Below are positions 1 to 64,000 of a stretch of 64,000 nucleotides of DNA, piece after piece (positions within the stretch are counted from its first letter, which is position 1; each line of letters begins with the position of its first letter). Made by a program: the position numbers and the translations under genes. The notes beneath the pieces were generated by a model. The model did no database searches. It was given only the letters and a program-made list of their open reading frames with translations, and had not been told where the DNA came from. The stretch is from Escherichia phage 310Ecol104PP: the sequence record OR062946.1. One strand, given 5' to 3'.

Positions 1-114
1 AGAGTTAAAGAAACTGAATTAAAAGATACTGATGACATCTCTGTGAGAGATGCTTTGGCAGGAAAAAGAGCTGAATTAGAAGATTCAGACGATGAAGTAG
101 AAGAAAGCTTTTAA
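1..114 (+). CDS. 3' end of a plus-strand gene entering from upstream (…EDSDDEVEESF, stop 112-114); by T-even synteny possibly the uvsW/uvsW.1 C-terminus
   Basis: Open frame 1 from window edge to TAA at 112-114; convergent with uvsY block; identity is positional inference only. Confidence 0.35.
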   Translation, partial: RVKETELKDTDDISVRDALAGKRAELEDSDDEVEESF

Positions 115-169
115 ATTAAAAAAGGCCCAACCAAAAAGGAAGGGCCAAAACTATAGACTAAAGGTCACA

Positions 170-337
170 CTATAGCAAAAGTTGTGTTTCATTTAATTGT
201 TCTTCCGAACTTTCTGAAACTGGTAGTTCTTTAATGTAATTATAGCAAGGCCCAGGATGTACAGGACCTTTGTCTGTTTCAACAACCAATGCAGAATCGA
301 TTGGAGTTTTACAGACAACACAAATCTTATCTGACAT
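170..337 (-). CDS. small 55-aa protein with CxxC...C (uvsY.-2 position)
   Basis: Manual translation MSDKICVVCKTPIDS...; ATG at 335-337, stop at 170-172; below the ORF-track size cutoff. Confidence 0.45.
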   Translation of the reverse strand: MSDKICVVCKTPIDSALVVETDKGPVHPGPCYNYIKELPVSESSEEQLNETQLLL

Positions 338-365
338 GATTGTCTCCTCTGAATTATATATCTAT

Positions 366-590
366 TTATACAACTCTCATATGCATATCAATGCCCATAT
401 CTTTAGAATAAAAATATTCATCAAGATATCCGGCAAATTTTCCTTTAATATAAAGGACATCTTCACCACACGGGTGGTCGGCCAGGATACGAATATCCTG
501 ACGCTTAAGATTATACTTTTTCATTAAGAATTGAATCTCAGTTTCAAATTCTTCTTCATAATTAAAAGCATCATCAATGCTATATCTCAT
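366..590 (-). CDS. hypothetical 74-aa protein (uvsY.-1 position)
   Basis: ORF directly downstream of uvsY on the same strand, stop/start abutting. Confidence 0.5.
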   Translation of the reverse strand: MRYSIDDAFNYEEEFETEIQFLMKKYNLKRQDIRILADHPCGEDVLYIKGKFAGYLDEYFYSKDMGIDMHMRVV

Positions 591-1003
591 TATTTTCCAG
601 CCTCAAATGCTCGCATGTCTTGAATATGCTTAATAGCAAATCCACGTGATTTAATAGCATCAAGAGCTCCGCTACAAAAATCCAATAAAATTCCCCAATA
701 TTGTAATGAAGTATCAACCTTTAAAACATCCTTATCAGCTGATAGAACTGTCTTCATTTCTGATTTCTCGTAACGATCCATACTAAATTCATCACCATCT
801 CCTCGTCCCGAGTAGTAGTCTAATTTAGCTTTAAGAGCAACTTTTTTCTGTGCATCAATTCTAAGCATTTCCTTTTTAATACTTGAATGCTTATTAAGCC
901 ATTTACTATATAACATCACATTATTAGCTGCTTCATACTGTAATTTAGTCGAATCTATAAACACATCTTTCTTCAATTCTTCTTGAAGATCTTCTAATCT
1001 CAT
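590..1003 (-). CDS. uvsY: UvsY recombination mediator protein
   Basis: 137-aa ORF, the remembered UvsY length; sits immediately upstream of gene 25 as in T4. Confidence 0.9.
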   Translation of the reverse strand: MRLEDLQEELKKDVFIDSTKLQYEAANNVMLYSKWLNKHSSIKKEMLRIDAQKKVALKAKLDYYSGRGDGDEFSMDRYEKSEMKTVLSADKDVLKVDTSLQYWGILLDFCSGALDAIKSRGFAIKHIQDMRAFEAGK

Positions 1004-1043
1004 ATTGTTCTCTATTCAATTGTTATTGGATGGACTTAGATTC

Positions 1044-1072
1044 ATTATACCACGTTTTAACGTGAAGCATTA
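1044..1072 (-). promoter_or_regulatory. MotA-dependent middle promoter upstream of uvsY
   Basis: On the minus strand taaTGCTTCA (MotA box), 13 nt, then TATAAT, about 35 nt upstream of the uvsY ATG. Confidence 0.6.
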
Positions 1073-1468
1073 TACTCTATTACTAGAAGCTAACTGCAGT
1101 TTTATCTGCTCAATATCATCAGGATTATCAATGACCGAAAAGCGTATTTCTACTATCAGAGTATAATCATCATAAACTGGTATCACATTAACTGCTAATT
1201 TATCAATACGTGGCTCATAGTTTCTTACTGCGCTTTCGATGTTACGCTCAACCGTATCAGCAGTAAGAGGAGTCATATTTTCAAAAAGCTGATCTGATAA
1301 ATCACATCCAAATTCAGGGTCAAACGGTCTTGAACCTTTTCTTGTTGTAATAATTCCCAAAAGACTGTTTTTAATTGACCTTAATCCAAGCGATCTGGAA
1401 ACGTCTTTGTTCCAATCCATTTTCATTTCCGGGTCAATGTCAGAATAAAGCTTATTAATATTTGACAT
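1070..1468 (-). CDS. 25: baseplate wedge protein gp25
   Basis: 132-aa ORF, length and position match T4 gp25; abuts gene 26. Confidence 0.9.
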   Translation of the reverse strand: MSNINKLYSDIDPEMKMDWNKDVSRSLGLRSIKNSLLGIITTRKGSRPFDPEFGCDLSDQLFENMTPLTADTVERNIESAVRNYEPRIDKLAVNVIPVYDDYTLIVEIRFSVIDNPDDIEQIKLQLASSNRV

Positions 1469-2094
1469 TATAGTAACTCAAAGAACTCTTTGAGGCCTCT
1501 TATTACGTGAGCATGGGTTTTTCCACACTCTGGACACTTAATTGGAACAGCCAAATAAACAGTAGGCTTTAAAAGCATATCTTTTATAGCTACAATATCT
1601 GACTCTGTGATGATAGAATATAAATCTTCCAGTTCCTTTTCATTTAAGTCTTCAACTGGAATGCTTTCCCCGTTAGCATGAATCGTTTCTATGCATGATA
1701 CTATCATGTGGGCTATATTTTTATCATCAAAAATTTTAGGGTAATGGAACTTAATTTTAATGTCACCCAGTGTATACCAGAGGTCTTCTGGTGTATCTAT
1801 TTGTGTATGTAATAGATTTATATGGGTTGGTATTTCAGTTCCACAGGTGCACTTCCAGGAGTTTTCGTGATTAACTTCTCCAAGAGAATGTGCCCATAAA
1901 TGAATCAGCAGTAGTTCTGATTCTTGGCGGTTTAAATCTTTTGCATTTGTACAGTCTTTAATTAGCTTTTTAACGATCTCTTCTACTGAACCGTTCTTTT
2001 TAGCAGTAATAAGTTCTAGATATTCTTTAAGAGTAAATGCGCGACAGTTGATTATTTTAGAACCAACTCTCACATCAAATTTGTATTCATACAT
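1468..2094 (-). CDS. 26: baseplate hub protein gp26
   Basis: 208-aa ORF with Cys-rich C-terminal half; divergent from gene 51 as in T4. Confidence 0.85.
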
Positions 2095-2114
2095 ATTTAG
2101 CTCCTTTATTTATC

Positions 2115-2128
2115 ATATTTATAAATAG
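2115..2128. promoter_or_regulatory. bidirectional late promoter between genes 26 and 51
   Basis: atatTTATAAATAg reads TATAAATA on both strands; plus copy is followed by AAGGAG and the gene 51 ATG at 2145. Confidence 0.6.
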
Positions 2129-2144
2129 AATAAAAGGAGCATCT

Positions 2145-2894
2145 ATGGCAAACATTATTCGTTGTAAATTACCAGATGGTGTTCATCGTTTTAAACCATT
2201 TACGGTAGAAGATTATCGAGATTTTTTGTTAGTTCGAAACGATATAGAACATCGGTCACCACAAGAACAAAAAGAAATAATTGCTGATTTAATTGCTGAT
2301 TATTTTGGAGACTATCCGAAGACTTGGCAACCATTTATATTTTTGCAGGTATTTGTAGGGTCAATAGGTAAAACTAAAGTACCAGTCACATTTGTGTGTC
2401 CAAAATGTAAAAAAGAAAAGACAGTTCCATTTGAAATATATCAAAAAGAATTAAAGGAACCTGTTTTTGATGTAGCTAATGTTAAAATTAAATTAAAGTT
2501 TCCTTCTGAGTTTTATGAAAATAAAGCAAAGATGATTACTGAAAATATTCATTCTGTTCAAGTAGATGAAATGTGGTATGATTGGAAGGAAATTAGCGAG
2601 TCCAGTCAAATAGAACTCGTTGACGCCATCGAGATAGAAACATTAGAAAAAATTCTCGATGCAATGAATCCTATTAATTTAACTCTACATATGTCATGCT
2701 GTAATAAGTACATTAAAAAATACACTGATATAGTAGACGTGTTTAAGCTATTAGTTAACCCAGATGAGATATTTACTTTTTATCAAATTAATCACACACT
2801 CGTAAAAAGCAATTATAGCTTAAATTCAATAATGAAAATGATTCCTGCTGAGCGCGGATTCGTATTAAAACTGATTGAGAAGGATAAACAATAA
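2145..2894 (+). CDS. 51: baseplate hub assembly protein gp51
   Basis: 249-aa ORF, size and synteny match T4 gp51. Confidence 0.85.
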
Positions 2895-4069
2895 TGAGTA
2901 TGTTGCAACGCCCCGGATATCCAAATCTCAGCGTTAAATTATTTGATAGCTACGACGCTTGGAGTAATAATAGATTTGTTGAATTAGCTGCTACTATTAC
3001 CACATTAACTATGCGTGATTCTCTTTATGGCCGAAATGAAGGAATGCTGCAGTTTTATGATTCTAAAAACATCCATACAAAAATGGATGGAAATGAAATA
3101 ATTCAGATTTCTGTAGCTAATGCAAATGATATTAATAATGTTAAAACACGAATTTATGGATGTAAGCATTTTTCCGTGTCAGTAGATTCAAAAGGTGATA
3201 ACATCATTGCTATTGAATTGGGAACTATTCATTCTATAGAAAATCTTAAATTTGGTAGACCATTTTTCCCTGATGCAGGTGAATCTATAAAAGAAATGCT
3301 TGGTGTCATTTATCAGGATCGCACATTATTAACTCCAGCAATAAATGCTATAAATGCTTATGTTCCTGATATTCCATGGACTAGCACATTTGAAAACTAT
3401 TTGTCATATGTAAGAGAAGTTGCTCTAGCTGTAGGAAGCGACAAATTTGTATTTGTATGGCAAGACATCATGGGAGTTAACATGATGGACTATGATATGA
3501 TGATAAATCAAGAACCATATCCAATGATTGTCGGTGAGCCATCTTTAATAGGTCAATTCATCCAAGAATTAAAATACCCATTAGCATATGATTTTGTTTG
3601 GTTGACTAAATCGAATCCTCACAAACGCGACCCAATGAAAAATGCTACTATCTATGCTCATTCATTTTTAGATTCTTCATTGCCAATGATTACTACAGGA
3701 AAGGGTGAAAACTCTATTGTAGTGTCAAGGTCAGGTGCTTATTCTGAAATGACTTATAGGAATGGATATGAAGAAGCTATTCGTCTTCAAACTATGGCAC
3801 AATATGACGGTTATGCTAAATGTTCTACTGTCGGTAATTTTAACTTGACTCCTGGCGTTAAAATTATTTTTAATGATAGTAAAAACCAATTTAAAACAGA
3901 ATTTTACGTTGATGAAGTTATCCATGAATTATCCAATAATAATTCAGTAACTCATCTATATATGTTCACTAATGCAACGAAACTGGAAACAATAGACCCA
4001 GTTAAGGTTAAAAATGAATTTAAATCTGATACTACCACTGAAGAAAGTAGTTCTTCCAATAAGCAATAA
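2894..4069 (+). CDS. 27: baseplate hub protein gp27
   Basis: 391-aa ORF, size and synteny match T4 gp27. Confidence 0.9.
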
Positions 4070-4547
4070 AGAAGTTTCTATTCCTAAAATGGGTCTTAAA
4101 CATTATAACATTTTAAAGGATGTTAAAGGTCCTGATGAAAATTTAAAACTTCTTATTGATTCTATTTGTCCGAATTTGTCACCAGCAGAAGTTGATTTCG
4201 TTTCTATTCATTTATTGGAATTTAATGGAAAGATTAAATCTCGTAAAGAAATAGATGGCTATACTTATGACATTAATGATGTTTATGTATGCCAAAGATT
4301 GGAATTTCAATACCAAGGAAATACATTTTATTTTAGACCTCCTGGAAAATTTGAACAATTTTTAACGGTGAGCGATATGTTATCTAAATGCTTGCTTAAG
4401 GTCAATGATGAAGTTAAAGAAATTAATTTTCTTGAGATGCCAGCATTCGTTTTAAAATGGGCAAATGATATTTTTACAACTTTAGCAATTCCTGGCCCTA
4501 ATGGTCCAATAACCGGAATTGGCAATATTATTGGATTATTTGAATGA
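4014..4547 (+). CDS. 28: baseplate hub distal protein gp28
   Basis: 177-aa ORF overlapping the gene 27 end by 56 nt in another frame. Confidence 0.85.
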
Positions 4548-6316
4548 AAAAGCCACAAGAAATGCAAACGATGCGTAGAAAAGTTATTTCAGATAATAAA
4601 CCAACACAGGAAGCGGCTAAATCCGCTTCTAACACTTTATCTGGACTTAACGATATATCTACGAAATTGGATGATGCTCAAGCTGCTTCTGAGTTAATTG
4701 CTCAAACTGTCGAAGAAAAATCGAATGAAATAATTGGAGCAATTGACAACGTAGAAAGCGCAGTGAGTGATACTACTGCTGGTTCTGAGTTAATTGCTGA
4801 AACCGTTGAAATTGGCAATAATATTAATAAAGAAATCGGTGAATCACTCGGGAGCAAATTAGATAAATTAACAAGTTTACTAGAGCAAAAAATTCAGACA
4901 GCTGGAATTCAACAAACAGGAACTAGTTTAGCCACGGTTGAAAGCGCTATTCCTGTTAAAGTTGTTGAGGACGATACAGCTGAATCTGTGGGTCCTTTAT
5001 TACCGGCTCCTGAAGCAGTTAATAATGATCCTGATGCTGATTTTTTCCCTACCCCTCAGCCAGTCGAACCTAAACAAGAATCGCCAGAAGAAAAACAGAA
5101 AAAAGACGCATTTAACTTAAAATTATCTCAAGCTTTAGATAAATTAACAAAGACTGTTGATTTCGGATTTAAGAAATCTATTTCAATTACTGATAAAATA
5201 TCAAGCATGCTATTTAAGTATACCGTCAGTGCTGCTATTGAAGCTGCTAAAATGACTGCAATGATATTGGCTGTTGTTGTTGGAATAGATCTACTGATGG
5301 TTCACTTTAAATATTGGTCAGATAAATTTTCAAAAGCCTGGGATTTATATAGTACTGATTTTACTAAATTCTCTAGCGAAACCGGAACATGGGGTCCTTT
5401 ATTACAGAGCATCTTTGATTCTATTGATAAAATTAAACAACTTTGGGAAGCGGGAGATTGGGGTGGATTGACAACAGCTATCATAGAAGGACTTGGAAGT
5501 GTTCTTTTTAATTTAGGAGAGCTTATTCAATTAGGTATGGCTAAATTATCTGCAGCAATTCTTCGAGTCATTCCTGGTATGAAGGATACTGCTGATGAAG
5601 TAGAAGGAAGAGCATTGGAAAATTTCCAAAATTCTACTGGAGCATCTCTCAATAAAGAAGACCAAGAAAAAGTTGCAAATTATCAAGATAAACGAATGAA
5701 CGGAGACCTTGGTCCGATAGCAAAAGGATTAGATAAAATTGCTAATTGGAAAACTCGTGCATCTAATTGGATTCGCGGTGTTGATAATAAAGAAGCACTA
5801 ACTACCGACGAAGAACGTGCAGCAGAAGAAGAAAAATTAAAGCAGCTTTCACCTGAAGAAAGAAAAAATGCTTTAATGAAGGCTAATGAAGCACGTGCCG
5901 CGATGATTCGTTTTGAAAAATATGCTGATTCAGCTGATATGAGTAAAGACTCAACGGTTAAATCTGTTGAATCTGCCTATGAAGACCTTAAAAAACGGAT
6001 GGATGACCCGGATTTAAACAATTCACCGGCAGTTAAAAAAGAACTTGCTGCTAGATTTTCTAAAATTGATGCTACTTATCAAGAGCTCAAGAAAAATCAG
6101 CCTAATGCCAAACCTGAAACTTCTGCTAAATCGCCAGAAGCGAAACAGGTCCAGGTTATTGAAAAGAACAAAGCACAGCAAGCTCCTGTTCAGCAAGCAT
6201 CTCCTTCAATCAATAATACTAATAATGTTGTTAAGAAAAATACTGTCGTTCATAATATGACACCTGTAACAAGCACAACTGCTCCTGGTGTATTTGATGC
6301 GACTGGAGTTAATTAA
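4544..6316 (+). CDS. 29: baseplate hub / tail-length determining protein gp29
   Basis: 590-aa ORF with internal repeats (AASELIAQTVE.. / AGSELIAETVE..); ATGA overlap with gene 28. Confidence 0.9.
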   Translation: MKKPQEMQTMRRKVISDNKPTQEAAKSASNTLSGLNDISTKLDDAQAASELIAQTVEEKSNEIIGAIDNVESAVSDTTAGSELIAETVEIGNNINKEIGESLGSKLDKLTSLLEQKIQTAGIQQTGTSLATVESAIPVKVVEDDTAESVGPLLPAPEAVNNDPDADFFPTPQPVEPKQESPEEKQKKDAFNLKLSQALDKLTKTVDFGFKKSISITDKISSMLFKYTVSAAIEAAKMTAMILAVVVGIDLLMVHFKYWSDKFSKAWDLYSTDFTKFSSETGTWGPLLQSIFDSIDKIKQLWEAGDWGGLTTAIIEGLGSVLFNLGELIQLGMAKLSAAILRVIPGMKDTADEVEGRALENFQNSTGASLNKEDQEKVANYQDKRMNGDLGPIAKGLDKIANWKTRASNWIRGVDNKEALTTDEERAAEEEKLKQLSPEERKNALMKANEARAAMIRFEKYADSADMSKDSTVKSVESAYEDLKKRMDDPDLNNSPAVKKELAARFSKIDATYQELKKNQPNAKPETSAKSPEAKQVQVIEKNKAQQAPVQQASPSINNTNNVVKKNTVVHNMTPVTSTTAPGVFDATGVN

Positions 6317-6324
6317 GGAATAAT

Positions 6325-7419
6325 ATGGCAATTGTTAAAGAAATAACTACTGATTTAATTAAAAAGTCCGGTGAGAAAATTTCAGCCGGACAGAGCACTA
6401 AATCAGAAGTAGTAACTAAAACATACACTGCCCAGTTTCCAACTGGGCGTGCTAGTGGTAATGACACTACAGGGGACTTCCAGGTAACAGATCTATATAA
6501 GAATGGATTATTATTTACTGCATACAATATGTCATCTAGGGATTCTGGAAGTCTTAGATCGATGAGATCTAACTACTCTTCTTCATCTTCGAGTATTTTA
6601 AGTACAGCTAGAAACACTATTAGTAGTACAGTATCAAAACTATCAAATGGATTAATATCAAATAATAATTCAGGAACAATAAGTAAAGCTCCTGTGGCAA
6701 ATATTCTTTTGCCGAGATCTAAATCTGACGTTGATACATCATCACATAGATTTAATGATGTTCAAGAAAGTCTTATCAGCAGAGGCGGAGGTACTGCTAC
6801 TGGTGTGCTAAGTAATATTGCTTCAACTGCAGTATTTGGAGCACTGGAAAGTATAACACAAGGTATAATGGCTGATAATAATGAACAAATATACACTACG
6901 GCTCGAAGTATGTATGGTGGTGCTGAAAATAGAACTAAAGTGTTTACTTGGGATTTGACTCCACGTTCAACAGAAGATTTAATGGCTATTATTAATATCT
7001 ATCAATATTTTAACTATTTTTCTTATGGTGAAACTGGTAAATCTCAATATGCTGCTGAAATAAAGGGGTATTTAGATGATTGGTATCGTTCTACGTTAAT
7101 TGAACCTTTATCTCCGGAAGACGCAGCTAAAAATAAAACACTATTTGAGAAAATGACATCGAGTTTAACTAACGTTCTAGTAGTTTCAAACCCGACAATT
7201 TGGATGGTGAAAAACTTTGGTGCAACATCTAAGTTTGATGGAAAAACGGAAATATTTGGCCCATGCCAAATACAGAGCATCAGATTTGATAAAACACCTA
7301 ATGGTAACTTTAACGGATTAGCTATTGCTCCAAACCTCCCTAGTACATTTACTCTTGAGATTACTATGAGAGAAATTATTACGTTAAACCGTGCTTCTTT
7401 ATATGCGGGGACTTTTTAA
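6325..7419 (+). CDS. 48: baseplate tail-tube junction protein gp48
   Basis: 364-aa ORF, size and order 29-48-54 match T4. Confidence 0.9.
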   Translation: MAIVKEITTDLIKKSGEKISAGQSTKSEVVTKTYTAQFPTGRASGNDTTGDFQVTDLYKNGLLFTAYNMSSRDSGSLRSMRSNYSSSSSSILSTARNTISSTVSKLSNGLISNNNSGTISKAPVANILLPRSKSDVDTSSHRFNDVQESLISRGGGTATGVLSNIASTAVFGALESITQGIMADNNEQIYTTARSMYGGAENRTKVFTWDLTPRSTEDLMAIINIYQYFNYFSYGETGKSQYAAEIKGYLDDWYRSTLIEPLSPEDAAKNKTLFEKMTSSLTNVLVVSNPTIWMVKNFGATSKFDGKTEIFGPCQIQSIRFDKTPNGNFNGLAIAPNLPSTFTLEITMREIITLNRASLYAGTF

Positions 7420-8384
7420 TGTATTCTTTAGAGGAATTTAATAATCAAGCAATAAACGCAGATTTCCAACGTAATAATATGTTTAGCTGCGTTTTTGCAA
7501 CAACTCCATCAACTAAAAGCTCTTCGTTGATAAGTTCAATTAGCAACTTTTCTTATAATAACTTGGGCCTAAATTCAGATTGGTTAGGATTAACTCAAGG
7601 TGATATTAATCAGGGAATTACTACGCTAATTACAGCTGGCACACAAAAACTGATAAGAAAATCAGGGGTTAGTAAATATCTTATTGGTGCCATGAGTCAA
7701 CGTACAGTTCAAAGTTTATTAGGCTCATTTACAGTTGGTACATATTTAATTGACTTCTTTAACATGGCATATAACTCATCTGGATTGATGATATACTCTG
7801 TAAAAATGCCAGAGAATAGATTATCCTATGAAACTGACTGGAACTACAATTCTCCTAATATTCGCATAACCGGGAGAGAATTAGACCCTTTGGTTATTTC
7901 ATTTAGAATGGATTCAGAAGCTTGTAACTATCGTGCAATGCAAGACTGGGTTAACTCCGTTCAAGACCCAGTAACTGGATTACGTGCTTTGCCACAAGAT
8001 GTCGAGGCAGATATTCAGGTTAATCTTCATTCTCGTAATGGATTACCTCATACTGCGGTGATGTTCACTGGATGCATTCCAATATCAGTGAGCGCTCCTG
8101 AGTTATCATATGATGGAGATAACCAAATAACTACATTTGACGTTACTTTTGCGTATAGAGTGATGCAGGCTGGAGCAGTTGATAGGCAAGCTGCGCTTGA
8201 ATGGCTTGAATCTGCTGCTATAAATGGTATTCAAAGCGTTCTCGGAAATAGTGGAGGTGTTACTGGACTATCTAATTCGCTTTCACGACTCAGTAGATTA
8301 GGGGGAACTGCAGGAAGCATTTCAAACATTAATACTATGACAGGAATTGTCAATTCGCAAAGTAAAATATTAGGAGCAATATAA
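7419..8384 (+). CDS. 54: baseplate tail-tube initiator gp54
   Basis: 321-aa ORF, ATGA overlap with gene 48, followed by a terminator. Confidence 0.9.
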   Translation: MYSLEEFNNQAINADFQRNNMFSCVFATTPSTKSSSLISSISNFSYNNLGLNSDWLGLTQGDINQGITTLITAGTQKLIRKSGVSKYLIGAMSQRTVQSLLGSFTVGTYLIDFFNMAYNSSGLMIYSVKMPENRLSYETDWNYNSPNIRITGRELDPLVISFRMDSEACNYRAMQDWVNSVQDPVTGLRALPQDVEADIQVNLHSRNGLPHTAVMFTGCIPISVSAPELSYDGDNQITTFDVTFAYRVMQAGAVDRQAALEWLESAAINGIQSVLGNSGGVTGLSNSLSRLSRLGGTAGSISNINTMTGIVNSQSKILGAI

Positions 8385-8388
8385 CAAT

Positions 8389-8415
8389 GGGGACCTTTCG
8401 GTCCCCATATTTTTA
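8389..8415. terminator. bidirectional intrinsic terminator between gene 54 and the convergent 96-aa ORF
   Basis: GGGGACC-tttc-GGTCCCC hairpin followed by T-run. Confidence 0.6.
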
Positions 8416-8703
8416 TTTACGGAATGAAATAAAAGCAGCAACTGAAGCAACTAAACTGTCTTCAATATAAACCTCAATTTTTACCGGAGCTTCTGACTCA
8501 AATTTACCTGTTACTACACCTTGGAAAATACTTTCAGTCTGTTCTGGCTTTAAAAAATTTTCAGAAGGAAAAATTCCGAACTTTTTATCTGTTCCAAAAA
8601 TTTTGATAAATTCATCGTAAACTGCTTCATTAAAAGCATTATCAGCAGGAATAACGCCTTCAACTACAAGTTCTTGACCTAAAAAGCGCAAAGAAGATTT
8701 CAT
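8413..8703 (-). CDS. hypothetical 96-aa protein (alt.-3 position)
   Basis: ORF downstream of the Alt paralog; preceded by GAGGA Shine-Dalgarno and an early-type promoter. Confidence 0.5.
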   Translation of the reverse strand: MKSSLRFLGQELVVEGVIPADNAFNEAVYDEFIKIFGTDKKFGIFPSENFLKPEQTESIFQGVVTGKFESEAPVKIEVYIEDSLVASVAAFISFRK

Positions 8704-8734
8704 TTTGTGTTCCTCATGTTATGTCAGTAAGACT

Positions 8735-8764
8735 ACTATAACACAACACGAGGGACTTGTAAAC
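8735..8764 (-). promoter_or_regulatory. early-type promoter (GTTTAC -35, 18-nt spacer, TATAGT -10)
   Basis: Read on minus strand; near-identical copy upstream of alc at 24035-24064. Confidence 0.5.
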
Positions 8765-10821
8765 TACATCTTGAACTTTTTAGACATTCCGTTGATGTTA
8801 ATCAAAGAAGCCAAGATTTGAGAAACTTCGTTTTCCTCTTCTTTTGATTCTTCTACAAGGAATTGATTAAATCCAGCCATTGGACGAACTTCACCAGTTT
8901 CCATTAAATGGTCGCCATCATATACTGATTCTTCTAATTGTTCAGAAGGAGGAACGATTGTACCTTCGATTAGATACTTGTTATAAGCAGTTTCTTTCAT
9001 AAAGTACGTACTTACTTTATTAATCTTCAGTAAAATTCCACGCGGTAGAATAACTTCAGCTTCTGATGGAAATCCTGATAAATGACCTGGAACGATAACT
9101 TTGATTCGCTCAGCTCCTTTAATTACCATACCCACGCTAGTTTCAGCATCTTCAATGGCATATGTAGAATGACTACCCATATGCATTAAATCTTCTGCAT
9201 CAACGGAACCTTCTCCTTCGCCAGAAAATACTGCGCCGGAATCATCTAGAGCCATATAGTTTTTACCATGCTCACCGAAGATATTTGGTTTAAGTGATGT
9301 CGATACGAAGTTCTTGAAATAGAACATTTTGTTTTCAATGTTATGACGCAAAGTTTTAAAGGTAACTTCTTGTCCACGGTAAAGTGTAGTTCCTGGAGGA
9401 AGAACTGATCCTTTGGCAAAGGCAGAATCCAACGTCTCGATGTGCTTAATAGCTCGTTCCATATATTCTTCACGGGTAGAATCTGGTTTACCCAAAAGGA
9501 ACGAGTTCATTTCAACATATGAATCTGCACAATAATCTTCAATTACATCAGATTCAGCTTGGGTTAATCCTTTTGGAGTTACTTCGGTGCTTGCGTATTC
9601 ATATGCCTGGGCAGCAGATTCATTAATCAATTTATAAATGCCATTCATGACAAATTGAATAATAGCTGTCTTTTCATCTGGCGTAGCTTTAGAACCTTTA
9701 ACTAAATCATTAATAATTTTCTTAATAACATCAAAGCTATTAGAAATATTAATGTCAGCAAGATCGCTTAAAATTTTATCAGTTTTATAATCAAAGAATT
9801 CTTTATTCTTTAAATATTCTTGAGAACCTTGATATGTTATATCGCTCTGCAACTTGATAGATGGATCACGTAAACGTGCATGGGCTAATGCAATATGATT
9901 TCGGAAGTTTTCTAGTTCGTAATCGCTAGATTTAAAACGAGAAGCACTTCTCATACCACCAATAGCTCCTTTGCTGAAGTTTGAACCAATCTGAATAACG
10001 CCAGAGTTCATTGGTCCTTCTGCTTTATACACCGGAACTTTAGATTCAAACTCTTGATATTTCTTAGCAGCGAAGCTATCACCATGAAGTGAAGCATCGA
10101 CAGTAGAATATTGAGCTTGTGCTGCTAATCGACGACTAATTTTAGTTTTCTGAATAACAGCTTGATCAGTGCGCTTATCATTTTCTAAAGCAATAGAAGC
10201 AGCAACAGCGACAGCTTTAGGAACAGCATTACCTGTTTTAACGTCTACATAAACATCACCAACCTTTGATTCAACTTTTGTGAATAACTCAGTTGAAATA
10301 GGAGGTACACCTGGAATGTCTTCTAAATTGGCATTTTTACGGTAAACCATAATATATGCATATTTCTTATCATAGTCCCAGATTTCCTTTAAGAGAACAT
10401 ATCGACCTGCTCCTTTAGTACGTACTAAACGGTCAGCAATAACTTGCATTTGACGAGCTGCGCCATTTGTTTTACTCTTTAGTACGCGGAATAGGCATGC
10501 GTCGATTTTATACTGTTTCATTGTTTGAAGAGCAGTATCAAAAACAGCATTAATGACGCCAATTGGATTTCCACCCAAGTTTCTAAGCTTAACCAGCGAT
10601 AATTTCTCGTTGACACCTATCATTACGATATGCATCATTTTATCGCCCGGCTTAACGTTTTTATTTGTATCACCGCCAGAGGTGTATGTACAAAATCTAA
10701 ATCCAGGAAGCACGCTTTCTTCACCGGCTTGAATAGCAAAAATTTGAGGTATTTTATGCTTAGGATTTAAGTTAACAACCGGCGCCGAAGCGCCGTCAAA
10801 TAATTCTGTAATAAGTTCCAT
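8764..10821 (-). CDS. Alt-family ADP-ribosyltransferase paralog (685 aa)
   Basis: N-terminus MELITELFD.. nearly identical to Alt; C-terminal half has R-S-E motifs (LYRGQ, FVSTSL, EAEVILP). Confidence 0.8.
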   Translation of the reverse strand: MELITELFDGASAPVVNLNPKHKIPQIFAIQAGEESVLPGFRFCTYTSGGDTNKNVKPGDKMMHIVMIGVNEKLSLVKLRNLGGNPIGVINAVFDTALQTMKQYKIDACLFRVLKSKTNGAARQMQVIADRLVRTKGAGRYVLLKEIWDYDKKYAYIMVYRKNANLEDIPGVPPISTELFTKVESKVGDVYVDVKTGNAVPKAVAVAASIALENDKRTDQAVIQKTKISRRLAAQAQYSTVDASLHGDSFAAKKYQEFESKVPVYKAEGPMNSGVIQIGSNFSKGAIGGMRSASRFKSSDYELENFRNHIALAHARLRDPSIKLQSDITYQGSQEYLKNKEFFDYKTDKILSDLADINISNSFDVIKKIINDLVKGSKATPDEKTAIIQFVMNGIYKLINESAAQAYEYASTEVTPKGLTQAESDVIEDYCADSYVEMNSFLLGKPDSTREEYMERAIKHIETLDSAFAKGSVLPPGTTLYRGQEVTFKTLRHNIENKMFYFKNFVSTSLKPNIFGEHGKNYMALDDSGAVFSGEGEGSVDAEDLMHMGSHSTYAIEDAETSVGMVIKGAERIKVIVPGHLSGFPSEAEVILPRGILLKINKVSTYFMKETAYNKYLIEGTIVPPSEQLEESVYDGDHLMETGEVRPMAGFNQFLVEESKEEENEVSQILASLININGMSKKFKM

Positions 10822-10824
10822 GAT

Positions 10825-12921
10825 TTATCCTTGAACGAACTTGTAAGGCATGTTTGTAATATCTATGCAAGACGCAATAATTCCAAGAGATGATTCTACT
10901 TTCTGTTTAATATTTGATGAAACAAATGATGCAAAGTCAACTCTGTCTTCTATTTCAATATCACCTGTCATTGCAACTACTTCGCCGGTTTCCATTAAAT
11001 GGTCTCCGTCATAGATTACCGATTCAGTGAGTTCTTCTGTGGTCATAACTTCAGCTTGAATGAGTTTTGTATTATTAGACGTGGTTCCGTCATTATTAGA
11101 AGCATCAGTTATTTTATTAACTTTAACCATCAATCCGCGCGGTAGAATAACTTCAGCTTCTGTTGCTATTCCGAGACTTCCTGGATATACAACATTAACT
11201 TTATGAGCTCCATCAATTGCCCATCCTATTTGAACTTTAACGTATTCAGGATTTTCTTTATACGCTCTTATTTCGTTTGGATTAATAGTTATTCCTTCTT
11301 CATTTTTATCAACCGTTAATTCGTTACGAGCTTCTGGTTCTAAAAGACCAATACCAGCATGTGTAATTCCAAAACGCCCAAAAATGATAGGAGTTAAAGA
11401 AGTAGATACAAAATTTCTGAAATAGAACACTTTATTTTTAACTAGTGCTTCGTATATAGGAGCAGTCATACTTTGAGCACGATAAACTGTGATGCCTTCC
11501 GGTATGCGGTCACCATTTTCAAAAGCTGAATCTAAGTTATTTATAGCAGATTCAATTTCTTTTTCACTCATTACATCATATCGTTCTGGATTGTAACGAC
11601 CTAAAAGAAGATTATTAATGTCAGTATATCCTGAACCACAATACTCTCTAATGCCGCGCTTTTGTGATGGAGTATATTTAGAACCATCACGGGCAATAGT
11701 AATATCAATCATTGGACCTGCACCAATTCCAGAAAAACTATAAATCATTCTTTTGAGGAATTTAGTTTTTGCTGCGTTCCAGGAATTTTTAGTCATTTCT
11801 TCCCAGACTTCATCTGGCTGCCCTTTACGAGTTTTATTATGTTTATCAAGCCAATTATCTTTATATTCTTCAAAGAGTTGATTAACAGCTGCTGCGTATT
11901 TCTCTAAACATTTTATTGAAGTAGTTGGTTCATTTTTAATCGCATTAAGAATTACATCTTTAATTTTTTCAGAAACTTCATTAACCTCACTTTTTGAAAA
12001 GAATTTATAGTCATAATGAAGTTCATTCGCAGTTCCTTCGGCAATAATTTTTGCTGCCTTAGTTTTAGAAGCTAATGAATTAATTCCAAGCTTCATTTCT
12101 TCTGCTTCGGGAATTAAAGGAGCGGTAGCAGGTTTATTGAAATTAGCTGCGGTAGATTCATACTTCTGGAATAATTCACTTTCAAATCTAGAAGATTCCA
12201 ATGATTGACTTTGCGCAATTGCTCTACGGGAAATTTTAACTTTAACGATTACAGCTTGGTCAGAACGTTTATCATTTTCTTGTGCAATAGATGCTGCAAT
12301 TGCCTCATTTTTAGTTACTTGAGCTCCAGTATCTTTATTGATATAAACATCGCCGACTTTCGATTCAACTTTAGTAAAGAGCTCGGTACTAATTTCCGGA
12401 ACTCCTGGAATGTCTTCTAGTGATACATTTTTGCGATGTATAAGAATATATGCATACTTTTTATCATAATCCCAGAGTTCCTTAAGAAGGACGTATCTGC
12501 CACCTGAACGACTACGGATAAGTCTATCAGCAATAACTTGAATTTGTCGAGCTTGACCAGCGGTTTTAGACTTAAGAATACGAAGCATACAAGCATCAAT
12601 TTTATACTGACGCATTGTTTGCATTGCAACAGTAAAAACTGAATTGATATAATTAATTGGGCTTGGACCGAGACCTTTTAATTTAGCAATTGAACCTTTG
12701 GCAGTTAATGTAAAAGGAACAATATGCATCATTTTATCGCCCATCTTTAAATCGCGATTAGTATCACCTCCAGATGTATAGGTGCATAAACGAAAGCCTG
12801 GTTGTTCAATTGCATCATCAACACGAACTGAAAAAATTTGCGGTATTTTCTTCTTTGGATTTAAGTTTGTAATCGGAAGAGTAGTATCTTCGTCAAATAA
12901 TTCTGTAATAAGTTCCATCAT
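10825..12921 (-). CDS. alt: Alt ADP-ribosyltransferase, packaged into the head
   Basis: 698-aa ORF; N-terminal MELITELFDED capsid-targeting-like sequence; motifs VYRAQ, FVSTSL, EAEVILP; sits between 54 and 30. Confidence 0.9.
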   Translation of the reverse strand: MMELITELFDEDTTLPITNLNPKKKIPQIFSVRVDDAIEQPGFRLCTYTSGGDTNRDLKMGDKMMHIVPFTLTAKGSIAKLKGLGPSPINYINSVFTVAMQTMRQYKIDACMLRILKSKTAGQARQIQVIADRLIRSRSGGRYVLLKELWDYDKKYAYILIHRKNVSLEDIPGVPEISTELFTKVESKVGDVYINKDTGAQVTKNEAIAASIAQENDKRSDQAVIVKVKISRRAIAQSQSLESSRFESELFQKYESTAANFNKPATAPLIPEAEEMKLGINSLASKTKAAKIIAEGTANELHYDYKFFSKSEVNEVSEKIKDVILNAIKNEPTTSIKCLEKYAAAVNQLFEEYKDNWLDKHNKTRKGQPDEVWEEMTKNSWNAAKTKFLKRMIYSFSGIGAGPMIDITIARDGSKYTPSQKRGIREYCGSGYTDINNLLLGRYNPERYDVMSEKEIESAINNLDSAFENGDRIPEGITVYRAQSMTAPIYEALVKNKVFYFRNFVSTSLTPIIFGRFGITHAGIGLLEPEARNELTVDKNEEGITINPNEIRAYKENPEYVKVQIGWAIDGAHKVNVVYPGSLGIATEAEVILPRGLMVKVNKITDASNNDGTTSNNTKLIQAEVMTTEELTESVIYDGDHLMETGEVVAMTGDIEIEDRVDFASFVSSNIKQKVESSLGIIASCIDITNMPYKFVQG

Positions 12922-12942
12922 AGCCTCTCTAGTGTTTATTCT

Positions 12943-12950
12943 ATTTATAA
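12943..12950 (-). promoter_or_regulatory. late promoter upstream of alt
   Basis: TATAAATA on minus strand about 25 nt upstream of the alt ATG. Confidence 0.5.
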
Positions 12951-12954
12951 AATT

Positions 12955-12972
12955 AAAGGCCCGAAGGCCTTT
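12955..12972. terminator. stable hairpin (C(UUCG)G type on the minus transcript) after the ligase operon
   Basis: AAAGGCC-cgaa-GGCCTTT perfect inverted repeat. Confidence 0.5.
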
Positions 12973-13159
12973 AATAATCTATTGGTAAGAGAGTACGATA
13001 TATTTCAAACTTTGGACCTTTTTCATAAGCATCAAAAGTTTCTGTGAATTTATTATAAGCATATGCATCTATAAATTCAATCATGATTTGTGATACAGAA
13101 GTAGAAACATCTCCACCTTCTTTTTGAGCCACGACAATTGTTTCTAAGTAAGCTTTCAT
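12971..13159 (-). CDS. hypothetical 62-aa protein between ligase and alt
   Basis: ORF with ATGA-type overlap with the gene 30 stop. Confidence 0.4.
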   Translation of the reverse strand: MKAYLETIVVAQKEGGDVSTSVSQIMIEFIDAYAYNKFTETFDAYEKGPKFEIYRTLLPIDY

Positions 13160-14619
13160 AGACCAGTTACCTCATGAAAATCACCAAATACATCTTCGAA
13201 TGTATTAGCTTTAGTTTTATCTTCACGTAAACGAATCGCAATCGGAAGAAATAATTTAACGTAATCAGTGCGGCCATCGGATTTTAACCAACCGTTGCAT
13301 TCGCACTCTAGAATTTTTCCAATATAATAATTTTGGTTTTCCATAATGCGAGTACGGTCAAGTTCATGTGATTTTACACCGGCTTTATCTTTTAAGCCTG
13401 AACCAGCATTTACTTTAATTTTTCCACACTCTGATTCAAGAATAAATCCACCTGCTTTAGTAGGGTCTTTACGGTGAGGATAAATTCCTACAATTTTTAA
13501 ATCAACATCAATTACTTCTTTAAATTTATAGAGATTTTTTGAACGAGCATTTTCCCACAATCCATCGGTATTTTTGAGAATAATACCTTCAAGACCTTGG
13601 TCAATATACTTTTTATAAATTACCTTAGCTTCATCTAGGTTATTTACTACCTGGTTTTCAATTAAAATTACTTTATCATATCCTGATGTCATTTGTTCTA
13701 GTTTAGAAAAACGTACATCATATTTTAAACGAAATGCTGGAAGACCGTATATTTCTACCAACGGAACATAATCCCAGACCTGAAACTTCATGCATTGAGC
13801 TTCTTTTTCTGAAATAGTTCCCTTTAAAGATTTATTAGCGATTCCATTAGAAGTAGTACGTGATTCAGCTACTTCAGCAAACTCTTTAGCTTTACTAATT
13901 TCAGGATAAGCATCAAAAAGAAAATCTAGGCCTTCTGGCTCCTTTTTAACTTGCTCATGGTATACCAATTCGCCATCAATTAACACACCTTCTGGATGAA
14001 TCTGGCGGGCTTCAGCGGTCATTTTGATTAACTCTTCCTTAAGAAGATCTAATCCTAGATATTCATTACCAGCTCGTGATAAAAGACGGACATCATCTAA
14101 TTCATCACCTCTAACTTCAGCAAAACACCGAGCTCCATCTGCTTTTAATTGTGCAAAGGCTGGAAATTTGATATTCTTACTAATGCCTTTTTCATCATAA
14201 GAACTTGCGAGCATTTGAGGTTGTTCAGGAATTAAACCTGGCCAAACTTTGTTCGCAATAGATACTGAAGCGCCACATTCAAGATCTCGCATCATCACTC
14301 GACGCAAAACTTCAACATCATCTTTTTTACCATCGGTGATGTATCCAGTTAATTCCTCAATTGCAGCATTTCCAGTCAATTTCCGAGTAGCTAACGTGAA
14401 TTCAATGAAGTCAAGCATATCGGTAATAGTCAGCATTCCAAAACTCTGGGTAGCAATACCAGGTTTAGGCCATTTCTTTATATAATACTGTAACCCACGA
14501 GAATAAGTCAGACGATATACTCGTTTAAGCAATTCATTATCTTTATTCTTTTCAAGAATTGCTTGCTTCTGCTTAGTTGAACCAATAGATGCTATTTCGT
14601 TCAGAATTTTAAGAATCAT
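13156..14619 (-). CDS. 30: ATP-dependent DNA ligase gp30
   Basis: 487-aa ORF with KADGAR adenylation motif; length equals T4 DNA ligase. Confidence 0.95.
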   Translation of the reverse strand: MILKILNEIASIGSTKQKQAILEKNKDNELLKRVYRLTYSRGLQYYIKKWPKPGIATQSFGMLTITDMLDFIEFTLATRKLTGNAAIEELTGYITDGKKDDVEVLRRVMMRDLECGASVSIANKVWPGLIPEQPQMLASSYDEKGISKNIKFPAFAQLKADGARCFAEVRGDELDDVRLLSRAGNEYLGLDLLKEELIKMTAEARQIHPEGVLIDGELVYHEQVKKEPEGLDFLFDAYPEISKAKEFAEVAESRTTSNGIANKSLKGTISEKEAQCMKFQVWDYVPLVEIYGLPAFRLKYDVRFSKLEQMTSGYDKVILIENQVVNNLDEAKVIYKKYIDQGLEGIILKNTDGLWENARSKNLYKFKEVIDVDLKIVGIYPHRKDPTKAGGFILESECGKIKVNAGSGLKDKAGVKSHELDRTRIMENQNYYIGKILECECNGWLKSDGRTDYVKLFLPIAIRLREDKTKANTFEDVFGDFHEVTGL

Positions 14620-14885
14620 TGTTCATCCTTTAGAGTTTGGTTTACAGCTCTATTATAAATCAATTCATCATTAAGCTCAGTCAAAGACCTATGGTACGTG
14701 GTTCTAACTTTATTTCCTTGCATCCAGTGTTTGACGTAAATGAAACCTTGCTCTACACATTTTTTAAAAATTCGTTCGTCTTTTTGAGCTCGGAATTCTG
14801 GATTGCATCTAAAAAATTGATTTACGTGACCGTAATCACGTGTAGTATTACCTTCATTTTCATAAATAGTGTGAACGACAAACAT
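14616..14885 (-). CDS. hypothetical 89-aa protein (30.1 position)
   Basis: ORF overlapping the ligase start by 4 nt. Confidence 0.5.
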   Translation of the reverse strand: MFVVHTIYENEGNTTRDYGHVNQFFRCNPEFRAQKDERIFKKCVEQGFIYVKHWMQGNKVRTTYHRSLTELNDELIYNRAVNQTLKDEQ

Positions 14886-15748
14886 TAGAATGCTCCTTGG
14901 AAAATATTATCACCACTAGTAAATCTATTAAAATACCCTGCATCACCAGGCTTAGTATAACTCCACGTATGGAATGGATTCATATGATACGGGTGTGTAT
15001 AATATGGATTATATGGATGTGTATAATATGGATTATACGGATTAAATCCAGGAGTTCTCCAGGTAGTGTTCCAACGAAAAGAATCGTTTTTAACCATCTT
15101 CTCAATTACATCTTTTATAGCTTTTTCACTATCAAAACTTTCTTTATTTTCCTTCGGTGAAAAAAGCTTATTTTCTACATCATTCCATGTATAAACTCGC
15201 TGAGCGGTTTTTGGAATATTGTCACGCTCTCCTCGCGCCATCCAATAAACAGGAACATTTAATATTTCACTCGCATGATCGCAGTGGTGAGCGAGATCGT
15301 CAATATAACAAATTACGTTATATTTCTCTTTTGCCTTTTTGAACAACTCTTCTTTTGAAGAATCATGACCACACATCATTACTTCTGAGAAGGCACCAGG
15401 AAAAAGAGCATTCAAATTAAATTGACGATTCAACAGAGCGTCAATAGAATCACCCAACGCTGTAACAGCTACAAAATTATAATCTTCTTTTAATTTGTTA
15501 ATTACGCACAGGGCGTCTTTATATGGAGACAAATAACGAATAAAATCTGAACGATTGTATTTTTCAATTAACTTGACGCCAAGTTCTTCATCACAATTAA
15601 AGAGTTTACCCGGAGAAATAAATTTCTCATCTTGAATCATTTTTAAAATATGTTCTAACGGAAGATTATATTTCTGAGCAAAATAAGGAAGGCCTGATTG
15701 CCAGCTTAAACATACTCCATCAATATCAGTTAAAATAGTAGGCTTCAT
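14885..15748 (-). CDS. HAD-superfamily phosphatase-like protein with Tyr/Pro-rich C-terminal tail (30.2 position)
   Basis: N-terminal DIDGV motif typical of HAD hydrolases; tail NPYNPYYTHPYNPYYTHPY. Confidence 0.65.
   Translation of the reverse strand: MKPTILTDIDGVCLSWQSGLPYFAQKYNLPLEHILKMIQDEKFISPGKLFNCDEELGVKLIEKYNRSDFIRYLSPYKDALCVINKLKEDYNFVAVTALGDSIDALLNRQFNLNALFPGAFSEVMMCGHDSSKEELFKKAKEKYNVICYIDDLAHHCDHASEILNVPVYWMARGERDNIPKTAQRVYTWNDVENKLFSPKENKESFDSEKAIKDVIEKMVKNDSFRWNTTWRTPGFNPYNPYYTHPYNPYYTHPYHMNPFHTWSYTKPGDAGYFNRFTSGDNIFQGAF
14994..15037. repeat. 24-bp tandem duplication inside the 30.2 coding region
   Basis: tgtgtataatatggattata occurs twice with a 4-nt spacer, encoding the repeated peptide. 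Confidence 0.7.
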
Positions 15749-16209
15749 AGAGAGTCTCTTAATAGATTTAACACATCAATAAATTCAGCTTCGGTTAGTA
15801 TTGTATCATCTTTTGTTAGACCACTAGCCATGCTGTGCTTCAAAACTTTTCCTTTCGAGGCTTGTAATGCATCGCGAAAGCCCTTGTTTTGGAACGCTGC
15901 TTCAAAATATGCATTTGTGTATAATTCTTTCCATGCTTCGGAATATCTTGAAAACGGAGTTCCAAGCCAGAACAACGTGCCACGGTCCTGAGCTCTAGCA
16001 TAAGCTCGTCCAGCTTGTTGGGCGGCAAGCCCGGATAACCCAAATATACGACGCTGTTGTTCAACATTTTTCACCTTGCATCCTTGGAGGAATCCTTCGA
16101 GACCTCCAAATTGAATACCATCCATAACGAAAGGCCATTGGGCGAAATTACTTAATGCGCATGATGGCCATCTAAAATTGCTTCTTATCTCTAGCTCAGA
16201 CATTTTCAA
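15745..16209 (-). CDS. NADAR/YbiA-like protein (30.3 position)
   Basis: 154-aa ORF with ALSNFAQWPF motif recalled from NADAR (DUF1768) proteins; assignment from motif memory only. Confidence 0.5.
   Translation of the reverse strand: MKMSELEIRSNFRWPSCALSNFAQWPFVMDGIQFGGLEGFLQGCKVKNVEQQRRIFGLSGLAAQQAGRAYARAQDRGTLFWLGTPFSRYSEAWKELYTNAYFEAAFQNKGFRDALQASKGKVLKHSMASGLTKDDTILTEAEFIDVLNLLRDSL
15840..16067 (-). CDS. embedded alternative-frame ORF within 30.3 (30.3'-like)
   Basis: 75-aa same-strand ORF in a different frame; T4 is remembered to annotate a similar embedded gene. Confidence 0.25.
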   Translation of the reverse strand: MLNNSVVYLGYPGLPPNKLDELMLELRTVARCSGLELRFQDIPKHGKNYTQMHILKQRSKTRAFAMHYKPRKEKF

Positions 16210-16402
16210 TACTTATAATTTCAACATCAGCCCAATGACCATAGCAAGGAAGACGAAATTCAACTGGCCAGTTAGGGTCCTTTTCTAATATAATAGACTG
16301 AACTTGTGGCTCTTCATATTCATCGGTATACGGACCTTTATACGTTACTTTATATGTGACCTTAATGTACTGAATTCCAAAAATCTTATTAATTATATTC
16401 AT
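16196..16402 (-). CDS. hypothetical 68-aa protein (30.4 position)
   Basis: ORF in a tightly packed same-strand train. Confidence 0.5.
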   Translation of the reverse strand: MNIINKIFGIQYIKVTYKVTYKGPYTDEYEEPQVQSIILEKDPNWPVEFRLPCYGHWADVEIISIENV

Positions 16403-16596
16403 ACTAATTCCTTTAATCCGTAAATAGGAGATAATTCATCACCCATACGAAGGTCTTCATTTCCATCTACCCAGGAAACAATATAAGCCTCTTTTATTTG
16501 AATACCACTCCATTTAAATGGAGGTAGAACCTTAGAAATTAATCCAGGTATACCAACTCCCTTTAATTCAACAGTTTGACCTAAAAAGAATTTCAT
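16399..16596 (-). CDS. hypothetical 65-aa protein (30.5 position)
   Basis: ORF with ATGA overlaps to both neighbours. Confidence 0.5.
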   Translation of the reverse strand: MKFFLGQTVELKGVGIPGLISKVLPPFKWSGIQIKEAYIVSWVDGNEDLRMGDELSPIYGLKELV

Positions 16597-16883
16597 TAGA
16601 ACCTCATCTGAAAACCATGCGATTTAACATTACCGCCGCCAATATCAGAAATGTTAATTTCACGCGCAATTGAAGGGTCAATGTCAATTTCACGATTAAG
16701 TTTAGTGATAGCTAAAGTATCGCGGCCATTTACAGTACGGAACTCTAAAGGGCAGACTATATTAACATAGTTTTTAATCGATTCACTAGTAGGCTGCAAA
16801 TGAGCAGGAAGGTCTTTAGGTGCCTTAGAGAAAACCACTTCACAGAAATTTTTGCGGGTATCAAAATAAGTAGTCATAAACAT
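16596..16883 (-). CDS. hypothetical 95-aa protein (30.6 position)
   Basis: ORF in same-strand train. Confidence 0.5.
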   Translation of the reverse strand: MFMTTYFDTRKNFCEVVFSKAPKDLPAHLQPTSESIKNYVNIVCPLEFRTVNGRDTLAITKLNREIDIDPSIAREINISDIGGGNVKSHGFQMRF

Positions 16884-16899
16884 AGTATTTACCTCAGTA

Positions 16900-16915
16900 A
16901 GGGGCCGAAGCCCCT
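16900..16915. terminator. C(UUCG)G-type hairpin between 30.7 and 30.6
   Basis: aGGGGC-cgaa-GCCCCt inverted repeat. Confidence 0.45.
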
Positions 16916-16924
16916 CATTTTATT

Positions 16925-17290
16925 TTAAATATCAAATTCGTTAAGAACTACATCAAAGATTGCTTCAAGATGCTCAGGTTTAGCTCTGTTACTCAGAATA
17001 TGACGAATCCAAGTTTTAACCAGAAGCTTGCGATTAACGCCATTCCAGCAAGGATGAGTCCCTAAATCGCGTTGACGAAAATCATCATCCAATGCGATTT
17101 TAAAAGAAGAACCTTCTTTCGTGATTGAAACCGTGATGCCATTTTCAAATCGCATATAAACGTAGTTAGGAGTCATATACTGTTCAATTTCGCATACTGA
17201 TCCATTTTGATGTTTCCAAAGGCAGATAGTATCAATAGAACCTGCAATACCGTTAGAAACATATTTACGTTCAAAGTTGATGTAATTCAT
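16925..17290 (-). CDS. hypothetical 121-aa protein (30.7 position)
   Basis: ORF preceded by an early-type promoter. Confidence 0.55.
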   Translation of the reverse strand: MNYINFERKYVSNGIAGSIDTICLWKHQNGSVCEIEQYMTPNYVYMRFENGITVSITKEGSSFKIALDDDFRQRDLGTHPCWNGVNRKLLVKTWIRHILSNRAKPEHLEAIFDVVLNEFDI

Positions 17291-17327
17291 TTTTATTCTC
17301 CGAGATGTTTAATTGCGGTACAGGTAT

Positions 17328-17356
17328 ATAATATCATATCCTGTACCAAAGTAAAC
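17328..17356 (-). promoter_or_regulatory. early-type promoter upstream of 30.7
   Basis: GTTTAC, 17 nt, TATTAT on minus strand; overlaps palindrome ggtacagg...cctgtacc. Confidence 0.45.
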
Positions 17357-17360
17357 TATT

Positions 17361-17729
17361 TTATGCAACTTTAATCCAATTATCTAAATTTAATTCACCT
17401 TTGGCTTTCATTTTTTCAATCAAGAGGTCAGCGGTAATACGACCATTTTGATACCACGTAACATCTTCAGAGTAACCAGTTTCTTTATCTTCATAAGTCT
17501 CACAGCGAATTTTACCAAGAATCAAAGTTTTTAATTCGTATGTATCTCCAGTAAAAAAGTTAGTTAACATTATTTTCCAAGAGAAATCATCAGAAGGACC
17601 TTCAGGAGTCATGCAACCTACAAATTCAAATTGTTCTTTGTATAAGTGCCACTGAAGTTCTTTAGTTTCGATAGCTTTATAGCCGTCGTGGTCTTTACCT
17701 TTGATGTATGAGTTAAGATTGATTTTCAT
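17361..17729 (-). CDS. hypothetical 122-aa protein (30.8 position)
   Basis: ORF with AGGAG Shine-Dalgarno. Confidence 0.55.
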   Translation of the reverse strand: MKINLNSYIKGKDHDGYKAIETKELQWHLYKEQFEFVGCMTPEGPSDDFSWKIMLTNFFTGDTYELKTLILGKIRCETYEDKETGYSEDVTWYQNGRITADLLIEKMKAKGELNLDNWIKVA

Positions 17730-17756
17730 TTTATTCTCCTTTGTTTGTGTAAGATA

Positions 17757-17786
17757 ATACTATCACAAAGGAGCCATACTGTAAAC
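17757..17786 (-). promoter_or_regulatory. early-type promoter upstream of 30.8
   Basis: GTTTAC, 17-18 nt, TAGTAT-like -10 on minus strand. Confidence 0.4.
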
Positions 17787-17814
17787 AACTTTGTGCAATC
17801 TTTGGAAAATAAAA

Positions 17815-17836
17815 AAGGACTCCCGAAGGAGTCCTT
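17815..17836 (-). terminator. intrinsic terminator after 30.9
   Basis: 9-bp stem AAGGACTCC-cgaa-GGAGTCCTT followed on the minus transcript by a U-run. Confidence 0.6.
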
Positions 17837-17839
17837 AAC

Positions 17840-18016
17840 TTATGCTTTCTGCTTACCAAAACGAGAAGCATCATCTCGAAGAACCGCACGTGCTCGGCGC
17901 ATGATCTTCTCAACAGTTTGATTGATACGAGAGTTCGACCCACGCTTGTAACCAGCGCGTTTAGAATCACCAACTTTCTTTTCAACTGCTTTCTTTGCTT
18001 TAGCTTGTTTTGCCAT
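17840..18016 (-). CDS. small basic protein (30.9 position), start taken at MAKQAK
   Basis: Lys/Arg-rich ORF; ORF-track start 14 codons upstream lacks a ribosome-binding site. Confidence 0.45.
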   Translation of the reverse strand: MAKQAKAKKAVEKKVGDSKRAGYKRGSNSRINQTVEKIMRRARAVLRDDASRFGKQKA

Positions 18017-18210
18017 TATAAATTCTCTTTTAAATGAAAATGCAGGACTTATTGGCATTGCCTGCGCAAGCCCTCAAGGGGTACTTAGGTTTTAAATATT
18101 TACCGACAGGATAACCATAAACCTCGTCAACATTCAAGAGGTACACCGTAAAACAAAGTTCGACGGCTCCTCGATTTTAGCTCACACTAAGGCAGTGACT
18201 CTCCAATAAA

Positions 18211-18459
18211 TTACTTCAGTGTTACCACAAAGTGACGAACTGCTTTTCGTGCGGCAGAAGCCAGAGGCTTAGCATACTTAAGTTCATCTTTTTCCTGGAG
18301 CTCAGCGGCTAATGCAGTTTGAGCAGGATTCAGATGTTTGAAATAACGCAGGATTTCAAGAGCTTCGGCTTCAACATCAATAGATGCGCCATAGTTTTCG
18401 TGACCATTATTCCATGCGTTTCGTTGCAGTTCAAGAGCGTATTGTAATTGTTTAATCAT
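18211..18459 (-). CDS. rIII: lysis-inhibition accessory protein rIII
   Basis: 82-aa ORF, size and position between 30.x and gene 31 as in T4. Confidence 0.85.
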   Translation of the reverse strand: MIKQLQYALELQRNAWNNGHENYGASIDVEAEALEILRYFKHLNPAQTALAAELQEKDELKYAKPLASAARKAVRHFVVTLK

Positions 18460-18606
18460 TTAAAAATTCTCGTTAGAGATTAAAACTCGGTAGTCACGTT
18501 CTTCTGAATTTCATCTTCTTTCGACAGATCTCTCAGTTGTAGACTACCACGTAGAATTGTTCGGTTAACTTATTATTCCGACACCCAATTCATATTATTA
18601 TTTATA

Positions 18607-18942
18607 TCACTTATAAAGACACGGAATAGCTTTATAGTGACAAGTAACGAATTTTTGTTTAATTTCTTTTGGCTGCTTAAGACCCAGAGCTACAAAAGGA
18701 TGCGGAACGTTTCGAATTTGACCAACTGGAAGAGAAGTCAAATCACCAACTTCGCAGAAACCTTCAGGAACATCAGGACCAACAGAGTGAACTACACACA
18801 GTTCAGGAACTTCACCTTGGACACGTTTACCGATAATAAGTCCTGATTCTGTAACTTCTTCATCGCCGGCTTGTGCAGGTTCAGAAACTAAAATAACATA
18901 TTCACCGACAGCACGAATTGGTAGCTGTTGTACTTCAGACAT
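18607..18942 (-). CDS. 31: co-chaperonin gp31 (GroES analogue for capsid folding)
   Basis: 111-aa ORF, length and position match T4 gp31. Confidence 0.9.
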
Positions 18943-18972
18943 CGTTTTTCCTTTTTGTTAACAGATGAATTA

Positions 18973-19000
18973 ATAATAACAAATAATTCTTAAAGCATTT
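18973..19000 (-). promoter_or_regulatory. MotA-dependent middle promoter upstream of gene 31
   Basis: aaaTGCTTTA, 12 nt, TATTAT on the minus strand. Confidence 0.5.
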
Positions 19001-19307
19001 ATTTACCAATAAATTGAAGCAAATGCTCAACTTTCATACCATTAACGGAAATCAATTTGTCAATAGAAAAACCTCGCCATGCACCTAGTTCAACATCAAA
19101 TACTGGAATCATATCAGTAGATTCTTTCCGAGTAGATTCAGTCAATTTACCGGTTTGCATAGTTGGCATAAAGTCAGCATCACGAGTGCCTTTCATAGTA
19201 CGAATAGTACCATCAGACTTTTCAAAAACCACGTTTGAAATACCCATGGACAATTTAGTTTTCAAAATTTCACGAATTGCTACTTTCTGTTCAGTTGTCA
19301 ATTTCAT
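18999..19307 (-). CDS. hypothetical 102-aa protein (31.1 position)
   Basis: ORF in same-strand train. Confidence 0.5.
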   Translation of the reverse strand: MKLTTEQKVAIREILKTKLSMGISNVVFEKSDGTIRTMKGTRDADFMPTMQTGKLTESTRKESTDMIPVFDVELGAWRGFSIDKLISVNGMKVEHLLQFIGK

Positions 19308-19544
19308 TTATTTACCTATTACAGTTTTAATATGGGTTGTTCCACGTTCTTTAAGAGTGGAAAGCAATTTTTGGCATTTTTCTAGATCAGATTTCCAACT
19401 ATACGGTTTATCAATACAAACCCATTCTGACTTATAATACTGCTTCCATTTAGAGAAAAAATACTTCTTATACTCTACAGCAAATGAAATGTTCTCGTTA
19501 GAATAAGAACTAATTGCTGTGAGCTGTACCAAACGAAATTTCAT
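19308..19544 (-). CDS. hypothetical 78-aa protein (31.2 position)
   Basis: ORF abutting cd. Confidence 0.5.
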   Translation of the reverse strand: MKFRLVQLTAISSYSNENISFAVEYKKYFFSKWKQYYKSEWVCIDKPYSWKSDLEKCQKLLSTLKERGTTHIKTVIGK

Positions 19545-20125
19545 TATTCACCACAGAATTCGTTGATATTTTCCCAATTTAACTTATTCAAGTTTTTCTT
19601 AGGAACATTAAACACTTCAATACCTGCATTTCGCAGAATATCATCCCAGCCAGGTTTATTCTTATCGTATGTTTCGCAATAAACCAGCTTTTTAATTCCA
19701 GATTGAGCTATCGCTTTTGCACAATCTGGGCAAGGAGAAAGTGTTACATACATAGTAGCACCTTCAATTGAAGAACCGTTTCGTGCAGCAAACAAAATCG
19801 CATTTAGTTCAGCATGAATTTCATTTTTAGACGACCATTCAGAGTGAGCGCTACGGTGTTCTTTCGCCAAGACAAAGCGATCAGTTGAACCAAACGATAC
19901 ACATTCAGGCTTATGACCTTGAATGATAGTATGTTTAGGCTTATTCAGCAACCAGCCTTGTTCAGCAGCATAATCACAGCAATTCACACCGCCTGCAGGC
20001 GAACCATTATATCCGGTAGAAATAATACGTCCATTCTTTTCAATTACTGCTCCTACCTTCCAGGAGCAACATTTGGATTCTTGTGATACTAAATATGCAA
20101 TTTGAAGTACTGTACTCGCTTTCAT
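19544..20125 (-). CDS. cd: dCMP deaminase
   Basis: 193-aa ORF with zinc-ligand motifs HAELNAI and PCPDCAKAI. Confidence 0.9.
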   Translation of the reverse strand: MKASTVLQIAYLVSQESKCCSWKVGAVIEKNGRIISTGYNGSPAGGVNCCDYAAEQGWLLNKPKHTIIQGHKPECVSFGSTDRFVLAKEHRSAHSEWSSKNEIHAELNAILFAARNGSSIEGATMYVTLSPCPDCAKAIAQSGIKKLVYCETYDKNKPGWDDILRNAGIEVFNVPKKNLNKLNWENINEFCGE

Positions 20126-20460
20126 TTCATAATCACCAGATAAGCAGATTTAGCAGTTTCAACACGATAAATTTCGTGACGAAGTTTAGTTATACTTTTA
20201 ATAACAGAACTAATTATATTCTGCCCATCTTTAAAGCGGTTTTTCTTATCAATAAAAATTGCGCCAGTCATCTTTTTGTGAAGCTCAACTGGATACTTCG
20301 TCACAATAATAGCATCATACACAGAAGGATGAATACTATTCACTAGAGTATCATTCATTAAAGTTATTCTAATGAACTGTGCTGTTTCAGAATCAAGCGC
20401 TCTATGATCGCCAGTATCATTTTCAAGACAATTATCAATTATATCAGTTAAATTCATCAT
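20122..20460 (-). CDS. hypothetical 112-aa protein (cd.1 position)
   Basis: ORF in same-strand train. Confidence 0.5.
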   Translation of the reverse strand: MMNLTDIIDNCLENDTGDHRALDSETAQFIRITLMNDTLVNSIHPSVYDAIIVTKYPVELHKKMTGAIFIDKKNRFKDGQNIISSVIKSITKLRHEIYRVETAKSAYLVIMK

Positions 20461-20693
20461 AGTACGCCATACACCCTTTGTGCTTCAACTAATCCATCAA
20501 AATCCAGTTTGAGATGTGTTATTTGGTCACCATCACTTGGATTCACAATTACTAATACTGAACGAGGAGTTTCGGTAATAACACGAACCGATGTTTCAGG
20601 AAATCGTTCAGAAACTTTATTTACCAATTCCTGAGCAAATAGTTTAACTTTTTCTTGGAATTCTTTAACAGTAATTGGTTTTTCACTTAGCAT
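20457..20693 (-). CDS. hypothetical 78-aa protein (cd.2 position)
   Basis: ORF with GAGGA Shine-Dalgarno, downstream of an early-type promoter. Confidence 0.5.
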   Translation of the reverse strand: MLSEKPITVKEFQEKVKLFAQELVNKVSERFPETSVRVITETPRSVLVIVNPSDGDQITHLKLDFDGLVEAQRVYGVL

Positions 20694-20722
20694 TTCAATT
20701 TCCTCATTTATTTTGGTAGAGC

Positions 20723-20752
20723 TATAATATCACAACTCTACCGTAAAGTAAA
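20723..20752 (-). promoter_or_regulatory. early-type promoter upstream of cd.2
   Basis: GTTTAC, 18 nt, TATTAT on minus strand; overlaps palindrome ggtagag...ctctacc. Confidence 0.45.
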
Positions 20753-20755
20753 CTG

Positions 20756-21031
20756 TTAAATTGCCTTGAATTCTGATGTCTGTGATTCAAAGCGAATATC
20801 GCCTTTGATGACTAGCTCAGCATCAAGACCGAATACGACAATAATATGAGCAGAACCTGGATACAGCGTAATGGCAATAGAATCAACCTGGTCTGGAAGC
20901 AAAGTATTCAATACATGAGTCACTTGAGCATGAATTCGAAGCTCAGCTGCATTATCAAACTTTTCAAACATATTATTAGCGATAATTTGGCTAAACACTA
21001 CTTCTACGATTTTAGAATAAGTCGGAAACAT
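20756..21031 (-). CDS. hypothetical 91-aa protein (cd.3 position)
   Basis: ORF in same-strand train. Confidence 0.5.
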   Translation of the reverse strand: MFPTYSKIVEVVFSQIIANNMFEKFDNAAELRIHAQVTHVLNTLLPDQVDSIAITLYPGSAHIIVVFGLDAELVIKGDIRFESQTSEFKAI

Positions 21032-21033
21032 AT

Positions 21034-21234
21034 TTACCTCACATAATTTTCTTCAAGCCAATCAATAACATCCAACGCACTATCAAAAATTGAACCATCT
21101 ACTTTGTCTTCTGTTTCATAATCAAGAACATCTAAGCCTACTCTTCCGTCAACAATAGGCCATAGACAAAATAGATATTTCTTTTCTTTTTCAATTTTAT
21201 CACAAAGTCGATAAATCTTTTCTATGTTATTCAT
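21034..21234 (-). CDS. hypothetical 66-aa acidic protein (cd.4 position)
   Basis: ORF in same-strand train. Confidence 0.5.
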   Translation of the reverse strand: MNNIEKIYRLCDKIEKEKKYLFCLWPIVDGRVGLDVLDYETEDKVDGSIFDSALDVIDWLEENYVR

Positions 21235-21423
21235 AAGTTTTCCATGGTAAAGGCAGTTTAGTTTTCTTTACTGTTAGTTCAACATTAGGATTCTTTTCTC
21301 TTAATTTAAGACATTCCTCCCAAGCTCTGTATTCACTAGTGAATACACAAAATTGCCCATTACTAGTACCAACTAAACCGCTATTTACAATAACAATAGA
21401 CCAAGTTTCATGATGCCAAGCCA

Positions 21424-21424
<1 letters not shown>
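21227..21424 (-). CDS. hypothetical 65-aa protein (cd.5 position)
   Basis: ORF abutting pseT. Confidence 0.5.
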
Positions 21425-22645
<1,221 letters not shown>

Positions 22646-22649
<4 letters not shown>

Positions 22650-22876
22650 TTATTTTTCTCAACCAGTGATTGAATATAATCATGCAGGTCTTTAGATGCT
22701 TTGCCCCACTTATTTTGATATTCATTTTTGAGATTAGCACGTGATTGAGCTAATAAAACATCATTAGTTGGAGGTAAAGATTCTAACCGCTGAATCTGGC
22801 GTCCATAAATCATTGCAGCCATCTCGGATTCATAAATCAATCCTTTGAGATGTTCAAATTGATGCCATGAAATCAT
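22646..22876 (-). CDS. hypothetical 76-aa protein
   Basis: ORF with ATGA-type overlaps. Confidence 0.5.
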
Positions 22877-23172
22877 TTACATTTATCCTCTTTTAGCTCT
22901 TGACGATAATAACATATCATAGTTTTCTGATCATGCACATATCGTTTTACATCATTAAGCCAAATACGAAATTCCTGGGAATCTTCAAATGGCATACCGA
23001 CCCAAGCTTTACCATCAATAACTTTAACTTGCCAAGATAGTTTAGCTTCGTCATATGACTTTATTTGCACAGGCCAATTAGGATGAACTGTTTCTTTCTT
23101 TACTTCTAGAGGCTTTGTCGAACAACCAACTAGAAGACCAATAGATAATATTACTGCTGATAGTTTAATCAT
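22873..23172 (-). CDS. outer-membrane spanin (Rz1-like lipoprotein)
   Basis: Signal peptide plus lipobox LLVGC, Cys-containing periplasmic domain; follows the i-spanin. Confidence 0.7.
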   Translation of the reverse strand: MIKLSAVILSIGLLVGCSTKPLEVKKETVHPNWPVQIKSYDEAKLSWQVKVIDGKAWVGMPFEDSQEFRIWLNDVKRYVHDQKTMICYYRQELKEDKCK

Positions 23173-23522
23173 TTAGAAAGGTCCTGGATGTCTTCTGCGA
23201 ACTTGTTGAAGGAGTTGTTGATTTGTTTTTCAACCAATCCTGGCTTATGAGCCACCACATCCGCCTTCTTTGCATCTTTGCGCAGTTTTTCATTTTCACG
23301 CTCAATAGCAGCAATTGCCTCACGATTTTTATTATTCATCGCATCAATATAATTATACTGAATTCGCAAATTATTTAATGCTAAGGCGTTTTCATTGGCC
23401 GTTTTTGTAATTTCTACAACAGACGTTTCTAATCTTTCAATTTTACTTTTTAAAATTAAAGAAGTTCCGCCCAATGCAATTACAATTAATAACAAGCCTG
23501 CTGTCGTATTACTTAATTGCAT
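23169..23522 (-). CDS. inner-membrane spanin (Rz-like)
   Basis: N-terminal transmembrane segment GLLLIVIALGGTSLIL followed by a predicted coiled coil; 117 aa. Confidence 0.7.
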   Translation of the reverse strand: MQLSNTTAGLLLIVIALGGTSLILKSKIERLETSVVEITKTANENALALNNLRIQYNYIDAMNNKNREAIAAIERENEKLRKDAKKADVVAHKPGLVEKQINNSFNKFAEDIQDLSK

Positions 23523-24007
23523 AAAGTTTTAATAACCTCTATAATATCGTCTTGAGAAAGACCGTTAATTAAAATATGATGTTCAGCCGAAGATTTAGAA
23601 ATTTTAAAGCATGCCTCAACATCTTCTGCCATATCTGATGCGCTACGATTTGGATTACTAATTCCAAGACGATGTTTTCCCGTCAAAGGATTAACGATGA
23701 TGTAGCATTTACAGTTGTTAATATGAACATTAGGTTGAGTCTGATTAATGAACACATCACAATCATATTTCGCAAGCTGATTTTCTAAAAAGACTTTCAT
23801 CTCCTCAACTGCATCAGGAAGCATATCACGGGCTTGCTCAAGACGACGATTTCGATATTCTTTAATGGTCGTTTTCTTAGCTAAATCTTTCTTAAGATCG
23901 GTGATATATCCAACTCGACGATTTCCTTTAAATACAGAAATCCCATCTGTAGTATCACCGTATGCTTCAACGACCATCTCAGTAGTAATAAGCTGCAAAT
24001 CCATCAT
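23513..24007 (-). CDS. alc: Alc, terminator of transcription on cytosine-containing DNA
   Basis: 164-aa ORF at the T4 alc position between pseT.3 and rnlA. Confidence 0.65.
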   Translation of the reverse strand: MMDLQLITTEMVVEAYGDTTDGISVFKGNRRVGYITDLKKDLAKKTTIKEYRNRRLEQARDMLPDAVEEMKVFLENQLAKYDCDVFINQTQPNVHINNCKCYIIVNPLTGKHRLGISNPNRSASDMAEDVEACFKISKSSAEHHILINGLSQDDIIEVIKTLCN

Positions 24008-24034
24008 AAAGTCCTCATGTTATGTCAGTAAGAC

Positions 24035-24064
24035 TACTGTAACACATCACGAGGGACTTGTAAA
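24035..24064 (-). promoter_or_regulatory. early-type promoter upstream of alc
   Basis: GTTTAC, 18 nt, TACAGT; 51 of 53 nt identical to the element at 8708-8764. Confidence 0.45.
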
Positions 24065-24068
24065 CAGC

Positions 24069-25656
<1,588 letters not shown>

Positions 25657-25664
25657 AATAAAAT

Positions 25665-25678
25665 GGGCCTTGCGGCCC
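25665..25678. terminator. short hairpin between nrdB and denA
   Basis: GGGCC-ttgc-GGCCC inverted repeat. Confidence 0.35.
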
Positions 25679-25683
25679 ACTCC

Positions 25684-26853
25684 TTAAAAATATTTTTTAA
25701 AACTCATCATAACTTTATCATCAACGTCATTATCAATCTGTGCTACAAGATAAGATGACAGTTCTACTTCTTGCGGTGCAGATTGAACATTATCAGAATT
25801 AAGATATTCACGAATCCAAGGATACGGATGTTTAACCGGAGCATCAGTAATTGGGCATGGAAGACCACACTGTTTCATACGAGATACAGTTAAGTAATCA
25901 ATAAAGCTCCACATGCTATTTGTATTTAATCCAGGAACATCGCCATCTTTAAATAAATGAACTGCCCAGTCTTTTTCTTGACGGTTAACTTCCATGAAAA
26001 TATCAACTGCTTCTTGTTCACACTCTTGAGCAATTTTAACCCATTCATCACCATCAGTGCCAAGTTGAAGTTGACGAATAATATATTGGGTGCCTTTAAG
26101 GTGAAGCTGCTCATCACGTGCAATGAACTTCATAATCTTGGCATTACCTTCCATGATTTCCATGTTCTTATGGAAGTTAAAGGTACATGCGAAAGATACA
26201 TAAAAACGAATAGCTTCCAATGCGTTGATTACGTGCAGGCAGAGGTAAAGAGATTTCATTAGTGCTCGTTTAGTACATTCAACAACTTTGCCTAGCTCTT
26301 CTTTACGAAATCCTTCTGATAAAATTCCTTCATAATCTTCAACCGCATTCTGATATTCACGAGTCTTAACTAGAACGTCATCATAATAACGACCAATAGA
26401 TTCAGCACGTTTCATGATAGCTTTATCTAATACAATCTCATCAAATACCTTTGATGGATCAGTATAAAGATTTCGCATGATATGAGTATATGAACGACTG
26501 TGAATAGTTTCGCTAAAAGTCCATGTAGCAACCCATGTATCAAGGCTTGGATCTGAAATTAATGACATAAGTACAGCAGACGGTGCACGACCCTGAATGC
26601 TATCTAGAAGTGATTGATACTTCAGGTTATTAGTAAAAATATCTTGCTGATACTGAGGAAGCTTGTTAAATTGTGCAGCATCCATCATCAAGTTTACTTC
26701 TTCAGGACGCCAGAAAAATGATAATTGCTTTTCGGTTAAATCTTCAAAAACTTTATGGCGTTGAATATCATAACGCGCAATACCAAGACCTGAACCGAAG
26801 AACATAGGTTCTTTTAAAACATCAACTGGATTTGTATTAAAAACTGTGCTCAT
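25684..26853 (-). CDS. nrdB: ribonucleotide reductase small subunit, uninterrupted
   Basis: 389-aa continuous ORF with di-iron ligand motifs and SYTH tyrosyl-radical region; no intron. Confidence 0.9.
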   Translation of the reverse strand: MSTVFNTNPVDVLKEPMFFGSGLGIARYDIQRHKVFEDLTEKQLSFFWRPEEVNLMMDAAQFNKLPQYQQDIFTNNLKYQSLLDSIQGRAPSAVLMSLISDPSLDTWVATWTFSETIHSRSYTHIMRNLYTDPSKVFDEIVLDKAIMKRAESIGRYYDDVLVKTREYQNAVEDYEGILSEGFRKEELGKVVECTKRALMKSLYLCLHVINALEAIRFYVSFACTFNFHKNMEIMEGNAKIMKFIARDEQLHLKGTQYIIRQLQLGTDGDEWVKIAQECEQEAVDIFMEVNRQEKDWAVHLFKDGDVPGLNTNSMWSFIDYLTVSRMKQCGLPCPITDAPVKHPYPWIREYLNSDNVQSAPQEVELSSYLVAQIDNDVDDKVMMSFKKYF

Positions 26854-26904
26854 AAATTTTCCGCTTAGTTAATAGATAGTGACTCGTCCGTGAGTCAAAT
26901 TATA

Positions 26905-29169
26905 TCATAATTTACAGGATGAACAATCTTCAGCTTTTGGAGTTTCTATTTCATAATCATCAGTACCAGAACCATCGCGGGTATTATGATAATAGAAATT
27001 TTTTCCGCCAAAATACCAAAAATACAAAAGGTCATCAATCATTATTGACATTGGAACCTTTCCTTTTGGAAAAATCTGCGGGTCATAATATGTATTCGCT
27101 GAAGCTGATTGACATACCCATTTCAGCATAATAGCTACCTGCGTAAGATAAGGTTTATTACCTTTCTTAGCTAATTTCCACGTATAATCATAGAGGTCTA
27201 TGTTATGCTCAATATTGGGCACGACTTGATTAAAGGAACCCTCTTTTGATTCTTTAACAGAGACTGGTCCACGTGGAGGCTCGATACCGTTTGTACTGTT
27301 AGAAACTTGGGAAGATGACTCACATGGCATAAGTGCTGATAATGTGCTATTACGGATGCCAAAGAGCTTAAGGTCTTCCCGCAGCGACGACCAGTCACAA
27401 ACGTATTTTGGAGCTGCGATTTGGTCAATCTTTTTATTGTACCAGTCGATAGGTAATTCGCCTCGAGACCAACGAGTGTCTGAATAATATTCGCAAGGTC
27501 CTTTTTCTTTGGCGAGCTTAATGGATGCTTTAATGAGTCCATACTGTAATCTCTCAAATAGTTCATGTGTTAAATCGTTAGCATCTTCATAAGAAGCAAA
27601 GTTACTTGCCAGCCAAGCTGCATAGTTGGTAACACCTACGCCAAGGTTTCGACGCTTTTTAGCTTTTTCTGCTTCAGGAACTGGATATCCTTGGTAATCC
27701 AAAAGATTATCAAGAGCACGAACTTGAACTTCTGCCAATTCATTAATTTTATCTTGGTCTTGCCAGTCAAAATTATCTAGTACGAATGCAGAGAGAGTAC
27801 ACAATCCAATTTCAGCATCAGGACTATTCACATCATTTGTTGGAATAGCAATTTCACAGCACAAGTTGCTCTGACGAATAGGTGCCTTTTCACGAATAAA
27901 CGGAGTATAGTTATTCGTATTATCAATGAATTGTACATAAATCCTTGCTGTTCCTGAGCGTTCAGTCATGAGCAATTCAAATAGTTCACGGGCTTTAATA
28001 CGCTTTTTACGAATATTAGGGTCTTTTTCTGCTGCTTCGTATAATTCACGGAAACGGTCTTGGTCTTTAAAATAAGAATAATAAAGCTCGCCACCCATTT
28101 CATGCGGACTGAACAAAGTAATGTAATCGTTCTTTCCGAATCGTTCCATCATCAAATCATTCAGCTGAACACCATAATCCATATGACGAATGCGGTTTTC
28201 TTCTACGCCTTTGTTATTTTTCAAAACGAGAAGATTTTCAACTTCCAAATGCCAAATAGGATAATAAGCAGTAGCTGCGCCGCCACGAATTCCACCCTGT
28301 GAGCATGATTTAACTGCAGTCTGAAAATGTTTCCAAAAAGGAATAACACCAGTATGACGTACTTCACCCATGCCAATCTTAGAACCTTCGGCACGAATCA
28401 TACCAACGTTAATACCAATTCCAGCGCGTTTAGAGATATATTCAACAATTGAAGCAGAAGCCTTATTGATAGACTTCAGTGAATCACCTGCCTCAATAAC
28501 AACACATGAACTAAACTGTCGAGTCGGAGTACGACAACCAGCCATAATAGGAGTTGGTAATGAAATCTGTCGAGTAGATACTGCTTCATAAAAACGAATA
28601 ACATGTTTTAATCTATCAACAGGTTCATCTTGATGCAGTGCCATTCCAATAGCCATAAATGCAAACTGTGGAGTTTCATAAATTTGACCAGTGGTTTTAT
28701 CTTTAACTAAATATTTTTCTTTTAATTGCATCGCCCCGGAATAAGTAAATTCCATATCCCGTTCGTGCTTAATTTTTGATTCTAAAAATGTAATTTCTTC
28801 TGCTGAATATTTTGACAATAATTCAGGGTCGTATTTACCTGCATTTACACAGTAAGAAATATGGTCAATAAATGAACGTGGTTCATACTGCCCATAAACA
28901 TGCTTACGAAGAGCAAACATTAAACAGCGTGCAGCTACATATTGATAATCAGGTTCTTCAACCGAAATAGAATTCGCAGCAGCCTTAATGACAATAGTCT
29001 GAATATCATCAGTTGTCATTCCATCACGGAGATAAGATTTAATATTTTCATATAATTCATAAGGATCTACTGATGTTCCCTCAGCTGCCCAAGATAAAAC
29101 TTTAATAATTTTTTGTGGGTCAAAGCTCTGAGAAACACCACTACTTTTGATAACATTAATTAATTGCAT
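26905..29169 (-). CDS. nrdA: ribonucleotide reductase large subunit
   Basis: 754-aa ORF with C-terminal Cys pair (DCSSCKL); length equals T4 NrdA. Confidence 0.95.
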   Translation of the reverse strand: MQLINVIKSSGVSQSFDPQKIIKVLSWAAEGTSVDPYELYENIKSYLRDGMTTDDIQTIVIKAAANSISVEEPDYQYVAARCLMFALRKHVYGQYEPRSFIDHISYCVNAGKYDPELLSKYSAEEITFLESKIKHERDMEFTYSGAMQLKEKYLVKDKTTGQIYETPQFAFMAIGMALHQDEPVDRLKHVIRFYEAVSTRQISLPTPIMAGCRTPTRQFSSCVVIEAGDSLKSINKASASIVEYISKRAGIGINVGMIRAEGSKIGMGEVRHTGVIPFWKHFQTAVKSCSQGGIRGGAATAYYPIWHLEVENLLVLKNNKGVEENRIRHMDYGVQLNDLMMERFGKNDYITLFSPHEMGGELYYSYFKDQDRFRELYEAAEKDPNIRKKRIKARELFELLMTERSGTARIYVQFIDNTNNYTPFIREKAPIRQSNLCCEIAIPTNDVNSPDAEIGLCTLSAFVLDNFDWQDQDKINELAEVQVRALDNLLDYQGYPVPEAEKAKKRRNLGVGVTNYAAWLASNFASYEDANDLTHELFERLQYGLIKASIKLAKEKGPCEYYSDTRWSRGELPIDWYNKKIDQIAAPKYVCDWSSLREDLKLFGIRNSTLSALMPCESSSQVSNSTNGIEPPRGPVSVKESKEGSFNQVVPNIEHNIDLYDYTWKLAKKGNKPYLTQVAIMLKWVCQSASANTYYDPQIFPKGKVPMSIMIDDLLYFWYFGGKNFYYHNTRDGSGTDDYEIETPKAEDCSSCKL

Positions 29170-29486
29170 AAGTCCTCAACTTGAAAATCGTCTTTAAACA
29201 ATCGGTTAACTATATGAGCTATTATATCACCATGACACGGCTTTGGTTTACATGTGCATCCTAGCCTCATTCCACGTAAAGGCTCTAAATGTGCTTTAGT
29301 TATTTCTCCGGATTTAATTCGACGTATAAAATCTTTTTTGAATAATTCAATGGCAGCCTCCCGGCTGCCAGCATCTTTACCGACGTAATTTCCCCAAAAT
29401 GTACCGCGGTGAATATTAACATCAAAGTCGGATTTGTATTTATTCACTACCCGGCATAGACGGCCCACGCTGGAATAATTCGTCAT
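29160..29486 (-). CDS. Cys/His-containing small protein (nrdA.1 position, DUF4326-like)
   Basis: 108-aa ORF with [12 protein letters not shown] motif; overlaps the nrdA start by 10 nt. Confidence 0.5.
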
Positions 29487-29703
29487 ATTGTTTTTCCGTT
29501 AAAACAGTAATATCGTAGTAACAGTCAGAAGAAGTTTTAACTGTGGAAATTTTATTATCAAAATACTCACGAGTCATTTTATGAGTATAATATTTTTTAC
29601 CATAAATGATAATAGGCTGTTCTGGTCCTGGAACTTCTAACTCGCTTGGGTTAGGAAGTGTAAAAAGAACAACGCCAGAAGTATCTTTAAATCGTAAAAT
29701 CAT
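29440..29703 (-). CDS. hypothetical 87-aa protein (nrdA.2 position)
   Basis: ORF with ATGA overlap to the td stop. Confidence 0.45.
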
Positions 29704-30560
29704 ATTGCCATTTTCCCTTTAATTGCTGGATGCGATTCATAATTTTCAAGGATAAAATCTTTCGGTTTCATGTATTCAGTTAACCAGTAAAGCTGTGTTT
29801 CGGTGTCACAATTTCCAAACTCTATAGGCCAATCAATTTTAAGTTCACACAGTTCTTTAGGCTCACGACGTAAAATTTCTTTACATTGCTCAGTATGATT
29901 CATATAGATGTGAGTATTACCACCAGAAAATATCAAATCTCCTGGGATAAGATTACACATCTTAGCCACAATATGCGCCAAGGCAGCGTACGAGGCAATG
30001 TTGAATGGCAAGCCCAAGAAAACATCTACACTTCTTTGGTACCATTGTAAATCAAGATAACCATTACGCACATTAAACTGATAGAACATATGACAGGGCG
30101 GTAATGCCATTTGATTGATTTCAGCTGGATTCCATGCTGAAACGATTTGACGTCGATCAGTTGGTAATTTTTTAATACGATCAATAGTTTCAACTAATTG
30201 ATCCACACCACCGAAATCACGCCATTGTTTACCGTATATAGGACCAAGTTCACCACTATGATATCCTAGGTCTTTAGCCTGGTTTTCATAGTTATCGTCC
30301 CAAATAGTTTTACCTTGAATAAGACTACCATGTGTGCGAAGACGTAAATCATTAACATTGGTAGAACCGGAAATAAACCATAGAAGCTCAGCAATGCATG
30401 CATTCCAGGCGAACTTCTTAGTTGTTACTGCAGGAAAACCTTTAGTTAAATCCCAGCGTAATTTAGTACCGAACAAAGCAATTGTTCCTGTGCCTGTTCG
30501 GTCATCGGTTTCATAGCCATTTTCAAAAATGTCTTTAATTAAATCTTGGTATTGTTTCAT
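29700..30560 (-). CDS. td: thymidylate synthase, uninterrupted
   Basis: 286-aa continuous ORF with active-site PPCHMFYQF; no group I intron. Confidence 0.95.
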
Positions 30561-30604
30561 TTAGTACCTTATATAAATTATAATACATTTTATGAAGCTA
30601 ATAA

Positions 30605-30964
30605 TCAATACGGTTTAGCATCAAATTTTCTTTCGATTTCAGGAGTGAAATATAATTCTTTACCACGTTTGGAAAAACGACCAATAATATGATAATTATT
30701 CTCATCAAACGTGATATTACCAATATCCATAGCTTTCAACCAAATATCGATATTTCTATCTAGTTTTATATCAAAATTCCAATACGGAGAACTATTACCA
30801 AAAATACTACAAGCGGATTCAGTGAAACAACTGCTATAAATCTTGTCTTTAGGAACTACTAATTGATAGACGCCTTTAATAAACTGAGGACCCTGCCATT
30901 TTGGTTGTTTCGCGTCTTTTTCTAATAGAATAGGGTAATAATTAAAATTCATATTTTCCGCCAC
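30605..30964 (-). CDS. hypothetical 119-aa protein inserted between frd and td
   Basis: ORF 8 nt downstream of the frd stop and 44 nt upstream of the td ATG. Confidence 0.5.
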   Translation of the reverse strand: MAENMNFNYYPILLEKDAKQPKWQGPQFIKGVYQLVVPKDKIYSSCFTESACSIFGNSSPYWNFDIKLDRNIDIWLKAMDIGNITFDENNYHIIGRFSKRGKELYFTPEIERKFDAKPY

Positions 30965-30972
30965 GTGTTATT

Positions 30973-31802
<830 letters not shown>

Positions 31803-31813
31803 ATTATCTCCTA

Positions 31814-32146
31814 TTAAAAAGGATCAGGAACATATCCACTAGCTTTAATCATTTTAACTAATGTTACCATTCCTTTGTTAACTGCTTGTGAGATTTCATC
31901 AAAAACTTCATCATTAAAAAGTTCTAGCACACCCTTCTGAACTTTTAATTTACAGCCAACAATTTCGTCATCGCCTATAGTAAATTCATTACCGCCAATT
32001 CCACCGAAAAACTTAATTACCCCAGTTAACTGTTTTCCACGAGAATATGGGTCATGTGATAAAGTAATATGAGTCACCCCAGGTACAGTTTTAAATTGAC
32101 AGCGAATGTTTACTTGAGAAATTCCAGTTACATGAATGTCAGACAT
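31814..32146 (-). CDS. hypothetical 110-aa protein (frd.2 position)
   Basis: ORF in same-strand train. Confidence 0.5.
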   Translation of the reverse strand: MSDIHVTGISQVNIRCQFKTVPGVTHITLSHDPYSRGKQLTGVIKFFGGIGGNEFTIGDDEIVGCKLKVQKGVLELFNDEVFDEISQAVNKGMVTLVKMIKASGYVPDPF

Positions 32147-32156
32147 AATATTTTCC

Positions 32157-32399
32157 TCAAACAGACTTTTTCACAGTTTTCCAATCAGCTTTAAACTGAT
32201 CAACATCAGAATGGTAAATCCAGAATCCTGCGCTTTCTCCATCTTCATAAAGAGGACATCCATCGCATTCATCTTCCCATCCCATATCACGCAAAAGACG
32301 TTCAGCTTTTTCAACAAGTTCAGAATCTTTACCGATGATATTAAAATACCATTTACCCCTAACTTCTGAATCTTTAATGCTCTGACGTTGTAATCTCAT
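32157..32399 (-). CDS. hypothetical 80-aa protein (frd.3 position)
   Basis: ORF with AGGAG Shine-Dalgarno, downstream of an early-type promoter. Confidence 0.5.
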   Translation of the reverse strand: MRLQRQSIKDSEVRGKWYFNIIGKDSELVEKAERLLRDMGWEDECDGCPLYEDGESAGFWIYHSDVDQFKADWKTVKKSV

Positions 32400-32424
32400 T
32401 TTATTCTCCTTAGTTGATAGGGTA

Positions 32425-32454
32425 ATAGTATCACACTACTACCCTACTGTAAAC
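32425..32454 (-). promoter_or_regulatory. early-type promoter upstream of frd.3
   Basis: GTTTAC, 18 nt, TACTAT on the minus strand. Confidence 0.45.
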
Positions 32455-32816
32455 TACTTTTTGAAAGTTTTTCGCAAAAGTTCAATGATTTCATCTACAT
32501 TGTTTTCGTCAACAATGCAGTGAATTTTTGTTACGCCAGAAACCTTGTCTTCTATTTCATCTTCAGAAGTCGGTTCTTTATACTCACGAAAACAATGAAA
32601 TTCATCTTCGCAGACGTTGAAGTAAAAATGCTTTCCATTGGCGCATTCTACGTGTTTTACTACTTTAAATCCATCAGCAAAGAAAACTTCTTTAACTTCA
32701 AACCATCCGCCATTTTCTTGAATAGCTTTAACTATTAATGAATTAGAACGCGGGCGATAATTAATAAATGTATCAATAAGTCTTGGAACAAGTTCGTACT
32801 TTTTATCAATATACAT
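32454..32816 (-). CDS. hypothetical 120-aa Cys/His-containing protein
   Basis: ORF between the 83-aa ORF and frd.3. Confidence 0.5.
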   Translation of the reverse strand: MYIDKKYELVPRLIDTFINYRPRSNSLIVKAIQENGGWFEVKEVFFADGFKVVKHVECANGKHFYFNVCEDEFHCFREYKEPTSEDEIEDKVSGVTKIHCIVDENNVDEIIELLRKTFKK

Positions 32817-32836
32817 TATGTTTTCCTCATTTTAAT

Positions 32837-32854
32837 AGGGGCTTGATAGCCCCT
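32837..32854. terminator. hairpin between the 83-aa and 120-aa ORFs
   Basis: AGGGGC-ttgata-GCCCCT inverted repeat. Confidence 0.4.
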
Positions 32855-32860
32855 CGATAA

Positions 32861-33112
32861 TTACTGTTCAATCAATCCCATGTAAAATTCTGCATCTTCA
32901 GCATCCATACCATCACAGTATTCATTAGCCATAAATCGTTCAAGAACTTCTAAAGGACCTTCAATAACAATAGAAAAATTGCAATAATTGGGATCATCAT
33001 GAATACTTGTGATACTAAGTTCAGGATAACGATTACGAATAATTTCTTCAATATATTCAAAATCAACGATGTCAATATCAACTTTAGCCATATTGTTTTC
33101 CTCTTTAATCAT
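32861..33112 (-). CDS. hypothetical highly acidic 83-aa protein
   Basis: About 21 Asp/Glu versus 5 Lys/Arg; preceded by AGAGGA and an early-type promoter. Confidence 0.5.
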
Positions 33113-33134
33113 CAGCAGTATTGCCGATAGTTGT

Positions 33135-33164
33135 ATAGTACCATAAAGCTTTATGCTTGTAAAC
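33135..33164 (-). promoter_or_regulatory. early-type promoter downstream of the gene 32 terminator
   Basis: GTTTAC, 18 nt, TACTAT, with A/T-rich upstream tract. Confidence 0.45.
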
Positions 33165-33197
33165 CGTTTTGTGAAAAAATTTTTTGAAATAAAAAAA

Positions 33198-33216
33198 GGG
33201 GACCTCTAGGGTCCCC
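33198..33216 (-). terminator. intrinsic terminator of gene 32
   Basis: GGGGACC / GGTCCCC hairpin followed on the minus transcript by U7. Confidence 0.65.
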
Positions 33217-33238
33217 AATTAATTAGTAATATAATCTA

Positions 33239-34147
33239 TTAAAGGTCATTCAAAAGGTCATCCAGGTCCGTGTCATCAGCACTAGATGAACTGCCAGAGC
33301 TTGAGCTCATAAAATCATCTTCAGTTTTTGTATTGAAGTCATCAACATTGAATGCATCCAAATCATCAGCAACTTTATCAGCTTTCTTAGCAGCAGTTGC
33401 TGCGGCACCACCCATAGCAGCAGTTCCCATAACTTGACTGAACTTAGTGCTCAGTTCTTCAAACGATTTGAATTTATCTTTAGAAGTCATTTCAGAAAGG
33501 TCAACCATTTGTTCGAACAGTTCTTTCTGGAAAGATTCATCATCAATGTTTGGAATCGCAGATTGATTCAGGAATTTAGATTCGTCGTAGTTACTAAAAC
33601 CAGAAACTTGTTTAACTTTCAGTACAAAATTAGCACCTTCCCACGGACAAGTTACATCAACCGGAGTTTCACCCATTTCAACATCAACTGCAATCATTGC
33701 ATTGATTTTATCCCAGATTTTCTTACCGAAACGGTATTTAAATACTTTACCTTCATTTTCTGGAGCAGCTGGGTCTTTTACTACAAGAATGTTAGCCCAG
33801 TAAGAAGTTTTACGTTTAACAAGACCATATTCTTTATTGTCAGTGTTGTACAAATCATTTTTACTGATGTACTGACATACTGGACAAGAATCGTAATCAC
33901 CGTGGGTAGATGAACAGTTTTCAATATACCATTTACCATTTTTCTTGAAACCGTGATTTACAAGAATTGCGAATGGTGCTTGTTCATCATTTTTAGACGG
34001 AAGAAAACGAATTACTGCTTGACCGTTACCCGCATTGTCGAGTTTCAGTTTCCACTCGCCTTTATCTTCAGAAGAAAAACCACCTTTATTTCCAGCCAGT
34101 TTAGCCATTTGTGCAGCGAGTTCAGCAGTAGATTTACGTTTAAACAT
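33239..34147 (-). CDS. 32: single-stranded DNA-binding protein gp32
   Basis: 302-aa ORF with zinc-site [11 protein letters not shown] and acidic Ser/Asp-rich C-terminal tail. Confidence 0.95.
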
Positions 34148-34230
34148 TTTTATTTCCTTTTTAATTTAATTAACAGTTGGTGCTATGACGATGTATGACC
34201 TCATAGCTGGTCAGTGAGATAATTATAATC

Positions 34231-34238
34231 TATTTATA
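34231..34238 (-). promoter_or_regulatory. late-type promoter motif upstream of gene 32
   Basis: TATAAATA on the minus strand in the 59-32 intergenic spacer. Confidence 0.4.
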
Positions 34239-34246
34239 ATAAGCAA

Positions 34247-34900
34247 TTAATACTTGCAAGATTTCACAGTTTCAATGAAAACTTTTTTAGCTTCCTGTGA
34301 ATCGATATTTAAAATTTTTCTATAAGCCTTTAACTTTATAGAATAATTATTCCAGACTAAATTATCAGTCTGTTCATCATGTTTATCAATTATATTTAAA
34401 AACGAATCAAGCAAGATAAACGTCTCAAACGAAATTATATTCGATTGTAGAAGTTTAAAAATATAACTTGACTGAACCTTTGGATTATATTCAAAGATTT
34501 CTTTAAAAGCAGAAACTTCAACTTTTTTACTAAAATAATAAATGTTGCGAATATCTTCTTCAAACTTAAATTTAATTTGCTTTAAGCGTCCGATATATTC
34601 ACGATAAAACACAAGTGCATCAGCGTCAGAGATGTCACCAATCCAAGCATCTTGGTTAGCAACCAAATTGCTTATAAAGATTAAAGCAAGTTCCTTTAAT
34701 TTATATTTTTCTGATAACTTCTGGAAAAAATACTTATCCCTTCGCTTTTGATAAGCGGCATCAGACACCCGCATGCACCAATTATACTTAATAACATCAT
34801 ACTTTCCATTCATATGTTGTTTTATCATTAAGTATAATTTATAAACTGATTTACCATCAATATATCTTTCACCACCAGCAGGCATGCGGAGTTTAATCAT
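34247..34900 (-). CDS. 59: helicase loader gp59
   Basis: 217-aa ORF, length and position match T4 gp59. Confidence 0.85.
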   Translation of the reverse strand: MIKLRMPAGGERYIDGKSVYKLYLMIKQHMNGKYDVIKYNWCMRVSDAAYQKRRDKYFFQKLSEKYKLKELALIFISNLVANQDAWIGDISDADALVFYREYIGRLKQIKFKFEEDIRNIYYFSKKVEVSAFKEIFEYNPKVQSSYIFKLLQSNIISFETFILLDSFLNIIDKHDEQTDNLVWNNYSIKLKAYRKILNIDSQEAKKVFIETVKSCKY

Positions 34901-35244
34901 AGCAGAAAATCTAATGTATTAGTTTTTTCACAACGAACAACAGAAGGACGTAAAAGATTTTCGTCAATAGCTTCTGACTGAATTTTTTCAATTATACCCG
35001 AAGGAATAAATTTAGCAAATTGAGTTTCAGGAATAGAGTTTTCTTCCAAGAATGCTGTTGTAGCTTCAAGATAACTCATTCCAAACTCTTCTACCATTTT
35101 TTCAATAATAAATCCATTTTCTTGACGATCAAGAAGCTTTGCTATTTCATCCTTTTCTTTCTTAATTGAAAGTTCTTTTTCTGAAAGACCGGTCTCATCG
35201 ACCGGACGAATATCATTTAGAGAAAACTGTGTCATAAAGTTCAA
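34897..35244 (-). CDS. 33: late transcription co-activator gp33
   Basis: About 112-115 aa ORF between dsbA and 59. Confidence 0.8.
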   Translation of the reverse strand: MNFMTQFSLNDIRPVDETGLSEKELSIKKEKDEIAKLLDRQENGFIIEKMVEEFGMSYLEATTAFLEENSIPETQFAKFIPSGIIEKIQSEAIDENLLRPSVVRCEKTNTLDFLL

Positions 35245-35482
35245 CTACCTCTTCAGTTTCAGCTTCAAACACATCACGGTTATCTTTATGATACAAAGCT
35301 AATAGACGATTAAACATCTTACCATCAACGCCAAGTTCATCTTTAGCACGAATTCGAATATCTTTAATCAGTTCATTATAACCGGAAATTTTCAGTTTAT
35401 GATCAGATGCTTCTTTAATAAATTTAGCCAAGTCTTCGCCATGGATAGCTTCATCAAATTCAACCATTTCTTTTTTAGCCAT
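35213..35482 (-). CDS. dsbA: dsDNA-binding protein DsbA
   Basis: 89-aa ORF between rnh and 33. Confidence 0.75.
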   Translation of the reverse strand: MAKKEMVEFDEAIHGEDLAKFIKEASDHKLKISGYNELIKDIRIRAKDELGVDGKMFNRLLALYHKDNRDVFEAETEEVVELYDTVFSK

Positions 35483-35490
35483 TATTCACC

Positions 35491-36408
35491 TCAAAATTCA
35501 TTAATGCTATTAGTTAATTTAGAAAGACCCGCTTTTACAAAATATGAATAAATTTTGCCACGCGGTGGTAATTTATATGAATTATAGTAATTCACAATGT
35601 TTGAAGCAATATTATCAGGAATATAATCAAAATCAATTAGAACTAAATTTTCTTTATAACGATTATATTCAGATTCTGTGAGAAGCACCTTAGCTTGCTC
35701 ACGGTCATTAGCAATAGCTTCAACGATTGAAGTTTTCATTGAAGGAGTTCGTTCACCTTCAACTCTGGTAAACCAAAAGTCAGATCGTACTTTAACTGAA
35801 GCAACGTTATCCTTTTTGTCGCCTTTAAGGATTTTAGTCATACAGTCAATTTCAGCAGAACCGCTTTTAATTTTAACCCATTTCTTGTGCATCGGTGACC
35901 ATTGCTTAACATTTGGATATTTGTGAAGCTGTGTAAAGTCACCATCCGATGAAATGATTAAAATCTTGTGTCCTTCTAAAGAGAACTTTTTAACAAGAAC
36001 AGCAATGTGGTCATCCGCTTCATACTTATCAATATCCATAACAATGTATGGCATATAAGATTTCAATTCATCTATAACTTTATGGCTGGATTCAAAATAA
36101 CCTTCCCAGTCCCAAGTAGATTCTTCTCGTGCTTTTCCACGGTTTTTCTTATAATAATAAGCGAAATCACGACGCCAGTATCCAGATTTCGCGTTATCAA
36201 TACACAGTACAATTTTAGTGTATCCAAGCGTTTTTGCTTTTTTGACATTAAACTTAATTGAGTTCAATATCAAATGACGAACCATTGATAAATTAATTTT
36301 TTCTTTATCTGGGAAGTTTACCAAAGCAGTTGAAAGCGCAATTTGACTAAAGTCAATTAAGCAGATTCCTTCTTTGTAATCTTCATCCAGCATCATTTCT
36401 AAATCCAT
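35491..36408 (-). CDS. rnh: RNase H (5'-3' exonuclease, FEN family)
   Basis: 305 aa from MDLEMMLDED; acidic-cluster motif ISSDGDFTQL; divergent from gene 34. Confidence 0.9.
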   Translation of the reverse strand: MDLEMMLDEDYKEGICLIDFSQIALSTALVNFPDKEKINLSMVRHLILNSIKFNVKKAKTLGYTKIVLCIDNAKSGYWRRDFAYYYKKNRGKAREESTWDWEGYFESSHKVIDELKSYMPYIVMDIDKYEADDHIAVLVKKFSLEGHKILIISSDGDFTQLHKYPNVKQWSPMHKKWVKIKSGSAEIDCMTKILKGDKKDNVASVKVRSDFWFTRVEGERTPSMKTSIVEAIANDREQAKVLLTESEYNRYKENLVLIDFDYIPDNIASNIVNYYNSYKLPPRGKIYSYFVKAGLSKLTNSINEF

Positions 36409-36470
36409 ATGAACCTCGTTCAATTAGTGAGATTTCTATTATATACCATCCAAATCTTAAAGTAAACAAG

Positions 36471-36478
36471 TATAAATA
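36471..36478 (+). promoter_or_regulatory. late promoter of gene 34
   Basis: TATAAATA 35 nt upstream of the gene 34 ATG. Confidence 0.6.
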
Positions 36479-36512
36479 CTTATTATTGAAAACACAATAG
36501 GAGCCCGGGAGA

Positions 36513-39500
36513 ATGGCCGAGATTAAAAGAAAGTTCAGAGCAGAAGATGGTCTGGACGCAGGTGGTGATAAAATAATCAACGTAGCTTTAGCTGATCGTA
36601 CCGTAGGAACTGACGGTGTTAACGTTGATTACTTAATTCAAGAAAACACAGTTCAACAATATGATCCAACTCGTGGATATTTAAAAGATTTTGTAATCAT
36701 TTATGATAACCGCTTTTGGGCTGCTATAAATGATATTCCAAAACCAGCAGGAGCTTTTAATAGCGGACGCTGGAGAGCATTACGTACGGACGCAAACTGG
36801 ATTACGGTTTCATCTGGTTCATATCAATTAAAATCCGGTGAAGCTATTTCGGTTAATACTGCAGCTGGAAATGACATCACGTTTACTTTACCGTCTTCTC
36901 CAATTGATGGTGATACTATCGTTCTCCAAGATATTGGAGGAAAACCTGGAGTTAACCAAGTTTTAATTGTAGCTTCAGTGCAAAGTATTGTAAACTTTAG
37001 AGGTGAACAGGTACGTTCAGTACTAATGACTCATCCAAAGTCACAGCTAGTTTTATTTTTTAGTAATCGTCTGTGGCAAATGTATGTTGCTGATTATAGT
37101 AGAGAAGCTATAGTTGTAACACCAGCGAATACCTATCAAGCACAATCCAACGATTTTATCGTACGTAGATTTACTTCTGCTGCACCAATTAATGTCAAAC
37201 TTCCAAGATTTGCTAATCATGGCGATATTATTAATTTCGTTGATTTGGATAAATTAAATCCACTTTATCATACAATTGTTACTACATACGATGAAACGAC
37301 TTCAGTACAAGAAGTTGGAACTCATTCCATTGAAGGCCGTACAACGATTGACGGTTTCTTGATGTTTGATGATAATGAGAAATTGTGGAGATTGTTTGAC
37401 GGGGATAGTAAAGCGCGTTTACGCATTATAACGACTAATTCTAATATTCGTCCAAATGAAGAAGTTATGGTATTTGGTGCGAATAACGGAACAATTCAAA
37501 CAATTGAGCTTCAGCTTCCAACTAATATTTCTGTTGGTGATACTGTTAAAATTTCCATGAATTACATGAGAAAAGGACAAACAGTTAAAATCAAAGCTGC
37601 TGATGAAGATAAAATTGCTTCTTCAGTTCAATTGCTGCAATTCCCAAAACGCTCAGAATATCCACCTGAAGCTGAATGGGTTACAGTTCAAGAATTAGTT
37701 TTTAACGGTGAAACTAATTATGTTCCAGTTTTGGAGCTTGCTTACATAGAAGATTCTGATGGAAAATATTGGGTTGTACAGCAAAACGTTCCAACTGTAG
37801 AAAGAGTAGATTCTTTAAATGATTCTACTAGAGCAAGATTAGGCGTAATTGCTTTAGCTACACAAGCTCAAGCTAACGTCGATTTAGAAAATTCTCCACA
37901 AAAAGAATTAGCAATTACTCCAGAAACGTTAGCTAATCGTACTGCTACAGAAACTCGTAGAGGTATTGCAAGAATAGCAACTACTGCTCAAGTAAATCAG
38001 AACACCACATTCTCTTTTGCTGACGATATTATCGTCACTCCTAAAAAGCTGAATGAAAGAACTGCTACTGAAACTCGCAGAGGTGTCGCAGAAATTGCTA
38101 CGCAGCAAGAAACTAATACAGGTACTGATGATACTACAATCATCACTCCTAAAAAGCTTCAAGCTCGCCAAGGTTCTGAGTCATTATCTGGTATTGTAAC
38201 CTTTGTATCTACTGCAGGCGCTACTCCAGCTTCTAGCCGTGAATTAAATGGTACGAATGTTTATAATAAAAACACTAATAATTTAGTTGTTTCACCTAAA
38301 GCTTTGGATCAGTATAAAGCTACTCCAACACAACAAGGTGCAGTAATTTTAGCAGTTGAAAGTGAAGTAATTGCTGGACAAAGTCAGCAAGGATGGGCAA
38401 ATGCTGTTGTAACGCCAGAAACGTTACATAAAAAAACATCAACTGATGGAAGAATTGGTTTAATTGAAATTGCTACGCAAAGTGAAGTTAATACAGGAAC
38501 TGATTATACTCGTGCAGTCACTCCTAAAACTTTAAATGACCGTAAAGCAACTGAAAGTTTAAGTGGTATAGCTGAAATTGCTACACAGGTTGAATTCGAC
38601 GCAGGCGTCGACGATACTCGTATCTCTACACCATTAAAAATTAAAACTAGATTTAATAGTACTGATCGTACTTCTGTTGTTGCTCTATCTGGATTAGTTG
38701 AATCAGGAACTCTCTGGGACCATTATACACTTAATATTCTTGAAGCAAATGAGACACAGCGTGGTACACTTCGTGTAGCTACACAGGTCGAAGCTGCTGC
38801 AGGAACATTAGATAATGTTTTAATAACTCCTAAAAAGCTTTTAGGTACTAAATCTACCGAATCGCAAGAAGGTGTTATTAAAGTTGCAACTCAGTCTGAA
38901 ACTGTGACTGGAACGTCAGCAAATACTGCTGTATCTCCAAAAAATTTAAAATGGATTGTGCAGAGTGAACCTACTTGGGCGGCTACTACTGCGATAAGAG
39001 GTTTTGTTAAAACTTCATCTGGTTCAATTACATTCGTTGGTAATGATACAGTCGGTTCTACCCAAGATTTAGAACTGTATGAGAAAAATAGCTATGCGGT
39101 ATCACCATATGAATTAAACCGTGTATTAGCAAATTATTTGCCGTTAAAAGCAAAAGCTGCTGATACAAATTTATTGGATGGTCTAGATTCATCTCAGTTC
39201 ATTCGTAGGGATATTGCACAGACGGTTAATGGTTCACTAACCTTAACCCAACAAACGAATCTGAGTGCCCCTCTTGTATCATCTAGTACTGCTACGTTTG
39301 GTGGATCAGTTTCGGCAAATAGTACATTAACTATTTCTAACGCTGGAACAGCAACTCGTCTGATTTTTGAAAAAGGACCTCAGACTGGAACTAACCCAGC
39401 ACAGACGATGACTATCAGAGTTTGGGGAAATCAGTTTGGCGGCGGATCAGATACAACACGTTCTACTGTATTTGAAGTTGGTGATGAAACATCTAATCAC

Positions 39501-40382
39501 TTTTATTCTCAACGTAATAAAGCTGGGAATATAACGTTTAGCATTAATGGTACTGTGATGCCAATAAATGTTAACGCTTCAGGCACGTTAAATGCGAATG
39601 GTGTTGCAACATTTGGTCGTTCAGTTACAGCCAATGGTGAATTCATTAGCAAGTCTGCAAATGCTTTCAGAGCAATTAGTGGTGATTACGGATTCTTTAT
39701 TCGCAATGATGCTGCTAATACCTATTTTATGCTTACTGCATCTGGTGATCAGACTGGCGGATTTAATGGATTACGTCCTTTAGCTATTAATAATGCATCT
39801 GGTCAGGTTACGATTGGTGAAGGCTTAATCATTGCCAAAGGTGCTACTATAAATTCAGGTGGTTTAACTGTTAACTCGAGAATTCGTTCTCAGGGTACTA
39901 AAACATCTGATTTATACACCCGTGCGCCAACATCTGATACTGTAGGATTCTGGTCAATCGATATTAACGATTCAGCCACTTATAACCAGTTCCCGGGTTA
40001 TTTTAAAATGGTTGAAAAAACTAATGAAGTGACTGGACTTCCATACTTAGAGCGTGGTGAAGAAGTTAAATCTCCTGGTACATTGACTCAGTTTGGTAAT
40101 ACACTTGATTCGCTTTACCAAGATTGGATTACTTATCCAACGACACCAGAAGCGCGTACCACTCGCTGGACACGCACATGGCAGAAAACCAAAAACTCTT
40201 GGTCAAGTTTTGTTCAGGTATTTGACGGAGGTAACCCTCCTCAACCGTCTGATATCGGTGCTTTACCATCTGATAATGCTACAATGGGGAATCTTACTAT
40301 TCGTGACTTCTTACGAATTGGTAATGTTCGCATTGTTCCTGACCCAGTAAATAAAACGGTTAAATTTGAATGGGTTGAATAA
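36513..40382 (+). CDS. 34: long tail fibre proximal subunit gp34
   Basis: 1289-aa ORF with about six tandem ~40-aa repeats (…TPKKL..R.ATE..RGV.EIATQ…). Confidence 0.95.
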   Translation: MAEIKRKFRAEDGLDAGGDKIINVALADRTVGTDGVNVDYLIQENTVQQYDPTRGYLKDFVIIYDNRFWAAINDIPKPAGAFNSGRWRALRTDANWITVSSGSYQLKSGEAISVNTAAGNDITFTLPSSPIDGDTIVLQDIGGKPGVNQVLIVASVQSIVNFRGEQVRSVLMTHPKSQLVLFFSNRLWQMYVADYSREAIVVTPANTYQAQSNDFIVRRFTSAAPINVKLPRFANHGDIINFVDLDKLNPLYHTIVTTYDETTSVQEVGTHSIEGRTTIDGFLMFDDNEKLWRLFDGDSKARLRIITTNSNIRPNEEVMVFGANNGTIQTIELQLPTNISVGDTVKISMNYMRKGQTVKIKAADEDKIASSVQLLQFPKRSEYPPEAEWVTVQELVFNGETNYVPVLELAYIEDSDGKYWVVQQNVPTVERVDSLNDSTRARLGVIALATQAQANVDLENSPQKELAITPETLANRTATETRRGIARIATTAQVNQNTTFSFADDIIVTPKKLNERTATETRRGVAEIATQQETNTGTDDTTIITPKKLQARQGSESLSGIVTFVSTAGATPASSRELNGTNVYNKNTNNLVVSPKALDQYKATPTQQGAVILAVESEVIAGQSQQGWANAVVTPETLHKKTSTDGRIGLIEIATQSEVNTGTDYTRAVTPKTLNDRKATESLSGIAEIATQVEFDAGVDDTRISTPLKIKTRFNSTDRTSVVALSGLVESGTLWDHYTLNILEANETQRGTLRVATQVEAAAGTLDNVLITPKKLLGTKSTESQEGVIKVATQSETVTGTSANTAVSPKNLKWIVQSEPTWAATTAIRGFVKTSSGSITFVGNDTVGSTQDLELYEKNSYAVSPYELNRVLANYLPLKAKAADTNLLDGLDSSQFIRRDIAQTVNGSLTLTQQTNLSAPLVSSSTATFGGSVSANSTLTISNAGTATRLIFEKGPQTGTNPAQTMTIRVWGNQFGGGSDTTRSTVFEVGDETSNHFYSQRNKAGNITFSINGTVMPINVNASGTLNANGVATFGRSVTANGEFISKSANAFRAISGDYGFFIRNDAANTYFMLTASGDQTGGFNGLRPLAINNASGQVTIGEGLIIAKGATINSGGLTVNSRIRSQGTKTSDLYTRAPTSDTVGFWSIDINDSATYNQFPGYFKMVEKTNEVTGLPYLERGEEVKSPGTLTQFGNTLDSLYQDWITYPTTPEARTTRWTRTWQKTKNSWSSFVQVFDGGNPPQPSDIGALPSDNATMGNLTIRDFLRIGNVRIVPDPVNKTVKFEWVE

Positions 40383-40390
40383 GAGGTATT

Positions 40391-41509
40391 ATGGAAAAAT
40401 TTATGGCAGAGTTTGGACAAGGATATGTCCAAACGCCATTTTTATCGGAAAGCAATTCAGTAAGATACAAAATAAGTATAGCGGGTTCTTGCCCGCTTTC
40501 TACTGCAGGACCACCATATGTTAAATTTCAGGATAATCCTGTAGGAAGTCAAACATTTAGCGCAGGACTTCATTTAAGAGTTTTTGACCCTTCCACCGGA
40601 GCATTAGTTGATAGTAAGTCATATGCTTTTTCGACTTCAAATGATACTACATCAGCTGCCTTTGTTAGTTTCATGAATTCTATTTCAAGCAATAGACTTG
40701 TTGCTATATTAACTAACGGAAAGGTTAATTTTCCTCCTGAAGTAGCATCTTGGTTAAGAACCGCCGGAACGTCTGCTTTTCCATCTGACTCTGTATTGTC
40801 AAGATTCGACGTATCATATGCTGCTTTTTATACTTCTTCTAAAAGAGCTATTGCATTAGAGCATGTTAAACTGAGTAATAGAAAAAGTACAGATGATTAT
40901 CAAACTATTTTAGATGTTGTATTTGACAGTTTAGAAGACGTCGGAGCTACCGGGTTTCCAAGAAGAACGTATGAAAGCGTTGAACAATTCATGTCAGCGG
41001 TTGGTGGAACTAATAACGAAATTGCGCGTCTACCGACTTCAGCTGCTATAAGTAAATTATCTGATTATAATTTAATTCCTGGTGATGTTCTTTATCTTAA
41101 AGCTCAGTTATATGCTGATGCTGATTTACTTGCTCTTGGAACTACAAATATATCTATCCGTTTTTATAATGCATCTAACGGATATATTTCTTCAACACAG
41201 GCTGAATTTACTGGGCAAGCTGGGTCTTGGGAATTAAAGGAAGATTATGTAGTTGTTCCAGAAAACGCAGTAGGATTTACGATATATGCACAGAGAACTG
41301 CACAAGCTGGCCAAGGTGGCATGAGAAATTTAAGCTTTTCTGAAGTATCAAGAAACGGCGGTATTTCAAAACCTGCTGAATTTGGCGTCAATGGTATTCG
41401 TGTTAATTATATCTGTGAATCTGCTTCACCTCCGGATATAATGGTACTTCCTACGCAAGCATCGTCTAAAACTGGTAAAGTGTTTGGGCAAGAATTTAGA
41501 GAAGTATAA
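40391..41509 (+). CDS. 35: long tail fibre hinge gp35
   Basis: 372-aa ORF, size and order match T4. Confidence 0.9.
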   Translation: MEKFMAEFGQGYVQTPFLSESNSVRYKISIAGSCPLSTAGPPYVKFQDNPVGSQTFSAGLHLRVFDPSTGALVDSKSYAFSTSNDTTSAAFVSFMNSISSNRLVAILTNGKVNFPPEVASWLRTAGTSAFPSDSVLSRFDVSYAAFYTSSKRAIALEHVKLSNRKSTDDYQTILDVVFDSLEDVGATGFPRRTYESVEQFMSAVGGTNNEIARLPTSAAISKLSDYNLIPGDVLYLKAQLYADADLLALGTTNISIRFYNASNGYISSTQAEFTGQAGSWELKEDYVVVPENAVGFTIYAQRTAQAGQGGMRNLSFSEVSRNGGISKPAEFGVNGIRVNYICESASPPDIMVLPTQASSKTGKVFGQEFREV

Positions 41510-41514
41510 ATTGA

Positions 41515-41539
41515 GGGAGCCTTCGGGTTCCCTTTTTCT
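41515..41539 (+). terminator. intrinsic terminator after gene 35
   Basis: GGGAGCC-ttcg-GGTTCCC hairpin followed by a T-run. Confidence 0.6.
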
Positions 41540-41540
41540 T

Positions 41541-41548
41541 TATAAATA
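41541..41548 (+). promoter_or_regulatory. late promoter of genes 36-37
   Basis: TATAAATA 24 nt upstream of the gene 36 ATG. Confidence 0.6.
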
Positions 41549-41571
41549 CTATTAAAATAAAGGGGCATACA

Positions 41572-42261
41572 ATGGCTGATTTAAAAGTAGGTTCAACAAC
41601 TGGAGGCTCTGTCATTTGGCATCAAGGAAATTTTCCATTGAATCCAGCCGGTGACGATGTACTCTATAAATCATTTAAAATATATTCAGAATATAATAAA
41701 CCACAAGCTGCTGATAACGATTTCGTTTCTAAAGCTAACGGTGGCACAAAGTCTCAGGGTTTCCAAAAAGAAGTAGAATTTAGAGAAGGCGTTAAGATTT
41801 CTGCAACGTTTTCTGGCGGTTCAGACCTGAACGGGTTATATTCTGGCAATGGAGATGGAGCTTCCAGAGAAAAAGCTAACATGGATTTACGTTCATGGTA
41901 CGGCATTGGTATTTGGAACACATGTACGGGTGATGGGATCCAGGGACGCACAATCTGGTTTAATGCCAGGCGTGGTACAGTTGAAACAGTTGGCGATATT
42001 GTTTCAGACCGACAAGTTATTTCTAATGCTTCAGGACCGACCGGCCCAGCACACTTAACTCGTAAAGATTATGTTGATGGAGCAATAAATACTGTTACAG
42101 CAAATGCGAACTCTAGAGTGCTACGGTCTGGTGACACCATGACAGGTAATTTAACAGCGCCAAACTTTTTCTCGCAGAATCCTGCATCTCAACCTTCACA
42201 TGTTCCACGATTTGACCAAATCGTAATTAAGGATTCTGTACAAGATTTCGGCTATTATTAA
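41572..42261 (+). CDS. 36: long tail fibre distal connector gp36
   Basis: 229-aa ORF directly upstream of gene 37. Confidence 0.85.
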
Positions 42262-42269
42262 GAGGACTT

Positions 42270-45200
42270 ATGGCTACTTTAAAACAAATACAATTTAAAA
42301 GAAGCAAAACCGCAGGTGCACGTCCTGCTGCTTCAGTATTAGCCGAAGGTGAATTGGCTATAAACTTAAAAGATAGAACAATTTTTACTAAAGATGATTC
42401 AGGAAATATCATCGATTTAAGCATTTCTGCTGGTGGTAATATCAGTGGAAATGTAACTATTGATGGAACTTTACGCGTCAATGGACCAATAAACAATTTT
42501 GGAAATTTTTCCACAAGTGGTACTATTACGGCAAGTAATATTGTTTCTGCTACAGTATTCAGATCAACATCCGGTTCATTTTATACAAGAGCAATAAATG
42601 ATACTGCAAATGCCCATCTTTGGTTTGAAAATACAAATGGCTCAGAACGTGGCGTTTTATATTCAAAACCGCAGTCTGAAAATGAAGGCGTAATTACAAT
42701 GCGTGTTCGTCAAGGAACCGCTGCGGGAGCTCAAAATTCAGAATTTCATTTCATTTCTACTGATGGCGGTATCTTCCAGGCACGCAAATTAACTGCTTTA
42801 ACTTCTATTAGTACACCAACTATTAGTGTTAATTTAATTAATCATGATTCTAAAGCCTTTGGACAATACGATTCACAATCATTAGTTCAGTATGTTTATC
42901 CTGGAACCGGTGAAACAAATGGTGTAAACTATCTTCGTAAAGTTCGAGCTAAATCAGGTGGCACTATGTGGCATGAGCTTTGTACTGCTCAGACTGGCCA
43001 GGCTGATGAAATGTCTTGGTGGACAGGTAATACTCCATCATCTAAACAATATGGCATTCGTAATGACGGACGAATGGCAGGCCGTAATAGCCTTGCATTA
43101 GGTACATTCACTACAAATTTCCCGTCTAGTGATTATGGCAACGTCGGTGTAATGGGCGATAAATATCTTGTTCTCGGTGACACTGTAACTGGCTTGTCAT
43201 ACAAAAAAACTGGTGTATTTGATCTAGTTGGCGGTGGATATTCTGTTGCTTCTATTACTCCTGACAGTTTCCGTAGTACTCGTAAAGGTATATTTGGTCG
43301 TTCCGAGGACCAAGGCACCACATGGATTATGCCTGGCACTAATGCCGCTTTCTTGTCTGTTCAAACGCAAGCTGATAATAACAATGCTGGAGACGGCCAG
43401 ACGCATATTGGGTACAATGCTGGCGGTAAAATGAGTCATTATTTCCGCGGTAAAGGCAAAACTAATATTAATACTCAGGAAGGTGTAGACGTTAACCCGG
43501 GTATATTGAAGTTAACCACCGGCGGTGAAAGTATTAGCTTTAATGCCGCAACTGGAAGTATTAATTCTACATTAGCTTTTCGTCTTAATAAAGGCATAAT
43601 TATTGATGGACCTGATAATCAGGGATTCCAGTTTAACGCCCCGACGGCTGCAGATGGTACTAGAAGTATATACTGGAACAGTGGTACTCGCGCAGGTCAA
43701 AACAAAAGCCCTGTTACAGTTAAAGTGTGGGGTAATTCATTTAACGCATCGGGCGATCGTGCTCGTGAAACGGTTTTTGAAGTAGCTGATGGGCAAGGTT
43801 TCCATTTTTATTCTCAACGTGTAGCTCCTGCGCCTGGTTCTACCGTCGGACCTATTCAATTTCGAGTTAATGGTGGTTTATTAACTTCTGGTGGTATTAC
43901 ATCATCTGGTTCTATTGTTACTGAATCAAGTTTAGTTGCCAATAATGGCATGTCAGTAAATGGTCAGGCTAAATTTGGCGGAACAGCAAACGCACTGAGA
44001 ATTTGGAACGCTGAATACGGTGTTATTTTCCGTCGTTCTGAAAGTAACTTTTATATTATTCCAACCAATCAAAATGAAGGCGAAAGTGGAGACATTCACA
44101 GCTCTTTAAGACCTGTGAGAATAGGATTAAACGATGGCATGGTTGGGTTAGGAAGAGATTCTTTTATAGTAGATCAAAATAATGCTTTAACTACGATAAA
44201 CAGTAACTCTCGCATTAATGCCAACTTTAGAATGCAATTAGGACAAAATGCTTATATAGATATTGAGGCTTCTGATGGAGTTCGCCCAACAGGTTGTGGT
44301 TCATTTGCATCTCAGAATGACGTAAACGTCAGAGCTCCAATTTATATGAATATAGAGCGTACTGCTACTTCTGAATACATTCCTATTGTTAAACAACGGT
44401 ATGTAAAAGGTGATAGTACTTATTCTATTGGTACATTGATTTCTCAGGGAGACTTCCGCGTTCATTATCACCAGGGTACTAGTACTACCGGTACTGATTT
44501 AAGCTGGGAATTCCGTCGCAATGGTGATTTCCGCGCGGCAGGTAAAATTATTGCCGGTGCTGCTACTTTTGGCACTGATGGTAATATCACGGGCGGTTCA
44601 GGAAACTTTGCTAACCTGAATACCACATTAAATCGTAAGGTAAATTCCGGATTTGTAACATACGGTGCAACGGCCGGATGGTACAAATTCGCTACAGTAA
44701 CGATGCCACAATCTACTTCTACTGTTTCATTTACTATAACTGGTGGTAAAGGATTTAATACCGGACTGTTTACACAATGTGCTATAACAGAAATTGTTCT
44801 TCGTACTGGTAATGACCGCCCAGCAGGTTTAAACGCTGTGATGTATACCAGAACAGCTGCAGGTCTTACTGATATTGCTGTAGTTAATACCTCAGGAAAT
44901 ACATATGATATCTATGTTGAATCTGGTACTTATGCCAATCAATTAGCTTATACATGGCATACAGTTGATAATGCTACAGTAGAAGTTATCGGCGCTTTTG
45001 GTCCTACTCAAGACCCGGTAGATTCTTTGCCGGCTGATTATGTTAAAGGCCAAGTAGCTAACATGCTTAACAACCTGGTAAACACAGGTAAAGCAAAACG
45101 TTATGTAGCAGAATCTGAAATTGCTATTAATAACCAAACGGGTCTTCGTATTACGAGTAATTCTGATAGATCAGGTTCTAATTCCGTTTTATTTCGAAAT

Positions 45201-46193
45201 GACGGTGGAAGCTTCTATATTTTACTGACTGACAAAAACTCTTCAGACGGCGATAATAAAGCAACTGAAGGCGATTGGAATGGAAAACGACCGTTTTCAA
45301 TCGATATGACTGCTGGTACTGTTCGTCTTGGCGAAAATACTTCTTTTGATAAAGATATTACTATTAATGGAAACATTAATTCACGAGTTAAAGCTGCCGG
45401 ACAATGGAGTGTTAGCTTTTCTGCTATTTCAGATGTGACTCGCGACAATTCTGCATTCTTAGCGAATACGGGTGGCATTTCCAAGACAAGTCAAGCTTAT
45501 TACCCGCTATTTTCTGGATACAGTTTTTTAACTGACGCGGGTTATCGACAATCGTTTGAATTTGGATGGTTAGGTGTTTCTGGTACTTGGCGCCAAGGCA
45601 TTATTCGCATGCGTGGTGACAACGCATCGGGGCAACAGGCTCGTTGGACTTTTGATATGGATGGAACATTTTATGCTCCTATACTATCATGCGGATCTGC
45701 GAGAGCATTCGGTGTCAATACATCAAATGGTCTCGGTGGAAACAGTATAACATTTGGTGATAGCGATACCGGTATTAAGCAAAACGGCGATGGATTATTA
45801 GACATTTATGCGAATGGTGTGCAAACGTTCCGTTTCCAGAACGGTGATTTATACTCATATAAAAATATAAATGCCCCAAACGTTTATATTCGTTCTGATA
45901 TTCGCTTAAAATCTAATTTCAAACCTATCGAAAATGCACTTGATAAAGTTGAAAAACTCAATGGTGTCATTTATGATAAAGCTGAATATATCGGTGGAGA
46001 GGCAATTGAAACTGAAGCGGGTATTGTGGCTCAAACGTTACAAGACGTTTTACCAGAAGCCGTCCGTGAAACAGAAGACAGCAAGGGTAATAAAATACTC
46101 ACTGTTTCTTCTCAAGCCCAGATTGCTCTTCTGGTTGAAGCTGTGAAAACGCTTTCTTCTCGTGTAAAAGAACTTGAATCTAAACTTATGTAA
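42270..46193 (+). CDS. 37: long tail fibre distal subunit gp37 with C-terminal intramolecular-chaperone-like domain
   Basis: 1307-aa ORF; conserved N-terminus [16 protein letters not shown]; C-terminal ~110 aa resemble the peptidase S74 self-cleaving chaperone domain (SDIRLKSN…[12 protein letters not shown]…). Confidence 0.9.
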
Positions 46194-46194
46194 A

Positions 46195-46212
46195 AGAGGG
46201 CTTCGGCCCTCT
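46195..46212 (+). terminator. C(UUCG)G hairpin after gene 37
   Basis: AGAGGGC-ttcg-GCCCTCT inverted repeat. Confidence 0.5.
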
Positions 46213-46224
46213 AAGGATTTTTAA

Positions 46225-47007
46225 ATGGCAATTGTAGGTGTTCCTGGCTGGATTGGCGAATCTGCCGTGAATGAAACTGGACAACGTTGGATGGATGCTG
46301 CGATGAGAGAAGTTCGTGTTTCAGTTCCCGGTTGGATGAGCTCAATGGCTGGGCAATCTAAAGAGATTCATTATAGCATTGGTGCTAGTAACTCTTACAA
46401 TAAAGACACTCTTATTAACTGGATGAAAGCACAAGGATCTACTCCGGTAGTAATTACTATCACGGGTAATATTGTTTCCCAATCTACTGGCGTTCCTTGT
46501 CTTGACTTCCCTAGCTCGTTAACTAATGCATATGTTACGTTGATCATTAACTCCGGTGTGACTGTCTACGGTCGCGGTGGCAATGGTGGTAGTAACGCTG
46601 CTGGTGCTGCTGGTGGTAACGCAATCAATAACGCTATCGGTACACGTCTACGAATTACAAATAACGGTGCAATCGCTGGAGGTGGCGGCGGCGGTGGCGG
46701 CGGTAACAGGGGTAAACTAATATTTGGTGGTGGCGGTGGTCGCCCATTCGGTGCTGGTGGGTCTTCCTCTCATATGAGTTCCGGTGCAACTGCTGGTACT
46801 ATTTCCGCTCCTGGTAAAGGATCTGTTGGTGAGGGGTCTCTTAGTGCATATACAGGCGGTTCGGGTGGTAATGTCGGTGCTGCTGGAGGAAGATGTAATA
46901 TTCGCGGTCAAGGATCAGAATATAACGGCGGTGCGGCCGGTAAAGCTGTTACTGGTAATGCTCCAACTTGGACTAAGGTTGGTACAATATATGGTTCAAG
47001 AGTATAA
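46225..47007 (+). CDS. 38: receptor-binding adhesin gp38 (T2-type)
   Basis: 260-aa ORF with glycine-rich motifs (GGGGGGGGGN, GGGGRPFGAGG) separating variable segments. Confidence 0.8.
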   Translation: MAIVGVPGWIGESAVNETGQRWMDAAMREVRVSVPGWMSSMAGQSKEIHYSIGASNSYNKDTLINWMKAQGSTPVVITITGNIVSQSTGVPCLDFPSSLTNAYVTLIINSGVTVYGRGGNGGSNAAGAAGGNAINNAIGTRLRITNNGAIAGGGGGGGGGNRGKLIFGGGGGRPFGAGGSSSHMSSGATAGTISAPGKGSVGEGSLSAYTGGSGGNVGAAGGRCNIRGQGSEYNGGAAGKAVTGNAPTWTKVGTIYGSRV

Positions 47008-47039
47008 TTTTTGAATAAATATCCTTAAAAGGAGGGTCT

Positions 47040-47696
47040 ATGGCAGCACCTAGAATATCATTTTCGCCCTCTGATATTCTATTTGGTGTTCTAGATCGCT
47101 TGTTCAAAGATAACGCTACCGGGAAAGTTCTTGCTTCCCGGGTAGCTGTCGTAATTCTTTTATTTATGATGGCGATTGTTTGGTATAGGGGAGATAGTTT
47201 CTTTGAGTACTATAAGCAATCAAAGTATGAAACATACAGTGAAATTATTGAAAAGGAAAGAAATGCACGCTTTGAATCTGTCGCCCTGGAACAACTCCAG
47301 ATAGTTCATATATCATCTGAGGCAGACTTTAGTGCGGTGTATTCTTTCCGCCCTAAAAACTTAAACTATTTTGTTGATATTATAGCATACGAAGGAAGAT
47401 TACCTTCAACAATAACTGAAAAATCACTTGGAGGATATCCTGTTGATAAAACTATGGATGAATATATAGTTCATTTAAATGGACGTCATTATTATTCTGA
47501 CTCAAAATTTGCTTTTTTACCAACTAAAAAGCCTACTCCCGAAATAAACTACATGTACAGTTGTCCATATTTTAATTTGGATAATATCTATGCTGGAACG
47601 ATAACCATGTACTGGTATAGAAATGATCATATAAGTAATGACCGCCTTGAATCAATATGCGCTCAGGCGGCCAGAATATTAGGAAGGGCTAAATAA
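47040..47696 (+). CDS. t: holin T
   Basis: 218-aa ORF with one N-terminal transmembrane segment and large periplasmic domain. Confidence 0.9.
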   Translation: MAAPRISFSPSDILFGVLDRLFKDNATGKVLASRVAVVILLFMMAIVWYRGDSFFEYYKQSKYETYSEIIEKERNARFESVALEQLQIVHISSEADFSAVYSFRPKNLNYFVDIIAYEGRLPSTITEKSLGGYPVDKTMDEYIVHLNGRHYYSDSKFAFLPTKKPTPEINYMYSCPYFNLDNIYAGTITMYWYRNDHISNDRLESICAQAARILGRAK

Positions 47697-47969
47697 TTAT
47701 TTGTTCGTATACATCTCTAGATATCGATATACACCCTCAAAACCCTCGTTGAATTCGTCGATGAGGGTTTTCTTATCTTCTTGAGTTAATTCAGAAACAA
47801 TTTTACGGAATGAATTCTGATTTAATTTTCTACCTTCATGCGTTACTCCAATCTCATTCAGAAATGCAATAAAATTAGCACGATTTTCAACAATATCTTC
47901 TCTGGAAAATTTAATCAAAATAGACGCAACAGTAATAATTTCACGAACTGTATCAATGTTTTTATTCAT
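47697..47969 (-). CDS. asiA: anti-sigma-70 factor AsiA
   Basis: 90-aa ORF, length and position match T4 AsiA; convergent with t. Confidence 0.9.
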   Translation of the reverse strand: MNKNIDTVREIITVASILIKFSREDIVENRANFIAFLNEIGVTHEGRKLNQNSFRKIVSELTQEDKKTLIDEFNEGFEGVYRYLEMYTNK

Positions 47970-47981
47970 TAACTATACCAC

Positions 47982-48134
47982 TCAATTAGTTGACTTTGTT
48001 ATAATATCATCAGACGCTTGATTTGTAAACTGGTCTGTGTTATTTTCTTCAAAAATTTTTTCTACGAATTCCTTGAACGACTCACGTTCCTGAGCTACAT
48101 TATGCTCGATTACCTTTTCAAGATTATGACTCAT
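47982..48134 (-). CDS. possible small acidic 50-aa protein
   Basis: Manual translation MSHNLEKVIEHNVAQ…; start overlaps the arn stop; no clear ribosome-binding site checked. Confidence 0.3.
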   Translation of the reverse strand: MSHNLEKVIEHNVAQERESFKEFVEKIFEENNTDQFTNQASDDIITKSTN

Positions 48135-48409
48135 TCGAAATAATCTTCAATTTCGTAATCATGGACATAAATCATTATAGTTTTTAATACATCATCAATA
48201 CTTTTTCCTGGAGCTGGAATTACGTAAAAATATCCTGCTTTTGAGAGGTCTTTATAAGTTCCAACCAAGAAATCATTATTCTCAAGATGTAGTTCTTCAA
48301 CTAATTCATCGACAATTGAGTGGTATAAATTTGGTAGAAACTTATATAGCTTTTCTAGAATGTCAATTTTGATTGTATATTGAACCACAGATTGAGAATC
48401 AATAATCAT
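48131..48409 (-). CDS. arn: Arn-like acidic protein (anti-restriction, McrBC inhibitor in T4)
   Basis: 92-aa acidic ORF at the T4 arn position next to asiA. Confidence 0.55.
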   Translation of the reverse strand: MIIDSQSVVQYTIKIDILEKLYKFLPNLYHSIVDELVEELHLENNDFLVGTYKDLSKAGYFYVIPAPGKSIDDVLKTIMIYVHDYEIEDYFE

Positions 48410-48492
48410 AGACCTTCCCCTTATGTTTCTGTTTGCGATTAGATTCTTTAAACGCTTTCTTCTTATCTTTATGAACAGAAGCTTTATTAAAA

Positions 48493-48711
48493 TTATGTTT
48501 TGCGACTAAATTGTTCATAGTGCTGAATTACCTCTCTTAAACATTTGCATGTGAATGAAAACTTTTTAGCTACACCACATTCAAATATATGTTCTCTTAA
48601 ATCACTTGTATCAGTATATCCCATCTCAACGATAAAATGCCGTATTAGATTTTTATCTTTATCATTGAGAGAATTAAAATAATCGGATTTTGAATTAATT
48701 TCCCTGGCCAA
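48493..48711 (-). CDS. hypothetical 72-aa Cys-containing protein
   Basis: ORF in the arn-motA train. Confidence 0.45.
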   Translation of the reverse strand: MAREINSKSDYFNSLNDKDKNLIRHFIVEMGYTDTSDLREHIFECGVAKKFSFTCKCLREVIQHYEQFSRKT

Positions 48712-48991
48712 ATTGAATCACCTTCAGTTGGCGTTTTAGCTCTTTTATCATCTCTTCGTTCATCGCAATATAAAGATCGCGTAAAGCAGGCTTTAGCATT
48801 CCATTTATTGGGGAACTAAATGGACATACATAATCTTTTCCTACGAGCTTTTTAGTGAATTCCATATTACAGAACTGAAATGCAGGTTCATTGGCATAAA
48901 TTCCCCATTTAGTTGACATCATTTTATTGGCATATTCCAATGCCTGGATTTGATTCATAATTCCATCAATTTGAAACTTTTTAATATTCAT
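48695..48991 (-). CDS. hypothetical 98-aa protein
   Basis: ORF in the arn-motA train. Confidence 0.45.
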   Translation of the reverse strand: MNIKKFQIDGIMNQIQALEYANKMMSTKWGIYANEPAFQFCNMEFTKKLVGKDYVCPFSSPINGMLKPALRDLYIAMNEEMIKELKRQLKVIQFGQGN

Positions 48992-49452
48992 TAGTAAAGG
49001 TCCTCAGAGTAAAGTTCTTTTTCACTACCACCACGTTCAATGCGTACTTGTCCAGCGTAAGTTGCAATAATCATTGCTTCTTCACGTGTCCAATAATTAC
49101 TATATTGGTCAATAAACCCTTGGTCATCATCACAAACTTGCTGAGTAACTAATTGAGGTTTAACTACATCTAAAACTGCTGCCATATCTTTAGAATAATG
49201 ACGAGCACCCGGAATAATAAGAGTTCGTCCATCTTTTAATCTAAAACGGTTGGCTGCACAGACAATTCGTCGTTGATATTTTTGATTTTCGTCCCAATAT
49301 GCAGACTGCCAACAAATTTCAGGAACTTCTGCAAGAATATCTTCTTCTGTGCATTTATAACCGTGTGCTTTAAATTTTTGAACAAGACTTTCTGGAGTCT
49401 CACGAGATAAAGGAACATTCAGCATTTTTAAACGATTAATAAATGGATTCAT
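48991..49452 (-). CDS. hypothetical 153-aa protein
   Basis: ORF in the arn-motA train; no motif recognised. Confidence 0.5.
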
Positions 49453-49778
49453 TTAAACCATCCTTTAATACGTTGCCACAAAGTTTTCTGTTGAGCTTTG
49501 TTAACACCAATTGAGCGAATAACTGGTTGAGATTCCTGGAATTCTTTATAATCAGCAAGGTAAATTTCGTAAGCTGAATCTGTAAAAGAACTTATCGCCG
49601 CCATAAAATTATTGCGAATACCTACTGGAGCATCTTTACTTTCACGAATAATCATGTATTTACCAGTCTTAATCTTTACGATAGTTCCAAGATAAGCTCC
49701 ATGGTACCAGATGTCCCACCCCTCTTGAGTGGGTTCTGCACAACGACGAAGTTCATTGATAATTTCTAACTTGTTCAT
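49449..49778 (-). CDS. hypothetical 109-aa protein
   Basis: ORF immediately downstream of motA. Confidence 0.5.
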
Positions 49779-49788
49779 TATTTATTCC

Positions 49789-50424
49789 TCACAGTTCAGA
49801 TGCTACGGTGATTACAGCTTCAATGTTTTCTGCCGAGCGTTTAATGTCAAGATACACATTACCATTTTTAGCGATTTTACATGACATTCCGATATCAGTA
49901 AATTTCTGAATATGATGTTCCATCATTTTGTATCCAAAAATTCGCATATTTCCATTGTTGTTAATTTCAAAATTACGAATTCCGTGAGTGCGTTTTTCTA
50001 AAATAGCGAGATAGTTACTGCGATAAATTTCAATCTTTTTAACAACAAATCTGGTTTCATTTAAAAGTTTTAACATGAAATCTTTATCTTCTTCCATATC
50101 AGAAGTAATTTCACGAGCTTTACGAGTTGCTCGTTTTTTCAGTAGTTCTGGAGCATTTTCCTGTGCGTATAAAGTTGCTGCATTTGAAATAATATCCTGA
50201 GCTTCACCCGTAATGATTAATCCATCGCCAGATTTCTCCACCAGGCCTTTTTTAATCAATACCCCAATATTACTATTAACTATTGCGTTACCTAAATCTG
50301 GATGCACCTCACGAACTTCTGCAGCTGTAATGAAATCTTTCTTAGCAATAGTAATTAAAATCGCAGCAGTTTTTTCATTCAGAACATCGTTAGAAGCTTT
50401 GATGATGTAAGTTACTTTAGACAT
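49789..50424 (-). CDS. motA: MotA, activator of middle transcription
   Basis: 211-aa ORF, length and position match T4 MotA. Confidence 0.9.
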   Translation of the reverse strand: MSKVTYIIKASNDVLNEKTAAILITIAKKDFITAAEVREVHPDLGNAIVNSNIGVLIKKGLVEKSGDGLIITGEAQDIISNAATLYAQENAPELLKKRATRKAREITSDMEEDKDFMLKLLNETRFVVKKIEIYRSNYLAILEKRTHGIRNFEINNNGNMRIFGYKMMEHHIQKFTDIGMSCKIAKNGNVYLDIKRSAENIEAVITVASEL

Positions 50425-50464
50425 TTTCTAATCTCCGTAATTCTGTATCAGTAGTTGATAGTTG

Positions 50465-50495
50465 TATAGTACCATAGAATGCTTTGGTTGTAAAC
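50465..50495 (-). promoter_or_regulatory. early promoter of motA
   Basis: GTTTAC, 18 nt, TACTAT with A/T-rich upstream tract; sits between the upstream terminator and motA. Confidence 0.5.
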
Positions 50496-50524
50496 CGTTT
50501 TGTGAAAAAATTTTAAAATAAAAA

Positions 50525-50544
50525 GGGAGAGCCGAGGCTCTCCC
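50525..50544 (-). terminator. terminator hairpin after the gene 52 operon
   Basis: GGGAGAG-ccgagg-CTCTCCC followed on the minus transcript by a U-rich run. Confidence 0.5.
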
Positions 50545-50549
50545 TAAAA

Positions 50550-50699
50550 TTACTGCATGACTGTGATAACTGTCATGATAACACGTTGAATTCCGAACGC
50601 AAGAAGACCTCCTGCTACGGCTGGAACAACACCTAAACCCGCCAGTAAAATACCACCAGATACTAATACCGCGCTTGTAATACCTATAAATGGACTCAT
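50550..50699 (-). CDS. small hydrophobic 49-aa protein
   Basis: Manual translation MSPFIGITSAVLVSGGILLAGLGVV…; ATGA overlap with the gene 52 stop. Confidence 0.4.
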   Translation of the reverse strand: MSPFIGITSAVLVSGGILLAGLGVVPAVAGGLLAFGIQRVIMTVITVMQ

Positions 50700-52024
50700 T
50701 TGATTTCCTCTAAATCTTTGGTGTATTCAGTGACTACATCAGTAGTTTTCCAATATTCGTTTTCTTCTTTCTTAGCTTTAGCTTCTTCAGCAAGTTTCTT
50801 TGCTTCGTCGGAAGTCATATGAAAAATATTCATTCCAACTAGTTTATCAACATAAGAAGAATACATATCAATTTTAGAAAGTTCTTCGGTCAGTTCTTTG
50901 CGAGTTTTACCTTGCACAACAATTTCACCTGAAATTACTTTCTTAATGAAATGTGCCTTGGCAAAGGCTAAACGAAATGCTGATTCAGTTTCTTTGATTT
51001 TGTTATCAATTCGCTTTTGGACATAAGTTTTACGAACTTCAACGAAGTCTTTAATTAAATCAACTACGTTATCGTAAACTTGTAGCTTTCCTTTCTCATT
51101 AATGACGGTAATATTCTGGGAACGACGCTCAATCAACCCGAAGTCTTTCATAATTTTTGCATGGCGTTCTTCTTCGTTATCACTCAAAGAATATTCTTTG
51201 CGGAATTTAACTTTGAATCCAAAACCATGCTCACCACAAGCATCATCCCATGTAATGAAGCCTTTATCTTCAAGCGGGTCTAAGATTTTACTCACATAAG
51301 TTTCACGATCATACTTATACGGAATCTCAGTGATATTCATTTGAGTTCGTGAAGTAAACTTGTACGTTCCACGAATTTCATATTGACCGTCAATTTCAAC
51401 GACTTCACCACGAAATTCTGGGAATTCTACTTTCGGTTTAGTTACTTTCTTTCCTTGAAGAGCTTGCAGTACAGCTTTCTTGACAGAAGAAACACTATGA
51501 GGAAGAATGTAAGTTGCATAACCAGTTGCAATACCGGAAACGCCATTAAGAAGAACAGTAGGAATAATAGGCAAATAGAAAGCAGGCGGAATGTGTTCTT
51601 TATCTTGATGCACCGGAGCATATTCAGTATCTTTATATACGTTATAGAAATTTTTACTTACACGAGCAAAAATATAACGACTTGCCGCTGCTTTTTGAAC
51701 AGTACGAGAACCAAAGTTTCCTTGACCATCTAACAGAGGAAAGTTATTATTCCAAGTATTAGCCATCAAAGCACCTGCGTCTTGTGCAGAGTTTTCGCCA
51801 TGATGATATCCAAGGTCCGCTACACCACCTGCGATAGAAGCGAGTTTGTGAAACTTATCTTTATTTCCTCGTGCCAAATCAAGAGCTCGAGCAATAACAA
51901 ATCGTTGAACTGGCTTAAATCCATCAATCATATTTGGAATAGCACGATTTTCAACCGTGTACATAGCATAAGCCAATGCTTCATTATCAATGATACTTTT
52001 TAAATCGCGATTATTCAGTTGCAT
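50696..52024 (-). CDS. 52: DNA topoisomerase II medium subunit gp52
   Basis: 442-aa ORF, length and position match T4 gp52. Confidence 0.9.
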   Translation of the reverse strand: MQLNNRDLKSIIDNEALAYAMYTVENRAIPNMIDGFKPVQRFVIARALDLARGNKDKFHKLASIAGGVADLGYHHGENSAQDAGALMANTWNNNFPLLDGQGNFGSRTVQKAAASRYIFARVSKNFYNVYKDTEYAPVHQDKEHIPPAFYLPIIPTVLLNGVSGIATGYATYILPHSVSSVKKAVLQALQGKKVTKPKVEFPEFRGEVVEIDGQYEIRGTYKFTSRTQMNITEIPYKYDRETYVSKILDPLEDKGFITWDDACGEHGFGFKVKFRKEYSLSDNEEERHAKIMKDFGLIERRSQNITVINEKGKLQVYDNVVDLIKDFVEVRKTYVQKRIDNKIKETESAFRLAFAKAHFIKKVISGEIVVQGKTRKELTEELSKIDMYSSYVDKLVGMNIFHMTSDEAKKLAEEAKAKKEENEYWKTTDVVTEYTKDLEEIK

Positions 52025-52028
52025 AAAT

Positions 52029-52169
52029 TTACCATACTAGTGAATGTAGTGCCATAATAACATCAGAAATGAAAAGCACGACTTGAATTAATCCGAACAT
52101 TACTCCATAATATAGTGCTACCAATAAAGTAGCAAGGGCTAATGAATAGCCCAAGATTTTCTTAATCAT
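52029..52169 (-). CDS. small hydrophobic 46-aa protein (52.1 position)
   Basis: Manual translation MIKKILGYSLALATLLVALYYGV…; 4 nt upstream of the gene 52 ATG. Confidence 0.4.
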   Translation of the reverse strand: MIKKILGYSLALATLLVALYYGVMFGLIQVVLFISDVIMALHSLVW

Positions 52170-52317
52170 TAGATAACAACACAAATGTTAAATATGCACA
52201 CATACCCTGGGCTAAAGCCTGTGAAAACACACTGCTAGAATCGATACAGATAGTTAAAACACATGCTACTATCCAACAAATAAATGAAATAACTCCTAAT
52301 AATTTTGCAATATCCAT
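52162..52317 (-). CDS. ac: 51-aa membrane peptide, probable acriflavine-sensitivity protein Ac
   Basis: Manual translation MDIAKLLGVISFICWIVACVLTICID…; 51 aa, located between stp and gene 52 as in T4. Confidence 0.55.
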   Translation of the reverse strand: MDIAKLLGVISFICWIVACVLTICIDSSSVFSQALAQGMCAYLTFVLLSND

Positions 52318-52324
52318 ATTTTCC

Positions 52325-52405
52325 TCACTGGCGTCCGAAGACGCCTTTAGTTTTAAGATTGTTACGATAAAACTGCATCACATGTTCGTTGTGGAAATTA
52401 CTCAT
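52325..52405 (-). CDS. stp: Stp peptide (26 aa), activator of host anticodon nuclease PrrC
   Basis: Manual translation [26 protein letters not shown], which matches my memory of the T4 Stp peptide; TAATG overlap with ndd. Confidence 0.85.
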
Positions 52406-52863
52406 TAATATGCCTGCAAAACGAATTTAAAGTTATCAGCCAACATACGGTTCATTTCTTCAAGTGTTTGATACTCAGAATGATGATTACGAGTAAACGC
52501 CAAAGCTAACTGACCTTTACCAAATCCCGTCGTCAGAGGTTTCATCTTAGAAGCAGGTAGATAAAATACAGTGTATGGAACATTGTTATTTGCAATAGTA
52601 CGCGCAAGCTGAGACCGACGCTGACGAATATGACTTAGAACTGCGCTGAATCCTTGCTTAGAACGCTGATTACCTACATAAAATCGCGCAGACACACATT
52701 GATTACTAAATGGACGACCATCTAATTTACTTACTAAAAAGTAAAATCCAGGTTTAGATAAAATGTCTTTATGCGGAGTTCCCAAAAACCATTCACCGCC
52801 CTTGATTGTGCCAATAACAGTAGCGCCTGCATTATTCAGATCAGTAACAGTCATGTATTTCAT
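52405..52863 (-). CDS. ndd: nucleoid disruption protein Ndd
   Basis: About 152 aa from [16 protein letters not shown], adjacent to stp. Confidence 0.7.
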
Positions 52864-52923
52864 ATTAATTTCCTCTAAATTATTTTCTACTCCAAGGCCG
52901 CATGAATACACACGGCCATTAAA

Positions 52924-53139
52924 TTACTCGTCGCAGTCGACGCTCAATTCCCAAAACTCTTCTACAGTATAAGTTTCAGTATCATTTTCAATACAGAAAC
53001 GTTCATTACTGTTATTTGCTAAAGTAGCGTTAACTGTCATTTTCTCGCTGGTGCTCTTAAGAGGTGAAATGCGAATTAACTGATCACTGTTATCTAAACA
53101 GAAAATTTCACCAACTTTTACATCTTTAAAACTTTTCAT
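52924..53139 (-). CDS. hypothetical 71-aa acidic protein
   Basis: ORF in the ndd-denB interval. Confidence 0.45.
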   Translation of the reverse strand: MKSFKDVKVGEIFCLDNSDQLIRISPLKSTSEKMTVNATLANNSNERFCIENDTETYTVEEFWELSVDCDE

Positions 53140-53254
53140 AATTCACCTCAAGGAGTATAAAATCCAAATGCAGTTGTTGACCATCCCATCCAATATGGGA
53201 AATTTGCACCAATGTAAAACATAAGAATATAAAACCAAATGTTTAGTAAATTCA

Positions 53255-53473
53255 TCATTTTACGCCATTCCAAATTGTTTCAACTACGGATTTTAAACCA
53301 TTTTGATGAATATCAATTCCGACTACTGTCATCAAATAGATTCCAACTACAACTGAACCTAAGGCAAAAATCAGCATGAAAATGAATAAAGCCGGAAAAA
53401 TATTATCGAAAAACCATTCAATAAATGTAAAAGCACTGCGTTTACGCTTCATATTTTCCTCACATAAATCCAA
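53255..53473 (-). CDS. small membrane protein (about 65-72 aa)
   Basis: Hydrophobic stretch FPALFIFMLIFALGSVVVGIYLMTVVGI. Confidence 0.45.
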   Translation of the reverse strand: MDLCEENMKRKRSAFTFIEWFFDNIFPALFIFMLIFALGSVVVGIYLMTVVGIDIHQNGLKSVVETIWNGVK

Positions 53474-53573
53474 AGTAAGCGTTTAATACATCAATCATTA
53501 AAACGATTGGGAATATACTCAAAACTACTAGTATTATAACTACATTCCATATAGCTTTAACAATCTTTTTCAT
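53460..53573 (-). CDS. small membrane peptide (37 aa)
   Basis: MKKIVKAIWNVVIILVVLSIFPIVLMIDVL… preceded by GGAGG; ORF-track extension upstream is occupied by a promoter. Confidence 0.5.
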   Translation of the reverse strand: MKKIVKAIWNVVIILVVLSIFPIVLMIDVLNAYFGFM

Positions 53574-53601
53574 TTTCTGTTCCTCCGTAGTTGATAGGGT
53601 A

Positions 53602-53631
53602 ATAGTACCACGGAAGAACAGTCTTGTAAAC
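53602..53631 (-). promoter_or_regulatory. early-type promoter upstream of the 37-aa membrane peptide
   Basis: GTTTAC, 18 nt, TACTAT on the minus strand. Confidence 0.45.
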
Positions 53632-53816
53632 AACTTTTTTAAAAATATTCGTAATAAATGTGAATACCAACTACTACCGCTGAAACCTGTGCAACCCACC
53701 ACGCACAAGCAATAAGTACAGAATTCAAAATTTTCATAATAACCTCATCACAAAAGTAAATGTTAAACAAATTAATGGAATACTAATTAACCAAACAAAA
53801 CACCACCATAATGAAC

Positions 53817-54080
53817 TCATAGTTCAATCTCAATGATTTCCAGGTGTTTTTGTTTTATTGCCTTTTTAACACAATCATGGACTAAATATGACCATGAATC
53901 ATTATATTCTCCATTAACTAATCGTTGGAGATCTTCACGTGATGATAAGTAAGGTTGATCTGATTCCCATTTTGATAAAAATGCTGCAGTAAAAATATCT
54001 CCTTCACCTGTAGTTGAAGTCGTAAATGCAATAAATTCACCGGTAATTTTATGTTTAGCGTAATAAAATTTAAATTTCAT
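53817..54080 (-). CDS. hypothetical 87-aa protein
   Basis: Start taken at MKFKFYYAKHK preceded by GGAGGA; the longer ORF-track start lies upstream of its own promoter. Confidence 0.5.
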   Translation of the reverse strand: MKFKFYYAKHKITGEFIAFTTSTTGEGDIFTAAFLSKWESDQPYLSSREDLQRLVNGEYNDSWSYLVHDCVKKAIKQKHLEIIEIEL

Positions 54081-54107
54081 TTTTACTCCTCCGTAGCTGA
54101 TAGTTGT

Positions 54108-54137
54108 ATAGTACCACGGTCCTTGTGGTATGTAAAC
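54108..54137 (-). promoter_or_regulatory. early-type promoter within the denB 3' end
   Basis: GTTTAC, 18 nt, TACTAT on the minus strand. Confidence 0.45.
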
Positions 54138-54154
54138 CATTTTGTGAAATTTTT

Positions 54155-54712
54155 TTAAATGGAAAGATACCATCCGTTGTAGTTGCTTTTTCTTACAACC
54201 TTACGAAGGTCTTCTCTGTCACCGATGAACTTCGGAGTGTACTGGATGACACCTGGATGAATTTCTTTAGTGTTGAATATAATTATACAGTCAGCGACTT
54301 GATGATTTAAAATGGGCCCTAGATTTATTCCAGAACCATATGGATACTCTCCGCTGCATCCTGTTGTCACCGAAATCCAACGCGAGTCAGTTTGATGTGT
54401 CTTAACTTCTACACGAAGCCCACAGTATTTTGGATGTGCTAAAACATCCCATGCATATGTGTACGGATCATCGACATCTTCTTGGCCTTTATTGACATAT
54501 CCGCTTAGCCAATCTGCCACAAAAAACTCTGCGTACACAGCGATACGGCATCTTTCGATAACTTCTGCCTTATCCTGATTTGGGTTCTGTTTTAAAGAGT
54601 ATCTTGCAGTATCAGCAATTTTGACCTTCATTTCACCAGTCAAGTCACTGTTCGATAGGGTAAATGACGGAATCTGAAATAGTCTCTGTAACCCAGGATT
54701 CGTTTTCTGCAT
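54155..54712 (-). CDS. denB: endonuclease IV
   Basis: 185-aa ORF, the remembered DenB length, located next to rIIB. Confidence 0.65.
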   Translation of the reverse strand: MQKTNPGLQRLFQIPSFTLSNSDLTGEMKVKIADTARYSLKQNPNQDKAEVIERCRIAVYAEFFVADWLSGYVNKGQEDVDDPYTYAWDVLAHPKYCGLRVEVKTHQTDSRWISVTTGCSGEYPYGSGINLGPILNHQVADCIIIFNTKEIHPGVIQYTPKFIGDREDLRKVVRKSNYNGWYLSI

Positions 54713-54974
54713 TTAGACTTTCCTTTTTACCACTGAGATAGGCGTTATATACTTTAAGAGTGCCATAATAAATTCGGTCATTTTCATCTAAAGACTCGCG
54801 GTCAAGTTCATCGAGCTCCTTTTTATCCATGACTATAACATCATTACAGTAAAGAAACCCAAGTTTTTCGTGACCAAACTCAAATTTATTACAGTACACA
54901 ATATTAGCGTGATGATTTCCGTGCAGTTTAATCTCTTTTATGTCGGAATCACCGATATTCATACAATAAATCAT
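54645..54974 (-). CDS. hypothetical 109-aa protein overlapping the denB start
   Basis: ORF overlapping denB by 68 nt in another frame; His/Cys-containing N-terminus. Confidence 0.4.
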   Translation of the reverse strand: MIYCMNIGDSDIKEIKLHGNHHANIVYCNKFEFGHEKLGFLYCNDVIVMDKKELDELDRESLDENDRIYYGTLKVYNAYLSGKKESLNAENESWVTETISDSVIYPIEQ

Positions 54975-54991
54975 AATTTCTCTTAAAACAA

Positions 54992-55007
54992 AAGGGCCGA
55001 AGCCCTT
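54992..55007. terminator. C(UUCG)G hairpin
   Basis: AAGGGC-cgaa-GCCCTT; identical copy at 55224-55239. Confidence 0.5.
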
Positions 55008-55010
55008 ATT

Positions 55011-55205
55011 TTATTTGAATTGTGCGATTCTTTTCTCTAGACACTCAGCATAAGATTTCATTGAGATGAACTGTGAAAGCAGCAGTTCTTGCTCAACTGC
55101 ACTAACCGTTAGAAACTTTGTGCTTTCTAAAAATTTGCTCAGTGCATTAATTTTGAGCATTAATTGATCGTATTCTTCTTTTACTCGTGCTTGATAACCT
55201 AACAT
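55011..55205 (-). CDS. hypothetical 64-aa helical protein
   Basis: ORF flanked on both sides by identical hairpins. Confidence 0.45.
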   Translation of the reverse strand: MLGYQARVKEEYDQLMLKINALSKFLESTKFLTVSAVEQELLLSQFISMKSYAECLEKRIAQFK

Positions 55206-55223
55206 AATTTTCCTTAATATGAT

Positions 55224-55239
55224 AAGGGCCGAAGCCCTT
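55224..55239. terminator. C(UUCG)G hairpin overlapping the rIIB stop
   Basis: AAGGGC-cgaa-GCCCTT identical to 54992-55007. Confidence 0.5.
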
Positions 55240-56176
55240 ATTTAAATTGTTCAGTAACGTCTTCAACTACTTCGTATTGGCAGGTACGCATTTTAGCATC
55301 GTTGTAATCAATCGGAATTGATACTACATCACGTGGATGTACTTTAACTTTTACAACTCGGCTGGTTGAACTGCCAAAGTGACGAATATAAGATTTAGAA
55401 CACACATGCAGACCACGAGAACAAGTTTGTGTATCATCGTCATTCACACGAGTACGCGGCATTTTAACTACTTTACCAGGACTGTTATCAAAGGTGTTTG
55501 AGTGACAGTCAAAGTAGTTGTCACGAACTACTTTCCAAGCATAGAAGTAACCATCTTCTGTAATTTCAATATCGTTTGCTACCAAGAAATCAAAGAGTCG
55601 AGATACCGCTTTCTGGCTTGGGTTTTCCAGCAGATTTTCCAAGAACGGAAAATAAAATTCAAAGTTTTCACCTTTTTCCATCGAATCGAGAATACGATCA
55701 ACTAAACCAGACCGTAATTCGATATTTTGATAGAACAAGCTTCCGCCTTCAATTCGAACATCGCCGGAAATATATTTTTCAACAGCACGACGAACATTAA
55801 TTTTTTGTGCCGCTTCTTCCAGCTTATCTGCTACAAGCAGATTAAGAATTTCCTGGAAGTTTGAATGAGTATTAGGAGTTGCGTTATAAGTTACACCGTC
55901 AACAGTAATTGAAATGAATTTTTTAGATGCATTCCAAATAATGTCAGATTTAGCAACTGGAGCAATAACTGCATCGCTATTAACTTTAACTGTAATATCA
56001 CCACTAATAGTAACTTTAGGGCGTTTAGCTTCTTCAGCATTTTTCAAAACACGACGGATTGTGTCAACCGATACATCCTTCCAATAAGCTAATTCCTGCT
56101 GAGTGTAATTACCACTTGAATACAGTTTAACAATTTCAGCTTGTTCGTTTTTGGTCAGGCATTTAATATTGTACAT
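55238..56176 (-). CDS. rIIB: rIIB protein
   Basis: 312-aa ORF, length equals T4 rIIB; 11 nt downstream of rIIA. Confidence 0.95.
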   Translation of the reverse strand: MYNIKCLTKNEQAEIVKLYSSGNYTQQELAYWKDVSVDTIRRVLKNAEEAKRPKVTISGDITVKVNSDAVIAPVAKSDIIWNASKKFISITVDGVTYNATPNTHSNFQEILNLLVADKLEEAAQKINVRRAVEKYISGDVRIEGGSLFYQNIELRSGLVDRILDSMEKGENFEFYFPFLENLLENPSQKAVSRLFDFLVANDIEITEDGYFYAWKVVRDNYFDCHSNTFDNSPGKVVKMPRTRVNDDDTQTCSRGLHVCSKSYIRHFGSSTSRVVKVKVHPRDVVSIPIDYNDAKMRTCQYEVVEDVTEQFK

Positions 56177-56187
56177 AATTTTCCTTA

Positions 56188-58365
56188 TTAGGCCGCAAGG
56201 GCCTTCATAGTTTTGGCGATTTGGGAAACTTCATCATCACTTAAAGAGTTGCGATATCCAATGAAGTCGGAAACAATACGGAATTTCTTGGTAAACTCAG
56301 CAACCATTTTATCACTGTTTTTTGAAGCATTATTTGATAATACATCAAAAAGATTAGTTACTGTCCAGATGTCATGACCGATGGTATCTTTTCCACCATT
56401 AAAATATACGCCGCGCAATGAACTAACTATATTAGCGAGTCGTGTATATTCTTCAGAAACTTCATCTGTACTGAAGTACTTCATCATAAAATCTAGTTCA
56501 GGATACTTGATAATTTTATCAATATATCGTTGAGCTGAACTTGAATAACCTACGTACTTATCATAATCTACATCATCAAAAGCATCTACATATAAATCAC
56601 GCAGAGCTTCAAAAATACATTGGCACTGACCGAGTTCTTTTACCTTTTTCTGTAAAAGCGGACGAATAACATAAAATTCATTAATGCCAATAAGATTAGC
56701 CATACGAATCAAAATATTCATAGATGGATGACAAAGAGATGTAGTACCATCCATAGAGAAAATATCAGAACGATGCATATACGCTACATAACCAGTAATT
56801 TCATCTGCTTCTGATGTGAGCGTAAATAATTCCTCTTTTTCCCAACGCCCATCTTTAATTTCAAACTTAAACGCTGTAGCAGCTTTAGGACGAGGAGCTT
56901 TACTTTTAACTACCTTTGGAATATAACTTTTTACTAAAGCTTCAATTTCTGACAAATAATGAATGTTAACTTCATCACTTTCAAACATCGCCATAATATC
57001 AGGAAGCAAATCAATCTGCGATTCTACTTCTGGATTAATAAACAGAAGACGCTCATTGTGATGAATATTCAAAGTGTTGTTAAATTCACTATCATCTAAC
57101 GCATGTGCTAATCCACGGACAATATTAACACGATTTTTAATATTATCAATAACGATATTAATTTTTGTTGTATTAATACCAAACAGACGATAACTTGATG
57201 CAACGGCTGAAGTTTCATGACTTTGCTTAATACGTTTCAGTCGAGGGTCAAGATTTACTTCATACACAACTCCTGCATTGCATAACTTACTGTCAGGTTC
57301 AAACATGCTCTGCATCTTTTTATATGACAGATTTTTAGTCGTGAATTTGACTGAATTACTAATCATATAATCTCGAGCAGAATACCCCATCTTCATCAAT
57401 TCACGATATGTGTGACGAGGAGATGTAGATTCTTTAAATCGTTTTACATCTTCATTAAATGCTTTCTCACTGAGTTCTTTAACTCGTTCAATAATATTTT
57501 TACGAGTACGATCATCCAGTGAAAGAGCCTCGCGAGATGGAGCAATATCAAGTGAACCCATTGGAAACTTAATGTAATTCACTTCATTGCGAATGCTTAG
57601 CCAGCTACGATCTCTAATAACGCCATCGATAGGATAAACAATACCGCCATAGATAGCATATAATCCACCACGATCAGGCCAGTATCTTTCTGGATTTACG
57701 CCATAATAATCATCAAAATCCGGAAAATAATCAATTTCGCGGTCAAGACCATTAATGATAGCCAAATCTTTGAATGGTCGCATGATATAAGAAACTTCGT
57801 AAGCAAAGTTTCTAAAGTCTTTTTCTTCAACTGGAACTACGATTTCAATACCAGTTTTATCATCTGGACCCATTTCTTTTACGAATGTAGGTTTAATCTG
57901 TGGGCCATCACCATCCATGTAAGCTACATAACCACGAATTTCACCTTTATGATACGAAGTAATACTAAACGTATCAGTATAACTAAACGGAGATTTAGAA
58001 CCTAAACCAAATCCGCCAATGAAATCGTTAGATTCAGCTTTAGATGAACTGAAGTATGAATTATACAGTCCAGGAGAATTATCATCACCTTGAATATCAA
58101 AATCGCTCATACCCGGACCAAAATCTCGGCAAACAAATCGCGGATCTAATCGTCCTGGAACTTGAATGATAAATTTTTCAGGATTTCCATTGAGAGCATG
58201 GGCATCAATCATGTTGGTAATCAATTCACGGACTACTGCGCGAATCTTGTTTGTATACAAATCAGATGACAGAATTTTAAATACTTTAGGAGATGCTGTG
58301 ATGCTAAATGCTTTTGATTTAGAACCATTGCCAAGAATTGTTTCTTTTTCAGTGGTGATAATCAT
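56188..58365 (-). CDS. rIIA: rIIA protein
   Basis: 725-aa ORF, length equals T4 rIIA; ATPase-like N-terminal region. Confidence 0.95.
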
Positions 58366-58375
58366 AATTTCCTCA

Positions 58376-58579
58376 TTAATTCATATTGCGTTTAATAACT
58401 TCAGCAACTTCTAGTAGTTCATCTTTAGTTGCGGTGTCGGATTGAATTTTATCTCTAATATCCTTAAAGCGGTTTTTAAATTCTTCGGCTTCTCCCATAT
58501 CGAAAAAGCGTTGAATGATTCTATATTCTCGATGAACTGCTTTATCAAAAAGCTCTAAATTTACTTTATATGATTTCAT
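58376..58579 (-). CDS. hypothetical 67-aa protein (rIIA.1 position), start at MKSYK
   Basis: GAGGA Shine-Dalgarno before the internal Met; ORF-track N-terminal extension covers a promoter-like element. Confidence 0.45.
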
Positions 58580-58604
58580 TTCAATATCCTCATTTGCCCA
58601 ATTA

Positions 58605-58639
58605 ATTATACCACATCCTTGTGGTATGGTAAAGTAAAC
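58605..58639 (-). promoter_or_regulatory. candidate early promoter upstream of rIIA.1
   Basis: TTTACC, 17 nt, TATAAT on the minus strand, with GTTTAC immediately upstream. Confidence 0.35.
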
Positions 58640-60459
58640 TACTGGCTCATCCATTCTTTACGAAGGTCAGCATTATCTCCCATGAGCATTTCAAAAAGCT
58701 CTTTCCAGTTCTCAGGAAGTTTAACAACATCATATACTGGGTTTTGAATCATCTCACGATATTCAGATTTTTCCAAAGAGCCAAGTCCCTTAATATAACG
58801 GATGCTATGTTTAGGTAGAGCATCCTTGGCACTCTCATATTCAGCGACTGTATAAAACCATTCTTGTTTTTTACCGACCTGAGCGATGATTACAGGAGTT
58901 TTGACAAAGCGAATTCGTCCTTGCTCAAACAATTCTGGCCAATTACTAAAAAATCCGAGCAGAGAAGGATAAATGCTTCCTAGACCATCATGGTCAGCAT
59001 CGGTCATAATAGCAATATTATGATAATTCAAGTTTTCAGCCTTTTCACCAAGAACTAATCCAGTGATTGCGCAAATGTCAAACAGTTCTTTGTTTTTAAG
59101 CATATCGGCATATGACATACCCCAGCTATTAAGAACTTTACCACGTAATGGATAACCACCATGAAGTTCTTTATCACGAACATCAATAAGATATCCGATA
59201 GCAGAATCACCCTCAGTCAAGAAAAGAGTAGTATCAGCATCTTTACCACAAAGATTCGCTTTAATATGTTTATGAACCTTAGCTTTAGAAGCCTTTTTAG
59301 CTGCTTTAGTTTCTGCTGCTTTTTCTGCCGCCAATTTACGAGCCAAAGCAGCTTCAATAATCGGCATCAAAATTGCTTCATTATTTAGAATAGCACGTGA
59401 AATCTTTTTAGCATCAAGTTGAATATGACTACGAATTTCGCCAAATGGAGAAGTCAAACGCTCTTTAGTTTGAGAATCAAATCGCATGTTTTTCATATCA
59501 CGAACAAACATGACGATAGTCAAACATTCTTTAACGCGTGCTTTAGTTACATCAATTTTGAACTTACGTTTGATTTGTGGAATAAGGTCTTCACAAATAT
59601 CATCCATAACACAGTCAATGTGATGGCCACCATTCTTAGTGTGAATGTTATTCACGTAAGTTAATTGACGAAATCCATCCGGTGAACGACCAACCGCAAT
59701 AGAACAATTTTCTTGTTCTTGAACAATAGCATGCTCATCATACTGTCGTGCATATTTCTTAAAATTGCCCTGAACTTTTTTACCATTAAAGGTAAATTGA
59801 ATATCAGGATAAACAACAGCAAGTGTCTGGAGACGATCCAGTGTAATGTCAAGATAAACTTGGGACAGCTCATTAGTTTCAAATGACATAAAATCAGGAA
59901 TGAAAGTAACACGAGTTCCTTTCCATTTTCCAGGAATATCTTCCCATGATTTATTTTCCATGCCATTTGAGCAACGAACTACAATATTATTTTGACCATC
60001 GCCAGTTTCACCGACAAACATCACAGAAAAAATGTTAGTTAAACTAGAACCAACACCATTCATACCACCGGTGACACGTTCTTTATCATCACCAAAGTTA
60101 CCACCCGCTTTTGGAATAGTCCAAGCAGCAACTGGACCAGGAATTTCTTCACCGGTAGGTGTTTTAACCATCGCTTGTGGAATACCGCGACCGTTATCTT
60201 CAACTGTTACTTGATTGTTTTTAATAGTAACATTAATTTTATTTGCGAATTTAAACTTAGTACGAATACCTTCATCTACTGAGTTATCGATAATTTCATC
60301 AATAAGCTTAACAAGACCAGGTACATACTGAACACTTTCCCATTTACCAAACAGAAAGCGCTCATGCATTTCATTAGCAGAAGAGCCAATATACATGCCG
60401 CTACGCTTTTTGATATGTTCAATATCGCTCAGAATTTTAATTTCATTCTTAATCATCAC
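58639..60459 (-). CDS. 39: DNA topoisomerase II large subunit gp39, contiguous (includes the region split off as gene 60 in T4)
   Basis: 606-aa ORF with GHKL ATPase motif VEDNGRGIP and Toprim motifs LTEGDSA and MTDADHDG. Confidence 0.9.
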   Translation of the reverse strand: MMIKNEIKILSDIEHIKKRSGMYIGSSANEMHERFLFGKWESVQYVPGLVKLIDEIIDNSVDEGIRTKFKFANKINVTIKNNQVTVEDNGRGIPQAMVKTPTGEEIPGPVAAWTIPKAGGNFGDDKERVTGGMNGVGSSLTNIFSVMFVGETGDGQNNIVVRCSNGMENKSWEDIPGKWKGTRVTFIPDFMSFETNELSQVYLDITLDRLQTLAVVYPDIQFTFNGKKVQGNFKKYARQYDEHAIVQEQENCSIAVGRSPDGFRQLTYVNNIHTKNGGHHIDCVMDDICEDLIPQIKRKFKIDVTKARVKECLTIVMFVRDMKNMRFDSQTKERLTSPFGEIRSHIQLDAKKISRAILNNEAILMPIIEAALARKLAAEKAAETKAAKKASKAKVHKHIKANLCGKDADTTLFLTEGDSAIGYLIDVRDKELHGGYPLRGKVLNSWGMSYADMLKNKELFDICAITGLVLGEKAENLNYHNIAIMTDADHDGLGSIYPSLLGFFSNWPELFEQGRIRFVKTPVIIAQVGKKQEWFYTVAEYESAKDALPKHSIRYIKGLGSLEKSEYREMIQNPVYDVVKLPENWKELFEMLMGDNADLRKEWMSQ

Positions 60460-60508
60460 TTATCCTCGTTTGGTTTCGGGAATATTATACTCCGGTAATC
60501 ATAAAGCT

Positions 60509-60526
60509 AAAGGCCCGAAGGCCTTT
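60509..60526. terminator. C(UUCG)G hairpin upstream of gene 39
   Basis: AAAGGCC-cgaa-GGCCTTT, same sequence as the hairpin at 12955-12972. Confidence 0.5.
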
Positions 60527-60795
60527 TATTTAAAACGGATAGTCGAATCCTTGAAGAATAGACCAGAACATACTGTTCCTTCTACTTTCTGCCCAGTAGG
60601 TCCAACAGCACGAAATCCAGTGTGTTGGAAATCATTTTCAGAGCAACCGAACCAGTTATATCCAGTGATTTCAATATTAGTAAAACCGCTTGAAGATAAA
60701 ACTTTGGTTGCATTATCAGCATCAGTACATCCTACTAAAGATACTGCTAATACTAATGCTGCGATAGAACGATTAACATATTTCATAATTTTCAC
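60526..60795 (-). CDS. predicted lipoprotein (89 aa)
   Basis: Signal peptide with lipobox LVGC. Confidence 0.55.
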   Translation of the reverse strand: MKIMKYVNRSIAALVLAVSLVGCTDADNATKVLSSSGFTNIEITGYNWFGCSENDFQHTGFRAVGPTGQKVEGTVCSGLFFKDSTIRFK

Positions 60796-61163
60796 TTAAA
60801 TTTAATGGCTTGAAGGAGACTAATAATTCTTAAACGGCTTCTTTCATCTTTAACTGTAAAAGAAAGAGGGTCGCCAGATTTCATAGTAATAGTGCATTCA
60901 AAATCAAAATCTTCTGTGACTTCTTCGAAGAAGTCAAATTCTTCATCATAAATTAGAACACTACTTTGCAGACTGTGGAGAGTTTTTCCAGCATTTCCAG
61001 ATGCTGTACCAATCATTGTAACATTATGACCTTTCATATCTTCAACGATAAATTCGTTTGTCAATATTACAGCATTAATAGAACTATTCCTATTACTAAC
61101 AGAAAGTAGAAATTTCTGTTCTTCACCTTCACGAATACGATATTTCTTACCAATTTTAAACAT
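60792..61163 (-). CDS. hypothetical 123-aa protein
   Basis: ORF with ATGA overlap to the lipoprotein gene. Confidence 0.45.
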   Translation of the reverse strand: MFKIGKKYRIREGEEQKFLLSVSNRNSSINAVILTNEFIVEDMKGHNVTMIGTASGNAGKTLHSLQSSVLIYDEEFDFFEEVTEDFDFECTITMKSGDPLSFTVKDERSRLRIISLLQAIKFK

Positions 61164-61165
61164 AA

Positions 61166-61342
61166 TTACCCTTTAAGTAAGTCGTAAAAACCACCATTCA
61201 CATGCTTAGGAGCAGAAGGCCGACGAGTAGACAGACGATGACATTTAGGGCAAACATCATTTTCTCGTTCAGAAATCTTTTTAATTTTTTCATATTCATG
61301 CCCGCAATCTTCGGATTGGCATTTATAATCATACATTGGCAT
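61166..61342 (-). CDS. zinc-ribbon protein (58 aa, FmdB-like)
   Basis: Manual translation MPMYDYKCQSEDCGHEYEKIKKISERENDVCPKCHRL…; CxxC…CPxC; below the ORF-track cutoff. Confidence 0.5.
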   Translation of the reverse strand: MPMYDYKCQSEDCGHEYEKIKKISERENDVCPKCHRLSTRRPSAPKHVNGGFYDLLKG

Positions 61343-61344
61343 AA

Positions 61345-61770
61345 TTATTCCTTAAAATGTGCTTTCAACATCTGATACAAGGACCATGCATGTTCATTAT
61401 TTTCAATAGTAACTTTCATGACCGGGAATTCTGTGAAATCTTCTATTTGTTCTTGCTCTTTCTCTTCCTGCTCTTGCTCTTCGGCTGCCTGGTATGGATT
61501 TTCCACTTCATCAAAGAACACAGCTTCGCTCGTTGAAAGCCAGATAAAATCTTCATCCAAAATATCTTTACCAGAAGATAACGCCAATTTTCCACTAGAT
61601 GTCACAAGTTTAGTAGGACGACCAAGATAGTCAATATCTGTAACTCTAAAAGGTTCCATACCAAGACGACGTGCATAAATTCCGTTTTCAGTATGGTCCT
61701 TGATAAAATCTTCTTGAGCTTGTTTATTTTTAAATTGATACCATTTATTAACTTCAAATTTAATAGCCAT
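61345..61770 (-). CDS. hypothetical 141-aa protein with acidic Glu/Gln-rich linker (possibly goF by size and position)
   Basis: ORF; naming is positional memory only. Confidence 0.4.
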
Positions 61771-61985
61771 TAATAAGTTTCCTTCCAGTAAGTTGTGCCA
61801 TCTTCAGTAATTTCACGAAATACACCGTAAATTGGTTGTTTATCACCAACCTTTTCATACACATAAACCGAAGTCAAGTGAGTAAACTTAACGGTATGTT
61901 CTTTTTGAACTACTACCAAATCTGGATCGAATAGTACATCTTCAAATTCGTCATTAGTGCAATTCTGAACAATTTTACGTTTCAT
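61770..61985 (-). CDS. hypothetical 71-aa protein (possibly cef by size and position)
   Basis: ORF; naming is positional memory only. Confidence 0.35.
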
Positions 61986-61998
61986 TACAATTTCCTCA

Positions 61999-62280
61999 TT
62001 AATTGAACAGTGGAGCGATGCGTTTCAGAAGAGTAGCAGCACCTTTAGCGAATTTTACATCATGAAAAACAGTTTCTTCTTCCGTTACAACACGAGCTTT
62101 AATGTTTTCACAATCCCAATTTTTGCGAACAATCTTCAAAAGCTGCAGTAAATCTTTACATTCAGCAATATCGATAACACATCCACGAGAATCTTCCATT
62201 ATCGCACGATAACCGTAAGCCATACCATAATCATTGAAAGATTGCTCGATGATAATTAAATTTTCCATTTTATTCTCCAA
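61999..62280 (-). CDS. hypothetical 93-aa protein
   Basis: ORF preceded by a 13-bp inverted repeat and promoter-like sequence. Confidence 0.45.
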   Translation of the reverse strand: MENKMENLIIIEQSFNDYGMAYGYRAIMEDSRGCVIDIAECKDLLQLLKIVRKNWDCENIKARVVTEEETVFHDVKFAKGAATLLKRIAPLFN

Positions 62281-62365
62281 GTTGTTTTCTGTATCAGTAG
62301 TTGATATTGATATAGTACCATAATCAACTACTGATGTATATAGTTTTATGAAAAAATTTTAAACT

Positions 62366-62857
62366 TTATGCATAGCGAGCTTTGCTATAGTGTTTAATCC
62401 AACTTTCAGGAATGACTTTGTATGTTCCTAAAAATACCGCGTTGTATAACTTAACGCCATCTTCTACCCATTGATCAGTAATGTATGCACACATAGCGCG
62501 AGTACGGTTAACAACACCTTCCTCACCTTCAGTAAATTCAAACTCATAAGGAGCAACGAACTTAATAGCCTGACCGAGTTTCCACTTAAAGTCTACACCT
62601 ACATGCGAAGTATCAATCGTTTCAATTCCTTTAGCAGGAACAGCTTTCAAAAACGCAGATTCAAGAAATTTCGCACGAACATAGCCAAACTGAGGTTTAG
62701 ACTTTCCATCTTTAGGAATGATACGCACTTTTACTTCAGAATCTTCATCTTTAACACCGTGTTTAAGCTGAATGCTTACAACTTCGACCAATTTTCCTGC
62801 CGCTTTAGAGCGGGATTTATCAGATACACGAGCTAATTCACCAATATTAATAATCAT
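62366..62857 (-). CDS. hypothetical 163-aa protein (possibly MotB), paralog of the next ORF
   Basis: C-terminal motif ITDQWVEDGVKLYNAVFLGTYKVIP shared with the 145-aa ORF. Confidence 0.45.
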   Translation of the reverse strand: MIINIGELARVSDKSRSKAAGKLVEVVSIQLKHGVKDEDSEVKVRIIPKDGKSKPQFGYVRAKFLESAFLKAVPAKGIETIDTSHVGVDFKWKLGQAIKFVAPYEFEFTEGEEGVVNRTRAMCAYITDQWVEDGVKLYNAVFLGTYKVIPESWIKHYSKARYA

Positions 62858-62930
62858 AGTTATCTCTCACTTGTTAAAAAGATTTTATACTCCACGGGAC
62901 CATTATACTCTGGTCCCAAGAGTTTGTAAA

Positions 62931-63368
62931 CTAGCTTACACGAACATTAATCACTGCGCTGCGAGGAACTACAGAGTACTCTCCAGCATGAACTACGTTC
63001 AGAAGTTCAACACCATCTTCAATCCACTGATCAGTCACCCATCCACCCACAGGATTCGCGAATGGACGACGAATATAAACTGCCTTACACAGTAGATCAG
63101 TTGGATCTTCAGGTTTTTCAATTTCTGTCAATAGACTAAAATCTTTTTCATAAATAATAAGCGGTGATACCATTCCATAATAGTTTCTAATTTCAATATA
63201 CATCATACCGATAAGAATTCCGCTATTAACACTAATAACAGTAAAAGGATATCCGCCAGTTAAACCAAGAAGTTCACAAAACTTATTATGAGCTGTATTA
63301 GACAGTACCGAAAAATTCTTAATTTCATCAAATTTTTTCAATTGATAAACAGCATTATTTTTAATCAT
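62931..63368 (-). CDS. hypothetical 145-aa protein, paralog of the preceding ORF
   Basis: C-terminal motif VTDQWIEDGVELLNVVHAGEYSVVP. Confidence 0.45.
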   Translation of the reverse strand: MIKNNAVYQLKKFDEIKNFSVLSNTAHNKFCELLGLTGGYPFTVISVNSGILIGMMYIEIRNYYGMVSPLIIYEKDFSLLTEIEKPEDPTDLLCKAVYIRRPFANPVGGWVTDQWIEDGVELLNVVHAGEYSVVPRSAVINVRVS

Positions 63369-63378
63369 AATTTTCTCT

Positions 63379-63921
63379 TTAATCTAAGGTAATAAAGCCT
63401 TTTAATTCGGCATGTGACTTGCGGAACATTACTTGATGCCCACCAATGATAACTTTATCTTCAGGTACTTCGTATACAGCGAGATAAAATCCTTTAGAAG
63501 CTAATTCTTCACGCTCTTCTCGTGTGAACCATCTCATCATATCATATTCACTAGCAAAAGCAAAATGATAAAGAGCTATAAACCATCCTGGAATATAGTA
63601 ATCTACGCCTACATATTCTTCTTTCTCAAAATTAGTATTAATTGCTATATTAGCATTTTTAACTAATAGTTTGTCTTCGTGCGGAAGAGGAATTCTTTTA
63701 TTATCATTACTATGATGCATAAAATTAGGTCTGTCATAACCTACGTGTAATAACCACTCTTCGCTCCATGAATCCATTATACTCCTGTACGGCGTTATTT
63801 GAACACAAAGATCTCGACGTATTGTTATAGCATCTTCATAATTAAGAATACTAAATGATGATTCAACACGATAAATTTTCATTTTATTATCCTCAGTAGC
63901 TATGGTGTTATAATACCACAA
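63379..63921 (-). CDS. hypothetical 180-aa protein
   Basis: ORF with good coding appearance; no motif recognised. Confidence 0.45.
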   Translation of the reverse strand: MWYYNTIATEDNKMKIYRVESSFSILNYEDAITIRRDLCVQITPYRSIMDSWSEEWLLHVGYDRPNFMHHSNDNKRIPLPHEDKLLVKNANIAINTNFEKEEYVGVDYYIPGWFIALYHFAFASEYDMMRWFTREEREELASKGFYLAVYEVPEDKVIIGGHQVMFRKSHAELKGFITLD

Positions 63922-64000
63922 CTAACCGAGGAAGTAAACAACTTTTTATCGTTTTGTTGGAAGAGATAGAGGATCGCACTCTTCCTCTGACGGAGCATCT

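Follow-up and report, generated by a model that had tools for sequence, protein, structure and literature searches.

The interval between the dCMP deaminase gene (cd) and the polynucleotide kinase gene (pseT) of Escherichia phage 310Ecol104PP holds five minus-strand open reading frames (ORFs) of 65–112 amino acids (aa), cd.1 to cd.5. It raises two questions: whether these ORFs are genes, and what their products do. We analyzed the interval within a 64,000-nucleotide stretch of the phage genome (sequence record OR062946.1), referred to here as the window. A first-pass annotation, made from the sequence alone, had described the five ORFs as one cassette without recognisable motifs, lying downstream of pseT on the same strand. 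All five ORFs were confirmed (Table 1). The gene identities and the position relative to pseT were also correct, with cd and pseT anchored by their Pfam matches.

Gene layout and relation to T4

The region as a whole is probably orthologous to the T4 pseT–cd interval and forms a short hyperplastic (accessory-gene) segment of the genome. The window genome is a Tequatrovirus with ~94% identity to T4 across the cd.1–cd.5 region. Its five proteins share 94–99% amino-acid identity with T4 Cd.1–Cd.5 (UniProt P32287, P39498, P39499, P39500, P39501), and the gene order and flanking genes are the same. The window phage differs from T4 in carrying pseT.x (22329–22649). T4 records list cd.5 as 75 aa with a start inside pseT, whereas the window cd.5 can start only at the conserved methionine of MAWHHETW (65 aa). 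The five genes are already catalogued in T4, and the promoter and hairpin found among them are an element type that has been described before. Because it re-identifies annotated hypothetical genes and a described element, the finding adds little on its own.

Table 1. Features of the pseT–cd interval in the window, in order from pseT to cd.
Feature	Coordinates	Strand	Size, families and remarks
pseT, polynucleotide 5'-kinase/3'-phosphatase (flanking anchor)	21424–22332	minus	HAD_PNKP, E 1.5e-59; AAA_33, E 1.2e-22
cd.5	21227–21424	minus	65 aa; Pfam T4_Y13H PF25744; phrog_2430
cd.4	21034–21234	minus	66 aa; phrog_2360; PF26883 precomputed on homologues
cd.3	20756–21031	minus	91 aa; Pfam DUF7355; phrog_1695
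PeSL intergenic element	20694–20755	minus	promoter, stem-loop and Shine-Dalgarno (SD) sequence, between cd.3 and cd.2
cd.2	20457–20693	minus	78 aa; Pfam DUF7320; phrog_1504
cd.1	20122–20460	minus	112 aa; phrog_2063; no Pfam family
cd, dCMP deaminase (flanking anchor)	19544–20125	minus	Pfam dCMP_cyt_deam_1 PF00383, E 4e-26

We observed tight junctions on both sides of one gap. The pseT stop overlaps the cd.5 start (TAATG), the last 8 nt of cd.5 are also part of cd.4, and cd.3 starts 2 nt past the cd.4 stop with its SD GAGG within cd.4. Beyond the gap, the cd.2 stop overlaps the cd.1 start and the cd.1 stop overlaps the cd start (ATGA in both cases). Because stop and start codons overlap or abut in these junction sequences, the region consists of two translationally coupled blocks, pseT–cd.5–cd.4–cd.3 and PeSL–cd.2–cd.1–cd. 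These belong to the pseT and cd transcription units, respectively, and not to the single cassette proposed earlier.

Three lines of evidence establish cd.1–cd.5 as genuine genes and not chance ORFs: low dN/dS, full-length PHROG matches and recovery from hundreds of phage records. Within-genus dN/dS was 0.03–0.22 (cd.1, 0.09; cd.2, 0.05; cd.3, 0.03; cd.5, 0.22), indicating purifying selection on all five. PHROG matches were full-length throughout (E 1e-37 to 1e-50), and tblastn matched each gene in 511–891 phage records (cd.3, 891; cd.2, 800; cd.1, 614; cd.5, 511). The five PHROGs and three Pfam families in Table 1, together with the position between pseT and cd, place each in an orthologous group. 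The description "no recognisable motifs" therefore stands only in part: cd.2, cd.3 and cd.5 have Pfam families, all three without an assigned function, and cd.4 homologues carry PF26883.

No function was assigned to cd.1–cd.5 in the Pfam, NCBIfam, PHROGs, PADLOC, PDB or literature sources searched. NCBIfam gave no match, and PADLOC models returned 0 families for the five proteins at E ≤ 1. Searching the PDB with each of the five proteins, both as single sequences and as profiles, gave no significant match, and literature queries by gene name or by the five UniProt accessions of the T4 proteins retrieved nothing relevant. All-against-all hhalign comparison of cd.1–cd.5, f71, ORF214c, pseT.x and 31.2 detected no hidden paralogy (best probability 7.8%). 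The profile searches suggested by the first-pass annotation have thus yielded families and no function.

In T4, all five genes are early class at the RNA level, with protein-level classes also assigned (PMC9697503 supplement). Their knock-down by CRISPRi-ART was scored "Not Fit" (−0.14 to +0.43), as was knock-down of cd and pseT (PMC11879866 supplement). The T4 orthologues are expressed early and are dispensable, with no fitness effect on knock-down.

The promoter and hairpin between cd.3 and cd.2

The gap between the two blocks holds a minus-strand promoter, TTTACT-17-TATTAT with an upstream TG (20752..20724). GTTTAC lies at 20753–20748 and the TG-extended −10 element TATTAT at 20729–20724, followed by the SD GAGG (20705–20702) and the cd.2 ATG (20693). 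A palindrome, GGTAGAG-N14-CTCTACC, has its arms at 20742–20736 and 20721–20715 and encloses the −10 element in its loop. The bare promoter consensus did not occur above chance (7 sites found vs 12.8 expected in shuffles). The promoter is conserved across genera; T4 records mark the site as early promoter Pe133295, and OL960580.1 independently annotates it as promoter plus terminator.

Judged by its sequence features, the promoter and palindrome appear to be a promoter-early stem-loop (PeSL), a known regulatory cassette of T4-type phages (Arbiol et al. 2010, PMC2839356; Comeau et al. 2014, PMC4122927). The promoter fits the T4/PST PeSL consensus TTTACW-N17-TAYWAT (PMC4122927), and the element is intergenic, between the cd.3 TAA (20758–20756) and the cd.2 SD and ATG. 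Among PeSL subclasses, the one with a stem-loop overlapping the −10 box is one of two that are found most often (PMC2839356); here the −10 element sits in the loop and pairing is kept through compensatory changes. PeSLs also recur as copies within hyperplastic regions and are associated with indels that distinguish close relatives. At least four more PeSL-like sites occur on the minus strand of the window (−35 at 17356, 32454, 36467 and 62931), and an indel of the gene ORF214c lies at the 3' edge of the element. As to the AT-rich tract that PeSLs have 5' of the −35, the gap between the cd.3 stop and GTTTAC is just 5 nt long here, and the sequence upstream is coding. The first-pass annotation was right that an internal promoter overlaps a palindrome, but this is the arrangement of a PeSL and no peculiarity of the locus.

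The hairpin has a perfect 7-bp stem (12 bp with wobble pairs) of about −16 kcal/mol. Its arms covary across genera: 95% of cells are paired, and three pairs have changed on both sides. This covariation points to selection on base-pairing in the PeSL hairpin, one of the additions made by the present analysis.

A new early transcript covering cd.2–cd.1–cd would start at this PeSL. By analogy with published PeSL work, it may also attenuate or insulate read-through from upstream; promoter and terminator activities have been measured only for RB49/phi1 elements (PMC2839356, PMC4122927). For the window element, activity is indicated only indirectly, by Pe133295 in T4, the early RNA class of T4 cd.2 and the OL960580.1 annotation. 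A terminator scan listed none at the window hairpin, which has no downstream U-tract.

We also considered whether the palindrome could act as an invertible switch, with inversion of the 14-bp loop within its 7-bp inverted repeats switching the promoter on and off. T4 records carry a misc_feature, "inverted complement of previously reported sequence", relative to an older sequence. Read from the sequence, a flipped −10 would sit only 13 bp from the −35 and so inactivate the promoter. Among 419 phage records matching the element, a single one has the flipped loop in context (X03007.1, a 2.4-kb T4 fragment); in the remaining records the match is due solely to the palindrome, read on the other strand. 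Loop orientation was constant in all genera examined. The record survey and the constant orientation effectively refute the invertible promoter, which we regard as extremely unlikely.

Core and accessory genes among relatives

Synteny was tabulated for 24 loci holding both anchor genes, pseT and cd; IMG/VR pattern and protein scans added few further loci. Both cd.2 and cd.3 were present in 24 of 24 and are the conserved core members. Their products are mildly acidic (pI 5.3 for Cd.2 and 4.9 for Cd.3). A DinI-like reading of Cd.2 (PF06183) was rejected: the match scored 14.5 bits against a gathering cut-off of 24.2 (E 0.045), and no DinI chain came up when the PDB was searched with the family profile (E ≤ 5).

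cd.4 and cd.5 are absent from ~15% of Tequatrovirus through one internal deletion, which leaves a 20-codon remnant (MAWHHETW…WLEENYVR, then a stop). Record counts were ~497 for cd.1–3 vs ~424 for cd.4 and cd.5. RB3 and ECO07P1 are among the phages that have this deletion, which is not PeSL-mediated. ORF214c (175 aa) adjoins the PeSL in ~61% of Tequatrovirus (303 records) and is absent from the window. Its indel falls exactly between the PeSL SD and the cd.2 ATG. No second PeSL flanks ORF214c, so that a PeSL mini-circle would be no more than a putative mechanism for this indel.

Other genera carry an additional 71-aa gene (f71), or DAHP synthase in place of cd.1 (loci L014, L025 and L027); cd.1 is thus semi-variable. 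Searched exhaustively with HMMER, 1.84 billion representatives yielded just 11 relatives for cd.1; every one has a single domain, and none is an informative fusion. Because Gelderlandvirus holds the same genes without the PeSL, regulation of the cd region differs between genera. Across these comparisons cd.5, cd.4, cd.1, ORF214c and the 71-aa gene come and go, and we saw three kinds of event: short-homology deletion, a cassette gained or lost at the edge of the PeSL, and slot replacement.

The first-pass annotation had called for a comparison of content across T-even genomes and named invariant content with assigned functions as the outcome that would speak against it. We found variable members (cd.4, cd.5, the cd.1 slot, ORF214c and f71) and, in the databases and literature searched, no function. 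The result is an evolutionary map of core genes (cd.2, cd.3) and accessory genes (cd.4, cd.5, cd.1, ORF214c, f71). This map tells which genes suit tests of a host-specific role and which suit tests of a phage-intrinsic one, and the natural deletion lineages can be used as ready-made mutants.

The homologue search with cd.4 and cd.5 retrieved only relatives of at least 65% identity. The fold search for cd.5 was based on an AF2 model with a pLDDT of only 67. P0032, the one sequence matched by a multi-family query, is a chimeric assembly that joins part of an SRP-like GTPase to RHS repeats and the C-terminus of cd.5.

Candidate functions of Cd.1–Cd.5

From their small size, early timing and dispensability, a generic line of reasoning, Cd.1–Cd.5 would act early in infection as small proteins that stoichiometrically bind or modulate proteins of the host or the phage. 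They may matter only in particular hosts or conditions.

The first-pass annotation had pointed to a context, just downstream of the tRNA-repair enzyme gene, in which counter-defence genes cluster; on this reading, each of the products would neutralise a host immune system. In its favor, cd.4, cd.5, cd.1 and ORF214c behave as accessory genes, the T4 genes are early, and their knock-down had no fitness effect on a defence-poor laboratory host. Relatives of cd.5 reach the non-T4-like Certrevirus phages CR9 and DU_PP_IV, and their presence in unrelated phage families suggests horizontal spread. The only positive hint comes from modelling: the best structural match to predicted Cd.4 is a bona fide counter-defence protein, T7 Gp1.2. 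But cd.2 and cd.3 are found throughout, whatever the genus or host, and such conservation, at a very low dN/dS (0.03–0.05), would not be expected if they were host-specific counter-defence genes. All five genes show whole-gene purifying selection with no arms-race divergence, and no library searched gave a match to a known defence or function family. The dCMP deaminase gene shares the neighbourhood of pseT as well, which is a matter of operon structure rather than function. We consider the counter-defence proposal rather doubtful.

An alternative for the core genes is that Cd.2 and Cd.3, and perhaps Cd.1, are auxiliary factors of the nucleotide and nucleic-acid metabolism genes to which they are coupled (dCMP deaminase and PseT), for example assembly or regulatory subunits of the dNTP-synthesising complex. 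This would fit the universal presence and strict position of cd.2 and cd.3 in the 24 loci, their strong purifying selection, and translational coupling in cd.2–cd.1–cd and from pseT through to cd.3. It would also fit the metabolic enzyme, DAHP synthase, found in the cd.1 slot of some genera. Against it, knock-down in T4 had no measurable fitness effect, but the same was true of cd and pseT. The proteins show no similarity to known enzyme subunits, and the PeSL-free Gelderlandvirus genes indicate that regulation varies by genus. We consider such an auxiliary role unlikely. The conservation of cd.2 and cd.3 may mean that they have a phage-intrinsic role missed by a plaque-fitness assay on one host.

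The one new lead, concrete and cheap to test, is that Cd.4 may be a Gp1.2-like enzyme inhibitor. Cd.4 is acidic, as noted in the first pass (computed pI 4.35, net charge −7), and has a predicted α-β-β-β-α fold whose closest structural match is T7 Gp1.2, an inhibitor of the E. coli dGTPase, Dgt (PDB 7U65, 2MDP; Pfam DUF2745; phrog_2949). Behind the match stands a single AlphaFold model whose input alignment was shallow, with 14 sequences at ≥ 73% identity; the five models spanned pLDDT 61 to 90. The modelled Cd.4 has the three-stranded antiparallel sheet and two covering helices of Gp1.2. It is, however, 19 residues shorter and belongs to a different PHROG (phrog_2360). The N-terminal GR(L/I)YSGNL tail, which is invariant and which Gp1.2 inserts into the Dgt active site, also lacks a counterpart in Cd.4; the motif was absent from 8 of 8 diverse family members, and the Cd.4 helix begins at residue 3. 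Cd.4 had no Pfam match at E ≤ 1, DUF2745 included, and sequence homology to Gp1.2 was rejected (hhalign probability 0.1%; global score z = −0.25 vs shuffles). The likeness is at the level of the fold only. The α-β-β-β-α fold is common (dsRBD, HPF), which weakens the link. The dsRBD and HPF/YfiA domains scored far below Gp1.2 as matches to Cd.4, and its acidity poorly fits an RNA- or ribosome-binding surface.

If the model is right, the activity of Cd.4 would most likely be protein–protein inhibition in the manner of T7 Gp1.2, with an acidic α-β-β-β-α wedge binding an enzyme and a host dNTP triphosphohydrolase as a candidate target. Specifically, Cd.4 could be a functional analogue or very distant homologue of Gp1.2 that binds and inhibits host Dgt or a related dNTPase and so keeps the dGTP pool available for phage replication, a proposal we hold to be quite improbable. 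Cd.4 is small, acidic and early, lies in a nucleotide-metabolism neighbourhood near dCMP deaminase, and is dispensable on a normal host, like T7 gene 1.2 (T7 annotation). Klemm et al. also leave open dNTPase inhibitors in other phages. Besides the missing sequence and profile similarity, the separate PHROGs and the absent tail, genetic data from T4 speak against the proposal. The Dgt-overproducing optA1 host restricts T4 tsL141 and permits wild-type T4 (PMC4014421), and the restriction implies that Dgt stays active in T4 infection. T4 is also sensitive to a heterologous dGTPase (PMC13519002).

In its broadest form, the proposal is that Cd.4 (phrog_2360/PF26883) represents a second, sequence-unrelated Gp1.2-fold family inhibiting host dNTP triphosphohydrolases (Dgt/SAMHD1-type nucleotide-depletion defence). 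The family would be found in T-even phages of Escherichia, Shigella and Salmonella; in a Xanthomonas jumbo phage it would form part of a larger fusion protein. This model-based claim is likewise a long shot. If it holds, it would answer Klemm et al. (2022), who left it open whether dNTPase inhibitors also arose in other viruses, and would extend to the T-even group a counter-defence mechanism so far limited to T7-like phages. The Tequatrovirus lineage lacking cd.4 and cd.5 would then be a natural loss-of-function set.

Gene content and organization of the interval

The window phage is T4-like (genus Tequatrovirus). Over the 3-kb interval around cd.1–cd.5, its identity is 97.7% to Escherichia phage sutha and ~94% to T4. 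The first-pass annotation had placed and named the five ORFs correctly, because these ORFs appear in the T4, RB14 and RB3 records under the names cd.1–cd.5, as hypothetical proteins, and Pfam confirms the flanking enzymes. That observation was accurate, yet the genes are already catalogued in T4 and the regulatory element is already described.

Features of the pseT–cd interval
Feature	Position	Strand	Length	Remark
pseT	21424-22332	minus		Pfam HAD_PNKP, E 1.5e-59
cd.5	21227-21424	minus	65 aa	
cd.4	21034-21234	minus	66 aa	
cd.3	20756-21031	minus	91 aa	
intergenic spacer	20694-20755		62 nt	between cd.3 and cd.2
cd.2	20457-20693	minus	78 aa	
cd.1	20122-20460	minus	112 aa	
cd	19544-20125	minus		Pfam dCMP_cyt_deam_1, E 4e-26

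Several lines of evidence show that cd.1–cd.5 are real genes. Across ten Tequatrovirus loci, dN/dS was 0.22 for cd.5, 0.12 for cd.4, 0.03 for cd.3, 0.05 for cd.2 and 0.09 for cd.1, compared to 0.14 for pseT and 0.01 for cd. Each protein had a full-length PHROG match (E 1e-37 to 1e-50), always labelled ‘unknown function’. In T4, all five RNAs are classed as early, and the proteins as early (Cd.2), middle (Cd.1, Cd.3, Cd.4) or late (Cd.5), with GO terms of ‘none’ (Wolfram-Schauerte et al. 2022 supplement, PMC9697503). A genome-wide dCas13d knock-down in T4 entered all five under unknown function and scored them ‘Not Fit’ (−0.14 to +0.43; PMC11879866).

Pfam, NCBIfam, PADLOC and PHROGs returned only unknown-function families for Cd.1–Cd.5, and neither single-sequence nor profile searches against PDB sequences gave a significant match. 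A sub-threshold Pfam match of Cd.2 to DinI was not reproduced in the PDB profile search. We observed no relatedness among the families. For Cd.1, a search of 1.84 billion representatives turned up just 11 relatives, each with a single domain. The earlier description of ORFs with no recognisable motifs should be qualified: cd.2, cd.3 and cd.5 belong to Pfam DUF7320, DUF7355 and T4_Y13H, and cd.4 homologues carry PF26883.

In T4 records, Cd.5 has 75 aa and its start is placed 30 nt into the pseT gene (T4 locus, L001:3331-3558). The 65-aa start is probably the true one, because the extension is closed in the window, where the gene starts at 21424, and distant homologues (S16, CR9) share a start at the M-A/G-W/Y-H-E motif. 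In T4, the cd.5 guides used for CRISPRi-ART were designed near the 75-aa start (134007-134052), and that knock-down may have been weaker as a result. Separately, a 385-aa protein predicted on P0032 (ENA contig, 1702 nt) combines an SRP/FlhF-like GTPase fragment, RHS/YD repeats and a Cd.5 end (last 47 residues, 94% identical). A chimera created during metagenome assembly is almost certainly the explanation, rather than an RHS toxin tipped with Cd.5.

The junction sequences show that the genes are tightly coupled in translation. One base is common to the pseT stop and the cd.5 start (TAATG), the cd.4 ATG lies 8 nt within cd.5, 2 nt separate the cd.4 stop from the start of cd.3, whose GAGG is within cd.4, and ATGA overlaps occur at both the cd.2/cd.1 and cd.1/cd junctions. 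The spacer is the sole non-coding gap in the region, and the ‘cassette’ is therefore two pieces separated by a promoter: the tail of the pseT unit (cd.5, cd.4, cd.3) and the head of the cd unit (cd.2, cd.1).

The promoter and palindrome between cd.3 and cd.2

A consensus scan recovered the promoter that had been reported to overlap a palindrome: TTTACT-17-TATTAT with TG upstream (minus strand, 20752..20724). The bare consensus match was not above chance (7 sites vs 12.8 expected); T4 records name this site early promoter Pe133295. The palindrome is also present, as an inverted repeat (GGTAGAG-N14-CTCTACC; 20742-20736 and 20721-20715) with the −10 within the hairpin loop. By sequence, the pair corresponds exactly to the promoter-early stem-loop (PeSL), an intergenic cassette of a sigma-70-like early promoter, a stem-loop, and an SD and ATG, with TTTACW-N17-TAYWAT as the T4/PST promoter consensus and a stem-loop that most often overlaps the −10 or lies between the boxes (Arbiol et al. 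2010; Comeau et al. 2014). PeSLs are enriched in hyperplastic regions and beside indels, and strong promoter activity and terminator/attenuator activity were demonstrated for those of RB49/phi1 (Arbiol et al. 2010; Comeau et al. 2014).

Comparison of orthologous spacers showed that arm sequences vary between genera while complementarity is kept: GGTAGAG/CTCTACC in Tequatrovirus, GGTAGGAC/GTCCTACC in Dhaka-like and GGTGGAGTT/AACTCTACC in Mosig-like phages. Among seven sequences, 95% of cells were paired vs 31-69% with the partner slid 1-3 columns, and 3 pairs had both-sided changes, the seven representing only ~3 independent lineages. Unrelated promoters, in phage PEi20 and elsewhere in the window, share this layout with wholly different arms.

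In T4 annotations, a misc_feature describes the 14-bp loop as ‘inverted complement of previously reported sequence’. We considered an invertible promoter switch and rejected it: the flipped loop occurred in context in one record only, X03007.1 (a 2.4-kb T4 fragment), and in every other matching record the flipped query hit nothing more than the palindrome, read from the opposite strand. Compared to window 20722-20735, the loop is reverse-complemented in this old T4 sequence alone. This has the appearance of an artefact of sequencing or assembly at the hairpin, not of a polymorphism.

Further PeSL-like elements lie on the window minus strand (−35 hexamers at ~17356, 32454, 36467 and 62931), with unrelated stems. 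Their layout is GTTTAC, followed by a hairpin whose loop contains or adjoins the −10, and next an SD and ATG. At 17.3 kb, the element (GGTACAGG…CCTGTACC) is upstream of a 121-aa ORF (16925-17290) and has promoter-like hexamers on the plus strand too.

Variation of the interval among relatives

With family HMMs built iteratively, we mapped the interval in 24 loci in which pseT and cd are both present. The consensus order was pseT – [cd.5] – [cd.4] – [f71] – cd.3 – (PeSL) – [ORF214c] – cd.2 – [cd.1 or DAHP synthase] – cd. Both cd.3 and cd.2 were present in 24/24 loci, including Gelderlandvirus, Karamvirus, Moonvirus, Tegunavirus, Kanagawavirus and Marfavirus, and divergent members were Pfam-confirmed. 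cd.4 was found in Tequatro-, Dhaka/Gapriver-, Mosig- and Gelderland-type phages, and cd.5 in Tequatrovirus, S16, CC31, CF1 and non-T4-like Certrevirus phages. Among the 24 loci, the conserved family f71 (phrog_3609, ~71 aa) was in all non-Tequatrovirus loci and in no Tequatrovirus; the genus, window included, has lost it. It lies between cd.4/pseT and cd.3 (e.g. compared loci L020:3700-3918, L019:3891-4106 and L025:3508-3723), with the motif …RYK.EY.VEF.P…V.V.VHTVH.

In L014, Kpn BM7 and PEi20, the cd.1 slot holds a 330-aa DAHP synthase instead. This auxiliary metabolic gene (phospho-2-dehydro-3-deoxyheptonate aldolase; L014:6646-7638, L025:4275-5267, L027:4537-5532) is directly upstream of dCMP deaminase in Mosig-like, Marfavirus (Klebsiella) and Kanagawavirus (Edwardsiella) phages.

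Within Tequatrovirus, tblastn found ~497 records with cd.1-3 vs ~424 with cd.4 and cd.5; the latter two are missing in ~15% of the genus (e.g. RB3, ECO07P1 and locus L006). The absence is a derived short-homology deletion, not PeSL-mediated, because a remnant stays in which the first cd.5 codons are joined to the last cd.4 codons (ATG-GCT-TGG-CAC-CAT-GAA-ACT-TGG…ATT-AAT-TGG-CTC-GAA-GAA-AAT-TAT-GTG-AGG-TAA), its ATG already mutated in ECO07P1. ORF214c (175 aa, acidic) was in 303 records (~61% of the genus) and missing from the window phage and T4. Its indel spans exactly the PeSL SD to the cd.2 ATG, and the insert supplies its own AAGGAG for cd.2; Dhaka-like phages have distant homologues in the same slot. 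Because all four combinations of ±cd.4-5 and ±ORF214c occur, content is not invariant across relatives, and the databases assign it no function.

In MZ501098.1 (Escherichia phage PaulHMueller, ~37845-38099), only the C-terminal half of ORF214c remains (83% identity), adjoining an annotated putative homing endonuclease gene, which suggests another rearrangement at the PeSL-adjacent slot. A 106-aa ORF, pseT.x (RB32ORF217c family, phrog_2364; 22329-22649, minus strand), lies between pseT and pseT.1 and had no Pfam match; it is carried by the window phage, RB14 and RB3 and missing from T4, and is therefore one more indel in the same hyperplastic segment.

Possible counter-defence roles and the predicted Gp1.2-like fold of Cd.4

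The suggested counter-defence reading is plausible for the variable members cd.4 and cd.5, perhaps also cd.1 and ORF214c, and unlikely for the universal core, cd.2 and cd.3. The Gp1.2-like predicted fold of Cd.4 is the one new, testable lead. T7 Gp1.2 is a counter-defence protein whose helix α1 is wedged between two monomers of the E. coli dGTPase Dgt and whose N-terminal tail reaches into the active site. In structural databases, Klemm et al. detected no proteins related to it by sequence, and they raised the question of dNTPase inhibitors in other viruses (PMC9478638).

Cd.4 did not pass our tests of membership in the Gp1.2 family. Eight diverse homologues of each, compared by hhalign, gave a probability of 0.1%, a forced global alignment was no better than column shuffles (z = −0.25), and the two fall in separate PHROGs (Cd.4, 2360; Gp1.2, 2949). 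Gp1.2 has an invariant GR(L/I)YSGNL plug, whereas no counterpart was found in Cd.4. On a Dgt-overproducing optA1 host, wild-type T4 grows and the polymerase mutant tsL141 is restricted (PMC4014421), and heterologous dGTPase protects against T4 (PMC13519002); the restriction and protection together indicate that T4 does not fully neutralise dGTPases. That Cd.4 represents a new family of dNTPase inhibitors is improbable. The protein is acidic (pI 4.35), as first described, which argues against a dsRBD-like RNA-binding role; we conclude that it probably acts like a small acidic protein-protein inhibitor.

In Xanthomonas jumbo phage XbC2, a Cd.4-like domain (phrog_2360, E 5e-12) forms the first ~62 residues of a 225-aa protein (XbC2_165, L024:3498-4175), whose remaining ~160 acidic residues had no match anywhere searched. 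Across the five families, XbC2_165 was the sole example found of a multi-domain setting.

Follow-up and report, generated by a model that had tools for sequence, protein, structure and literature searches.

In phage T4, frd (dihydrofolate reductase) and td (thymidylate synthase) overlap by four nucleotides (ATGA), with frd at 145109-145690 and the end of td at 145112 of NC_000866, as an earlier note on the DNA analysed here had stated. In the window, which is the whole stretch of 64,000 nucleotides from Escherichia phage 310Ecol104PP (sequence record OR062946.1), a further open reading frame (ORF), herein called gene A, lies between the two genes. The locus raises the question of what this ORF is: whether it is a true gene, how it came to lie at a junction where T4 has overlapping genes, and what its product might do.

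The frd-td junction in the window and across Tequatrovirus

The window is a Tequatrovirus, and its frd-td stretch is 99.0% identical to that of Shigella phage KRT47. On the minus strand, gene 32 (33239-34147) is followed by homologues of frd.3, frd.2 and frd.1, two small ORFs, frd, gene A and td, beyond which are two more small ORFs and nrdA (26905-29169). The junction is composed of the following parts:

30973-31557, minus strand: frd (dihydrofolate reductase), 194 aa, ending in ...ESVYK-TGA; aligns with the Frd of T2, T4 and T6
30965-30979, minus strand: left copy of a 15-nt direct repeat, TAAATGAAATAACAC; the frd stop, then a decayed td start (ATG AAA TAA)
30605-30964, minus strand: gene A ORF, 119 aa from a GTG at 30964
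30953-30964, minus strand: leader of 12 nt before the ATG of gene A, GTGGCGGAAAAT, with a weak GGA Shine-Dalgarno sequence
30605-30952, minus strand: gene A read from the ATG, 115 aa, PHROG 1928
30561-30604, minus strand: spacer of 44 nt between gene A and td
30549-30563, minus strand: right copy of the same repeat, TAAATGAAACAATAC; the functional start of td lies within it
29700-30560, minus strand: td (thymidylate synthase), 286 aa, uninterrupted frame

The flanking genes were readily identified. The frd product matches the Pfam family DHFR_1 (E 1e-18) and phrog_316 (E 7e-58); its ORF could reach 31584, but the start homologous to that of T4 (MIELVF) sits at 31557, and its stop codon occupies 30973-30975. 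The td product covers positions 1-266 of the 266 in the Pfam family Thymidylat_synt (E 4e-95), and because this full-length match lies in one continuous frame, the td of the window is without an intron. Between them, the ORF of 119 aa is present exactly as first described, with 8 nt from the frd stop to its GTG and 44 nt from its end to the ATG of td. The true start is probably the ATG at 30952, 20 nt from the frd stop, rather than the GTG at 30964, since T2 and T6 are annotated with that start and the exact 115-aa protein is recorded on 341 contigs. A mini-ORF of three codons (ATG AAA TAA, 30968-30976, minus strand), derived from the decayed td start, overlaps the frd stop, and might allow termination-reinitiation before gene A, which itself has a weak Shine-Dalgarno sequence.

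The ORF had been taken for an unrecognised sequence, which does not hold, as it belongs to PHROG 1928 and is annotated as hypothetical in T2, T6, RB6, RB32 and about 362 phage records in all. Searching with gene A by tblastn returned 554 phage records, 362 of them at 90% identity or more (including T2, T6, RB6, RB32 and PST), while the other 192 were below 60% identity and came from phages of Klebsiella, Edwardsiella, Kosakonia, Erwinia and Citrobacter. Gene A is hence already known, hundreds of T-even genomes being annotated with it as a hypothetical protein. The comparison of the T2 and T6 junctions that had been proposed, once carried out, found the gene in both: EcT2_00240 (BBF63391) and EcT6_00235 (BBF63653) encode the identical 115-aa protein, at the same position between frd and td and with the same flanking spacers. 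The orthologues of RB6, RB32, PST, KRT47 and others likewise match gene A of the window.

The T4 junction was also inspected for the same ORF, and gene A is absent from it. A probe of 64 nt spanning this junction matched no more than 32 records; T4 stocks or mutants make up many of these, the others being RB55, RB59, vB_EcoM_112, G28, HY03, SG1 and a few more. In fHoEco02 and about 135 records, the place between frd and td is taken by another gene alone, gene C (68 aa, phrog_9550), which shares ATGA with frd and a single base with td. In Tequatrovirus, the frd-td junction is therefore an accessory slot with three states, holding gene A (the commonest state), gene C, or nothing (the T4 state, and the rarest). 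The ATGA overlap of T4 is a minority state, so that T4 is the exception and the arrangement of the window the ordinary one. Outside the genus, the Mosigvirus PhAPEC2 has the same empty junction as T4, TATAAATGAAACAATACC, and the junctions of T4 and Mosigvirus carry TAAATGAAACAATAC a single time. As T2 and T6 have gene A and T4 does not, a knock-out and knock-in comparison would be easy, which makes the gene a cheap target for cataloguing the accessory genes of T-even phages.

Gene C of fHoEco02 is at 1548-1754 of locus L012, and the gene is also found at 2148-2354 of L010 and 4670-4879 of L014. It is 79-81% identical between Tequatrovirus and T4-like phages of Klebsiella or of metagenomic origin, and has homologues at 40-44% identity in Phapecoctavirus genomes. 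As the latter are not T4-like, gene C appears to have moved between phage groups.

Coding status and family of gene A

Between the window, T2 and T6, gene A differs at 10-13 synonymous and 0 nonsynonymous sites over 345 coding positions, the T2 and T6 copies showing synonymous changes only, and against two metagenomic homologues of 63-66% identity its dN/dS was 0.10-0.13. Judged from these substitutions, gene A is a real coding gene under strong purifying selection. The alternative that it is a chance ORF or an untranslated spacer has in its favor the weak Shine-Dalgarno sequence and the absence of a functional annotation, and nothing more; it was rejected on the substitution pattern (none of the 10-13 changes being nonsynonymous, and dN/dS staying near 0.1 at deep divergence), and with the family kept across genera and a confident fold prediction, its probability is practically nil.

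Gene A matched phrog_1928 with an E value of 9.5e-36, residues 8-115 of the 119-aa form aligning to positions 2-125 of the 126 in the profile. Both gene A and a paralogue found in other phages, gene B, match this profile nearly end to end. PHROG 1928 has no assigned function, so that belonging to it says nothing of how the protein works. A word-indexed protein search gave 3 and then 18 relatives only. When 1.84 billion representative proteins were searched exhaustively with HMMER, just 22 clusters at 50% identity came back, 20 of which consist of proteins of 95-116 aa. Two long matches were rejected as relatives, namely P0036, a fragment of a reverse transcriptase, and P0038, a weak repeated match without a Pfam family. 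On these profile matches, PHROG 1928 is a small family restricted to T4-like phages. Gene A, gene B and a distant gene A had no match in Pfam, NCBIfam or PADLOC, and a Pfam search with 38 family members gave scattered chance matches only. In the PDB, neither sequence nor profile searches with gene A reached an E value below 0.4, and the family profile found no paralogue of gene A among all six-frame ORFs of the 64-kb window. In the literature, we found no paper naming the PHROG number or the locus tags of T2, T6 or BASEL, and general searches likewise returned nothing on the ORF.

Relatives of gene A fill the same slot in at least five other genera of Tevenvirinae. A homologue always lies between frd and td in the annotated genomes, which are those of Jiaodavirus Mineola, Kanagawavirus PEi26 and Kosakonia 305, Roskildevirus FBB1, Moonvirus CF1 and the Klebsiella phage kv_tblp8. 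We checked 24 loci outside the window, eight of them chosen singly and 16 taken from IMG/VR, by tblastn with Frd, A and Td of the window plus B and C. Gene A was directly downstream of frd in all 24, and td came next in each of the 23 loci that reach that far. The orders seen were frd-A-td, frd-A-B-td and frd-A-B-C-td, as well as frd-B'-A-td in two loci of Erwinia phages (FBB1 and L025), and most of the 24 loci have overlapping stop and start codons. Gene B shares the Q-K-K-W and G-R-F-x-K-R-G motifs with gene A and matches phrog_1928 with E values of 8e-33 and 2e-37, while the 68-aa gene C is unrelated to gene A. In these other genera the identity to A is 30-46%, and that to Frd 44-49%.

One orthologue, bas35_0069 of the BASEL phage WilhelmHis, is labelled 'putative homing endonuclease' in GenBank. 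Besides this label, a free-standing homing endonuclease would fit the indel, which lies between two conserved genes and has flanks of high similarity, and a G-[IV]-Y tripeptide is found at residues 27-29. The free-standing endonuclease genes of T-even phages (seg and mob) and I-TevI are, like gene A, present or absent between conserved genes with near-identical flanks. Unlike them, gene A is about half the size and without a nuclease domain, and in other genera it belongs to a coupled array, being translationally coupled inside the operon. None of the 38 family members has a Pfam nuclease domain, and no Asp, Glu or His is invariant among them. By sequence and by fold, gene A showed no match to the HNH, LAGLIDADG, PD-(D/E)xK or GIY-YIG nucleases; the predicted fold contains one helix, and its single domain of 115 aa is too small to hold both a nuclease and a DNA-binding domain. 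When the GIY and YIG motifs, 10-11 residues apart in nucleases of that type, were sought, G27 and Y29 proved conserved; the second motif, which reads IYS in the window, was absent from most members. Of the catalytic Arg, Glu and Asn expected of such nucleases, no conserved set was seen, and a profile comparison (hhalign) with I-TevI aligned 11 residues at a probability of 0.4%. With no nuclease domain, motif set or fold, a homing endonuclease is effectively refuted and retains a very small probability. The label is unsupported and should not be propagated, and the near-identical flanks among carriers fit ordinary homologous recombination equally well as co-conversion by homing.

Fold and possible function of the gene A product

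The structure prediction that had been suggested for the protein was carried out with AlphaFold and gave a confident model (pLDDT 92) of a small beta-rich domain with one helix. Compared with solved structures, the model had no significant relative, and its weak matches were mostly to OB folds; the likeness, which is weak, is to domains of the S1/CSD, RPA/SSB, Teb1/Cdc13 and HIN types. Across 38 family members, Q16, W19, G27, G91, K95 and G97 are invariant, and Y29, F93 and F102 nearly so. The protein of the window has a pI of 8.5 and is 17% aromatic, most members having a pI of about 6.8-9.5. The motifs Q-x-K-W and G-R-F-x-K-x-G map to the first inter-strand loop and the last hairpin of the model, and in OB folds the usual ligand face is formed by these two elements (L12 and L45).

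Because no acidic residue or histidine is invariant and the composition is mildly basic and rich in aromatic residues, we read gene A as encoding a binding module without catalytic activity, and the best guess is a non-catalytic OB-like binding protein. Its ligand, be it single-stranded nucleic acid or some other partner, would be bound on the face to which Q-x-K-W and G-R-F-x-K-x-G contribute. Single-stranded nucleic acid is the first candidate for this ligand, proposed tentatively, and a protein partner is the main alternative. As for timing, we infer that the protein would be made together with the nucleotide-synthesis enzymes, before replication; it is dispensable.

A different role, also for the paralogue B, and one implied by the plating on defence-carrying strains that the earlier note had proposed, would be that of a small counter-defence or host-takeover inhibitor of a host protein, for example an immune sensor or effector. 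A gene kept or lost according to the hosts met would explain both the three-state polymorphism and the tandem duplication, and the presence/absence polymorphism inside one genus, the tandem paralogues, the small size with a non-catalytic pattern of conservation, the restriction of the family to phages, and the dispensability implied by T4 and Mosigvirus, which lack gene A, all agree with it. The search of PADLOC with A, B and the distant A gave no match at E values up to 1, which weighs little, as its models describe defence and not anti-defence, and the literature searches gave nothing on gene A. The 0 nonsynonymous changes in Tequatrovirus and the fixed place beside frd and td across genera are more in keeping with a housekeeping accessory than with an arms race, and we regard an inhibitor of this kind as somewhat unlikely.

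The constant neighborhood bears on another possibility, that of an accessory subunit or regulator of the dNTP-synthesis machinery, which would bind one of the two enzymes, dihydrofolate reductase or thymidylate synthase, or else the mRNA for them, translational coupling keeping its synthesis in step with theirs. At every locus spanning both genes, A is between frd and td, usually with overlapping stop and start codons, and its divergence in other genera is of the same order as that of Frd. T4, however, in which the enzyme complex was defined, is without gene A; in Tequatrovirus the coupling is broken by the spacers of 20 and 44 nt; and since gene C, which uses the same slot, also occurs in the unrelated Phapecoctavirus, the slot may simply tolerate cargo. 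Such a subunit seems decidedly improbable. The products of A and B might also be OB-like partners of the thymidylate-synthesis module, unrecognised until now: factors binding nucleic acid or enzyme that tether or regulate dihydrofolate reductase and thymidylate synthase, or that shield the supply of dTMP from host defence; we hold this to be unlikely, and if it were true, the loss or non-gain of A and B by T4 would explain why the family was never studied.

T4-type genomes hold moron-like cargo genes in plastic accessory slots. Like these, gene A is a small dispensable ORF in a variable slot of a conserved early/middle gene cluster, exchanged by recombination. Unlike them, its promoter-like element is downstream of the ORF, where it would serve td, and from genus to genus the family keeps to a single slot.

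Origin of the arrangement and mosaicism of its surroundings

The promoter-like element lies in the 44-nt spacer, which is conserved in T2 and T6 apart from one 1-nt indel in T2. A Shine-Dalgarno sequence (AAGG, 30570-30567) is found six bases before the ATG of td. Further upstream, a sequence resembling a MotA box, ATTAGCTTCA (30602-30593), is followed by TATAAT after 10 nt (30582-30577) or by TAATTT after 12 nt. A sigma-70-like pair, TTGATT-17-TATTAT, spans 30608-30580 on the minus strand. The MotA box has the consensus (a/t)(a/t)(a/t)TGCTT(t/c)A and is located about 12 +/- 1 bp upstream of TAnnnT; ATTAGCTTCA departs from it at one core position, with A in place of T. The minus-strand AGCTTCA (30599-30593), the 10 nt and the TATAAT to which the earlier note had pointed as promoter-like are present, but sigma-70-like hexamer pairs are no commoner in the 3-kb region than in shuffled sequences (15 versus 13.2 +/- 4.0). 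The relaxed MotA-type pattern occurred 32 times in the window and 18 +/- 4 times in shuffles. Because such matches are common in AT-rich DNA, the spacer is a plausible but putative promoter of td. Rfam models run on 29500-32500 gave one sub-threshold match only, to the Drosophila lncRNA model Yar_1 (30850-30921, plus strand, antisense to gene A), which with 25 bits against a gathering threshold of 50 and an E value of 0.018 was dismissed as chance.

When the window, T2, T6 and T4 were aligned, a clean indel of 416 nt was seen at the frd-td junction. At the frd stop, ATGAAATAACAC reproduces the td start ATGAAACAATAC in decayed form, the left copy now reading Met-Lys-stop (ATG AAA TAA CAC). The two repeat copies (30979-30965 and 30563-30549) are identical at 13 of 15 positions, and their spacing is exactly 416 nt, the length of the indel relative to T4. 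Among random pairs of this window at spacings of 300-600 nt, a match of at least 13/15 occurred in 7.8e-6; as coding constrains part of each copy, the independent evidence amounts to about 6/8 plus 3/3 matches, for which a hand estimate of chance gave roughly 1e-3 to 1e-2.

The 12-13 nt that follow the left repeat, GTGGCGGAAAAT(A), resemble the 3' tail of frd that directly precedes gene A in relatives bearing the array, the tails compared being GGTGAAAAGCG and GGTGAAAAACG (frd-A-B-C arrays). Before A, the frd tail is GGTGAAAAGCGA in L014, an uncultured relative of Kanagawavirus-like Enterobacter phages with about 71% DNA identity to CIP9, and GGTGAAAAACG in L015. In these two loci the C-terminus of Frd is GEKR* or later, versus VYK* in every allele of Tequatrovirus and Mosigvirus that was read. 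Gene A of the window is 63-66% identical to the copies of L014 and L015, while Frd stays flat at 44-49% against all outgroups.

Such a scar suggests that gene A was spliced into an overlapping junction of the T4 type. The repeat, the donor-like frd tail, the Frd termini and the closeness of A to L014 and L015 together favor capture into an empty junction, and the event was probably an insertion. In such an event, gene A would have been captured, with a few bases of the donor frd tail, from a phage of the frd-A-B-C type, and illegitimate recombination would have placed it in the empty T4-type overlapping junction with duplication of about 15 nt, so that a second td start, now decayed, was left next to the frd stop. 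The insertion would have uncoupled td from frd, td now having its own Shine-Dalgarno sequence and a promoter-like spacer. The allele would then have spread among the Tequatroviruses by homologous recombination in the conserved flanks, the 3' part of frd and the 5' part of td; identity to T2 and T6 is 93-100% in a block between about 31190 and 30440, beyond which the frd and td segments are divergent.

The same repeats would also serve the opposite event, in which gene A is ancestral in Tequatrovirus and was lost from T4 by precise deletion between the 15-nt copies, for recombination between them would restore the T4 junction exactly. Homologues in the same slot of Jiaodavirus, Kanagawavirus, Moonvirus, Roskildevirus and unclassified T4-like phages, and the rarity of the T4-type junction (32 records), speak for this order of events. 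The left repeat, however, is a non-coding filler that mimics the td start, which is expected after an insertion and not under ancestry; in Mosigvirus, the sister genus, the junction is empty in the same way; the short frd tail VYK* is retained by every Tequatrovirus allele and not by L014 and L015; and gene A is disproportionately close to the lineage of these two. An ancestral gene A is for these reasons rather unlikely. The proposal of an accessory insertion, as first made for this locus, stands in that gene A is absent from T4 and that the scar suggests splicing in, and falls in that the gene is no unusual extra, being carried by T2, T6 and hundreds of others. As a whole, the explanation of gene A as a genuine accessory gene, captured by insertion, encoding an OB-like binding protein and dispensable, is the one that we consider modestly probable.

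The interval between frd.1 and frd is a second variable accessory slot, just upstream. In T4 this gap is 71 nt only, and in the window two small ORFs lie between frd.1 (32157-32399) and frd, both on the minus strand: 31557-31802 (81 aa, phrog_3183) and 31814-32146 (110 aa, phrog_3566). T2 and WilhelmHis hold the 81-aa gene, with a gap in place of the 110-aa gene, and T6 has a divergent version of 119 aa.

Within the genes themselves, the body of td (about 29720-30430) is 43-85% identical to T2 and T6, yet 97-100% identical to phage WilhelmHis, and a segment of frd (about 31200-31390) is 55-83% identical to T2 and T6. From these divergent segments, both td and frd are mosaic genes, pieced together from divergent alleles by recombination whose boundaries fall within them. 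The td genes of T4 and T6 contain the I-TevI intron, which that of the window lacks. In the T6 record AP018814 (L001, 2905-4781), the I-TevI gene within the td intron bears the label 'RNA polymerase sigma factor for late transcription', and td is split into two coding sequences, one per exon, of which the second is given as a hypothetical protein. In the T2 record AP018813 (L003, 1-801), nrdA is labelled 'single stranded DNA-binding protein'. These labels are annotation errors in public records.

Follow-up and report, generated by a model that had tools for sequence, protein, structure and literature searches.

A probable T2-type gp37-gp38 host-range module with a mosaic adhesin gene in Escherichia phage 310Ecol104PP

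Understanding of the T2-type host-range module dates from the 1980s, and its structure was solved in 2018. In T2 and T6, gp37 is reported to undergo C-terminal proteolytic cleavage and then to be capped by gp38 (Trojet 2011, PMC3157838, listing Drexler 1986). A solved structure of this type is the gp37(3)-gp38 complex of Salmonella phage S16 (PDB 6F45; Dunne et al. 2018), in which gp37 and gp38 dock 3:1 (PMC7917993, PMC6851490), gp37 is cut at DLNVS^SDRRIKK (PMC7917993) and the tryptophans of the gp38 attachment domain plug into gp37 (PMC6851490). Domains of the S74 type aid trimerisation and then leave by autoproteolysis (PMC7289586); the Ser-x4-Lys dyad is common to the endosialidase-type S74 domains of K1F endoNF, T5 pb1 and phi29 gp12 and to MYRF. 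The gp38 adhesins are built of glycine-rich motifs alternating with hypervariable segments (Trojet 2011, PMC3157838). Exchange at the conserved glycine-rich motifs was proposed earlier (Tetart 1996/1998, as cited in Trojet 2011, PMC3157838).

Phage 310Ecol104PP was published as a component of a mastitis cocktail, and its authors listed gp37 and gp38 as receptor binders (PMC11510089). The window analysed here was a 64,000-nucleotide stretch of its sequence record, OR062946.1. This Tequatrovirus very probably carries a canonical T2-type host-range module, a self-cleaving gp37 capped by a glycine-rich gp38. That interpretation is established T-even biology and was already known; the sharp mosaic structure of g38 is what the present analysis adds. 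Domain content, catalytic residues, homologies and the mosaic were computed directly. Features are listed in Table 1.

Table 1. Coordinates of features of the g36-g38 region in the window
Feature	Position	Strand	Remarks
T4-type late promoter consensus TATAAATA	41541-41548	+	exact match, 24 nt before g36
g37, long tail fibre distal subunit precursor	42270-46193	+	1307 aa, 140.0 kDa
'NVYIR', gp37 aa 1204-1208	45879-45893	+	predicted last strand of mature fibre
Scissile bond Arg1208/Ser1209, predicted	45891-45896	+	HMMER alignment to 6F45_A
Intramolecular chaperone domain, gp37 aa 1209-1307	45894-46190	+	99 aa; predicted release after trimerisation
Peptidase_S74 core, gp37 aa 1209-1266	45894-46067	+	Pfam
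Ser1209, predicted nucleophile	45894-45896	+	first residue of 'SDIRLKSN'
Lys1214, Ser-Lys dyad partner	45909-45911	+	five residues past Ser1209
Intercistronic hairpin AGAGGGC-UUCG-GCCCUCU	46195-46212	+	UUCG tetraloop on a 7-bp stem
Shine-Dalgarno-like AAGGA	46213-46217	+	seven nt ahead of the g38 ATG
g38, monomeric tail-fibre-tip adhesin	46225-47007	+	260 aa
gp38 N-terminal attachment domain, aa 1-42	46225-46350	+	Gp38_N; Tequatrovirus/T2-type sequence
RB49/JSE/Bas45-type block, aa 45-223	46357-46892	+	beta-helix, GRM1-4, receptor loops A-D; putative OmpA-type specificity determinant
Glycine-rich motif 1 (GRM1), GRGGNGG, aa 116-122	46570-46590	+	
Nine-glycine run, aa 152-160	46678-46704	+	mixed GGA/GGT/GGC codons
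Five-glycine run, aa 168-172	46726-46740	+	inside GGGGGRPFGAGG
Glycine-rich motif 4 (GRM4), GGSGGNVGAAGGR, aa 211-223	46855-46893	+	
HVS4 / receptor loop E, CNIRGQGSEY, aa 224-233	46894-46923	+	
Glycine-rich motif 5, GGAAG, aa 235-239	46927-46941	+	invariant

Gene order and the gp37 chaperone domain

The two open reading frames have the lengths given in an earlier sequence-only reading, and both protein strings that it quoted are present. GenBank entry WLY86435.1 (phage 310Ecol104PP) is an exact match of gp37. Gene order is g34-g35-g36-g37-g38-t, as in T2 (AP018813), whose gp37 and gp38 are 1341 and 262 residues long. Genes g36, g37 and g38 are probably expressed late, and the promoter at 41541 likely starts their transcript, the sole argument being its position and the role being taken from knowledge of T4 late promoters; the consensus TATAAATA occurs 10 times in the window, which is not above the chance expectation. 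The g38 start lies 31 nt past the g37 stop codon. The intercistronic hairpin was flagged as a terminator by a scan, but its fold was unexceptional against shuffles (z=-1.26) and g38 needs expression downstream, and the terminator reading was rejected; at most the hairpin would be an RNA-stability or processing-type element. Minus-strand open reading frames of 50-89 aa at 45215-46911 were set aside as unsupported, lying inside two well-supported plus-strand genes.

Peptidase_S74 (PF13884) matched gp37 aa 1209-1266 over the whole profile (1-58 of 58; E=3e-15; 56.7 bits vs a cut-off of 22), at the extreme C-terminus of the protein (aa 1209-1307 of 1307). As sequence matches, the Pfam matches of gp37 and gp38 are far beyond chance. 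Among sequences in the PDB, the gp37 tip matched S16 gp37 (6F45_A, E=1.9e-10), by which homology gp37 is predicted to be trimeric, and 7DC3, the autoprocessing domain of MYRF (E=0.002), where Ser and Lys are aligned. In the HMMER alignment to 6F45_A, Ser1209 falls on the Ser of S16 'SDRRIK', so that S^SDRRIK of S16 aligns with R^SDIRLK; Lys1214 aligns with the corresponding Lys in S16 and in MYRF 7DC3. Over its last ~150 residues gp37 hardly differs from T2 gp37 (90% identity over the C-terminal 200 aa, one residue different in the chaperone), whereas the shaft is largely different. An S74-type chaperone at this end had been proposed in the sequence-only reading, and it is borne out by the near-identity to T2 and by a catalytic Ser and Lys in place. 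The length of ~110 residues given for it does not stand, the predicted released piece being 99 aa (Ser1209-Met1307; computed mass 10.7 kDa for aa 1210-1307), nor does the start at 45880, which precedes the Ser1209 codon by 14 nt and is one base out of frame. The S16 chaperone has 113 aa.

Trimerisation of gp37 would be helped by this C-terminal chaperone (aa 1209-1307). After fibre folding, the Ser1209/Lys1214 dyad would cut between Arg1208 and Ser1209, and the 99-residue chaperone would leave, exposing a flat trimeric tip ending ...NVYIR. This is the processing-then-capping logic of T2 (PMC3157838). 'NVYIR' was aligned to S16 'DLNVS' and fPS 'DVYIR' (phage counterparts from PMC7917993) and, by homology, would form the gp38 docking surface once gp37 is cut. 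It is highly unlikely that the S74-like domain instead stays on the mature fibre in a structural or binding role and that cleavage is absent or incomplete. Dyads are degenerate in some S74-containing proteins, but in gp37 the Ser-x4-Lys dyad of 'SDIRLK' is intact with the canonical five-residue spacing, and both residues are invariant across T2, T6, Bas45 and 236Ecol005PP. Moreover, the domain is nearly identical in T2 gp37, for which proteolytic cleavage is reported (PMC3157838), and docking of gp38 needs the surface covered by the chaperone (PMC7917993). Autoproteolytic release of gp37 from its chaperone is what homology with T2/T6 and S16 predicts. In K1F and T5 the chaperone completes a self-sufficient spike or fibre, whereas in 310Ecol104PP it tops a T-even long tail fibre and, once removed, would leave a site where a separate adhesin docks.

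Domains and glycine-rich motifs of gp38

WLY86436.1, labelled 'hypothetical protein' in GenBank, is an exact match of gp38; the name ought to be tail-fibre adhesin. Two Pfam families cover the protein, Gp38_N (PF21721) at aa 1-42 (E=4.4e-18) and GP38 (PF05268) at aa 47-260 (E=1.8e-72, profile 1-218 of 218), and aa 8-258 matched S16 gp38 (6F45_D, PDB sequence match, E=3.4e-50). The assignment to T2/S16-type adhesins made in the sequence-only reading is upheld by these Pfam and 6F45_D matches, and the T4-type chaperone is unrelated. As in S16 gp38, three domains are predicted, namely a helical attachment domain with three Trp, a beta-helix and a polyglycine-II sandwich. S16 gp38 is more distant in sequence, with many substitutions, and its loop E is five residues shorter; S16 infects Salmonella, whereas 310Ecol104PP infects E. 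coli.

Trp9, Trp22 and Trp37 align with the three S16 gp38 Trp. By homology, one gp38 would dock on the gp37 tip via these residues of the N-terminal helical domain. The remainder would fold as the beta-helix and the polyglycine-II sandwich made from the glycine-rich motifs, from which five variable loops would face the cell. That gp38 is a T4-style assembly chaperone, helping gp37 to fold and absent from the virion while gp37 binds the receptor, is hardly credible. The gene does occupy the position of T4 g38, directly downstream of g37, and several database records of homologues are labelled 'distal long tail fiber assembly catalyst' or 'tail assembly protein'. However, only adhesin families were matched in Pfam, over full-length gp38, alongside the S16 adhesin structure, and gp37 has an intramolecular chaperone of its own in the S74 domain, unlike T4 gp37, which lacks that domain and has an extended receptor-binding needle. 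T4 gp38 is very different or unrelated in sequence, according to PMC6851490 and PMC3157838, and in related phages a gp38 swap alone switches the receptor (bioRxiv 10.64898/2026.04.02.716166). The T4-type chaperone class was therefore rejected for gp38, which is treated below as the adhesin at the fibre tip.

Of the gp38 residues 23% are glycine, a share that rises to 33% in aa 117-260, and this composition raises local GC to 0.48-0.51, vs roughly 0.30-0.43 elsewhere in the profiled stretch. Invariant Gly blocks among six phages were found at aa 116-121, 152-158, 168-172, 221-222 and 235-239, separated by variable segments; in the first, G116, R117, G118, G119, N120 and G121 are all invariant. 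The amino acid limits of the numbered motifs were set by us from the conserved glycine blocks. GGGGGGGGGN corresponds to aa 152-161, and the nine-Gly run within it aligns to polyglycine-II helix 3 of S16, '151-GGGGGGGG-158' (S16 helix from PMC6851490). Loop E was assigned by alignment to PP01 gp38 and from the loop list in PMC12892980.

Mosaic structure of g38

Codons 1-44 and 226-260 of g38 are of Tequatrovirus backbone type (JK1-like), and codons 45-225 are of Krischvirus RB49/JSE and Bas45 type. JSE-type informative sites numbered 126 of 136 inside the block at 46357-46892 and 0 of 130 outside it (permutation p<=0.003). In the attachment domain, nucleotide identity is 94-98% to T2, JK1 and 236Ecol005PP (94% to T2 when the initial 132 nt of g38 are compared) and 58-59% to RB49/JSE over the same 132 nt; RB49/JSE carry Tyr at the Trp37 position. 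Within the block, RB49 is 100% identical over 46357-46523 and JSE over 46721-46860; Bas45 (Escherichia phage PaulHMueller) is identical at 46684-46844 and 86-87% identical in DNA across 46357-46683. At the protein level, gp38 is 97% identical to that of Bas45 (8 differences), 88-89% to the OmpA-type gp38 of RB49/JSE and 69% to that of T2, the body of T2 gp38 being about 48-67% identical in DNA. RB49/JSE also differ at the gp38 C-terminal end, and in Krischvirus g38 does not adjoin g37. The gp37 shaft of Bas45 is about 70% identical.

A conserved adaptor cassette at ~45705-46356, running from the gp37 tip and chaperone through the intergenic region to the gp38 attachment domain, has kept its Tequatrovirus/T2 type. 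The gp38 body (codons 45-225) has been exchanged with the lineage of Krischvirus RB49/JSE. Loop E and the gp38 C-terminus are still of backbone (T6/JK1) type. Describing 46357-46892 as 'imported from Krischvirus' would presuppose which way the transfer went, and the data do not fix this.

Junction J2 lies inside the nine-Gly GGN run, with Bas45 identity beginning at 46684, and junction J3 at 46893-46900, in two codons (Cys-Asn) right after GRM4. The third is in a non-glycine Ser-Lys-Glu linker. The crossover giving the chimeric loop set was placed at the Cys-Asn codons of J3. The sequence-only reading had called the GGN runs likely recombination hotspots, which holds only in part: it agrees with the first of these junctions and nearly with the second, and fails for the linker. 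Junction intervals are biased towards conserved motifs, which hold few informative sites, and three junctions, a single one within a Gly run and another next to a motif, are anecdotal; crossover enrichment in glycine motifs is not claimed.

A reading of the GGN runs as mainly slippage-prone simple repeats, giving length (phase or host-range) variation and not serving as sites of homologous crossover, is exceedingly improbable. TRF found short imperfect arrays of 3, 6, 9 and 12 nt at 46597-46615 and 46677-46703, and seven GGY-rich 18-nt direct-repeat copies are spread over the glycine motifs. Against this, Gly-run length is conserved: G152-G158 and G168-G172 are invariant in six phages of two genera, and all nine glycines of the nine-Gly run are invariant across nine sequences. 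The mixed codons keep exact repeats at 12 nt or shorter, and phages differ from one another by substitutions and exchanged segments, the indels falling in the loops and none in the Gly runs. Slippage was rejected on the invariant run lengths and the mixed codons.

Receptor loops and significance

The gp38 of JK38, which is JK1-like, targets Tsx, whereas phage PST uses Tsx as well as OmpA. T2 uses FadL and Bas45 is dependent on OmpA (PMC8594841); OmpA is also the receptor of RB49 (bioRxiv 10.64898/2026.04.02.716166). For 310Ecol104PP, in contrast to T2, the link is to OmpA. LPS core, OmpA and PhoE were predicted as receptors by its authors, and a sequenced host resistant to it carried ompA and wbbD mutations and was uncomplemented (PMC11510089). 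The ompA mutation and the gp38 swaps in related phages lend indirect support to gp38 as a putative virion protein that sets the receptor. OmpA as the primary receptor is supported, since loops A-D are identical to those of OmpA-dependent Bas45; this falls short of proof because ompA and wbbD were both mutated in an uncomplemented mutant. The receptor panel of the sequence-only reading (OmpC/OmpF/FadL/Tsx) omits OmpA, which is supported for 310Ecol104PP and its closest gp38 relatives, and receptor tests on this phage should include it.

Four of the predicted receptor loops (A-D) are OmpA-type and the fifth (E) is T6/Tsx-type, a combination unique among the 6 members of the 90%-identity cluster of gp38. 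Loop E, CNIRGQGSEY, is of the T6/JK1/IME339 (Tsx-lineage) type, whereas Bas45, RB49 and JSE have CNTQGNGTEY. It differs from these OmpA-type relatives at 4 of 10 positions, and fine specificity could therefore differ from that of Bas45. It is possible, albeit doubtful, that this chimera of OmpA-type loops A-D and a Tsx-lineage loop E has a receptor range foreign to both parent types. If so, it might tolerate more OmpA loop variants or use a second porin as an auxiliary, and would represent natural tuning of specificity by single-loop exchange.

The importance of the module is small beyond correct annotation. The g38 mosaic is a natural sub-gene exchange between Tequatrovirus and Krischvirus adhesins and could guide loop-level engineering.

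Fibre gene cluster and predicted gp37 processing

The T-even long-tail-fibre cluster was found complete in the window by ORF and Pfam analysis, with all genes on the + strand (see table); its flanks are ~97% identical to Tequatrovirus teqdroes-like phages. Exact protein look-up identified the distal fibre subunit gp37 as WLY86435.1 and gp38 as WLY86436.1 of Escherichia phage 310Ecol104PP, and the gp37 and gp38 strings quoted in the sequence-only reading were both found. WLY86436.1, a full-length tail-fibre adhesin, is named 'hypothetical protein' in the phage's GenBank record. Homologues elsewhere carry one or other wrong label, 'assembly catalyst' or 'tail assembly protein', depending on the record. 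In the hinge connector gp35, aa 59-128 match Pfam ILEI (interleukin-like EMT inducer/FAM3-type; E=1.6e-8, above the curated cut-off), an unexpected label for a phage fibre hinge.

The entire 58-position Peptidase_S74 profile (Pfam) matched gp37 aa 1209-1266 (E=3e-15). The gp37 C-terminus also aligned with the gp37 tip of Salmonella phage S16 (PDB 6F45, E=1.9e-10) and with the MYRF autoprocessing domain (7DC3). S16 gp37 is reported to be cut at DLNVS^SDRRIKK, and a cut at DVYIR^SDGRLKI is predicted for fPS phages (PMC7917993). HMMER aligned the corresponding gp37 segment with this motif, and the scissile bond is therefore predicted to be Arg1208|Ser1209, with Lys1214 as putative dyad partner. 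Such a cut would give a mature gp37 of 1208 aa (~129 kDa) and a released chaperone of 99 aa (~10.8 kDa). The S74-type C-terminus proposed earlier was thus recovered, but with slightly fewer residues than the ~110 claimed. The last 200 residues of gp37 are 90% identical to T2 gp37, with one difference within the chaperone, and we infer cleavage of 310Ecol104PP gp37 by homology. For T2 and T6, C-terminal proteolysis of gp37 followed by capping with gp38 has been reported (PMC3157838, which lists Drexler 1986).

The T4 late-promoter consensus TATAAATA was located directly upstream of g36 (41541-41548) and g34 (36471-36478); it occurs 10 times in the window, a count not above chance expectation. 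None was found from g36 through the end of g38, which suggests co-transcription of g36-g37-g38. The stretch from the g37 stop codon to the Shine-Dalgarno sequence of g38 contains a hairpin at 46195-46212 (AGAGGGC-UUCG-GCCCUCU), whose perfect 7-bp stem is capped by a UUCG tetraloop. This hairpin was flagged as terminator-like, yet g38 follows directly downstream, and its fold energy was unexceptional against shuffles (z=-1.26). A terminator-like 14-bp hairpin (47739-47771) was also seen ~40 nt beyond the holin stop codon, inside the 5' part of minus-strand ORF 47697-47969. This ORF is an asiA homologue by position; its counterpart in Bas45 (Escherichia phage PaulHMueller) is called anti-sigma70 protein.

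Features of the tail-fibre region. Loop positions, from alignment to PP01 gp38 (PDB 9V85) and the loop list in PMC12892980, are approximate and rest on an inferred numbering offset.
Feature	Nucleotides	Strand	Length or residues	Remarks
g34	36513-40382	+	1289 aa	
g35	40391-41509	+	372 aa	
g36	41572-42261	+	229 aa	
g37	42270-46193	+	1307 aa	
g38	46225-47007	+	260 aa	
holin t	47040-47696	+	218 aa	
Glycine run	46678-46704		aa 152-160	
Glycine run	46726-46740		aa 168-172	
Putative receptor loop A			~aa 122-127	
Putative receptor loop B			~aa 161-166	
Putative receptor loop C			~aa 180-185	
Putative receptor loop D			~aa 199-209	
Putative receptor loop E			~aa 225-232	
g38 segment	46225-46356			94-98% to T2, JK1, 236Ecol005PP; 58-59% to RB49/JSE
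g38 segment	46357-46523			RB49 100% (167 nt, zero mismatch); Bas45 86%
g38 segment	46524-46683			RB49/JSE ~91%
g38 segment	46684-46892			Identical runs: Bas45 161 nt (46684-46844), JSE 140 nt (46721-46860)
g38 segment	46893-47007			JK1 98% (identical 46909 onward); RB49/JSE 76%, Bas45 89%
Junction J1	46357-46364			Codons Ser45-Glu47, invariant linker following attachment domain
Junction J2	46684			Additional change point against Bas45, within nine-glycine run
Junction J3	46893-46900			Cys-Asn codons directly after GRM4

gp38 architecture and probable receptor

Assignment of gp38 as a T2-type adhesin was supported by Pfam matches to Gp38_N (aa 1-42, E=4.4e-18) and GP38 (aa 47-260, E=1.8e-72) and by the S16 adhesin (6F45_D, E=3.4e-50). 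Trp9, Trp22 and Trp37 line up with all three S16 tryptophans, which insert into pockets of the gp37 tip (PMC6851490). Glycine makes up 33% of aa 117-260, and GC rises locally to 0.48-0.51 in the g38 region because of GGN codons. Conserved glycine blocks (aa 116-122, 152-160, 168-179, 211-223 and 235-239) alternate with variable segments, the architecture of glycine-rich motifs (GRM) and hypervariable segments of Trojet 2011; the limits of numbered GRMs were assigned by us from these blocks.

OmpA is the best-supported primary receptor, because of gp38 kinship, the phage authors' prediction and a mutation in a resistant host. The gp38 sequence shares 97% identity with its counterpart in Bas45, a phage whose OmpA dependence was backed by complementation (PMC8594841), and 88-89% with those of RB49/JSE; the RB49 receptor is OmpA (bioRxiv 10.64898/2026.04.02.716166). 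WLY86436.1 and WLY86435.1 were listed among the receptor-binding proteins of 310Ecol104PP, with LPS core, OmpA and PhoE predicted, and ompA and wbbD mutations were found in resistant host 265PP2018 (PMC11510089). The receptor mutants proposed earlier for mapping left out OmpA.

Mosaic structure of g38

The window and nine phages were aligned with MAFFT and mismatch maps were read site by site, dividing g38 into five segments. A maximum-chi-square test with JK1 (backbone type) and JSE as references assigned 72/72 informative sites up to 46356 to JK1, 126/136 at 46365-46892 to JSE, and 58/58 from 46901 onward again to JK1 (chi-square 229, permutation p<=0.003). The region ~45705-46356, which runs from the gp37 tip and chaperone through the intergenic region to the gp38 attachment domain, is 92-95% identical to T2-like Tequatroviruses. 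This agrees with a report that subtypes of the gp37 C-terminus and the gp38 N-terminus pair in lock-and-key fashion (PMC3157838). As a result, putative loops A-D belong to the OmpA type and loop E (CNIRGQGSEY) to the T6/JK1 type; Tsx is the target of the JK1-like gp38 found in JK38 (bioRxiv 10.64898/2026.04.02.716166). No second case of this combination was found in the 90%-identity cluster (n=6). The run shared with RB49 without mismatch implies that part of g38 was exchanged recently across genera. In both Krischvirus genomes, g38 lies amid small hypothetical genes, away from g37 (RB49, genome L002, 4486-5262; JSE, genome L009, 1486-2262). The gp37 shaft (42459-45700) is also mosaic: IME339 shares 96% identity over 42270-44089, the best identity for whole g37 is 94.5% (Kelasse), and Bas45 and T2 reach only 70-76% in the shaft despite conserved N- and C-terminal ends of gp37.

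GGN runs had been proposed as recombination hotspots, and crossover at conserved glycine-rich motifs had been suggested before (Tetart 1996/1998, cited in Trojet 2011, PMC3157838). J2 lies inside such a run and J3 adjoins a glycine motif, but J1 falls in a conserved non-glycine linker. Junction intervals are biased toward conserved motifs because these lack informative sites, and exchange within GRM1-GRM5 occurred in 0/14 selected recombinants of Trojet's RB5 x RB32/33 crosses (PMC3157838). The three junctions would fit exchange wherever the sequence is locally conserved and do not demonstrate a specific role for GGN runs. Slippage at these runs is unlikely, since glycine-run lengths are invariant and exact repeats are <=12 nt.

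gp37-gp38 is a textbook T2-type host-range module; this observation of the sequence-only reading was confirmed and its interpretation supported. 310Ecol104PP was already published and its receptor indicated. What the analysis adds is limited to an exact position for the predicted cut, the mosaic within g38 of a Krischvirus-like core with a Tsx-type loop E, and the annotation correction.

Follow-up and report, generated by a model that had tools for sequence, protein, structure and literature searches.

The asiA–motA interval of Escherichia phage 310Ecol104PP carries the conserved T4-type arn gene string, including the T4_Y16D-family protein Arn.3

Gene content of the asiA–motA interval

The window, a stretch of 64,000 nucleotides from Escherichia phage 310Ecol104PP (OR062946.1), is a Tequatrovirus (T2/T4-like) genome. 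In the present study, we analyzed the interval at 47982–49778, which is bounded downstream by asiA (47697–47969, minus strand; anti-sigma-70; Pfam AsiA, 1e-42; 100% identical to T4 AsiA) and upstream by motA (49789–50424, minus strand; middle-transcription activator; Pfam MotA_activ, 1e-60, and MotCF, 6e-64). Seven minus-strand genes with overlapping start and stop codons cover 100% of the interval, and the motA stop codon lies 8 nt ahead of the arn.4 start. The gene order is the same as that of T4 NC_000866, gene by gene, and the protein identities to the T4 orthologues, in the same order, are 95–100%; in T4, asiA.1, arn.1, arn.2 and arn.4 are annotated as conserved hypothetical. The interval DNA is 98% identical to many Tequatrovirus genomes (673 records), and all seven genes were found in hundreds of phage records. 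PHROGs 4452, 1844, 1594 and 3762, together with Pfam PF26819 and PF26821, are the arn.1/arn.2/arn.4/asiA.1 families. We are almost certain that this T2/T4-type Tequatrovirus carries here the conserved string asiA.1–arn–(39-aa gene)–arn.1–arn.2–arn.3–arn.4, that the string is transcribed from the motA end within the pre-replicative (early/middle) programme, and that the 153-aa product is Arn.3 of the T4_Y16D family (PF26092, PHROG 839), which is found only in phages.

A consensus scan upstream of motA detected a terminator-like hairpin (50545–50524) followed by a sigma-70 promoter-like site (50494–50466; TTTACA-17-TACTAT with a TG), both on the minus strand (50466–50545). Judging from this pattern match, the site is likely the early promoter for motA, which would read into arn.4 through asiA. 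A 2026 preprint on ArcZ reported that arn and its neighbours form one abundant transcript in T2. A MotA-box-like match was also observed within arn.2 (48767–48788); its spacer is short and such matches are common by chance, so it is not claimed as a promoter. No RNA family was detected in an Rfam scan of 47000–51000.

The gene next to asiA is asiA.1 (47982–48134, minus strand), which encodes an acidic protein of 50 aa (pI 4.6; phrog_3762, 7e-38) that is 98–100% identical to asiA.1 of T4 and RB51. It is followed by arn (48131–48409, minus strand; 92 aa), whose product has a pI of 4.46, with 17 acidic and 7 basic residues, and is 95.7% identical to T4 Arn. The Arn-like protein of the earlier note was confirmed by matches to Pfam DM_Arn (5.6e-53) and PDB 3WX4 (8.7e-55), and the product is a genuine Arn, a DNA mimic and inhibitor of McrBC and H-NS. 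The note had also placed ORFs of 50, 72, 98, 153 and 109 aa between arn and motA. All five are real minus-strand ORFs at its coordinates, and four of them lie between arn and motA, but the 50-aa asiA.1 is on the asiA side of arn, so the interval includes arn and really extends from asiA to motA.

The 39-aa gene, the arn.1 start and the ArcZ site

One gene had been overlooked in the note. A 39-aa basic protein (pI 10.2) is encoded at 48399–48518 (minus strand), with overlaps of 11 nt at the arn start and 26 nt at the arn.1 end, and it matched Pfam DUF7230 (1.2e-11) and phrog_1359 (5e-23). The protein is 100% identical in T4, RB51 and HMD-9 and 74–92% identical in four other genera, with a dN/dS of 0.10 or less. 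The gene is annotated as RB32ORF249c in RB51 and is unannotated in the T4 reference.

The neighbouring arn.1 (48493–48711, minus strand) encodes 72 aa from a TTG start, with the Shine-Dalgarno sequence GAAGGTG 7 nt upstream. In the T4 reference, by contrast, arn.1 consists of the final 43 codons only, from the ATG at 48624. The long product matched phrog_4452 (72 aa; 5e-39), its dN/dS was 0.07–0.22, and the Mosigvirus and Gaprivervirus orthologues have an ATG start and conserve the N-terminal 29 residues. Thus, arn.1 is best read as a gene of 72 aa rather than the 43 aa annotated in T4.

A pairing site for the sRNA ArcZ has been reported in T2 arn.2 (+285 to +294; positions from the 2026 preprint), and it corresponds to CCAGGGAAAT at 48698–48707 (minus strand) in the window. 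The site overlaps the 3' end of arn.2 and codons 2–4 of the long arn.1 ORF; T4 and RB51 have the site as well, but Mosigvirus and Gaprivervirus lack it. CCAGGGAAAT is complementary to the ArcZ sequence. For the T4 reference annotation, we suggest that the 39-aa gene be added and that arn.1 be given as 72 aa instead of 43 aa. Both changes bear directly on the reading of the recent ArcZ/RNase E operon model.

arn.2 and arn.4

The two basic proteins of the string flank Arn.3. The arn.2 gene (48695–48991, minus strand) encodes 98 aa (pI 9.2; phrog_1844, 1e-49; Pfam PF26819 from the precomputed annotation of its homologues), is limited to Tevenvirinae and evolves fast, with 36–40% identity between genera. 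The arn.4 gene (49449–49778, minus strand; 109 aa, pI 9.2) is limited to T4-like phages; its ATG is intact in 310Ecol104PP, giving 109 aa, but reads ATA in the T4 reference, where 68 aa are annotated. In the predicted model of Arn.4, a disordered linker joins an α-β5-α-α fold to an amphipathic helix at the C-terminus. Single-sequence searches of PDB yielded no match for the product of either gene. The lineage restriction of Arn.2 and Arn.4 and the fast evolution of Arn.2 are compatible with a possible role in host interaction.

Evidence that the small ORFs are genes

Open stretches as long as those observed are expected by chance in the 1.8-kb interval at 0.001 (153 aa), 0.03 (109 aa), 0.07 (98 aa), 0.67 (72 aa) and 4.3 (50 aa), so that on length alone only the 153-, 109- and 98-aa ORFs are beyond chance. 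Some of the 50-, 72- and 39-aa ORFs might then be chance ORFs of AT-rich DNA, of which 0.7–11 with 39–72 codons would be expected per 1.8-kb stretch. This explanation is extremely improbable given the other evidence. The dN/dS values against other Tevenvirinae genera were far below 1 (0.04–0.37), indicating that all seven genes are under purifying selection; conservation across genera at the protein level also covers the 39-aa ORF and the N-terminal region of the 72-aa ORF; and the small ORFs matched PHROG and Pfam families, with PHROG matches of the ORFs at about 1e-38 to 1e-73. In addition, the minus strand is tiled completely by ORFs, and a Shine-Dalgarno sequence precedes most of them.

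Identity and conserved residues of Arn.3

The arn.3 gene (48991–49452, minus strand) encodes a protein of 153 aa and 17.9 kDa. The product is 95.4% identical to T4 Arn.3 (NP_049871; UniProt Y16D_BPT4; PF26092; PHROG 839), which has 152 aa and occupies the same slot between arn.2 and arn.4; the two are one protein in sister phages, without differences of substance. By synteny, arn.3 is flanked by arn.2 and arn.4, with motA upstream, in T4, HMD-9, RB51, Mosigvirus, Dhakavirus, Gaprivervirus and Klebsiella phage Roth68. Arn.3 belongs to phrog_839 (7.7e-73), as do all 142 diverse relatives, and the PF26092 (T4_Y16D) assignment was taken from the precomputed annotation present on every homologue. 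The protein had been described in the earlier note as unrecognised, with no motif that could be placed. As T4 Arn.3, PF26092 and phrog_839, it is recognised and already catalogued and not a new discovery, but the second part of the description holds for functional motifs.

Based on the alignments and the predicted secondary structure, Arn.3 consists of an N-terminal extension (residues 1 to about 57; helical, with a β-hairpin) and the C-terminal T4_Y16D core (residues about 58–153; 48994–49281, minus strand), which has the topology β-β-α-β-β-α followed by a C-terminal tail. The family alignments showed that R61, A66-A67-N68, R84-H85, M90, Q111-G112-F113-x-D115, R123, Q135 and S149-E150-x-L152-Y153-COOH are invariant or nearly so. 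All family signatures are present in Arn.3 of the window: CAAN (C65–N68), G-x-R-H (R84-H85), Q-G-F-x-D (Q111–D115), R-x-x-A (R123), G-Q (Q135) and the C-terminal S-E-x-L-Y (S149–Y153). Despite the breadth of the family, the polar residues R-H, Q-G-F-x-D, R, Q and S-E-x-L-Y show either no variation or conservation above 90%. In 256 of 260 homologues of one set and all 75 of another, the domain forms the C-terminus, and Tyr is the last residue in 244 of the 260, which suggests that the tail or its free carboxylate is functional. In naturally tandem-duplicated members, every invariant residue survives in the C-terminal copy, and the N-terminal one has degenerated. No signal of an internal ββα duplication was detected when the two halves of the domain were compared by hhalign.

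Searches for a function

Searches of the ORFs neighbouring arn against Pfam, NCBIfam, PADLOC and PHROGs returned only families of unknown function or noise; the PADLOC matches were at chance level (E 0.0013–0.008), with none significant. The best matches of Arn.3 were sub-threshold, Prok-E2_B in Pfam (E 0.086) and a Nif11 leader in NCBIfam (E 0.0047). The family profile found nothing below E 0.25 among PDB sequences, and the predicted fold of Arn.3, a confident model, matched no solved structure. Homology of the 153-aa protein to a housekeeping enzyme was likewise absent from Pfam, NCBIfam and PDB. As for expression, which the note had raised as a point to be settled, the T2 transcript reported in the 2026 preprint includes these genes together with arn. 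Among publications on arn.3, Y16D, PF26092 and phrog_839, we found only this preprint, which calls the functions unknown; a paper on polyvalent proteins does not mention Arn.3.

The note had considered the neighbours of arn plausible additional anti-restriction or anti-defence factors. On such an account, Arn.3, Arn.1, Arn.2 and Arn.4 would be stoichiometric inhibitors of host restriction or defence nucleases, binding the nuclease as Arn, Ocr and IPI* do. The shared operon and co-expression with arn are consistent with it, as are the lack of housekeeping homology, the plasticity of the motA–asiA region between genera, where arn is present or absent and additional small ORFs are inserted, and the lineage restriction of Arn.2 and Arn.4, with Arn.2 at an identity often seen in arms-race genes. 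However, the proteins resemble neither an anti-defence or DNA-mimic protein nor any solved structure, and they have no significant PADLOC match. With a pI of 5.47 and 23 acidic to 20 basic residues, Arn.3 is at most mildly acidic; Arn.2 and Arn.4 are basic proteins. The arn.4–arn.3–arn.2 trio is kept in genera without arn, and the Arn.3 core with its invariant polar residues is kept across unrelated hosts that are unlikely to share one nuclease. The "anti-restriction nuclease" labels that GenBank and PHROG give to arn.1–arn.4 derive from gene names, not from evidence. T4 Arn (3WX4, DM_Arn) and Arn.3 are both small phage proteins of the same operon and temporal class, but they share no sequence or fold similarity. 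Arn is strongly acidic and present in a subset of T-even phages, whereas about 3% of sequenced phages carry the Arn.3 core, whose pI is close to neutral. Collectively, the evidence leans against Arn.3 being an Arn-like stoichiometric nuclease inhibitor, and we consider such a role for the four proteins improbable. The broad conservation of the core with its invariant polar residues would better fit a universal ligand than a host-specific nuclease.

Distribution and genomic company of the T4_Y16D family

The T4_Y16D family comprises about 4,922 clusters at 50% identity, and tblastn detected it in 1,568 of 50,697 phage records (about 3%), including temperate phages. Members occur in Straboviridae, Stephanstirmvirinae, Ackermannviridae and jumbo phages, and also in prophage-like regions of Beta-, Gamma- and Alphaproteobacteria (including Burkholderiales and Agrobacterium), of Opitutaceae and of a Methanosarcinales MAG. 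The median pI of the core is 6.3; a core so close to neutral speaks against both DNA mimicry and generic polycationic binding of nucleic acids.

Related loci were located with a degenerate DNA pattern. Across 16 bacterial and 75 IMG/VR loci, no neighbour gene was conserved, and none of the 75 IMG/VR loci contained a polyvalent or long fusion protein. Similarly, the ten longest relatives (244–446 aa) had no fused Pfam domain, and a Pfam scan of the 142 relatives at E up to 1 revealed no recurrent family. BFVD matches to segments of "large polyvalent proteins" were marginal (E 5e-3 to 7e-2).

The genes around T4_Y16D loci make up a generic early setting of replication, recombination and nucleotide metabolism (topoisomerase II, YqaJ, ERF, DnaB, NinG, primase and methylases). 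In T4-like and Kuttervirus phages, the arn.3 homologue is encoded downstream of topoisomerase II genes, and in Justusliebigvirus it has DNA ligase nearby; prophage copies are found among YqaJ, ERF, DnaB, NinG, primase and methylase genes. This company is what would be expected if Arn.3 were a nucleic-acid-directed accessory of phage replication, recombination or topology, acting by structure-specific DNA or RNA binding or end processing rather than in counter-defence; the conserved Arg, His and Gln could touch backbone phosphates. We regard this explanation as unlikely, though it deserves somewhat more weight than nuclease inhibition.

Within Tevenvirinae, yet another arrangement is conceivable, in which Arn.4, Arn.3 and Arn.2 would assemble into a hetero-complex specific to this group and, together with MotA and AsiA, modulate transcription or translation of the host. 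The trio is located between motA and asiA and is conserved from Tequatrovirus to Klebsiella phage Roth68, and its overlapping start and stop codons (ATGA, TAATG) suggest stoichiometric co-translation. Most other phages, however, carry Arn.3 homologues without Arn.2, Arn.4, MotA or AsiA, and nothing resembling RNAP- or ribosome-binding proteins turned up, apart from an apparent RMF-like N-terminal segment in a single family member (E 9e-6). A complex with this role is therefore quite unlikely.

Proposed role of Arn.3

We tentatively propose, by analogy with known systems, that the T4_Y16D core of about 90 aa is an autonomous module, active as a dimer, and that it binds, possibly hydrolysing, a small phosphate-bearing ligand. 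Arn.3 would then be a nucleotide-directed enzyme or "sponge" and not a DNA-mimic nuclease inhibitor, although we hold this to be distinctly short of an even chance. The pocket would be lined by R84-H85, Q111/D115, R123, Q135 and the C-terminal S-E-x-L-Y-COOH tail. Its ligand would be common to very different hosts, with a nucleotide, a nucleotide-derived signal or a nucleic-acid end as candidates, and Arn.3 may act on it in host takeover or early DNA metabolism. A ligand site is suggested by the retention of the same polar residues despite the breadth of the family, a dimer by the tandem-duplicated members, and autonomy by the absence of a conserved neighbour in the 16 bacterial and 75 IMG/VR loci. 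Since the family matches no known enzyme or sponge in sequence or fold, analogy is the basis of the proposed mechanism. The invariant residues could alternatively serve folding or a protein or nucleic-acid interface. Arn.4 and Arn.2 would be Tevenvirinae-specific partners or neighbours, translationally coupled to Arn.3, and given this tight coupling, Arn.3 could be part of a hetero-complex there. Taken as a whole, the identity of the gene string together with the ligand-module proposal is the best explanation, at slightly under even probability.

Phage nucleotide sponges are small homo-oligomers with charged pockets, and T4 encodes Acb1, Acb2 and Y16Q/Sequestin. The class has been defined by a homo-oligomer with a positively charged pocket at the protomer interface and a bound immune nucleotide (PMC12265669). 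In format, Arn.3 resembles Tad1, Tad2, Acb2, Acb4, Sequestin/T4 Y16Q and Acb1, which are short, phage-only, early and autonomous proteins found across unrelated phages. It fits the size and spread of the class (under 200 aa, with 153 aa in total and a core of about 90; unannotated; widespread), and it may further resemble the sponges in being probably homo-oligomeric, with conserved Arg/His-rich polar residues, a likeness in the way of working only. In homology and fold, Arn.3 does not match Tad1, Tad2, Acb2, Acb4, Sequestin or Acb1. A structure-guided sponge screen that pointed to T4 proteins names Acb1, Acb2 and Y16Q, and Arn.3 is not among them; this is weak negative evidence on a sponge role, and Arn.3 was perhaps outside the tested set.

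Significance

Noticing arn.1–arn.4 is in itself nothing new, since the genes are already catalogued. The analysis removes a false lead, as the "anti-restriction nuclease" label on arn.1–arn.4 has no evidential basis. Arn.3 is a good experimental target, combining its presence in about 3% of phages, a confident model with no structural relative, enzyme-like invariant residues and an obligatory C-terminal Tyr. More speculatively, and at odds that we place low, T4_Y16D might be an unrecognised fold whose dimers, as an enzyme or sponge, would break down or sequester a molecule that hosts from Proteobacteria to Firmicutes derive from nucleotides and use, thereby serving as a counter-defence or takeover factor. 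If true, T4_Y16D would be a new and very widespread counter-defence or host-takeover class that has been hidden for decades beside arn in T4.

Gene Content of the arn–motA Interval

The 2.2 kb surrounding the interval matched 673 phage records, with at least 80% query coverage in 483 of them, and showed 97-98% identity to hundreds of Tequatrovirus (T2/T4-like) genomes. The gene order was established by comparison with the annotated T4 reference, phage HMD-9 and RB51. Judged by their Pfam matches, the identity of the two boundary genes was beyond doubt: motA (49789-50424, minus strand) matched both MotA domains at 1e-60 or better, and asiA (47697-47969, minus) matched AsiA at 1e-42. Between them, all on the minus strand, were found arn.4 (49449-49778), arn.3 (48991-49452), arn.2 (48695-48991), arn.1 (48493-48711), an unnamed 39-aa gene (48399-48518; Pfam DUF7230), arn (48131-48409; Pfam DM_Arn at 5.6e-53 and the solved T4 Arn structure 3WX4 at 8.7e-55) and asiA.1 (47982-48134); the named arn.1-arn.4 and asiA.1 followed the order in T4, HMD-9 and RB51. 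The five ORFs that an earlier note had listed between arn and motA were all real and at the coordinates given, but the 39-aa gene had been overlooked. Moreover, the 50-aa ORF was asiA.1, which lies between arn and asiA; thus, the interval as delimited includes arn itself.

On length alone, only the ORFs of 98, 109 and 153 codons were improbable in the AT-rich DNA of this region. Purifying selection was shown to act on all genes of the interval, with dN/dS values of 0.04-0.37 (pairwise Nei-Gojobori; orthologues from T4, RB51, Mosigvirus, Dhakavirus and Gaprivervirus). Every ORF belonged to a PHROG family (1e-38 to 1e-73), most were preceded by a Shine-Dalgarno sequence, and start and stop codons overlapped (ATGA, TAATG), the seven ORFs tiling 100% of the interval. 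These genes had already been catalogued in T4.

Several flanking features were also observed. Between motA.1 and motA (50466-50545, minus), a strong terminator-like hairpin (9-bp stem with six GC pairs, T-run) was directly followed by an extended -10 promoter-like site, probably the early promoter of motA and the genes downstream. A hairpin with a 14-bp stem and a T-rich tract behind it (47739-47771, plus), 43 nt past the stop codon of holin gene t, probably acts as the terminator of t; on the other strand, it falls within the 3' portion of the asiA coding sequence. The product of the gene ahead of the holin (46225-47007, plus) is a glycine-rich gp38 adhesin of 260 aa, as in T2 and T6, and not the gp38 assembly chaperone of T4 type (183 aa); therefore, the phage is T2-like in its receptor-recognition module.

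Reading Frames of the arn Operon and the ArcZ Site

The arn.1 product is probably 72 aa long, starting at TTG 48711, as judged from the reading frame. A Shine-Dalgarno sequence (GAAGGTG) was located 7 nt ahead of this codon, and the orthologues in Mosigvirus and Gaprivervirus have an ATG start and conserve the first 29 residues. In contrast, the T4 reference annotates 43 aa, the difference corresponding to 48625-48711. Sharing nucleotides with both the end of arn.1 and the start of arn, the 39-aa gene encodes a very basic protein (pI 10.2; phrog_1359). Its identity was 100% in T4, RB51 and HMD-9 and 74-92% in four other genera; dN/dS did not exceed 0.1, and conservation between genera was stronger than for arn.2 or arn. 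The gene is annotated in RB51 and is absent from the annotation of the T4 reference NC_000866 and of many other records. Arn.2 (98 aa) is basic and lineage-restricted (PF26819), with identities between genera down to 36-40%. The arn.4 start codon (49776-49778) is ATG here, in HMD-9 and in RB51 and ATA in the T4 record, where the 109-codon frame is otherwise intact; this replacement accounts for the 68-aa Arn.4 annotated in T4 from an internal Met.

A June 2026 preprint on T2 reported that arn.4–arn.3–arn.2–arn.1–arn form one abundant middle transcript, that the host sRNA ArcZ pairs with arn.2 at +285 to +294 and shields the transcript from RNase E, and that of these genes a function is known for Arn only. 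The pairing site CCAGGGAAAT was intact in the window (48698-48707, minus); T4 and RB51 also have it, and Mosigvirus and Gaprivervirus lack it. Its complementarity was evaluated against the ArcZ sequence. In the long arn.1 ORF, the site spans codons 2-4, which would put ArcZ pairing within the region where translation of arn.1 is initiated. If arn.1 is 72 aa long, the '70-nt intergenic region' of the preprint, with its GCAUU RNase E site, becomes coding (R-H-F-I-V-E-M). The annotation corrections suggested here touch a current regulation model of the arn operon. Inside arn.2, a MotA-box-like TGCTTTA-9 nt-TATATT was observed (48767-48788, minus). Its spacer falls short of that in canonical T4 middle promoters, and such matches arise often by chance (37 in the window versus 25 expected).

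Distribution of the Arn.3 Family

The 153-aa protein, previously described as unrecognised, was T4 Arn.3 (95.4% identical). All 144 clusters recovered by homologue search carried the precomputed Pfam family PF26092, whose name, T4_Y16D, derives from the UniProt entry of T4 Arn.3; the empty Pfam result for Arn.3 arose because this model was not in the Pfam copy searched. An exhaustive profile search yielded 4,922 clusters (50% identity) at E ≤1e-3 and 1,740 at E ≤1e-10. By tblastn, Arn.3 was found in 1,568 of 50,697 phage records, including T4-like phages of Escherichia, Klebsiella, Enterobacter, Erwinia and Acinetobacter. Homologues also occurred in Stephanstirmvirinae, Ackermannviridae and jumbo phages, and a degenerate-pattern scan detected them in prophage-like regions of Paraburkholderia, Thauera, Agrobacterium, Motiliproteus, Opitutaceae and a Methanosarcinales MAG. 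All 142 diverse representatives fell into a single PHROG, phrog_839, which carries no assigned function. These results demonstrated the breadth of the family.

Literature searches for Arn.3 returned the June 2026 preprint and nothing else. 'Anti-restriction nuclease' is the product name for arn.1, arn.2, arn.3 and arn.4 in many GenBank records and the label of one PHROG (phrog_4452); it appears to have spread from the gene names, without supporting homology or experiment. The analysis neither backed nor contradicted the anti-restriction idea of the earlier note. That Arn.3 is a stoichiometric nuclease inhibitor like Arn is improbable given the breadth of the family and the near-neutral charge of its core (median pI 6.3, net charge -1). 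For Arn.2 and Arn.4, this explanation may still hold.

Genomic Context of Arn.3 Homologues

The trio arn.4–arn.3–arn.2 was conserved and translationally coupled in Tevenvirinae, from Tequatrovirus to Klebsiella phage Roth68, and was kept also in genera without arn. From such an arrangement, one could imagine that Arn.4, Arn.3 and Arn.2 form a complex particular to Tevenvirinae that works together with MotA and AsiA; we consider this very improbable. Beyond Tevenvirinae, the homologues stand alone, and no neighbour recurred in more than five of the 16 bacterial and 75 viral loci. The surrounding genes were of early, replication and recombination types (gp52-type topoisomerase II, YqaJ, ERF, DnaB, NinG, primase, methylases, dCMP deaminase and NADAR among them). 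Taken together, these observations showed that the T4_Y16D domain is autonomous and indicated that it is pre-replicative. The same context favors an accessory role in replication or recombination through nucleic-acid binding, but the charge of Arn.3 does not, and this role seems rather unlikely.

In Ackermannviridae and some uncultured phages (5 of 75 IMG/VR loci), the genes for the topoisomerase II subunits and for a small membrane protein immediately precede the homologue; in Salmonella phage Se_EM1 (Kuttervirus), it occupies 2869-3282. This order resembles that of T4 itself, 52 – motA.1 – (motA – arn.4) – arn.3, and the topoisomerase linkage of Arn.3 may predate its linkage to arn.

Conserved Core and Predicted Structure of Arn.3

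The conserved unit of the family comprised only about 90 residues, with the pattern RIVCAAN – x – G-A-R-H-x-D-x-x-M – variable – (E)QGFID-x-x-G-x-F-x-x-R-E-E-A-x-x-I-A-x-x-A-G-Q – ~10 residues – L-F-S-E-D-L-Y. Among 142 sequences, H85, G112, F113 and R123 were invariant, and R84, Q111, D115, Q135, S149, E150, L152 and Y153 were at least 90% conserved. Of 260 database relatives, 256 ended with this domain, as did all 75 IMG/VR genes, and Tyr was the final residue in 244 of the 260. These results demonstrated invariant polar residues and an obligatory C-terminal tail. The N-terminal extensions were variable (median 34 residues) and matched no Pfam family.

Tandem duplication of the domain was found in seven relatives (P0094, P0131, P0134, P0138, P0150, P0186 and P0249). 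The C-terminal copy kept all invariant residues; the N-terminal copy was degenerate, with R84 replaced by K, N or T and the S-E-x-L-Y tail usually gone. The pairing of one complete and one degenerate copy suggests, at the sequence level, a pseudo-dimer with one complete site, and the duplicated forms argue for a dimer as the working unit. No sequence duplication was detectable between the two halves of the Arn.3 core.

Structure prediction, as the earlier note proposed, provided a confident AlphaFold2 model (pLDDT 90.1, pTM 0.78; 56-sequence alignment) and no solved fold relative. The model begins with a helical extension and a β-hairpin, which are confined to T-even phages, followed by a β-β-α-β-β-α core and the C-terminal tail. 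The family profile matched nothing below E 0.25 among all PDB sequences, and Foldseek against BFVD returned only uncharacterised phage proteins, apart from borderline hits (E 5e-3 to 7e-2) within three 'large polyvalent protein' segments. As far as these searches show, the predicted fold is without a solved relative.

The small domain, the unrelated hosts and the invariant R-H, Q/D, R, Q and S-E-x-x-Y-COOH residues led us to a tentative proposal, which we prefer to the alternatives above but which could well be wrong: the Arn.3 core would form a dimer that binds, and perhaps hydrolyses, a small phosphate-bearing molecule identical in all hosts. Candidate ligands would be a nucleotide, a nucleotide-derived signal or a nucleic-acid end. 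In format, such a dimer would resemble the nucleotide sponges and nucleotide-degrading enzymes of phages; T4 itself has three of these (Acb1, Acb2 and Y16Q/Sequestin). The large family, confident model, enzyme-like conservation and lack of a structural relative make Arn.3 a tractable and appealing target.
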